Below, one piece after another: positions 1 through 33,400 of a DNA stretch of 33,400 bases. The DNA is from Promethearchaeota archaeon (lineage in GTDB: Archaea > Asgardarchaeota > Lokiarchaeia > Sigyniarchaeales > SOKP01). The DNA is taken from positions 1-33,400 of the forward strand of contig JAEOTP010000020.1 of the NCBI GenBank assembly GCA_016839765.1, read 5' to 3'. Both the position numbers and the translations under genes were made by a program. Numbering within the stretch: the stretch's first letter is position 1; every line of letters begins with the position of its first letter. The notes beneath the pieces are model-generated. The model was not told where the DNA came from. It worked only from the letters and a program-made list of their open reading frames with translations, and searched no databases.

Positions 1-1101
1 ACTAATATTTCCTTGATTCTTTAAACTTTTTTCAAACTCACTTTTTAAATAACTGTAAGGATAAAAGTATCCTAACTCTGAAAAATAACCATTTATATGC
101 TTTAACTTTAATAAAGTTTTAACTATATATTTTAATTCTAATTCGGATTCGATGACACTTAGAAAATCTTTAATTTCTTGTATTGAAATTCTTTTTTCTT
201 GCTCGAAAAAGTTGATTAATTTTTGCTTTTCAATTTCATAAAAATATATTTCATTGGTTTCATTATTTTTCATGTAAAAATAAATCTCTTCCTTCCCAAA
301 ACGAGAATTTTTAACCTTTTCTATGAACTCCTTTAATTGAATATCATTTTGCCTGCTTAAATCTGTAAAATTGAATTTTTTTATGATTAATCGGTTATGG
401 ATTAATTCATAAATTTTTTTAATACTTAAATCTTCAAGGTTGAGATTTTTAAACGGCCCATAAAATTTTTTACAGAGTCCTACCAATGTATTATGAAAGA
501 TTGATTCTTTTTTTCCAGAAAATAGTGTAGATATTTTATTTAGTCCTTTTCTAAACCAAAATATCTCATTAAAATAAAAAGTATCACATTCACTAAGAAA
601 TTCTAAAAGCGAATATAGATTGACTTCATCCTGCTCCTCTAAAAGAGCCCTAAATATATGTTCTTTATAATTACATAGTATTTTAGGTTTCATTTTTACG
701 ATCTCTTGAAGAAAGTAATAAGCATTCCCTTTTATATCTGAATTTTTATCTTTTAGAGCCAGAATAAAATCTAATAAATAATTATTAATATATTCTGGAT
801 TTGTAATCATTGCAAAACCTAATATAATTACAACGTTTAATCTTAACTTTAATTCAGGAGAATTTAGAAACTCCTGAACCTTTTCAATTATATCTTTAGA
901 TACAAATTTAAAATTCTCTTCTGCTAAAACACTTAGAATATAGGTTACTGGAACAACCACACCATCCTCATTTAAAAGACCTTTTAATTCCTCAACGAGT
1001 TTAAGTACTTTCTCAACTTTATTTTTGCTTAAATATTTATTCAATCTCCCAACGATGCTCTCAAGGATAGGATTATCCTTAAATTCTTCCAGATTAAACA
1101 T
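1..1101 (-). CDS. Large helical protein, N-terminal HEAT/ARM-like repeats followed by a probable winged-helix (PCI/UFL1-like) region; C-terminus runs off the window
   Basis: Not in the ORF track. Manual translation from ATG at 1101 gives 367 stop-free codons to base 1 (MFNLEEFKDNPILESIVGRL...). HEAT-like motifs: 'FLNSPELKLRLNVVIILG' and 'ALKDKNSDIKGNAYYFLQEI'. Distal wHTH-like segment: 'RISIQEIKDFLSV...LKHINGYFSELGYFYPYSYLKSEFEKSLKNQGNIS'. Starts 19 bp downstream of the HAD gene stop. The CDS is secure; the domain calls are inference. Confidence 0.8.
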   Translation of the reverse strand, partial: MFNLEEFKDNPILESIVGRLNKYLSKNKVEKVLKLVEELKGLLNEDGVVVPVTYILSVLAEENFKFVSKDIIEKVQEFLNSPELKLRLNVVIILGFAMITNPEYINNYLLDFILALKDKNSDIKGNAYYFLQEIVKMKPKILCNYKEHIFRALLEEQDEVNLYSLLEFLSECDTFYFNEIFWFRKGLNKISTLFSGKKESIFHNTLVGLCKKFYGPFKNLNLEDLSIKKIYELIHNRLIIKKFNFTDLSRQNDIQLKEFIEKVKNSRFGKEEIYFYMKNNETNEIYFYEIEKQKLINFFEQEKRISIQEIKDFLSVIESELELKYIVKTLLKLKHINGYFSELGYFYPYSYLKSEFEKSLKNQGNIS

Positions 1102-1120
1102 TATTACGTTTTTTTAATAC

Positions 1121-1846
1121 TTAATCTAATATGAATTTTTTGAATGGTTCAATATCCAAAAGAGTTTTAATTTCTTGAATAATAATTGTTGGTTTAGATT
1201 CTTCCAAATCCCCTTTAACTCCATGACCACTTAATAAAGCAATACTATTGATTCCAGCATTTTTTGCAGTTTTAATATCTGTTGGGAGGTCTCCTATGAA
1301 GTAAACATTATCCCTTATAATTGGAACCTTAAATTTCATTTTAATATACTTTAAAGCCAATAATATAGGGTAGGGATTAGGTTTTCTATATGGGGTGTTA
1401 TCTCTAGAAATATAAATTGAAAAATAGTTATCTAAATCTAATTTTTTCCTAAAGAAATTTAACCGGGCCTCACTAGTGTTCGAAACTATTCCTAAAGGAA
1501 ATCCGTTTGCCTTTAACTTTACCAAAACCTTTTTTAAATCATGTTTTAAAGTCTCATATTTTTCATACTTAGGATAAGAACGTCTATATTTCATAAAAAA
1601 GAAAATTCTTCTCCACCTACTTGGTATATACTTCTTATATACTTTATAGGCACGAATTAAAGCCTTGATTCTATTTTTAGAATCTGCTTCTTCAAAAAGT
1701 CGTGCAAAGTCTATTAATCTTAGATTTTCAATGTTTTTAAATCTATAAAATCTTTTTTTTAATAACTTTAAGGCTGCATATTCAAGGGCTTTCTGTGTAA
1801 TTACAACACCATCAAAATCAAATAACAATATTGGAATATGCGACAT
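1121..1846 (-). CDS. HAD-superfamily hydrolase (phosphoglycolate phosphatase-like, subfamily IA)
   Basis: Motif I FDFDGV, motif II VSN, motif III KPNP, motif IV IGDLPTD. Confidence 0.9.
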   Translation of the reverse strand: MSHIPILLFDFDGVVITQKALEYAALKLLKKRFYRFKNIENLRLIDFARLFEEADSKNRIKALIRAYKVYKKYIPSRWRRIFFFMKYRRSYPKYEKYETLKHDLKKVLVKLKANGFPLGIVSNTSEARLNFFRKKLDLDNYFSIYISRDNTPYRKPNPYPILLALKYIKMKFKVPIIRDNVYFIGDLPTDIKTAKNAGINSIALLSGHGVKGDLEESKPTIIIQEIKTLLDIEPFKKFILD

Positions 1847-2052
1847 TTGTATTACTTAAAATTTAATTTTATTCTTAAATCTAATCATTCAATTAATCGT
1901 ATGATTGAAATATTCTTACATCGAAAAAAACAGAGTTCTAGTTAATCTAAAAGTTTTCTATTGAAGATATTATTTAAGGTATAAGAAGGTTTTTTAAATA
2001 GAATTTCTATATATATTGTTAATAACTCCTTTTTTTAATAAAAATTAATATA

Positions 2053-2078
2053 TAGCAAAAAAAAGTAGCAAAAAAAAG
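2053..2078 (+). repeat. 13-bp tandem duplication TAGCAAAAAAAAG x2
   Basis: Exact copies at 2053-2065 and 2066-2078, just upstream of the ATG at 2082. Confidence 0.8.
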
Positions 2079-2081
2079 TGT

Positions 2082-2753
2082 ATGTTAACAATGTCTGAAA
2101 AAAAAACTAAAGCTATAAATGAAATTAAACTCAGATCATATCCGAAGGTAATCTTTTTATATCCCTTATTGATTGCCAGTTTCTTCCTTTGGATTTTGCA
2201 AATGGTTTTTGGAGAACCAGAAGCATGGTTTGGAAATATTTGGATGATAATATTCTTTGTTAATTTGTTTATAATGGCTTTTGACTTCTCTTCAACGAAA
2301 TTTTTTTTACTAATATTAGCTGTGGTAATTATTATATTATTATTGGTATTTTTATTACCTGGTGGTATTTTGCCTGCGGGAACATTTGATTTTAATATAG
2401 GATTAACTGCTGAATTTTACTTTGTAGTGACCATTGTATTAGCATTTATTTTGGGATTAGTGGTTATTAGTGCTCAATTTGACTACTGGAAGATTGAAAG
2501 AAACGAAATGTATCATAAAAAAGGGATATTTACTTCTGCTGAACGAATTCCTACTAAAGGTTTAAGAATTTTAAAAGAAATACCTGATGTATTTGAATTT
2601 TTTGTATTAAGAGCAGGTTCTATTACACTTATGCCAGGACACGGTGATGTCATTCCTTTAACCACTGTTTTAAATGTAAATAAAAAATCAGAACAAATTG
2701 ATTGGCTTCTAAGTCATATTAGTATGGAACCTGATGAGTTAGACAATCATTAA
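2082..2753 (+). CDS. Uncharacterised integral membrane protein (about 4 TM helices plus a soluble C-terminal domain, possibly PH-like)
   Basis: Four hydrophobic segments followed by a polar beta-rich C-terminus ('KEIPDVFEFFVLRAGSITL'); start may be the ATG at 2091. Confidence 0.75.
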   Translation: MLTMSEKKTKAINEIKLRSYPKVIFLYPLLIASFFLWILQMVFGEPEAWFGNIWMIIFFVNLFIMAFDFSSTKFFLLILAVVIIILLLVFLLPGGILPAGTFDFNIGLTAEFYFVVTIVLAFILGLVVISAQFDYWKIERNEMYHKKGIFTSAERIPTKGLRILKEIPDVFEFFVLRAGSITLMPGHGDVIPLTTVLNVNKKSEQIDWLLSHISMEPDELDNH

Positions 2754-2844
2754 GGTATAAGAAATCAATTTGATAAATAACTTTTATTTTTTATTTTTTT
2801 ATGATTTTCACTATAAATCAATTAAAAAGCAATTAGTTTAAGAA

Positions 2845-3603
2845 TTAAAAATACTGCCAGATAGATTGTACCATTCTGTAAGAAAGAGCTATTTGTTGAT
2901 TTCCTTGGTTGCTTATTCCCATATGACCAGGAAGTAGATATTTTACATCTAAATTATTAGCAAATTTGATTGATTCTGTTAAAATTTTTAAGGAGCCTCC
3001 GGGGAAGTCATAACGACCAAAACTTCCTCCAGTAAATACCAAATCACCAGGAATTAATATTTTTTTACTTGACTCGTAATAAGATATTGAACCTAATGAA
3101 TGTCCAGGTGTATAAAATATTTGAAACTTAAAATCTTTATTCACATTTATGGATTTTAAATCAATTAAGTCTTTTACTTGTAAAGGAACAACACTGACAT
3201 CAAACATACTAGGTCCTATACCAAGATTGCCAGGAAAAATTTTTGATTCATCTCCCTTCTGCAGAATTTTGGCAGTTTCTCCATATGCATAAATTTCTGG
3301 AGGTTCATCTTTTAATAAATTCATTAAAGGATAAAGACCAAGAACATGATCGACGTGTTCATGAGTTAAATATATTTTTCTTACATTTTTAAGTTCTAAA
3401 TTTAACTCTTCCATTCCTTCTATTAATCCCCTTAAAGAAATCCCATTTCCCGCATCAAAAAGCGTCAAAGCATTGGATTCAGAATCTTTAATTATATATT
3501 GATTACAATCCAACATAGGATTTTCATTGAAGTAGTATAAATTTTCAATGACTTCCTTGCCTGTTTTTTTTGAACTACTTATTCCGGAGAAAAACATATT
3601 CAA
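2845..3603 (-). CDS. Metallo-beta-lactamase-fold hydrolase (glyoxalase II-like)
   Basis: THEHVDH (HxHxDH), TPGHS, GDLVF and LPGH motifs; start may be the ATG at 3597. Confidence 0.92.
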   Translation of the reverse strand: MNMFFSGISSSKKTGKEVIENLYYFNENPMLDCNQYIIKDSESNALTLFDAGNGISLRGLIEGMEELNLELKNVRKIYLTHEHVDHVLGLYPLMNLLKDEPPEIYAYGETAKILQKGDESKIFPGNLGIGPSMFDVSVVPLQVKDLIDLKSINVNKDFKFQIFYTPGHSLGSISYYESSKKILIPGDLVFTGGSFGRYDFPGGSLKILTESIKFANNLDVKYLLPGHMGISNQGNQQIALSYRMVQSIWQYF

Positions 3604-3701
3604 AAACTCGAAGTTTGCAAAAATAAAAATCTCTTTCTTTTAATGTTTTTCCTTTCAGAATTATAAAAAATAATTAATTTTAAAAAAATCAATTATTAAT
3701 T

Positions 3702-4112
3702 ATGAAAAATGGATCTTCCTATTACGAAAATATAGAGGATTTAAAATCAAAAATTGGATTTGGAATAAAGTTTTGGTTAGAATTTCAAAATGATAAACGT
3801 AAAAATATATTAGGTTCAGGATGGGCAAAATTGTTGGAAAATATTGATAATACACAAAAAAATGAAACTAAGTCTTTAACTTTAGCTGCAAAAGAATGTG
3901 GATATTCATATAAATATGCTTGGAATATTATAAAAAGGATTGAAGATAGAACAGGCATGTCTCCTGTAGAAACCAGTAAAGGAGGCCGTGGAGGTGGTGG
4001 TTGGGTTAAATTGAATGAATGGGGTAAATATCTATTAAAAACTTATCGAAATTTACTTTTTGAATTAATAGAAATTGAGAAAAAACTTGAAAAATCCTTT
4101 AAAATAGATTAA
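3702..4112 (+). CDS. modE: ModE-family winged-helix transcriptional regulator (N-terminal DNA-binding domain only)
   Basis: 'SLTLAAKECGYSYKYAWNIIKRIE...VETSKGGRGGGG...LNEWG' is the ModE wHTH signature; no TOBE/molybdate-binding domains. Confidence 0.8.
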   Translation: MKNGSSYYENIEDLKSKIGFGIKFWLEFQNDKRKNILGSGWAKLLENIDNTQKNETKSLTLAAKECGYSYKYAWNIIKRIEDRTGMSPVETSKGGRGGGGWVKLNEWGKYLLKTYRNLLFELIEIEKKLEKSFKID

Positions 4113-4206
4113 TAATTAAATTTTAATTTTAACAATTATTATTTAATTTAAGAAAGTTGATAATCTTTCTCATTTTATATCAATAAGCACTTAATAGGAA
4201 AATTTT

Positions 4207-4632
4207 ATGGAAGATAAACTCCAAAAATTTAATGAAGTAAAAGTTACTGAATTCATGATAAAGGATCCATTATATACAAGCCCTAATGAGAAAATAAGTA
4301 CTACTGAGCTTTTAATGTTAAGAAAAAATGTAGGTTGCCTTCCTGTTGTTAATAATTCTAAAAGCAAGAAAGTAATTGGAATAATAAGTCAGAGAGATAT
4401 TCGATTAGCTCGATTTGCTATGAATTTGGAATCTCCAAACACCAGAGTAAGAGATTTAATGACTCCCGATCCTATTATTGCTAAAAAAACAGATTCATTA
4501 ACTCAAATATTGGAAAAATTAGTAAAACATGATATCGAGCGATTACCTGTTATAAACGATAATGAAGAATTAATTGGTTTCATTACAAAACAATCGATTA
4601 TTGAAACAATTTACAAATATCTAAAAGAGTAG
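4207..4632 (+). CDS. CBS-domain pair protein
   Basis: Two CBS repeats: 'VTEFM...GCLPVV...VIGIISQRDI' and 'VRDLM...IERLPVI...LIGFITKQSI'. Confidence 0.92.
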   Translation: MEDKLQKFNEVKVTEFMIKDPLYTSPNEKISTTELLMLRKNVGCLPVVNNSKSKKVIGIISQRDIRLARFAMNLESPNTRVRDLMTPDPIIAKKTDSLTQILEKLVKHDIERLPVINDNEELIGFITKQSIIETIYKYLKE

Positions 4633-4777
4633 ATTAATTAATCAAAATAAGTCATCTAAAGACTTAATTAAGACGTTATCTTTTTAAAAAAAAAACACAT
4701 ACATTTTTTTATTACAATCAATACTTTGTGTTTATAGGAAATATTGTTCAAAAAAATTAAAATAAATGTGATCTAGT

Positions 4778-6304
4778 ATGGCAATACCCCTTTCTGGAAC
4801 ACCGGTAATTCTCGATATCGGGTCTGCCTACACCAAAATAGGCTTTGCTGGTGAACCAGGCCCGCGTTTTATCTTTCCCACAATTACTGGAACTGAGAAA
4901 TATAAAGCTGTAATGGTGGATGTGAGTGCCAGAAACATATATGTTGGTAATGATGCTGCAAAAATGCGTGGAGTTTTGAAGATCAAACGCCCTATTGAAA
5001 GGGGAGCAATAATGGATTGGAACGATTTTTATGAAATTTTAAATTATTGCTTTTATTCACTTTTAAGAATTCCTGATGTTTCTCAGTATCCTGTTTTATA
5101 TACAGAGCCCCCTTTTTTACAGAAAGAAACTAAAGAATATGTTGCACGAGTATTGTTTGAAACTCACAGAGTTAAAAGCCTTATAATGGTTCCTACGCCT
5201 ATATTGTCTATGTTTAGTGTAGGATTAACTTCAGGTTTAATTATTGAAAGTGGAGATGGTATTACTTGGATTTGCCCAATCATTAATGGGCAAATTGTTG
5301 ATCAATCAGTACAAAAGTTAACATTAGGAGGTACTGACGTTAATCAATATCTGAAAAATCTGCTAATGAGAGAAGGTATTCATATAGAATCTAGTGCAGT
5401 TGATGAGATTATAAAAGATATGAAGGAAAAGAATTGTTATTTTGTATTGGATCCAAAAAATCCTCCAAAAAAAGATGAAAGGTTTAGCATTGCTATGCCA
5501 GATGGTTCTACTATAAGTATTCCACATTATATTTTTCATGAGGCACCTGAAGTACTATTCCAACCTAATTTAGTGGGATATCCGATAAGTAATGTACCTC
5601 AAGCTATTATTACAAGTCTCCAAGGGATTGATAAATATTATTGGAGTGAACTATTATCACATGTGGTTATTTCAGGTGGTAATTTGTCATACTCTGGTTT
5701 TGAAGAAAGGTTAAGAATAGAATTAAAAAAGCTACTTCCTCAATTAGGAAAAATACCTAAACCAAAAAGACAGAGCCCTAAGACTAAAGAAAAGGCTAAA
5801 CTGAAATCTATTGAAGGTTCGAAGAAAAAGCAAGATAATTGTCCTCATTGTGGCGTCCTTTTAGATTTATCTGATGAAAAAGAATTGTGTCCTAACTGCG
5901 GTGGTAGAATTGTGCTACCAGAGCTTTCTATTAATATAAATACCTCTAGTAAAAAGGCTCCTGTCATTGATGGTAAACTCTTATGTCCTCATTGTGGAAA
6001 GGAAATAACTGATATTGACTCTCTCTTTTGTCCATATTGTGGAAAAAACGTAGAATCACCCGATTTAGAAGAGATATCGAAAAAAGTTATTGATGAACCA
6101 CCTCCAGCTAAAGAATTTGCTGGTTTTTACGAGTCCTCAGAAGAAATTCTTAAATTCTTTGTTCCTGATAATCTTCAATACGCCATTTTTAGTGGAGCAA
6201 CAATTTTAGGAACGCTTCCTTCGTTTCAAAGGTTATTTATTACCCACGAGCAATTTCTTTCTAATAGTGATCTTTTATACAAAGATATAAGTGAAATTTT
6301 TTAA
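4778..6304 (+). CDS. Divergent Asgard actin-family / actin-related protein with an inserted double zinc-ribbon region
   Basis: Actin motifs collinear throughout: phosphate-1 'LDIGSAYTKIGFAGE', 'YVGNDA..RGVL...PIERG.I.DW', phosphate-2 'ESGDG', 'MKEKNCY', 'PDG', 'PEVLFQP', adenosine 'VISGGN...GFEERL', C-terminal 'GATILGTL.SFQ..FIT..QF'. An insert with CPHC/CPNC/CPHC/CPYC lies at about 5750-6143. Confidence 0.93.
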   Translation: MAIPLSGTPVILDIGSAYTKIGFAGEPGPRFIFPTITGTEKYKAVMVDVSARNIYVGNDAAKMRGVLKIKRPIERGAIMDWNDFYEILNYCFYSLLRIPDVSQYPVLYTEPPFLQKETKEYVARVLFETHRVKSLIMVPTPILSMFSVGLTSGLIIESGDGITWICPIINGQIVDQSVQKLTLGGTDVNQYLKNLLMREGIHIESSAVDEIIKDMKEKNCYFVLDPKNPPKKDERFSIAMPDGSTISIPHYIFHEAPEVLFQPNLVGYPISNVPQAIITSLQGIDKYYWSELLSHVVISGGNLSYSGFEERLRIELKKLLPQLGKIPKPKRQSPKTKEKAKLKSIEGSKKKQDNCPHCGVLLDLSDEKELCPNCGGRIVLPELSININTSSKKAPVIDGKLLCPHCGKEITDIDSLFCPYCGKNVESPDLEEISKKVIDEPPPAKEFAGFYESSEEILKFFVPDNLQYAIFSGATILGTLPSFQRLFITHEQFLSNSDLLYKDISEIF

Positions 6305-6318
6305 TTTGATTTAGAAAA

Positions 6319-6356
6319 TTTTCCTAAAATTTCCCTGTTCATTTTTCCTAAAATTT
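6319..6356 (+). repeat. 14-bp direct repeat TTTTCCTAAAATTT x2 downstream of the actin gene (possible terminator or regulator site)
   Basis: Copies at 6319-6332 and 6343-6356; function is not evident. Confidence 0.5.
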
Positions 6357-6460
6357 TATCCAAAAATTCTGACTTGTCTCTATTAATATAGTTAATTTTT
6401 AATTTCAAGTTAAATTAAAAAAATTAAAACTTATTTAAGACTATATTGAGGTTTTCTTAA

Positions 6461-7567
6461 TTGAAAAATAAACAACGTAGCTTAACAATAATAACTTTAA
6501 TGTTTACGGTATTTTTAATGTTTATTCCAGTAGTTTCAGCGAAAACAAGACAGAGCTACTTAGCAGATTTTCTTTTTCAAAACCAAATAGGAAATGAGAA
6601 ATTTGGTAATTCATATAAGGATACCTCATATGCTTTAGAAATAATTGATTATTATGATTTGTATGAAATTCAGGGATTATTTGGGCCTGAAACTAAAGTA
6701 GATAAACCAACTTTTATTGAAAATTTAGAAACAAAAGTAGAGGAAATGTTTGATGATGGAGAAATAGACTTATATGATTTATATTATTTATTAAGTTCAT
6801 TAGATATCTTAAATGGATCAGTCGCATTAGATTCAAATTACAAAGATAAGGTACATGAATATATTAATCAGACGGAGCAAATTTCTGGAGGTTATGCTAT
6901 AACTAATACATCTGCATCAGCAAATTTGGTTTCAACATATATTGTATACAATATATATACTTTATTAGATGAACCCATTTTCAATCAAACAACTCATTTA
7001 AATTGGATTTTATTGTGTAATAATACAGATGGTGGTTATGGAGGAAATCAAACATTACCTTCTACAATATTAACAACCTATTGTGCAGTATATTTAGTCA
7101 GTAAATTAACTACCGTAGATGATCTTGATAATAAAACTGCTACTTTAAATTACATACTTTCATTCTATTGTGATGATTCGCTTGATTCAGATAATTATGG
7201 AGGATTTCTGCCCGATTTAATCACAAATAATGCGCTATTAAGTAGTACTTATTACAGTATTGAATCTATAGAATTAATTGATGATTCAATATTAAATCCC
7301 GCAGCAACTATAGCCTGGGTATTATTTCGTCAAAATTTTCAAGACGGAGGATTTGTAGATGATCCTAGCGAGCATGAAGAAGGACTCTCCTCTATACCTG
7401 CAACTTTTCATGCATTTAAAATATTACATATCTTAAATGCTCTTGATAATTTAAATCAAGATATCTTTATGGTAGAATTCAATTATATAATTTTGATTAT
7501 AGTACTTTCGGTTATTGGTATAATAGCTGTAATAATTGTATTTATTTGGAGAAAAAGAAGATTATAA
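6461..7567 (+). CDS. Secreted, C-terminally membrane-anchored prenyltransferase/squalene oxidase repeat (alpha-alpha barrel) protein
   Basis: TTG start; signal peptide ending 'PVVSA'; repeats 'EQISGGYA', 'CNNTDGGYGG', 'NYGGFLP', 'RQNFQDGGFV'; C-terminal TM helix and basic tail WRKRRL; several NxS/T sequons. Confidence 0.8.
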   Translation: MKNKQRSLTIITLMFTVFLMFIPVVSAKTRQSYLADFLFQNQIGNEKFGNSYKDTSYALEIIDYYDLYEIQGLFGPETKVDKPTFIENLETKVEEMFDDGEIDLYDLYYLLSSLDILNGSVALDSNYKDKVHEYINQTEQISGGYAITNTSASANLVSTYIVYNIYTLLDEPIFNQTTHLNWILLCNNTDGGYGGNQTLPSTILTTYCAVYLVSKLTTVDDLDNKTATLNYILSFYCDDSLDSDNYGGFLPDLITNNALLSSTYYSIESIELIDDSILNPAATIAWVLFRQNFQDGGFVDDPSEHEEGLSSIPATFHAFKILHILNALDNLNQDIFMVEFNYIILIIVLSVIGIIAVIIVFIWRKRRL

Positions 7568-7679
7568 CCCTTCCTCTATATTTAATAATCATCTAATAAT
7601 ATTTAATTAAATCTTTGATTAACAATTTCATATATTGACTTTTATATTCATAAAATTAATTTGTACAATTAGATTAACC

Positions 7680-8540
7680 ATGGAAAAAATCCTTGATGGA
7701 AAAAAATTAGCAGAAAAACTTAATTCTGAGTTAAAACAAGAAATTAACAATATTTTTGAAAAAACTGGAGTAAAACCAAAATTAGCGGCAATATTAGCAA
7801 ATGAAGATCCTGGCTCAGAGATATATGTAAATATGAAGAGGAAGAAATGTGCTGAGGTTGGCATTGAATCAATCTTGATTAAATTAGAAAAAGACATTTC
7901 AGAAAATACATTATTGGAAGAGATAAATAAACTCAATAATGATAATACTGTTCATGGTATTCTTTTGCAATTACCTCTTCCAACTAAATTAAAAGAGAGT
8001 ACAAATAAGTTTATAGAAAAAATTTCTCCCCTTAAAGATGTAGATGGTTTTAATCCTATTAATAAAGGTTTGCTTTTTGATTATAACGAAGAATTAGCAC
8101 CATGTACTCCCAAAGGAATAATTGCCCTGCTTGAATACTACAGCATAGAACTTAAGGGAAAAGACGTAGTTATCATTAATCGTTCCAATTTAGTGGGGAA
8201 GCCTCTTATTTTCATGCTTTTAAAGCGAAATGCAACTATAACGGTTTGTCATACATCAACAAAGAATATAGATAAGCACTTAAAAAGGGCGGATATATTA
8301 ATAGTTGCTGTAGGGAAACCTAAGTTTATAACAAAAGAAAAAATTAAAGAAGGCGCTATTATTATTGACGTGGGACAAAGTAGAGTTGAAGGGAAATTAT
8401 TTGGAGATGTTGATTTTGATCAAGTTTTTGAAAAATGCGGAGCGATTACCCCAACACCTGGGGGAGTAGGACCACTTACAGTAGCATTTTTACTCCAAAA
8501 TACCTTTATCGCATATAAAAAACAATTAAAAATTAACTAA
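7680..8540 (+). CDS. folD: Bifunctional methylenetetrahydrofolate dehydrogenase/cyclohydrolase
   Basis: 'ILDGKKLA', 'YVNMK', 'VHGILLQLPLP', 'KDVDGF', 'PCTPKG', 'RSNLVGKP', 'ITPTPGGVGPLT'; ATG at 7680 preferred over the TTG at 7635. Confidence 0.97.
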   Translation: MEKILDGKKLAEKLNSELKQEINNIFEKTGVKPKLAAILANEDPGSEIYVNMKRKKCAEVGIESILIKLEKDISENTLLEEINKLNNDNTVHGILLQLPLPTKLKESTNKFIEKISPLKDVDGFNPINKGLLFDYNEELAPCTPKGIIALLEYYSIELKGKDVVIINRSNLVGKPLIFMLLKRNATITVCHTSTKNIDKHLKRADILIVAVGKPKFITKEKIKEGAIIIDVGQSRVEGKLFGDVDFDQVFEKCGAITPTPGGVGPLTVAFLLQNTFIAYKKQLKIN

Positions 8541-8651
8541 TAACTTTTGAAAACAATTTATATTAAGAATTTATAATAATAATATACAATATTACAAATT
8601 TTTAAATGTATATTGTAAGAGTATTATATTCTTTTACAGTGAGAAAATATA

Positions 8652-9104
8652 ATGGCTATTCTTGAAGTTGGAATAAATTTGGGAGTACGTAATCTTATTG
8701 AAATTAAATATTATTCTTCCTCAGATAATTTATTAGATCCAAACCTCAGAGCAGGATTTCTTTCCGCATTAGAATCATTTACAAATGAAGTATTTGGAGA
8801 TGACATAAATGTCGTTTCTTTAGCCTCATTTAAACTTGTATGCTATTGTGATTTAGTTGCTTTACCTAATGATCCTTCAAATAGCCAACCATTATTATCA
8901 TATGCAATTATTGAAAAAGAAACAGATGCAGAAATAGTAAAAAAACTTTTAAGCCAATTAAATTCACACTTTTTAAATAGATATTCTCTAAACGATATTT
9001 TTTCAAAAAAAGATAAATATTTTAAAATATTTGCTGATAGAATAAATGCAATTCTCGGAGATTTAAGATTAAAAACTGAAGATCGATTTAGATCGATTTT
9101 TTAA
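8652..9104 (+). CDS. Stand-alone longin-like domain protein
   Basis: Beta-beta-alpha-beta-beta-beta-alpha-alpha pattern, with 'DPNLRAGFLSALESFTNEVFG' (typical first helix of Asgard longin domains) and 'LLSQLNSHFLNRY...F..F..RINAIL'. Confidence 0.7.
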   Translation: MAILEVGINLGVRNLIEIKYYSSSDNLLDPNLRAGFLSALESFTNEVFGDDINVVSLASFKLVCYCDLVALPNDPSNSQPLLSYAIIEKETDAEIVKKLLSQLNSHFLNRYSLNDIFSKKDKYFKIFADRINAILGDLRLKTEDRFRSIF

Positions 9105-9176
9105 AAAGAAAAAGTCAAAAGTAAAATCTAATTATTTTAATACTTGATAAACATAATTCTATGGTGTTTTAGGTTT

Positions 9177-10379
9177 ATGAGTTCGAATATTGGACCAGAA
9201 GCAAAAGCGGCTTATCAAAAATATTTGGATGCTTCTACTTTGGAAGAAAAAATTAATCGCTTAGAAGAATTTATATCCCTTATTCCTAAACATAAAGCAA
9301 CTGAGAATATTGTAGCTTTAAATAAATCTCGTCTCGCAAAGTTAAAAAGAGAACAAGAAGATCAAAAGACTCGAAAAAAAGTTACAGCAAAATTAATTAG
9401 CCCCTTTTCGATTAAAAAAGAAGGTATTCAAGTTATTTTAATAAGTGATTATTACACACCTGGTGTGGGTAAAACATCATTATTAAATTTATTAACAGGG
9501 GCAGCAGAAGAAAAAATAGGTAAATTTACTCCCATACCAGAAATTGGCATTTATGAGTATAATAAAATTCGTTTTCAAATTGTTGACATGCCTTCAATAA
9601 TGAAAGGTGCGTCAACTGGAATGGGTAATGGTAAAGAAATTCTCTCACAATTACGATCCTGTGATTTATTATGTTTTTGTATAGATTTATCTCGAAATTA
9701 CGAGAACCAGATGAACATACTATTAAATGAGTTAGATTATGCTAACATTCGAATCAATTTTTCACCTCCGCCCATATCAATTGAAAAAACTGGGTCTAAT
9801 AAAGTTCAAGTTTTTTATCTTACAAGTGAAGCAAAAGACACCGAAAAATTTGAAGAATTAACGGAGAGAATAAAAGAACTGGTTAATGCGAGTGGTATGA
9901 GAAATGCTATTGTAAAAATTTATGGTGAAATAACCCTCACTGATATAGTCGATGCATTGAATCCATCTGTTGTATATAAAAAGGCAATAATTATAGGAAC
10001 TAAGGGGGATCTTCCTCAAACAGAGAAGAACTTTGAAAAATTAAAAAAATCCTATTCAAATATGTTCCCAATTATAATAGGAACGAGTGTAAAAAAAGCT
10101 GAAATGCCAGAGAACTTTGGAGAAATAATTTTAAAATTTTTAGGAAAAATTAAAATATATACTATGCATAAAGGAGTCATTGCCCAGAAACCACTGGTAA
10201 TAGATTCAGAATCTAATGTGCCACTAATTAAAGATGTTGCTTTAAAAATTCATAAAAGCTTCTATGACCAATTTGATTATGCTGTAGTTATTAGAGAATC
10301 AGATCGTCAAAAGCGTAAAAAAGTAGGTTTAGATTATGAAGTAAAAGATAATGATATTATTGAATTATTTACCAAATAG
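9177..10379 (+). CDS. DRG/RBG-family (OBG superfamily) GTPase with C-terminal TGS domain; atypical G motifs
   Basis: N-terminal 'IPKHKATE..VA....RLAKLK', 'VGKTSLLNLLTG', 'FQIVDMP', 'IKIYT', 'DVALKIH...F.YA', 'KVGLDY...DNDIIE'; ATG at 9177. Confidence 0.9.
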   Translation: MSSNIGPEAKAAYQKYLDASTLEEKINRLEEFISLIPKHKATENIVALNKSRLAKLKREQEDQKTRKKVTAKLISPFSIKKEGIQVILISDYYTPGVGKTSLLNLLTGAAEEKIGKFTPIPEIGIYEYNKIRFQIVDMPSIMKGASTGMGNGKEILSQLRSCDLLCFCIDLSRNYENQMNILLNELDYANIRINFSPPPISIEKTGSNKVQVFYLTSEAKDTEKFEELTERIKELVNASGMRNAIVKIYGEITLTDIVDALNPSVVYKKAIIIGTKGDLPQTEKNFEKLKKSYSNMFPIIIGTSVKKAEMPENFGEIILKFLGKIKIYTMHKGVIAQKPLVIDSESNVPLIKDVALKIHKSFYDQFDYAVVIRESDRQKRKKVGLDYEVKDNDIIELFTK

Positions 10380-10448
10380 TTGCTTTATTTTAGTTCTCTC
10401 TCTTAACCTAAAATTTTCTCATTTTCAATTTAGAGAATTAGATAGTCT

Positions 10449-13142
10449 CTATTCATAAATTTGAGTACTTTTTATACGACCAACAATTAGAGGTATTTTA
10501 TCTAATTCTTGTTCATATTTAGAATCTAATTTTGGAATACCCTTTAAAATGTTTAAGATGGCTTCAAAAGAATAGATAAGATTCTCTAGATAGTCAATGA
10601 TATCACCTTTAAATATTAAAATTTTATATTCTTCTTCAAAAAATTGACTAATTTCGTCAATTGAAAATCTATCATCAATTCTTAAGGATAGTAATAACTT
10701 TTCCAAATTTTTTCTTCCACATTCACAATAAGGGTTATCTTTACAAGTGCAATTAAAAATGTCCCTAACCCATTTTGTAATATATTCAATAAATTCATTA
10801 GAAAATTTCTTCCTTTTTTTTACATATTCAGCGTCCATCAAAGATAAAACACTCGCACTAAAAAAATTATTACTAAAATATTTCATATTAATATTTTTAG
10901 ACAAATCCGCTACGACCTTTTTTGATAAGTAAACATTTTTCAATGGTTTTAATTCAAGCACTATATCTATTAATTTTTCTGACTTTAGTTTTAAGGTATT
11001 AATAATTTCTAAGCTTTTATCAATTGTTAAAAAGGATTTAGCAATTGCCTGTCCCAATTCGGATACATAATATGCTGAATTATCATTTATTAAAATCAAT
11101 TTTAAAGTTAATAATTTTTTAAGAAATAAGTCTAAATTATAATCCGCATTTATTAGTTTTTGATTGAATTCATAAATCTGCTCTATATTTATACCCTCTC
11201 TGAACATTGAAATAAAGGCAAGTAATTCTGTTATTGATTTATCTTCATTTGGTTCCAATTCGAAATCCTTTATTTTTCCATTTAATAATTTAATCGCTAT
11301 ATCTTCTTCAGTAATTTTCATTTTAGGCATATATATTTTATTAGGCTCAACCAATACATATGCTAAACCAATTTCATGTTTCCCCAATCTACCAGCTCGT
11401 CCTAACATTTGTTCAAATTCTGCTACTGTTAGAATTTTTATTCCCATTGCCAGAGACTCAAAGATAACTTGCTTTGCAGGAAAATCCACTCCTGCGGCTA
11501 ATGCAGCAGTAGCAACTACAGCTGAAATTGTTTGTTTTTGGAACTCCATTTCGATTAATTTTCTTTCTTCACTTGTTAACCCAGAATGATACGCTTGTAC
11601 TTTAATTCCTTTTGTACGTAAATATGATGATAAAGATTCACATTTTTTTCGTGAATTAGTAAAAATAATAGATTGACCTCTAAACCCATAGGTAGATTTC
11701 TTAGAAAAAGCTGATTGAATTAATTTTACCATAAATTTTTGTTTTAAGGATTCGTTCAAACATAAAATTAAATGACGTTCAATAGGTACAGGTCTATTAT
11801 TATAGTTAATTAAAATGCAGTCTAACTTTTTAGCTAAAATTTCTGGGGCACCAATAGTCGCACTTAAATATAAAAATTGAACAAGTTTAAAATTAGACTT
11901 TAATCTTGCAATAAGACCATCCAATAAGTAACCTCTTTCAGAGTCTATAAGAGTTTGAATTTCATCAATTATTATTGTTCCAATTGTCCCTAATTTATCT
12001 TTATTTCCACTTCGCAAAAGGTAATCAATGGCTTCATATGTAGCAATAATAATATCTGCATCGATCAAATCGTCTAATTCAAGATTTTCAAAATTATCTA
12101 ATAGTGATTCACCTATCTTTTTAACAACCTTTAAATTCAACTTTCTATATTTTTTTTCAAATTCTTCCGTTCTGACATTTGCTAAAGCAACAATAGGTAC
12201 TAAATATAGCATTTTTAGCTTTTGTTGTAATACTTTTGTAATCCCTGCTATCTCTCCAATTAAGGTTTTTCCTGAAGATGTAGGCGCCATAACAATTTGA
12301 TTATTATTGGACTCTAATAATCCGTTTTCAATTGAAATTGCTTGAATAGGTAATAAGGTTTGAATTGCTTGTTCCTTTAACAAATATTGAAATTCATGAG
12401 GTATTAAAACCTCATCAATAGAATAGTATAAGTACTTTTTACTTAATTTAGGGCTTTTTTCAATATCATATAGTGTGATATCTCTATTTCTTACTGGATT
12501 AAAATCTGCTTTAAAAGCGACTAATACTTTATCAATATTTTTAAACTTTAAGAGCAGATGATTGAAAAAGTTTTTTAGTTTTGGGTTGATCTTTTCAGTT
12601 GAAATCAAACCAGTAAGTTTAGCACGGTTTAGAACAATCTCTAAAGCACATTCAGAACAAATAATTTGGTTTTTGAGTGATTTTATTTGTTGATTTTTGT
12701 TTAATATATTAAATTTATTATTTCCCAAGCAGACTCTGCAAAAAGTCAAATCAATTATGCTTTCAGTGTTTATATGGAAATTTTTAAACATTTTCTTTAT
12801 ATTTAAAAGATCTTGTGAATCACTATGACTTGGAAATGCAATAAATTCATTCTTATCTGAAAGTAGGAACTTTCTAAAGAGTTTTGGATCGATTGGCTCT
12901 TTAATACCATCTTTTAATATTTTTACAAAAGATAATGGACGAATTTTATTTTTAAAATCTAATCCAAAAAGAATTATTCCCCTAAAAAAGGGCTTATTAA
13001 CATAAGTAATTGTTTTGGATTTTCTGTTAAATGATTTCAAGTAAAAGAAATTTATATTAAACAAAAGTTCTTTTTTACTTTCATTATTTCTATCTAATAC
13101 AATAAAAAATCTTCTTTTAATTATACTCAATAGAAGAATCAC
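10449..13142 (-). CDS. Archaea-specific Ski2-like SF2 helicase (COG1202 / ASH-Ski2 type) with N- and C-terminal Cys clusters
   Basis: Q motif 'LLPIQ', motif I APTSSGKT, II DEIQ, III SAT, V 'ALAAGVDFPA', VI QMLGRAGR; N-terminal CRVC...CSEC; C-terminal 'CTCKDNPYCECG'; start GTG 13142 or TTG 13130. Confidence 0.9.
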   Translation of the reverse strand: MILLLSIIKRRFFIVLDRNNESKKELLFNINFFYLKSFNRKSKTITYVNKPFFRGIILFGLDFKNKIRPLSFVKILKDGIKEPIDPKLFRKFLLSDKNEFIAFPSHSDSQDLLNIKKMFKNFHINTESIIDLTFCRVCLGNNKFNILNKNQQIKSLKNQIICSECALEIVLNRAKLTGLISTEKINPKLKNFFNHLLLKFKNIDKVLVAFKADFNPVRNRDITLYDIEKSPKLSKKYLYYSIDEVLIPHEFQYLLKEQAIQTLLPIQAISIENGLLESNNNQIVMAPTSSGKTLIGEIAGITKVLQQKLKMLYLVPIVALANVRTEEFEKKYRKLNLKVVKKIGESLLDNFENLELDDLIDADIIIATYEAIDYLLRSGNKDKLGTIGTIIIDEIQTLIDSERGYLLDGLIARLKSNFKLVQFLYLSATIGAPEILAKKLDCILINYNNRPVPIERHLILCLNESLKQKFMVKLIQSAFSKKSTYGFRGQSIIFTNSRKKCESLSSYLRTKGIKVQAYHSGLTSEERKLIEMEFQKQTISAVVATAALAAGVDFPAKQVIFESLAMGIKILTVAEFEQMLGRAGRLGKHEIGLAYVLVEPNKIYMPKMKITEEDIAIKLLNGKIKDFELEPNEDKSITELLAFISMFREGINIEQIYEFNQKLINADYNLDLFLKKLLTLKLILINDNSAYYVSELGQAIAKSFLTIDKSLEIINTLKLKSEKLIDIVLELKPLKNVYLSKKVVADLSKNINMKYFSNNFFSASVLSLMDAEYVKKRKKFSNEFIEYITKWVRDIFNCTCKDNPYCECGRKNLEKLLLSLRIDDRFSIDEISQFFEEEYKILIFKGDIIDYLENLIYSFEAILNILKGIPKLDSKYEQELDKIPLIVGRIKSTQIYE

Positions 13143-13215
13143 TAAAATCTATCTTAATAAGATAATAAATGAAAAATATTAATTCAACTTTTCTCTAAAT
13201 AAATTATATAAACAT

Positions 13216-13240
13216 TTTAAAAATGAAAGAAGGAAAAAGA
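13216..13240 (-). terminator. Pyrimidine/oligo-T tract, candidate archaeal terminator of the 53-aa ORF
   Basis: Minus strand reads TCTTTTTCCTTCTTTCATTTTT shortly after the stop at 13249. Confidence 0.4.
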
Positions 13241-13248
13241 ATTAAGAA

Positions 13249-13410
13249 TTAAAAACCAAAAACTTGTTTTATTTTATCATAAATTTCCTTGATCTGTTTA
13301 AGTTTTGTCTCATCTCCTTGGTTTAGAAAGTGTTCAATCCATTGTTGTAACCCACCTTGCTGAATCCATTGCAGAAAATACTCAACTGCTTGGCGTTCGT
13401 CAGCAGACAT
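13249..13410 (-). CDS. Small (53 aa) helical protein of unknown function
   Basis: Not in the ORF track. MSADERQAVEYFLQWIQQGGLQQWIEHFLNQGDETKLKQIKEIYDKIKQVFGF*; visibly more GC-rich than its flanks; purine-rich leader AAGAGAGAAAA; TTTATATA box about 45-50 nt upstream; T-tract downstream. Confidence 0.8.
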   Translation of the reverse strand: MSADERQAVEYFLQWIQQGGLQQWIEHFLNQGDETKLKQIKEIYDKIKQVFGF

Positions 13411-13544
13411 TTTTCTCTCTTAGTTTTTTTTGTTTATAATTATAATTTATTTCTATATAAAATTATAAATTATTCTATTTTATATTTTTATAATTTTAAT
13501 CTAATTAATTAAAAGGATATTAAAAAAAATAAAGTGAGATCTTT

Positions 13545-14504
13545 ATGCCAGATGTAAGAATTAAAACTCCAAATTTGGATGATATTTTCGAAAAGTGGAA
13601 ACAAGGGGCTGTTAGAAAGGATCGGAAGCATATGGAAAAACAATTTGGTACAAAAGGAGCTATCTTTTCCTTAGACGTTATATCTGCTGCGGAGTACGTT
13701 AAAGACACTATGAAAGAAGCAGCTATTTATTTTGCAGTTAAAAAAACTCTTGGACCCGCACCAATAGGTAAAGAAGAAAATGTTTTATTACCACCAAAAC
13801 TAGCTAGATTATATTTTTATTCTTTTAAGGGGTCCGGAAAAGTTGATAAAGAAACTTGGAAGGGTGATGAATTAGTGCCAATTTATGAATCTATTCAACC
13901 AGTATCTTGTAAGCGTTGCGGAGGAAAAGGATATATAGAAGAAAAGTGTAAGACCTGTAATGGAAATGGTAAAATTGAAGAAAATATAATCGTTTATGTA
14001 GGAGAAGAGCAAAAAAAAGAAAAGAAACCTTTTTCTTATTCATGTAATGTTTGTTATGGAACAGGAAGTCGCCGTAATCCATGTAAAGAGTGTGGAGGTC
14101 ATAAAAACCTATACAAATATGAAATTCTACCCGTTCCATTTAAGACAGTAGTTACAGGAGTCCCAGTACTTCATAGTAGTGCCCAAACTAGATACGAGAA
14201 GGAAATGGGAGAAGATCTTCACAAAATGCTTGAAGATGTCGAGGGAATTAAATTCAATGAATTTAAAGAGTTAGAGTCAAAAGCAGAAGCTTCCTTGGGT
14301 TATTGGAATAAAAATATAAAAAGGACTATTAGTTCAGCTGGGAGTGATCATAAAAGTTATCAAAAAGACAAAGATGTGCAGATAACGACACAGATCTATC
14401 TATTTCCACTAATTCAAATGTTTTGTGAAACTAAAAAAGGAAAAAAATTCGAGATCTATAGTCTAGGCTCAGCAAATAAATTTATGATCTATTCGAATTT
14501 TTAG
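13545..14504 (+). CDS. DnaJ-type zinc-finger protein without J domain (SSUH2-like)
   Basis: CKRCGGKG, CKTCNGNG, CNVCYGTG and CKECGGHK repeats; no HPD motif; C-terminus 'QIYLFPLIQMFCETKKGKKFEIYSLG' resembles the SSUH2 family as recalled. Confidence 0.75.
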   Translation: MPDVRIKTPNLDDIFEKWKQGAVRKDRKHMEKQFGTKGAIFSLDVISAAEYVKDTMKEAAIYFAVKKTLGPAPIGKEENVLLPPKLARLYFYSFKGSGKVDKETWKGDELVPIYESIQPVSCKRCGGKGYIEEKCKTCNGNGKIEENIIVYVGEEQKKEKKPFSYSCNVCYGTGSRRNPCKECGGHKNLYKYEILPVPFKTVVTGVPVLHSSAQTRYEKEMGEDLHKMLEDVEGIKFNEFKELESKAEASLGYWNKNIKRTISSAGSDHKSYQKDKDVQITTQIYLFPLIQMFCETKKGKKFEIYSLGSANKFMIYSNF

Positions 14505-14588
14505 TTTTTCCAAAATATCAAATATTTTTTTTAAAATTATTTAAATCTTAGAATGATCTTAATCAAAAAAAAAAAATCACTTAAAAGT

Positions 14589-14846
14589 TCATTTGGAGAC
14601 GGCTTTATGTAATAATATAATAAAATTACTTCCTTTTCTATAATCACCTTTAACTTTATCTTCAACCCAGATTGAGCCATCAAAAGTAGTTATTATCTTT
14701 TTAACTAGAGAAAGACCTAAACCTAATCTTGAAAAGATATTTTTGTTTTGTTCATCAATTTGAAAAATTAATTTTTTCTGTTCATCAGGAATCCCTAATC
14801 CGTTATCAATAAATTCTATTTTTAAATAAATCTGAGATCTTAACAT
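14589..14846 (-). pseudogene. Truncated HATPase_c domain of a sensor histidine kinase (gene remnant)
   Basis: G1 box DNGLGIP, F box, G2 box GLGLSLVK; no N box or HisKA domain; the frame is closed by TGA at 14895-14897 with no kinase-like sequence upstream. Confidence 0.65.
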
Positions 14847-14926
14847 AAAATTTATAAGTAAATCCCCGATATCTAGGTTTGAGCTTATATAAGTTCAAAC
14901 TTATAAATATTAAAAATGTGATTAAG

Positions 14927-15541
14927 ATGTCCCAAAATAAAAAAATATCAAAAAGTAGAAACTTTTTTGGATACTTATTACCTCAAAATCCTTTAATTAT
15001 CTCAATCATTGCCATTTTTGCAGCATTAACATGTGTGTTGACTTTAGTAATTAGAGTACCAGTTCCAACCACATCAGGATATATTAATATTGGTGATATA
15101 GCTGTAATGTTTACTGGGTTATTATTTGGGCCAATAATTGGAGGAATTGCTGGGGGTATAGGTCCAGCAATAGCAGATTTAATTGGTTACCCTCTATTTA
15201 CTATTCCTACTCTAATAATTAAAGGATTAGAAGGATTTGTTGTAGGACTAATCTCGAATCCAAGAGATAAAGAACTTAGAGTTGACTATCGAGATATTAT
15301 TGCTGTTGTGATTGGTGGTGTTATTATGGTATCAGGATATTTTTTAGTTGAGGCTTATGTATTCGGGATGGGTATTGGGGTAGCGTTGAGTGAAGTTCCT
15401 GGGAATCTCTTTCAATTTTTATTTGGAATAATTGGTTCTATTTTACTCATAAGTATCATGCGTAAAAATGTGATAGTTAACCTACCACATATTTTCAATA
15501 AAGTTTTTATATTTGAGTCTTTAGAAACATCATCAGAATAA
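14927..15541 (+). CDS. ECF transporter S component (substrate unknown)
   Basis: 'IAIFAALTCV...IRVPVPTTSGYINIGD...LLFGPIIGGIAGGIGPAIADLIGYP...TLIIKGLEG...EVPGNLFQ'; ATG at 14927 preferred. Confidence 0.9.
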   Translation: MSQNKKISKSRNFFGYLLPQNPLIISIIAIFAALTCVLTLVIRVPVPTTSGYINIGDIAVMFTGLLFGPIIGGIAGGIGPAIADLIGYPLFTIPTLIIKGLEGFVVGLISNPRDKELRVDYRDIIAVVIGGVIMVSGYFLVEAYVFGMGIGVALSEVPGNLFQFLFGIIGSILLISIMRKNVIVNLPHIFNKVFIFESLETSSE

Positions 15542-16945
15542 ATTAATAAGAGTTTCTAAAGCCTCTAATACTTTTTTTCCACTATCCATTATGGTATAGT
15601 ATACATTTTTCCCACTTTTTTCTCTGGATATTAATTTTTTTTCTTCTAACTCCTTTAAATGTTGATAAACAGCAGCTACACTAATTGATCCTAGCATATC
15701 TTTTATTTTAGTTCCATAAATACCTTTTTTACCTGCTAAAGAAATCTGAGTTAATATTTTCAATTTTGTACTTAATAAATTACCCATTCCAGCGGTTTTA
15801 GTTCTAGAGGAGAGTGCTTCTAAAACATAGGGTGCTTTTAATCCACTACCAGTAATAAGACAAACTATTTTTTCACTAGAATCAAATAATTCTTGCTGAT
15901 TTAAAATTTGAACTGCAGCTAAGGTTAAAGCAGAAGCAGGTTCAGCAAAAATACCTTCATTTCTAATTAATTCATCAATTGAATTTAAAATCAAATTTTC
16001 TGGAACAGCTAATGAAGTACCGTTACTTTCTTTTATAAATTTGATTGCTAAATCTTTATATGCAGGGTTTTTTACGAAAATACCTAATGCCAATGATTTT
16101 AAAATTTCCTTTTCTTCTCTTATTTTATGTTTTTTATGAAGAAACCCATCTACTATAGGAGCAGATATTTGAGATTGCACACCAATTAATTTTGGAACCT
16201 TTTGAATAATATTTGCTTCTTTAAGTTCATTATAGCTTTTCCATAAACTTACTAATAATTCCCCGCTTCCCATTGGAATTACTATCCAATCAGGAAGCCC
16301 TATTTGTTGATAAATCTCAAATCCAATTGTTTTTTGAGCTTCAATCGTAAGGGGGTTATATTCAGTAGTACATTGGTAATACTCTTTGTATTTAGAATCT
16401 AAAGCTAATTTAATAGCATCATCAATCAATTCCCCATCTACTATTATTTCAGAATTATAAGCAATCATCTGGGCTCTTTTTCCGATATCAATTTCACTTG
16501 GTATGATATTCACGCATTCTATTCCTTCTAATGATGCATAGGCAGCAATAGAAGCTCCTTGATTTCCATTAGAGGCACAAACCACTTTATCATATTCCCA
16601 ACTACGTGCGTGAGAAATTAATAATGCTGCAGGTCGATCTTTAAATGAATTGGTAGGATTTAGTGTTTCATCCTTGAAAAATAAATTTTTAAGTCCTAAA
16701 ATCTGTCCTATTTTTTCAGATTCCTTACATGGAGTACCACCTTCTCTTTTATCTAAAGAAACAAGAAAATCCTTTTCTATTTGTGGAAATGTAAAGTAAA
16801 AATCCCAAAAAGTATTAAGAGATTTGGAAAAATTACGTCGGTAGCTCTGAATATTTGTTTTAAACCACAAAAAACTTCCACAATGAGGGCATATATACTC
16901 AACTTTAGTAAATTTATATTCTCTGCTACAGTTAGTACAATTCAA
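15533..16945 (-). CDS. thrC: Threonine synthase (PLP fold type II) with N-terminal Zn ribbon and fused C-terminal winged-helix domain
   Basis: 'EGGTP', 'NPTNSFKDR' (PLP lysine), 'ASNGNQGAS', 'PMGSG', 'EGIFAEPASA', 'ITGSGLK'; tail 'TKLKILTQI...YGTKIKDML..ISVAAVYQHLKELEEKKLI....YYTI..SG' is ArsR/PadR-like wHTH. Confidence 0.85.
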   Translation of the reverse strand: MNCTNCSREYKFTKVEYICPHCGSFLWFKTNIQSYRRNFSKSLNTFWDFYFTFPQIEKDFLVSLDKREGGTPCKESEKIGQILGLKNLFFKDETLNPTNSFKDRPAALLISHARSWEYDKVVCASNGNQGASIAAYASLEGIECVNIIPSEIDIGKRAQMIAYNSEIIVDGELIDDAIKLALDSKYKEYYQCTTEYNPLTIEAQKTIGFEIYQQIGLPDWIVIPMGSGELLVSLWKSYNELKEANIIQKVPKLIGVQSQISAPIVDGFLHKKHKIREEKEILKSLALGIFVKNPAYKDLAIKFIKESNGTSLAVPENLILNSIDELIRNEGIFAEPASALTLAAVQILNQQELFDSSEKIVCLITGSGLKAPYVLEALSSRTKTAGMGNLLSTKLKILTQISLAGKKGIYGTKIKDMLGSISVAAVYQHLKELEEKKLISREKSGKNVYYTIMDSGKKVLEALETLINLF

Positions 16946-17124
16946 AAAAATGGGTTCCCGAATTACAAACTAACCTCGATAATATTAATTCTCTCAAAAA
17001 AAGTCTCTATATTTAATTATGGGTAATTTAATTTAATAAATTCTCTGCAAGAAAAAACAATATAAATAGATTATTTTAAGAAATTGCTATAAAGCTGAAG
17101 AAAAGTAAAAATAATTAAGTTCCT

Positions 17125-17607
17125 TTATTTTTTTATTATGTCATTAGAGGCATAAGCAGCAAGAATTTCGCCAAAAAATAAATTATGAATCGATAAATCA
17201 CCAGATTTATCAATATGTCTTACCTTACACTCATAACTTAAGATACAATCCTTAATCGTAGGTATTTTAATTCGTTTTCCTGGGATAATATCTAATCCAG
17301 CTTTATTAAATTTATCAACATCTCTTCCAGAATAATCTCCCGCTATTTCAATTGCTCTTATAATTTTATTAGAAGGAATATTTACGGTAAATTCATCTAT
17401 ATTTTTAGTTAATAATTCAAAAGAATAACGTGAAGGAGCGACACCAACAGTAATTATAGGAAGCCCCCACATTTCACCAATCATTTTATATAATAATGCC
17501 ATAACATTTGGCTTATTATTTTTATCTATTGTTACCAAGAGTGCAGCTTCAGACATAAAATACTCTATATAGTCATATGGTTGAATTTCATGACGTTTTT
17601 CTGACAT
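17125..17607 (-). CDS. Flavin reductase-like FMN-binding (flavoredoxin family) protein
   Basis: 'KPNVMA', 'PSRYSFELL....EFTVNIP', 'SGRDVDKF', 'ECKV', 'HNLFFGEI'; ATG at 17607. Confidence 0.9.
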   Translation of the reverse strand: MSEKRHEIQPYDYIEYFMSEAALLVTIDKNNKPNVMALLYKMIGEMWGLPIITVGVAPSRYSFELLTKNIDEFTVNIPSNKIIRAIEIAGDYSGRDVDKFNKAGLDIIPGKRIKIPTIKDCILSYECKVRHIDKSGDLSIHNLFFGEILAAYASNDIIKK

Positions 17608-17648
17608 TAAATTCACATAAGTATATTATTTTAATTCGGTTTCAATTT

Positions 17649-17888
17649 TTAGGGTTTAAAAGGTTGATCATGGATAATCTTATCGATTGCTTCCATGCAC
17701 GCTTCTTCCCAATCGTTATCTGGATCTATATTTTTACTACAATCCGGACACCAATCTTCAGAATATCCTTCATCCCAATCATCATCTTCTAAATCGCCGT
17801 TTAAGGTGCTTCCACAATATAAACAAACACCATCATCATACCTATCTAAAATTTCTGAAATTAGTTTAATTTTTTTTTTGGAATTCAT
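17649..17888 (-). CDS. Small acidic zinc-finger protein (CxxC...CxxC)
   Basis: CLYC and CPDC motifs separated by an acidic loop; co-oriented between two genuine genes. Confidence 0.75.
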   Translation of the reverse strand: MNSKKKIKLISEILDRYDDGVCLYCGSTLNGDLEDDDWDEGYSEDWCPDCSKNIDPDNDWEEACMEAIDKIIHDQPFKP

Positions 17889-17973
17889 TTGATTTCAACT
17901 TTTTAATATAATCAAACTAATCATCATGTTATAATATAATAAAAAAAAGGGGTTTAAAAGATTATTTCCTTGA

Positions 17974-19008
17974 TTATTTAATTATTTGTTTTGTATTCAC
18001 TAAATATTTCTCAGCAGTTTTTACAATATTATTAATTATATCTTTAACACTCTCTGTTGAATTTATAAGTCCAATACTCTGCCCCAATAATACTGCTCCA
18101 TCTTCTATATCACCATTATATATCATCTCATAGCGTTTATTTTCTTCAACTAACTTTTCTGCTGTTAATTCTTCCTCTAATGCTAATTTTTCTTCTTTAC
18201 TAGATACTGGTTTATGAGCTAACGCATAATCGTTTTTCCATAGACGAATTGGTCCTAATACACCTAGACAATACATTGTATCACTTGCTTTAGCAGAGGG
18301 AACGACATTTTTATAATTTTCATGAAATTCACTTTCTTTTGAAGCAATAAATCTAGATCCCATTGCAATTGCTCCTGCACCCATAGCTAAAGCTCCTGCT
18401 AAACCTTCCCCAGTAGCAAATCCCCCACAAGCAATTAATGGAGTATCTGGAAATTTCTGTTTAACTTGCTGTATAAGAACTAAGGTACTTACCTTTTCGT
18501 AAGATTGATGCCCTCCTCCTTCCCAACCTGTAACAACCATACCATCTACTCCTGCGGTAACACATTTACCTGCAAGCCATAAGGCAGGAGCTACATGAAA
18601 ATGTTTAATATTTGAACCACTTTCTTTTAGTTTTTCAAATGATCTATTATGAATCATCTTAGGAGTACCAGCACTTGTGAGGACATAAACACATTGCTCT
18701 CTTATTTTTTGATTTTCCCTAATAAATCTAGGAATTACTCTGCAAAGAGTAGGAGCGTCAACCTGTAATCTAGCAGTTCTAATATTGAACCCGAAAGGTT
18801 TATCTGTATGTTCTACTACATATTCCATGTTTTTCTTCATTTCATCTATACTGCTTTTTCCAAAGAGATTTGTATGACTTAAAACACCTAATCCTCCCGC
18901 CTCGGAAACAGCAACCGTCAGTTCAGTTGTATAAAATGGACCCATAGGAGCGGCAATAATTGGATATTTAATCCCTAACATTTCTGTTATATTAGTTTCT
19001 AATACCAC
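17974..19008 (-). CDS. Nitronate monooxygenase / FabK-type enoyl reductase family flavoprotein
   Basis: 'LGIKYPIIAAPMG', 'AVSEAGGLGVL', 'TDKPFGFNI', 'GWEGGGH', 'IACGGF', 'GAIAMGSRFIASKES', 'GQSIGLI'. Confidence 0.9.
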   Translation of the reverse strand: MVLETNITEMLGIKYPIIAAPMGPFYTTELTVAVSEAGGLGVLSHTNLFGKSSIDEMKKNMEYVVEHTDKPFGFNIRTARLQVDAPTLCRVIPRFIRENQKIREQCVYVLTSAGTPKMIHNRSFEKLKESGSNIKHFHVAPALWLAGKCVTAGVDGMVVTGWEGGGHQSYEKVSTLVLIQQVKQKFPDTPLIACGGFATGEGLAGALAMGAGAIAMGSRFIASKESEFHENYKNVVPSAKASDTMYCLGVLGPIRLWKNDYALAHKPVSSKEEKLALEEELTAEKLVEENKRYEMIYNGDIEDGAVLLGQSIGLINSTESVKDIINNIVKTAEKYLVNTKQIIK

Positions 19009-19183
19009 TTTTCTAACCCAATTTTCCCTTTTTAATTTATATTTATTATATTATTAAACGTAGTAGAATTTAAAATTTTAATAGGTTTAAAAAGAGATTT
19101 CAACTAAAGGGGAATTTTTTTTTCATTATAAATATAATTATAAGTATTCTTTCCAAGAAAAGTAATGTTAGATAAAACGAGAT

Positions 19184-19315
19184 TTGAAAATATTTCTATA
19201 CTCTATTACAATAGTTACAGCTCCCCTTGCTTTATTTTTAGTTGTTTATAATATAATAGTTATGTTAAAACGTATTTACACGTATTTAAGGGAATTTAAA
19301 CTTGGAGAAAGTTAA
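19184..19315 (+). CDS. Candidate small single-pass membrane protein (43 aa from TTG, or 49 aa if a 1-nt frameshift is repaired)
   Basis: (M)KIFLYSITIVTAPLALFLVVYNIIVMLKRIYTYLREFKLGES*; hydrophobic stretch followed by KR; lies in a 410-bp intergenic gap. Confidence 0.4.
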   Translation: MKIFLYSITIVTAPLALFLVVYNIIVMLKRIYTYLREFKLGES

Positions 19316-19418
19316 TTACTTTTGATTATTTTTAATGATCCAATTACTAATTATTTTTTAATAATATCAGTGCTTTATTCTTAATAACATCTCTAATGAT
19401 TAATTTCATCGAGCTATT

Positions 19419-20375
19419 ATGTATCCAGATATAATTTGTGTAGGGGAATTATTAGTTGAAATAATGCGAAAAGATATTGATAATCCTCATGGAAAGATTG
19501 GTACTATATATAAAGGACCCTATCCAAGTGGTGCTCCCGCTATTTTTATTGACTCGGCAGCTCGTATGTCTAAACCATTTAATTTTTCAACAGGACATAT
19601 TGGTGTTGTAGGCAACGATGAATTCGGGGAGTGTATTATAGAAAAACTTCAAATGGATGGTGTTGATATTTCGCAGATTCGAATTATTAGTAACGAAACA
19701 ACGGGAATTGCTTTCAATCAATATAATTTTGATGGAACTCGTAAGTTTATTTTTGCAGTGGGAGCGGCAGGTAAAACTTCATCAGATGATATTAGAAAGG
19801 ATTACTTTTCAAACATAAGGGCTTTACATATCACGGGTAGTGCCCTTTCTATTAGTGAATCCTCTCGGGATGCTTGTTATAAGGCAATAAGAATGGCTAA
19901 AGAGACGAACCCGAATGTTACCATTTCATTTGATCCAAATTTGCGCCCTGAAATGCTTGATATAGGAATTATATTAAAAATAACTGAACCAGTATTAAAC
20001 AACACCAACATTTTATTACCTAGTGGGGAAGAAGCAGAAATGTTGGCAGGCATAAAGGGTGAAATTAAAGCATGTAAGTTATTATTAGAAAAAGGCCCTA
20101 AAATCGTAATTTTAAAACAAGGAAGTAAGGGATGTACAATATTTTCTGCGAAATATGAAGAAGGTGTAAAAGTTCCAAGCTTTAATGTTAAAGAAATAGA
20201 TCCAACTGGTGCAGGAGATTCATTTGGGGGTGCTTTCATTGTGGGATATTTGGCTGGATGGCAATTAATTAGAGCTGCAAAATTTGCTAATGCTGTTGGA
20301 GCTCTTAAAGTTCAAAATTTTGGGCCCATGCCAGATACAACCTATGAAAAGGTTGAAATTTTTATGAAGAATTAA
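19419..20375 (+). CDS. PfkB/ribokinase-family sugar kinase
   Basis: 'GELLVE', 'PSGAPAIF', 'GVVGNDEFG', 'SFDPNLRP', 'DPTGAGDSFGGAF'. Confidence 0.93.
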   Translation: MYPDIICVGELLVEIMRKDIDNPHGKIGTIYKGPYPSGAPAIFIDSAARMSKPFNFSTGHIGVVGNDEFGECIIEKLQMDGVDISQIRIISNETTGIAFNQYNFDGTRKFIFAVGAAGKTSSDDIRKDYFSNIRALHITGSALSISESSRDACYKAIRMAKETNPNVTISFDPNLRPEMLDIGIILKITEPVLNNTNILLPSGEEAEMLAGIKGEIKACKLLLEKGPKIVILKQGSKGCTIFSAKYEEGVKVPSFNVKEIDPTGAGDSFGGAFIVGYLAGWQLIRAAKFANAVGALKVQNFGPMPDTTYEKVEIFMKN

Positions 20376-22368
20376 AATTTTTAAAATGCAGAGAAAATAC
20401 TTTCACTTTCGTGATCTGATTGTTTTTTATAGAATAAAACCTAAATCCAGGAGGCTTATACTTGAAGTGTGCGGATAATGGACCCAATGCATTACATTGA
20501 AATACAAAAGGCTTATTTACGTCAAACCATATTTTTAAATCAGAAGGGTCTTTAAAAGTATCGAACTTTTTACGATAAGTCGATGTATATACTTCACAAG
20601 GAACTTCAATATAAATTGGAAAGAACCAAAATCCAAAGTTAATTTTTTCAGTTTCTTGTGCTTCTTTTAATCGATATTCCTTTAATGTATGGGTATGGCC
20701 ACACAAGATAAGGTCTACTTTTCTTCTGATTATTTTATCAGAACCAGTAACTATTCTAAGTAAAGTAGCCCAATTATACATAATTGTTTGATACTTTAAA
20801 TTTAACATTTGATCTATTCGTCCTGTCATATTTATATTCTTTAAGTTATCTTCATGGAAATCAGACCAATCTAATTTTCTATTTTTTATTCCTAATTGCT
20901 TTTTATATTTTCTTCGTTTAGAAGTGCTTAAATTTGGAGATATTGGAGGAGTATGCATAACAATGATGATCTTTTCATTATGTGAAAGTTTAATATATGT
21001 CCTTAATAAATCAACTTGGTAATCTTTAATACCCTTAGTGCTTGGTCCACCTGTAAGTAAGTCATGGAGATCAGCAACTGAATCTTGCCCAGTATCAAGA
21101 AAAATAAAAGTATAATTATCTCCAATTCTCAACCTAAAATTAAGATTTGGATTAATATATCTAAAATAATCTATTATATATTTATCTTTAGACTTAAGAG
21201 CCGTTAAATAATTGAAAAATTTGATGTCATAATATCCTTTAATATCAGAATTCGTCATACCAAATATTTTATGAATTTGACTAAACCTCATACCGTAATG
21301 TTCCTTACGGTAGTCATGATTTCCTATTGTTGTGAAAATTGGAACTAAAATTTCTTTTTTATTAATATATTCAGAATCTTTTCCTAAGTATGGAGGTTTA
21401 TCTAAACCCCTGTTCAAACCTAGTAGAATTTCAATAAAAACATGAAAGTTATTCTCATATTGATAATTTCCCCTGGCTATATTAAGATAATCAATTAAGT
21501 CACCAGTCATTAAAATAAAATCTAAATCATTTTGTATAGCTTTTCTATTTACAAATTCAATAAAAAGTCTTAAACTATAATTGAAATTATACTTAGCATA
21601 TCTCAATTCTTCATATTTTTCTTCCTGAAAATCTTCTCGAAATTCAAAATCTCTTGTTAAAACGGATGTATCAACTTTATTAATTTTCTTCCTTCTTTTT
21701 TTATAGTTCTCCAATTTAGCTCTTGCTTTTTCTTTAAGAAAGTTTAAGATAAAATCATTTCTACGAGCTATATGGAAATCTGAAGCATGAATAAACTCGA
21801 AACTTTTCCAATCCTTATTAAATATAGCAATACTATGGTAATTTACCTTATTATCGCTCCTATTAGGGATATCATGAACGATATCGAATAATAAGAAGTT
21901 TCTTTTTATTTCCTTTAGCAATTGCTCAATTTGTTTCACAACAGAAATTTCTATTTCAAATTTTACATGATATAACTCCTTTCTTTTTCCGAATATATTA
22001 TCTAATTGTAAAACGCTATTGTATATGTCCCAAATAATACAATTTTGTTCCTCCAAAATAGGTTGATCTCTAAAATCTAAGTTTTCAATTTTAGAAATCT
22101 CAGCCAATTTAATAGGATATAAATCCCCTCTTCTTTGTTGAAAACTTCCCTCATCCTTTAGTATTGGCTGAATAAATAGATTTAAATGAAAATATTCTAA
22201 AATTCTTTTGATAGAATGTGATGGTTTAGTGATTATTAGAGAATCAAATACGATACTTCGATTATACTCATTTGCTTTATTCTTAAAATCTCTTAAATTG
22301 AGTAAAATAGGTTGCCCTAAATTTGGCTTTATTATTATTGGAAAACTTCCTTCAGATAAATCTAACAT
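20362..22368 (-). CDS. Calcineurin-like metallophosphoesterase with a large N-terminal extension and inserts
   Basis: All five motifs present: SDFH, GDLID, GNHD, VMH, GHTH. Confidence 0.88.
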   Translation of the reverse strand: MLDLSEGSFPIIIKPNLGQPILLNLRDFKNKANEYNRSIVFDSLIITKPSHSIKRILEYFHLNLFIQPILKDEGSFQQRRGDLYPIKLAEISKIENLDFRDQPILEEQNCIIWDIYNSVLQLDNIFGKRKELYHVKFEIEISVVKQIEQLLKEIKRNFLLFDIVHDIPNRSDNKVNYHSIAIFNKDWKSFEFIHASDFHIARRNDFILNFLKEKARAKLENYKKRRKKINKVDTSVLTRDFEFREDFQEEKYEELRYAKYNFNYSLRLFIEFVNRKAIQNDLDFILMTGDLIDYLNIARGNYQYENNFHVFIEILLGLNRGLDKPPYLGKDSEYINKKEILVPIFTTIGNHDYRKEHYGMRFSQIHKIFGMTNSDIKGYYDIKFFNYLTALKSKDKYIIDYFRYINPNLNFRLRIGDNYTFIFLDTGQDSVADLHDLLTGGPSTKGIKDYQVDLLRTYIKLSHNEKIIIVMHTPPISPNLSTSKRRKYKKQLGIKNRKLDWSDFHEDNLKNINMTGRIDQMLNLKYQTIMYNWATLLRIVTGSDKIIRRKVDLILCGHTHTLKEYRLKEAQETEKINFGFWFFPIYIEVPCEVYTSTYRKKFDTFKDPSDLKIWFDVNKPFVFQCNALGPLSAHFKYKPPGFRFYSIKNNQITKVKVFSLHFKNFNSS

Positions 22369-22787
22369 TTCTAATATAAATATCTCAACTTTAAATGGAT
22401 AAAATTAGCTTAATAATAATTAGTTGATTTTTTCAAATAAAAGAATTTATTTATTATTTTTATTCATATTAGAAATCTAAATGGTTTTTAGTAAAAATAT
22501 TTGGATAATCTAACTTTTTTAATTATCCTTATATATAAATTTATCTATTGAATTCTTTCCTGTGTTATAAAAAAATCCAATAAAGTCAAAGATTTAAATA
22601 TATGAAAATTGTATATCTTATAAGAATCTTAAATTGGATGTTTAAAATGAAAGATTATTTAATTAAACGTCTATTTGAACAAAACGAAATTCATTTTTCG
22701 TATTTAAATAAAAATTAAATTTTAAATTACAAATTCTACTTTTAATTTAATAAAGAGTATAAAATATAAAAGTCAAAATTCAGCAAT

Positions 22788-24278
22788 ATGACGGATGAAC
22801 TAAGGGAAGACGAGGAAAGTAAGTCGGAAAGCAAAGTGGAAAAAGATGATGATAGAGTAGATAAGGAATTTTTAAGCAAAGCAAAAGATTCAAGAGACTT
22901 AATAGATAAAAAGTTAAGGAGTTTTGAAAATAGCATTGAAGATATTTCTGATACCATTAAGAATGGTGAAACTGAAGAGGAGCCAAGGAAAAAAGAGGAA
23001 ACTCAGATAGAAGAATTAAGTGATGAAATTAAGAGCGAACAAGAAAAACTTGATCAAATTAAGAAAAAAATTGATGATAAAGAAGATTATCTAACTGCTA
23101 TTGAAGAAACAATAAAAGCATTAGAGGATCGATACAATCGGAAAAATGAAGAAATGCAAAACTTAGATGAGAGAATAGAGATTACCACTGAGAGTAAAGA
23201 AACATTAGAAGAGGAATATAAGGAATTAATAAAGAATAATGAGCAATTAATCAAAACATATGAAGCTAGGCAGGTAGATTTAATAGTACTAACTGATAGT
23301 GTAAAAGAAAAAGTCACAACCCAAGACGATTTAAGATCAAAAATAGCTAAAATTAATCAGGAATTTCAAGAAAAAGAAGAACTCTTAGAAAAACAGAGAG
23401 AAGAAGCAGAAGCTTTAGATAAGAAAATAAAAAGCCTAACAGCAGAAAATGAGACTTTAAAAGGTTCAATTGGAAAAAATAGGTTTGAATTAGACCATAC
23501 GAATAAAGAAATTGAAGCTAAAGAGGAAGAAAAAAAACTACTATCGGAACAGTTAGAGAAAAAAGAACAGAGAATAAAAGTCATAGAGCAACATATTGAA
23601 GATTATAAAGAAGGATTTCCTGAGATGGAACAACAAAGACAAACATATGAAGAACTTTTAGCAAAATATAAAGTTCAATTAACTGAAAAACAACAACAAT
23701 TAATTGATGTTGAATCAAGGATTCAAGGTCTCAACGATAATTTAGAGTCTTTTGATGAACAAATTTCTAAAAAAGAAACTTTAATTGAAGCTAATGAGAA
23801 AAGAATAGATGATTTGAAAAAAGATATTGATATTAGCAATAAGGAATATATTGAAAGAGAGGAGCGGTTAAATTCTCTTACAGAAAAATTAGAATATATG
23901 CAAACTGAGCATGATAAACTTGTTAAGTCAAAAGATGTGATTGAAAACAGCACAAATGAATCTAAAGCATTACTTCAAAAATTAAAAATAGAATTAGAGA
24001 ATCAAGAAGAAGAAATAAGAGATAAAGAAAGTAGAATTCATAGATTAGAGACTTTATCATTCATCTATAGACTTTCAAAATTCTTTGGTGGGATATTAAT
24101 TGGTGTAGGGATTTTCTTTATTATTCTTGTGATAGGTGATATGTTTAATTTTATCAATTTTGGAGACGTTCAGATTATAAATTTTGGTGAGTTCAGTTTG
24201 GGGGTTCTAAGTTTATTATTATTGATAAGCGCTATATTTTCAATTATTTCTGGAATATTTCACCTCGAGAAATCTTAA
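22788..24278 (+). CDS. Long coiled-coil protein with two C-terminal transmembrane helices
   Basis: About 420 aa of E/K/Q-rich heptad-patterned sequence with no ATPase motifs, followed by two hydrophobic segments ('FFGGILIGVGIFFIILVI', 'LGVLSLLLLISAIFSIISGIF'). Confidence 0.85.
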   Translation: MTDELREDEESKSESKVEKDDDRVDKEFLSKAKDSRDLIDKKLRSFENSIEDISDTIKNGETEEEPRKKEETQIEELSDEIKSEQEKLDQIKKKIDDKEDYLTAIEETIKALEDRYNRKNEEMQNLDERIEITTESKETLEEEYKELIKNNEQLIKTYEARQVDLIVLTDSVKEKVTTQDDLRSKIAKINQEFQEKEELLEKQREEAEALDKKIKSLTAENETLKGSIGKNRFELDHTNKEIEAKEEEKKLLSEQLEKKEQRIKVIEQHIEDYKEGFPEMEQQRQTYEELLAKYKVQLTEKQQQLIDVESRIQGLNDNLESFDEQISKKETLIEANEKRIDDLKKDIDISNKEYIEREERLNSLTEKLEYMQTEHDKLVKSKDVIENSTNESKALLQKLKIELENQEEEIRDKESRIHRLETLSFIYRLSKFFGGILIGVGIFFIILVIGDMFNFINFGDVQIINFGEFSLGVLSLLLLISAIFSIISGIFHLEKS

Positions 24279-24333
24279 AATTAATAGTTTTTGATAACTT
24301 CTAATTTTAAAAAATATTAACTGACGATTAAAA

Positions 24334-26184
24334 TTGACTGAATCTAAAAAGGAAGAGATTTTACCAAAAAGAACCCTAAAAGTATCTCAAGCAATAATAT
24401 ATGGAATAGGTTGTGGAATAGGAGGCTCAATTTTTATTCTTTTAAGCGATGGAATTGCATTTGCAGGACCTGGAATTTTAATAAGTTTGATTCTATGTGG
24501 AATTCTTATTTTTTTTACTGGTCTTAATTATTCAGAATTATCTACAAGTTTACCGATCGCTGGAGGCGCTTATAATTTCACTAAAGAAGGTTTAGGTGGC
24601 TTTTTAGCATTTATTATTGGGTTTTTTTTTTGGATTGCTAATATTGCTGCATGCTCATTTTCGGCACAAACTTTTGCTTTAGTAATTGACCAAGTTTTAG
24701 GGGGTATAGACCCTCTATATATAGGTCTTATAAGTATTTTACCCTTATTATTAACAAGTCTTGTAATCTTTAGGACACAGAAAATTGCCATTAGGGCCTT
24801 ATTAATATCTACTCTTATTCTTATTGGAATGTTTATATTCTTCATATTTTCGGGATTGATAATATCTCCAATCTTTCAAACATCAAGTTTTAGCTCCGAT
24901 TATTTATTTTCAGGTACTAGTTTCTTTGGGGTTATCTCAGCATTCTCCTTATTATTCCTTTTATTTACATCAATTACCTCTAACTTGGCATATTTGAATG
25001 CGGATTTGAAAAACCCTTCTAAAAATGTTCCAAAGACAAACATTTATGCAATTTTAATAACATTAGGTATATATTTATTAATAACTATAACGGTTCTACT
25101 AAACATAGAAGTAGGCTCAACAGGAACGCCAGTTTTACTAGCTGACGTTCTAGGTAACATTCTGGGGCCTTTTGGATTTTATTTTATGGCTGCTGCTGCC
25201 TTAATCTCCACAACAATAGCTATCAATGCCGCTCTTGGGTCAGCAGTAAGTGTGATAACTGCATTAGCAAGGGATAGGTATATTCCAAAAAAAATTCGAG
25301 CAGTAAAGAAAAGAACTGATATGCCCGTACTAGCTTTAATGATTACCGCCTTTTTGGCAATTATTTTCACAGTTTTTGCGAGAATAGGATTAACAGCTGA
25401 GACTACAAATCTTATTTTTTTTATTGGTTTAGCTTCAGTTAATTATGCTGCTGTTAAATTAAGGCATAAAAGAAAAGAATTAGATCGCCCATTTAAAGCC
25501 CCGTTTTTCCCTTTTCTTCCGATTTTATTATTTATCTGCTTTTTAACCTTTGCGGTTTTATTTGGAATTATTTGGATTGAAGCCCTTTTTTTAGCTATAA
25601 TTATTTCTATTATTGGTGTGGTGTATTATTTATTATCACTTGCGGATAAACCCTCGATTTCATTAACTTTAGCCGGAATTAAGTTTTTTATAGCTATCGT
25701 GATTGGGTTTATTGTTTGGATTGTAAACAATTTCTCAAGTGTTAGTTCCATCACCGTTTCAATGAATAGGATATTGATAATTATTGGCGTTTTTACGATT
25801 GGAACCATCATTTTTGATCTATTCCCTCTTCGTCAAGTTATATATTATTTTATTAGAAAAGTGGATAAATCAAAAGTGGCAATCAGATTTGGTAATGCGC
25901 AAATAATTGAATTAGGAAAAAAAAGATCAAAAATTATACATGTAGTAGATATCATAATAACATTATTACAATTTGTATCTGTCATTTCTATCTTTTCTAT
26001 TGTTTATCTATTACTGAATAATATAATAGTTATTGAAGAAATAAATCTTGGTACAACAATAATATCTAAAGAAGCTGGAAGATTTCTCTTTATTTCAATT
26101 TTAATATTTTTTGGTATAGTCCTCTTTTTTAGTACAGTTATATTATGGTATAGAAATAGAGAACTAAAAAAACTCGGAATTTAA
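24334..26184 (+). CDS. APC-superfamily amino acid permease with extra C-terminal TM helices
   Basis: TM1 'GCGIGGSIF', 'YSELSTSLPIAGGAY', 'KNPSKNVPK', 'ALARD..IP', 'RPFKAP'; TTG start. Confidence 0.88.
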   Translation: MTESKKEEILPKRTLKVSQAIIYGIGCGIGGSIFILLSDGIAFAGPGILISLILCGILIFFTGLNYSELSTSLPIAGGAYNFTKEGLGGFLAFIIGFFFWIANIAACSFSAQTFALVIDQVLGGIDPLYIGLISILPLLLTSLVIFRTQKIAIRALLISTLILIGMFIFFIFSGLIISPIFQTSSFSSDYLFSGTSFFGVISAFSLLFLLFTSITSNLAYLNADLKNPSKNVPKTNIYAILITLGIYLLITITVLLNIEVGSTGTPVLLADVLGNILGPFGFYFMAAAALISTTIAINAALGSAVSVITALARDRYIPKKIRAVKKRTDMPVLALMITAFLAIIFTVFARIGLTAETTNLIFFIGLASVNYAAVKLRHKRKELDRPFKAPFFPFLPILLFICFLTFAVLFGIIWIEALFLAIIISIIGVVYYLLSLADKPSISLTLAGIKFFIAIVIGFIVWIVNNFSSVSSITVSMNRILIIIGVFTIGTIIFDLFPLRQVIYYFIRKVDKSKVAIRFGNAQIIELGKKRSKIIHVVDIIITLLQFVSVISIFSIVYLLLNNIIVIEEINLGTTIISKEAGRFLFISILIFFGIVLFFSTVILWYRNRELKKLGI

Positions 26185-26241
26185 AATAATTCTTTCAAAG
26201 ATTTAACTAAAAATCAAAAATTATGATTCTTTTTTAAATGT

Positions 26242-26976
26242 ATGGCCTTTCCTAGGTTAAACTTACATATTCATTCAAAGTATTCAGATGGAGGAAATAG
26301 TATAAAGCAAATAGTAAGAGAATCAATAGAATATGGATTGAATTATATAGCTATAACGGATCATTTCACAAATTCATGGAAAGCAAGCGTTATACCGACT
26401 TTAAACTCTAAAGAAAAACTTACTAATTATATTCTAGAGATTAAACAATGTCAAAACTATTTAAAAAGGAAAAACATTAATTTAAGATTATTTAAGGGTA
26501 TAGAAATTGATATTAGTAGTTCAGAAAGTTATATTTTAAACCATATAAATCCATATAAATTTGATATAATCCTTTTCGAATATCTCGAGAGCCCTGAAGG
26601 TATCGCTTTTATAAAAAATATTCTTAAATCTTGGAAAAAAAAAAATCATCCGAATAAAAATTTCCCAATATTAGGTTTAGCTCATTTTGATCCATCATTT
26701 TTTATTTATAGTTATTTTGACGTCTTAATACCTTTCTTAAAAGAATATAATATTTACTTCGAATTTAATTCCAGTTATTCGCAATATTATGCACGTAAGT
26801 TCCAAGATTTTTTTTTAAAATTAAAAGAGAGTAGCATTTTAGTAGCTATTGGATGCGATTCTCATAATTTGTTAGATCTAATGAATATTGAAGAACCATT
26901 CAATAAGATAAGAGATTATGAGCTTGAAGATAATTTAGGAAAATTAATTAACCTTCTTGAATCGAGAGAGGATTGA
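26242..26976 (+). CDS. PHP-domain phosphoesterase
   Basis: 'NLHIHSKYSDG', 'ITDH', 'GIE', 'LAH', 'GCDSH'. Confidence 0.9.
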   Translation: MAFPRLNLHIHSKYSDGGNSIKQIVRESIEYGLNYIAITDHFTNSWKASVIPTLNSKEKLTNYILEIKQCQNYLKRKNINLRLFKGIEIDISSSESYILNHINPYKFDIILFEYLESPEGIAFIKNILKSWKKKNHPNKNFPILGLAHFDPSFFIYSYFDVLIPFLKEYNIYFEFNSSYSQYYARKFQDFFLKLKESSILVAIGCDSHNLLDLMNIEEPFNKIRDYELEDNLGKLINLLESRED

Positions 26977-26994
26977 TTTTTAACTAAAAGAAAA

Positions 26995-27339
26995 TTACAT
27001 TCTTAATTTATTTATATATTCCATGTAATATTTGAAAGCCCGTTCAAACATAATATCCAATAGTATTTCATTTTGTTCTTTAGGTTCATTTAACATTGTT
27101 TTCAATTCTCTTTTTCCGATATTGAAAATCTCTTTAGCAGCGATAATCCTTTTACTCATTGACATATTAGTTATTTCAGTAATTGTTTTATTATATTTCC
27201 TCTGCCATTCGCTCAGCGCATGCCAAATTATGCCTCTCATAGCCAGAATAGATACATTGATAAGTTCACATAAACCTTTAGCAATATTTTGAATCACTTT
27301 TAATTGGACAGGATTAAAATTTTCTTTAATATATTCCAT
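26995..27339 (-). CDS. Hypothetical helical protein
   Basis: 114-aa ORF filling the gap between the PHP and sirtuin genes; the frame stays open to 27408. Confidence 0.7.
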   Translation of the reverse strand: MEYIKENFNPVQLKVIQNIAKGLCELINVSILAMRGIIWHALSEWQRKYNKTITEITNMSMSKRIIAAKEIFNIGKRELKTMLNEPKEQNEILLDIMFERAFKYYMEYINKLRM

Positions 27340-27631
27340 TTCAGTATTTCTTAATGCATTTTCGTTAAAATTAACTACGTATGTAATAGGTTCCTCAACC
27401 CAATCTTTTTATTATTAATTCGTTAAAATTGTATATAAAACTTTAGGTATAAATAATCCCAAATAGAAAATTATAATTAATATTTTTAAAATACACTATT
27501 TAGTTTTAGAAATCTGTAGACTTATTTTGACAAATTAAATCAGAATTTATAAATTATTCTTAAATAATCTAAGCTAAATTAAATAAATTATATAATTAGC
27601 TTTATATTTTCAATTAGTTTTTTATTTAAAT

Positions 27632-28387
27632 ATGAGCCTTGAAGAGAAAATTAATCTAGCAGCAAAATGGATAGTTGATTCAGAAAGATTAGTTGTGTTT
27701 ACCGGAGCAGGAATATCCACTGATTCAGGCTTACCAGATTATCGTGGGCCGGACGGAGTATGGACAAGGCGCGATAAAGGACTGCCTCCGCCTAAAACAC
27801 CCCCATGGGATCAAGTAAAACCGAATCCTAACCATTACGCAATTATAGAGTTAATGGAAATGGGAAAACTAAATTATCTGATTTCCCAAAATATAGATGG
27901 GTTACATGCTAAATCAGGCATCCCATTTGATATGCTCAGTGAGCTTCACGGAAATTTATATTTCATGAAATGTATGTCGTGCAACAGGAAGATGACATTT
28001 GAAGAAGCAGGGTGGGATAAAGCAAAATGGGGTCCTGGATATAGAACAAATCAAGTTCAAAAAGACCAACCTGATTGTCCTTATTGTGGTGGTAGAATCA
28101 TTTCAAGTATTGTAAACTTTGGCGATCCATTACCCTATGACGAATTAGAAGAGTCAATCAAGCGATCTACAGACGCGGATGTATTTTTTGTAATAGGTTC
28201 ATCTTTAGTTGTAACACCGGCAGCTAACATGCCGGGTATTGCCAAAAAAAATGGAGCAAAATTAATAATTTTAAATAAGGGGGAAACTCCTTATGATTAT
28301 GCCACAGATTTAAGATTTGATAATTATATCGAAGAAGTTATTCCTCCTATTTTAGAAAAAGTTAAGGAAATGCTAAACGAAAGTTAG
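27632..28387 (+). CDS. cobB: NAD-dependent protein deacylase, Sir2 family (class IV/SIRT6-like features)
   Basis: GAGISTDSG.PDYRG, SQNIDGLH, ELHG, CxxC...CxxC zinc module, GSSL.V.PAA. Confidence 0.95.
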   Translation: MSLEEKINLAAKWIVDSERLVVFTGAGISTDSGLPDYRGPDGVWTRRDKGLPPPKTPPWDQVKPNPNHYAIIELMEMGKLNYLISQNIDGLHAKSGIPFDMLSELHGNLYFMKCMSCNRKMTFEEAGWDKAKWGPGYRTNQVQKDQPDCPYCGGRIISSIVNFGDPLPYDELEESIKRSTDADVFFVIGSSLVVTPAANMPGIAKKNGAKLIILNKGETPYDYATDLRFDNYIEEVIPPILEKVKEMLNES

Positions 28388-28421
28388 CTTGTCAATAAAG
28401 TTAAATTTAATTCAAGAATGA

Positions 28422-30071
28422 TTATTTTAATTTCCCATATAAAACTTTATTTCTATTATACTCTTTTAGAACTTTTTTTCCCTCTTTCGTTGATAATGAT
28501 AAAGAGATATCGCTATTCCGACTTAATGAACCAGTAAAAATCTGTTGATTATCAGTAAAAACAATAATATTACTACTAGCATATTCTGGATCAGCTTTTA
28601 GAACTATTTTTTGTCTTTGGACTTGTACATCTAGTTGAATTTTTCCTTTAATTGATTTTTTCTCTTTATAGAAGCTATTAAGTTTTTTATATTTTTCTGA
28701 TCTTATTGGATTAATAGGATTCACGACAATATCCTGTCCAAAAGAATACATTTCATATTCTAACTGTCTTGTTTTATAATCTCTTACTTCTACAACTGGT
28801 CTAGCAAGATCTTTATCTCTAAAGCCATGGGGAACTTTTACTGTCATTTTTATCGTTAAGACTCTTGAAATATCTCCATCTTCAATAAAAATGATAGTAT
28901 CTATTATTGAGGGGAGCATACCAAGTTCTATCCTGCCGATAAATCTCTGAATTGCATCAATTGCTGAAGATGAATGCACAACGCCTACCATACCAACTCC
29001 AGATAATCGAAAATCTGCATAAATTTGAAAATCTTTTGTTGTTCTCACTTCATCAAATATTGTAAAATCAGGTCGCACCAAAAGTAGGATGTCTGCTGAA
29101 TTTTCAAGGCTTCCTTCAAGCTTAGTATATTGTGTGATTTCAGGTTTAACTTGTAAATCTCTCACACTTTCTAATGTTTTTACAACCTTATTTTGGCGTA
29201 AATAGTAATTTGCTAATGCTGCTGAAAAAGTGCTCTTACCAGCTCCAGGTGACCCAGCGACAAGAATTCCCTCTGCTTTTTCTAGACGATTGCGGAGTCT
29301 TGAGTCGATGCTGTAATCTGATAACGTCAAATTAACGAGTGGGCGTACTGCAGTTATTTCAACATCATTAGAAAAAGGAGGGCGCGTAATTACGATTCTA
29401 AATTCTCGCAATTGGGCTACAACAGCACCAAACTTTTCAATTTCAACGAAGGAATGAGCATCTTCCCGTACAAATTCTATAATTTCCATTGCTATTTCTT
29501 CAATTTGATTTTTAGTTATTATATCGTCTCTTACTCTTTCTAAATACCAATTACCCGGGCTTCCTTTTTTCGCATAAGGAGGCAATCCTTGCTTTAAATG
29601 GACACTCATTGTATTTTCATCAAAAAATTCAATTAATTTGAGTGAAACTGAAGTAACTTCTGTTGGTGCTACTTTTTCCTTTACTGACATTACTTTAATT
29701 CCTTCAAAAATACCTACATCTCCTTGAATTCTATCTGATGTAATTAATACAGCCTCGTTTTCATGAGCACTTTCTCTAATTAACGCATCTAATTCTCCAC
29801 CAGGGGCCATTTTAATTTCTTCTCTAGTAGGTCTTTTTCCAATTATATGTAACTTTATTTTATTTTCCTCATGATACTGTCTAAGTCTTTTAAGGACATT
29901 TAAACCCAAAAATCCAATTTCTTTTTGAATATTTGTTCTGTATTCTACTTCAGCAACAACTACACTGGAAATGAAAATCTCTGGATATTCGCCCAGTTCT
30001 CCATCTTCAATCAAATCTAAAATGAGACCATTAAAAATAACCGATGTATCACATGCGAATTTATCTGGCAT
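28422..30071 (-). CDS. PIN-domain ATPase (PINA / COG1855)
   Basis: N-terminal PIN 'CDTSV...VVAEVE...ELDALIR...ITSD'; 'FFDENTMSVHLK'; Walker A GSPGAGKST; 'LLVRPDFTIFDEVR'; 'DAIQRFIGRIELG'; ATG at 30071 preferred. Confidence 0.93.
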   Translation of the reverse strand: MPDKFACDTSVIFNGLILDLIEDGELGEYPEIFISSVVVAEVEYRTNIQKEIGFLGLNVLKRLRQYHEENKIKLHIIGKRPTREEIKMAPGGELDALIRESAHENEAVLITSDRIQGDVGIFEGIKVMSVKEKVAPTEVTSVSLKLIEFFDENTMSVHLKQGLPPYAKKGSPGNWYLERVRDDIITKNQIEEIAMEIIEFVREDAHSFVEIEKFGAVVAQLREFRIVITRPPFSNDVEITAVRPLVNLTLSDYSIDSRLRNRLEKAEGILVAGSPGAGKSTFSAALANYYLRQNKVVKTLESVRDLQVKPEITQYTKLEGSLENSADILLLVRPDFTIFDEVRTTKDFQIYADFRLSGVGMVGVVHSSSAIDAIQRFIGRIELGMLPSIIDTIIFIEDGDISRVLTIKMTVKVPHGFRDKDLARPVVEVRDYKTRQLEYEMYSFGQDIVVNPINPIRSEKYKKLNSFYKEKKSIKGKIQLDVQVQRQKIVLKADPEYASSNIIVFTDNQQIFTGSLSRNSDISLSLSTKEGKKVLKEYNRNKVLYGKLK

Positions 30072-30678
30072 TCTCTTCCCCATCAGCATCTAACTTGCTA
30101 ATTATTTCAAACTTATTAACACTATAATAAATTGGTTTAGATAATCGATCAACTGTAGCAACAATTAAATCCTTTCGAGAGCTCATTGCCACTCGAGACA
30201 TTTTATCTAAATCTTTTAATTCAATTGGAGATCCTTCAAAAATCGGGTAAATTAAATATTTAGCAGCATTTTTCTCAAAATCTGCCCCCCTCTTATATAC
30301 ACGAAAATCAAGACCATCACCGTATCCAGCTCGTACAACATAGCCCCTTTTACGTAAATCCATATAAATTATATATTTTTGCCATAATCTTGGATCATAC
30401 TGAGTGAAAAATGTTAATAAATTTTCAAAATCATATATTTCATTACTTTTATCATTATCTCTCCATAATAAAATCCTATTTCTTTCACATAAGAGAAGAA
30501 CTTCTATTGGTTCCAAAATAAGCTTCTGTTCTCCATTATCACTCTCTTCTAAGGTACCAATATAGGAATTGCTGTAAAATTCTTCGATAGCTTTTTTATC
30601 ATAAATAAAGACTTTATCTTCCTCGAGAACTGCTTCGAACTGACTTTTCTCTACCTTTTCATCAGCTTTTTCTGTCAT
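30061..30678 (-). CDS. endA: tRNA-intron (splicing) endonuclease subunit, probably the structural/non-catalytic subunit
   Basis: 'LILEPIEVLLL', 'YIIYMDLRKRGYVVRAG...DFRVYKRG', 'RVAMSSRKDLIVATVD...YY'; the catalytic His position reads Ala. Confidence 0.85.
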   Translation of the reverse strand: MTEKADEKVEKSQFEAVLEEDKVFIYDKKAIEEFYSNSYIGTLEESDNGEQKLILEPIEVLLLCERNRILLWRDNDKSNEIYDFENLLTFFTQYDPRLWQKYIIYMDLRKRGYVVRAGYGDGLDFRVYKRGADFEKNAAKYLIYPIFEGSPIELKDLDKMSRVAMSSRKDLIVATVDRLSKPIYYSVNKFEIISKLDADGEENAR

Positions 30679-30820
30679 TTTCCAATTTATTATAGTATTT
30701 TATGTTTAATGAATTTAATCATAATAAGAAAATAATATCTATCTTATATTAATTAGAAAAAATCATTCCTTGATCATTTAATTTTTTATTAAGGAATAAA
30801 TATTTAAGAAAAATAATTTG

Positions 30821-31702
30821 CTAGCTTAGTCGAGATATTATGAAATTTACTAATTTACCAAGGTTTTTAACGTTTTCATAAATTTTTGGAGCCTTTTCTT
30901 CTAAATAGTCTTTAAAAACCTCCCAATTCTCTTTCTTTCCCGAAGGTGCCCCAGCTAATAATTTTTTAACTTCGTTAAAGTCATAGGTAAAGATTAGAGC
31001 ATTATCAACTCTATTAGCATCATCACTTAGTAGGAAAATATAATAATCATTTAAATCCCAAGGATTTAATACATAATCTGGTTTATTTCCATCCCCTGCG
31101 CTTTTTCCTCTCAATAAACGTGTATCCACCTGTGTTGGTAATACCATATTAAAAGTGATATTTTCGTTCTTATATTCTGCTGCCATAGATTTTTGCATCC
31201 CTACAACAGCAAATTTACTTGCTACATATGCAGTAAGTCTTATGGGAGCAATTGGATATGCTTGGCTTCCAGTAAATATAAATCTCGCTTTATTCTTTTT
31301 ATCATCTTTTTTCATATATGGATAAGCCGCTTTAAATGTAAAAAACACCCCTAATATATTAATATTTAAAATTTGGGAGAATTTTTCATTATCAAATTCA
31401 TGTGTTGCCCACATTCGTGAATAACCAGCATTTGCAATTATTCCATTTAATGGACCAAGTTCTTCATAAAAAGTTTTAAATGCTTCTGTAATTTCATCAT
31501 ATTTGGTAATATCTGCAATCTTTACGACTACTTTCGTATCAATTCCATGAGAAATAATTTCTTCTTTAGTTTGAGTTAATTCTTCAAGAGTTCGAGATAC
31601 TAACCCTATATTTGCTCCTTCTTTAGCACAAGCAATTGCAATAGCTTTACCAATTCCCCTTCCAGAACCAGTAATGACTATATTTTTATCCTTTAATATC
31701 AT
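30821..31702 (-). CDS. Short-chain dehydrogenase/reductase (classical SDR)
   Basis: TGSGRGIG, ANAG, YVASK catalytic motif; about 50-aa helical C-terminal extension. Confidence 0.92.
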   Translation of the reverse strand: MILKDKNIVITGSGRGIGKAIAIACAKEGANIGLVSRTLEELTQTKEEIISHGIDTKVVVKIADITKYDEITEAFKTFYEELGPLNGIIANAGYSRMWATHEFDNEKFSQILNINILGVFFTFKAAYPYMKKDDKKNKARFIFTGSQAYPIAPIRLTAYVASKFAVVGMQKSMAAEYKNENITFNMVLPTQVDTRLLRGKSAGDGNKPDYVLNPWDLNDYYIFLLSDDANRVDNALIFTYDFNEVKKLLAGAPSGKKENWEVFKDYLEEKAPKIYENVKNLGKLVNFIISRLS

Positions 31703-31822
31703 AATAAAATCAAAATTTAGTAGAATATAAGATTTACTTTTAAATGATTAAAAATCCACTTTTAATAAACGTAATGCTGAAAATAAAAGTTAATTTAGAG
31801 TATCTTCCTTATTCAATTGATC

Positions 31823-32398
31823 ATGAAAGAATTGTATGAAAAAATTCTGAGTAAACTGTTTGAAGCAAAAAAAATAGTATTTATGGGAATTGGAGAGGAG
31901 AAATTAACTGACGATGGAGTAGGTCCATATATTATCAGCGAACTATTATCGTATTCAAATAATAAAATTATATTTATAAACGCTGGAATAGATCCTATGG
32001 CTCGAATCGATGAAATAATTGATTTTTTCCCTACCCATTTAGTCATATTAGATACATGTACTCTAAATGAGCCGCCTGGAACCGTTGCACTAATAGAAAG
32101 AGAAATGATATGTGATTCTGTTCCAATTTCAACCCATACAATCCCGGTTCATATTGTAATTGATTTAATCCTAGAAAAATTACCTGATTTAAACGTATTC
32201 ATGATTGGATTTGTTCCAGAAAGTCTTGAAGGTTTTAATGATTTGAAATTATATAAAGGTGATAAAATCAATTTTGATGACTTAGGCGAGAATATTGATC
32301 TCCCTTTTTTTGAAATTAATTTAACCAAAAAAATTCAACAGGCCGCCTTACAAGTAATAAAAATTATAAAAAGATTGGTTAATGAATTCAAAACTTAG
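31823..32398 (+). CDS. hycI: Hydrogenase maturation protease (HycI family)
   Basis: 'VFMGIGEEKLTDDGVGP', 'PTHLVILD', 'PGTV', 'ISTHTIP', 'IGFVP'; ATG at 31823. Confidence 0.85.
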   Translation: MKELYEKILSKLFEAKKIVFMGIGEEKLTDDGVGPYIISELLSYSNNKIIFINAGIDPMARIDEIIDFFPTHLVILDTCTLNEPPGTVALIEREMICDSVPISTHTIPVHIVIDLILEKLPDLNVFMIGFVPESLEGFNDLKLYKGDKINFDDLGENIDLPFFEINLTKKIQQAALQVIKIIKRLVNEFKT

Positions 32399-32422
32399 CC
32401 ATAAATAGATAAATAGGTCCCG

Positions 32423-33400
32423 CTAGAAAACCCAGATTGACAAAAAAATAACAAGTATTATAATTAGGATCAAACTAATGCATGGCCATGAAAATAAAGC
32501 ATTTTTAACATAATTCAATTTAAAATCAACAGCTTCATGGGGACACAATTCCACACAACAATAGCATGTTATACATTTTTTTTTAATCCATTGTGGGATA
32601 TTCCCTTTTTTTATTTCAGGTGGAGGTATAATTGCATCTCCAGGGCAATTGCTCCAACATGTTGAACATAATTTGCATCTTTCCCTACTAAATTTAACAC
32701 TAGCTTTAAAAATAGTTTTACCTACGTAATCTGCTAGCCATTTTGGCAATGGCATTGAAATTGGACGCTTTTTAGGACGCTTGAAATCTCTCCTAATATT
32801 TTCAACTTTTTCCCCTAAAATTTCCATATTTTCTAAATTAGTAGTTCCTAATCCTTTTTTCTCCGCTTTGGCCAAATATATAATTTCATCTGGGTCAAAA
32901 CCAATAATTTTACATACAATTGTATCCAAAGCAATTCCATCAAAACCGGCTAAAATTAAATCTAAATTCATAACATCTCCTTGAGATGGGCCTTTCCCTT
33001 CTTGACATAAATATCCATCTATTAAAGTTAATTGAGGATTCGAAACAGAATAAATATCTGCTAATGCTGAACTAAACCTTTCTAGCGTAGGAAATTGAGC
33101 ATGAGTTTTTGCCTTATTGCCTAAAAGCATAGTACCAAACATATTTTTAATGCAACAGGTAAGGAGACACTGCCAATGCGTCTTAATTTTTGGAATATTT
33201 ATAATAAGGTCTGCGGTTTTTAGCAAATGAGAACTAGTGAATTCTTTCAATTCAAGAGGTTCTGGTACATCATAATGTTCTCTCTCAGTTTTTTCAAAGG
33301 GTATACATTCTACGCCTTCATTTTCACAGATAGCTTTAATTCCGCTTTCTTTCATAGCGGTTTCAGTAATTCCTGGTTTTTGACCTCCTGCAGAGTCACA
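32423..33400 (-). CDS. DUF362-domain protein with 2x[4Fe-4S] ferredoxin domain and C-terminal TM helix; N-terminus outside the window
   Basis: 'ADLIINIPKIKTH', 'KNMFG', 'EGKGP', CKLCSTCWSNCP and CITCYCCVELCP; the frame is open from 33355 to 33400 (CDSAGGQKPGITETA). Confidence 0.88.
   Translation of the reverse strand, partial: CDSAGGQKPGITETAMKESGIKAICENEGVECIPFEKTEREHYDVPEPLELKEFTSSHLLKTADLIINIPKIKTHWQCLLTCCIKNMFGTMLLGNKAKTHAQFPTLERFSSALADIYSVSNPQLTLIDGYLCQEGKGPSQGDVMNLDLILAGFDGIALDTIVCKIIGFDPDEIIYLAKAEKKGLGTTNLENMEILGEKVENIRRDFKRPKKRPISMPLPKWLADYVGKTIFKASVKFSRERCKLCSTCWSNCPGDAIIPPPEIKKGNIPQWIKKKCITCYCCVELCPHEAVDFKLNYVKNALFSWPCISLILIIILVIFLSIWVF

Follow-up and report, generated by a model that had tools for sequence, protein, structure and literature searches.

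A family of lokiarchaeal actin-related proteins with zinc ribbons inserted in the actin fold and unequally conserved filament faces

Known actins and actin-related proteins

Along the actin filament a subunit touches its neighbour with its D-loop and subdomain 4, which meet the neighbour's subdomain 3 and subdomain 1/3 groove. Arp11 terminates the Arp1 filament, capping its pointed end, and is without subdomain 2; Arp2 and Arp3 carry short inserts in the 322-327 loop and still accept actin; and the nuclear actin-related proteins (ARPs) are non-polymerising, hydrolysis-poor actin folds with large loop inserts, in which no zinc-ribbon insert is known. Lokiactin spans the Asgard lineages, has no insert, and keeps Q137, D154, H161, H73 and its barbed face in 100% or nearly all of its sequences. 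A paper of 2020 described Asgard ARPs as having no known functions (PMC7444086), and in work on motility from 2026 the main regulators named for Lokiactin are gelsolins and profilins (PMC13716822).

The gene considered here lies in a window of 33,400 nucleotides from a Promethearchaeota archaeon (contig JAEOTP010000020.1) and encodes what is called below the zinc-ribbon ARP (Table 1). Its orthologue in Ca. Lokiarchaeum ossiferum, recognised by the same clade, the same gene neighbours and an exact sequence look-up, is UYP44711.1 (NEF87_000996), one of the three 'ARPs' of Rodrigues-Oliveira et al. (PMC9834061), and both published qPCR primers map into it. That paper gives its position in a tree and a transcription lower than that of Lokiactin, and the main text mentions neither zinc nor a function for it (PMC9834061). 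The sequence-only reading of the window had regarded the protein as the best candidate for an undescribed system, which slightly overstates the case, since this member already figures in the actin tree and RT-qPCR; it is the insert and the function that are undescribed there. Our search, in which coverage of key papers was incomplete, found no paper describing the insert, and none joining Asgard, actin-related and zinc ribbon.

UYP44711.1 differs from the window protein in having one ribbon rather than two and acidic linkers, with about 38% identity between them. The orthologue in Promethearchaeum syntrophicum MK-D1 (QEE17409.1 / WP_147664301.1) has two ribbons at the same site, the same downstream gene and a longer insert of about 178 aa, and is annotated merely as a 'zinc ribbon domain-containing protein'. 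With Lokiactin the zinc-ribbon ARP shares the actin fold, about 36% core identity, the pocket glycines and lysines and a Lokiactin-type D-loop. Its best PDB match is the Asgard 'HC1 actin' (9wc4), and its best eukaryotic sequence matches are actin and Arp1 (centractin), at 222-227 bits; Arp2 and Arp3 are absent from the top 60 PDB sequence matches.

Table 1. Features of the zinc-ribbon ARP gene and related genes, in window coordinates except for the last row
Feature	Position	Strand	Remark
Zinc-ribbon ARP, whole gene P0001	4778..6304	+	508 aa, uninterrupted ORF
Actin fold, residues 1-323 (actin equivalent up to about P322/S323)	4778..5746	+	
Phosphate-1 loop, residues 13-20	4814..4837	+	D11, G13, K18 equivalents invariant
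D-loop (residues 40-55; M44 equivalent M46) and MRGV motif (R62 equivalent)	4895..4975	+	Conserved pointed face
Degenerate hydrolysis site: Q137->T140, D154->E157, H161->W164	5195..5269	+	
Insert base (conserved G324, P327) and linker 1, predicted disordered	5747..5839	+	
Zinc ribbon 1: C355/C358/C371/C374	5840..5899	+	In every family member examined
Zinc ribbon 2: C403/C406/C418/C421	5984..6040	+	Missing from basal subclade and L. ossiferum
Acidic linker 3; conserved E446-F447 close to insert end	6041..6145	+	
C-terminal actin segment (about actin 328-375)	6146..6304	+	
Surface protein gene, conserved downstream partner	6461..7567	+	Signal peptide, C-terminal membrane helix, short basic tail
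ModE-like winged-helix gene	3702..4112	+	CBS gene lies between it and ARP here
Lokiactin-like genes of the window's genome	L001 and L002		

Architecture of the gene and its insert

The initial description of an actin-family protein with an insert of ~130 aa at 5750-6143, corresponding to residues 325-456 of the open reading frame at 4778-6304, was confirmed by Pfam, by PDB alignments and by mapping onto P322. The Pfam Actin family matches residues 8-325 (E 3e-66, 224 bits against a cut-off of 27). In a sequence search, alignments to PDB actins cover residues 4-326 and restart at about 458, so that the C-terminal actin segment resumes past the insert, and alignment to full eukaryotic actin places the start of the insert immediately after the P322-equivalent residue. 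The four-subdomain fold is borne out by VIA-align to actin (Z 35.9, rmsd 2.7, 330 aligned), with Z 35.6 for an Arp3 chain, and by a Foldseek TM by target of about 0.82.

Within the insert, zinc-ribbon and DZR families of Pfam match residues 355-424, and Cys4 ribbon matches stand above cut-off for PF13248 (40.2 bits), PF13240 (31.8) and PF12773 (30.5). Each ribbon has the two CxxC knuckles of a Cys4 zinc ribbon, 10-12 residues apart, and the eight cysteines are invariant in 121 of 121 close sequences; from these invariant cysteines the bound metal would be zinc, or possibly another metal. The double ribbon seen in the sequence-only reading thus holds for the window protein, but the family as a whole has one ribbon or two, in inserts of about 100-180 aa. 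The Lys/Pro-rich and acidic linkers of that reading fared similarly: linker 1 is indeed basic in the window, but its charge is unconserved, the net value running from +10 to -8 across the family and being acidic in the cultured strains. In the AlphaFold model the actin core is modelled, with low confidence in subdomain 2; pLDDT is about 60-68 in the ribbons and mostly below 50 in the three linkers, so the tethers look flexible. The idea of a flexible Zn-ribbon module is accordingly backed by model and conservation together.

That reading had also named an assembly chimera, with an insert unique to this assembly, as one condition under which it would fail. The gene is present in more than 120 independent assemblies and in two closed genomes of cultured strains, and L. 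ossiferum RNA contigs span the orthologue, insert included, with no mismatch and no joint. The independent assemblies, closed genomes and joint-free RNA contigs rule out a chimera, an intron or a frameshift.

The type of ribbon is a mobile module, and 22 ORFs of the window's genome bear a closely similar motif, often at the C terminus. The small archaeal ribbons of Pfam DZR and zinc_ribbon_2/3 belong to the same broad Cys4 class, but are terminal rather than inside an actin fold. An automatic cluster of the ESM Atlas gathers 79 archaeal proteins that share the Actin and DZR families; a feature search of the Atlas with the insert gave no usable match, and a PDB sequence search with it returned chance-level ribbons only (E >= 0.04). 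Haloarchaeal CdpC has a ribbon that binds FtsZ1 (10.64898/2026.07.16.738847), its likeness to the present ribbons being at the level of the broad Cys4 class only, and the Loki 2DGel gelsolins bear a tethered C-terminal Zn domain (PMC9433394). Ribbons on archaeal cytoskeletal proteins therefore have precedent. The two-domain gelsolin of the window's genome (L063, G000:C51) ends, as in Loki 2DGel, in a linker and Cys4 domain, whose inner spacer is much longer than that of the zinc-ribbon ARP ribbons.

Distribution and phylogeny

In a survey of 400 Asgard genomes, which scored three candidates per genome, orthologues were found in 145 of the 154 genomes of the window's Lokiarchaeia order (a count that takes in two fragments recovered by hand), an order that includes both cultured species. 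None was found in the 246 other genomes, 7 from other Lokiarchaeia orders and 239 from other classes, where the best match stood at the level of Lokiactin; the family is thus confined to one order, unlike Lokiactin. The best 120 homologues mostly have the same length and domain set. Some matches carry NCBI labels of Hodarchaeota, Thorarchaeota, Odinarchaeota or Heimdallarchaeota, at odds with the GTDB survey, and these are probably mislabelled bins. Among the best 150 of 1.84 billion representatives there was neither an insert-free member of the clade nor an actin from outside the family with ribbons at this site.

The proposal of a distinct Asgard actin subfamily was upheld by phylogeny. With the insert removed from the alignment, the zinc-ribbon ARPs form one clade (100/100) outside the grouping of Lokiactin with eukaryotic actin and Arp1, and a joint clade with Lokiactin is rejected (p-AU 0.016 under LG+G4). 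These statements refer to a quick tree and a careful 36-row tree, both midpoint-drawn and made without named Arp2-10 and crenactin. Within the actin family the protein belongs with the lokiarchaeal ARPs of the UYP44711.1 lineage and not with Lokiactin. The deepest split in the family sets apart a one-ribbon subclade, most other members having two ribbons and the L. ossiferum genus one, a pattern that suggests that one ribbon was gained and then duplicated, with a later loss. Of the five actin-family genes in the window's genome, two are Lokiactin-like, one encodes the zinc-ribbon ARP and two encode other ARPs.

The nucleotide site

The phosphate-1, phosphate-2 and adenosine motifs are all recognisable. 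Across 28 diverse members no change is seen at D11, G13, K18, G156, G158, E214, G301 or G302; S14 and D157 vary, the S14 equivalent becoming E or Q in distant members. Given the invariant pocket glycines, D11, K18 and E214, the protein is likely to bind nucleotide. The catalytic positions have fared differently: Q137 is replaced by S, T or A in every zinc-ribbon ARP, E usually stands in for D154, 4 of 27 members retain H161, and R takes the place of H73 throughout. In actin, Q137 positions the attacking water, which D154 and H161 activate; hydrolysis is slower in Q137A and lost in the triple mutant (PMC9646518). In view of these roles, ATP hydrolysis is probably weak, which is not to imply that it is absent.

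Filament faces and a second ARP

Conservation of the filament faces was assessed as identity to the Lokiactin consensus. Over site sets that were written from F-actin knowledge before the data were seen, not computed from a structure, and whose sites are not independent, 27 diverse members gave 0.51 for the pointed face and 0.28 for the barbed face, against 0.37 overall (p 0.017). The excess of pointed over barbed identity relative to other actin-fold rows had p 0.0014. The asymmetry was likewise found without the sites beside the insert (p 0.031), on a fresh alignment (p 0.029) and with a slightly trimmed site set (0.56 pointed, 0.31 barbed), whereas other ARPs and divergent actins were unbiased (0.35 against 0.38). 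The PDG loop of subdomain 4 is intact and M44 and R62 are retained in all 27 members; the contact partners of these two residues, Y169 and D288, are lost, as is R290. With these losses and a barbed identity of 0.28, the conserved barbed face of the Arp2/Arp3 type is not found. Within the family the barbed face is conserved at 0.58, by family-specific residues. For the lateral (short-pitch) face, conservation is poor, at about 0.3.

A second order-restricted ARP, the UYP44126.1 type, turned up in the order's two largest families; the search did not find it in the rest of the class, nor in the four genomes of the basal family, which are 63-88% complete. In 23 sequences it shows the mirror image at key contacts: M44 and R62 are lost and Y143, Y166, Y169, D286, D288 and R290 are kept at 91-100%. 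Its lateral face is weak too. Over the whole site set its face test gives p 0.39, and the contrast p 0.067, which is not significant. By its residues it is a candidate nucleator or pointed-end capper.

The UYP44126.1-type gene of the window's genome lies at L003:3700-4815 (G000:C53), with others in L033, L031 and L067-L086; the catalytic residues are lost and H161 is always R. Two genes upstream of it in the window's genome, at L003:2050-2739, is a coiled-coil polyproline protein with a WH2/VASP-like tail and no Pfam match, and in L. ossiferum and MK-D1 (L033, L031) a small GTPase gene lies directly upstream instead.

Neighbouring genes

In 16 of 20 distant loci, and in a further two that are fragmentary, the surface protein gene directly follows the ARP, and a comparison of hit tables shows it co-oriented and within about 2.3 kb wherever both share a contig. 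The two proteins have nearly matching distributions; the ARP stands without this neighbour in three genomes of one genus and in one basal genome. The surface protein is a prenyltransferase-type alpha/alpha toroid with 7 N-glycosylation sequons. The ModE-like winged-helix gene is upstream in 13 of the 20 loci and folD lies downstream in 11; since these too are conserved nearby, gene-order inertia may explain the pairing of ARP and surface gene. Of four L. ossiferum RNA runs, all from one study, two yield a contig that spans both genes and ends before folD, a weak hint that they form an operon; no genes were ranked by contig depth.

In L. ossiferum the uncharacterised orthologue of the surface protein ranks within the top 75 proteins by abundance; it is a candidate part of the unexplained surface structures of these cells. 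In another order (L059/L060; G126, G127), with no ARP nearby, a ubiquitin-E1-like gene and a gene whose C-terminal RING-like domain was read from the sequence by eye are directly followed by a distant relative of the surface gene.

Further along the window, 8652-9104 is by eye a longin-like gene, with no Pfam match, and 9144-10379 encodes a DRG-like GTPase with a TGS domain and a phosphate loop that looks atypical. Both were considered as parts of a module with the ARP and rejected, as they are neighbours in just 1 of 20 distant loci. At 22788-24278 there is a 496-aa long coiled-coil protein with C-terminal membrane helices, its match to crescentin rods being far below cut-off.

Proteomics of L. 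ossiferum

The locus was mapped onto the L. ossiferum proteomics of 10.1101/2025.11.30.690169. GNAMCCOK_01003 and GNAMCCOK_01004 match folD and the surface protein by mass, which by gene order makes GNAMCCOK_01005 the ARP. It was detected in 16 of 16 proteomes, with a value of 16.1; Lokiactin stands at 21.7 and the surface protein at 21.5. These values carry no units in the part of the data set covered; if the scale is log2, the ARP is about 50-fold below Lokiactin. Low abundance relative to Lokiactin fits an end-binder. Ranked by abundance, the surface protein is the 73rd row of the proteome and Lokiactin the 59th.

In the Lokiactin co-immunoprecipitation, GNAMCCOK_01005 has no row among the ratios above -1.06, the table holding 841 further rows beyond this scope. 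This absence is the main evidence against stable filament binding by the zinc-ribbon ARP. The experiment used cleared lysate of stationary cells and, according to its authors, under-represents membrane-associated proteins (10.1101/2025.11.30.690169).

A possible role and its alternatives

The reading that we prefer, at a probability of roughly 40%, is that the zinc-ribbon ARP is a non-polymerising terminal subunit that docks on a barbed face and uses its ribbons as binding handles. Architecture, conservation, residue pattern and the expression of the L. ossiferum orthologue are observations; we infer its binding and capping, as well as its zinc and nucleotide chemistry, as follows. The protein would be of low abundance, probably nucleotide-binding and hydrolysis-poor, and would not elongate filaments. 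Its pointed face (D-loop, MRGV and PDG loop) would dock on the barbed face of another actin-fold subunit, either at the end of a Lokiactin filament or on a UYP44126.1-type ARP, in which the complementary barbed face is retained. The zinc-ribbon ARP's own barbed face, its acceptor residues lost and an insert of 100-180 aa leaving from the 322-327 loop, would take no further subunit, making the protein terminal. One or two ribbons on disordered tethers would then bind a protein partner, possibly near the membrane. The end-capped mini-filament of dynactin offers a functional analogy, but the polarity is opposite, Arp11 being a pointed-end cap and the zinc-ribbon ARP being proposed for the barbed end.

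In favour of a terminal subunit are the contrast between the two faces and its mirror image at key contacts of the second ARP, the replacement of Q137 in every member, the low abundance of the L. ossiferum orthologue, and the location of the insert just past P322, a site altered in K291E/P322K, a barbed-end, long-pitch interface mutant that impairs polymerisation (10.1101/715383). Against it, the ARP is unlisted among enriched proteins in the part of the co-immunoprecipitation table covered; the face sets were drawn up from general knowledge of F-actin with interdependent sites, and over the whole set the mirror pattern of the second ARP is not significant; that ARP was not found in the basal-family genomes; Arp2 and Arp3 tolerate short inserts at this position and still accept actin; lateral-face conservation is poor; and subdomain 2 is poorly modelled. 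The filament capper suggested by the sequence-only reading therefore drew support from sequence, in the retained pointed and lost barbed face, and none from in vivo data. The same residues speak against the nucleator that it also suggested, an Arp2/3-like protein templating a new filament from its own barbed face: the Arp3 chain ties with actin structurally and Arp2 and Arp3 have inserts in the same loop, but a nucleator would need the very face that has decayed, the nucleator-type pattern sits in the second ARP instead, and we hold this role to be very improbable. That the protein forms its own filament, or sits sparsely in Lokiactin filaments with the insert projecting sideways, is an unlikely reading, though not as remote as nucleation. 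The full-length D-loop, the intact PDG loop and the within-family conservation of the barbed face would suit it, yet in a homopolymer both faces should drift together and here only the barbed one did, while the loss of the M44 pocket and of D288, the partner of R62, the decayed lateral face and the low abundance tell against either form.

A doubtful, yet real, contender is a filament-independent scaffold like the nuclear ARPs, a non-hydrolysing actin fold within a small complex, whose ribbons would bind protein, parts of the ubiquitin system or nucleic acid. The loss of hydrolysis residues, the decay of the lateral filament face, the absence of the ARP from the enriched proteins in the covered part of the co-immunoprecipitation table and the upstream winged-helix gene all accord with it, as does the structural match to nuclear ARPs (Arp4, Arp5, Arp8 and Arp7/9, Z 24-33), among which the chains of Arp4 and others reach Z 30-33. 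Actin and Arp3, however, outscore these chains, and the D-loop and MRGV motif remain specifically Lokiactin-like. The changing charge of linker 1 speaks against a conserved nucleic-acid role and weakens the nucleic-acid adaptor that had been put forward. It is also unlikely, on our estimate, that the ARP links the basic cytoplasmic tail of the surface glycoprotein, or that protein's trafficking, to the cytoskeleton, a reading compatible with the terminal subunit. Gene order, the shared RNA contigs and a surface protein close to Lokiactin in abundance rank favour such a link; on the other side stand the possible inertia indicated by folD and the four genomes without this neighbour, an about 40-fold difference in abundance between the two proteins, a cytoplasmic tail of just a few residues, and a surface protein that is unenriched in the Lokiactin co-immunoprecipitation (ratio -0.02). 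Slightly less probable still is a combined arrangement in which two ARPs would close both ends of a Lokiactin mini-filament, the UYP44126.1 type at the pointed and the zinc-ribbon ARP at the barbed end, or would form a closed ARP dimer, with the ribbons tying the unit to the surface glycoprotein. If true, this two-ARP unit would be a dynactin-like assembly evolved independently in archaea, in which an actin paralogue does the work of capping protein.

The terminal-subunit reading yields a concrete, polarity-specific prediction for an ARP that L. ossiferum expresses and the MK-D1 genome encodes. If the protein does end filaments, specialised actin paralogues had already arisen in archaea as filament-end factors and tethers, in parallel to Arp1/Arp11 and Arp2/3. 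A family confined to one order bears on the cell biology of Lokiarchaea and on the origin of ARPs, not on the direct ancestry of a eukaryotic protein.

Other actin-like genes

Several other actin-like genes came to light in these genomes. In another Lokiarchaeia order, L043:1-3174 (-) (G128:C2) is an alpha-2-macroglobulin-like ORF with A2M_BRD, A2M and TED domains. Between its bait-region and A2M domains it contains two Lokiactin-like stretches, an N-terminal piece (residues about 500-558, Pfam Actin at cut-off) and a C-terminal motif, and a truncated actin gene lies about 4 kb away; the actin pieces may be a bait that mimics actin, or else an artefact of assembly. In other Lokiarchaeia orders, the ARPs at L054:202-2631, L055:70-2628 and L037:445-2154 have long C-terminal extensions without ribbons, comprising a possible winged-helix segment and low-complexity tails. 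In the window's genome the second Lokiactin-like gene, at L002:3935-6345 (G000:C64), has its catalytic residues intact, and the gene after it encodes a protein of 401 aa that includes a TrmB-type DNA-binding segment.
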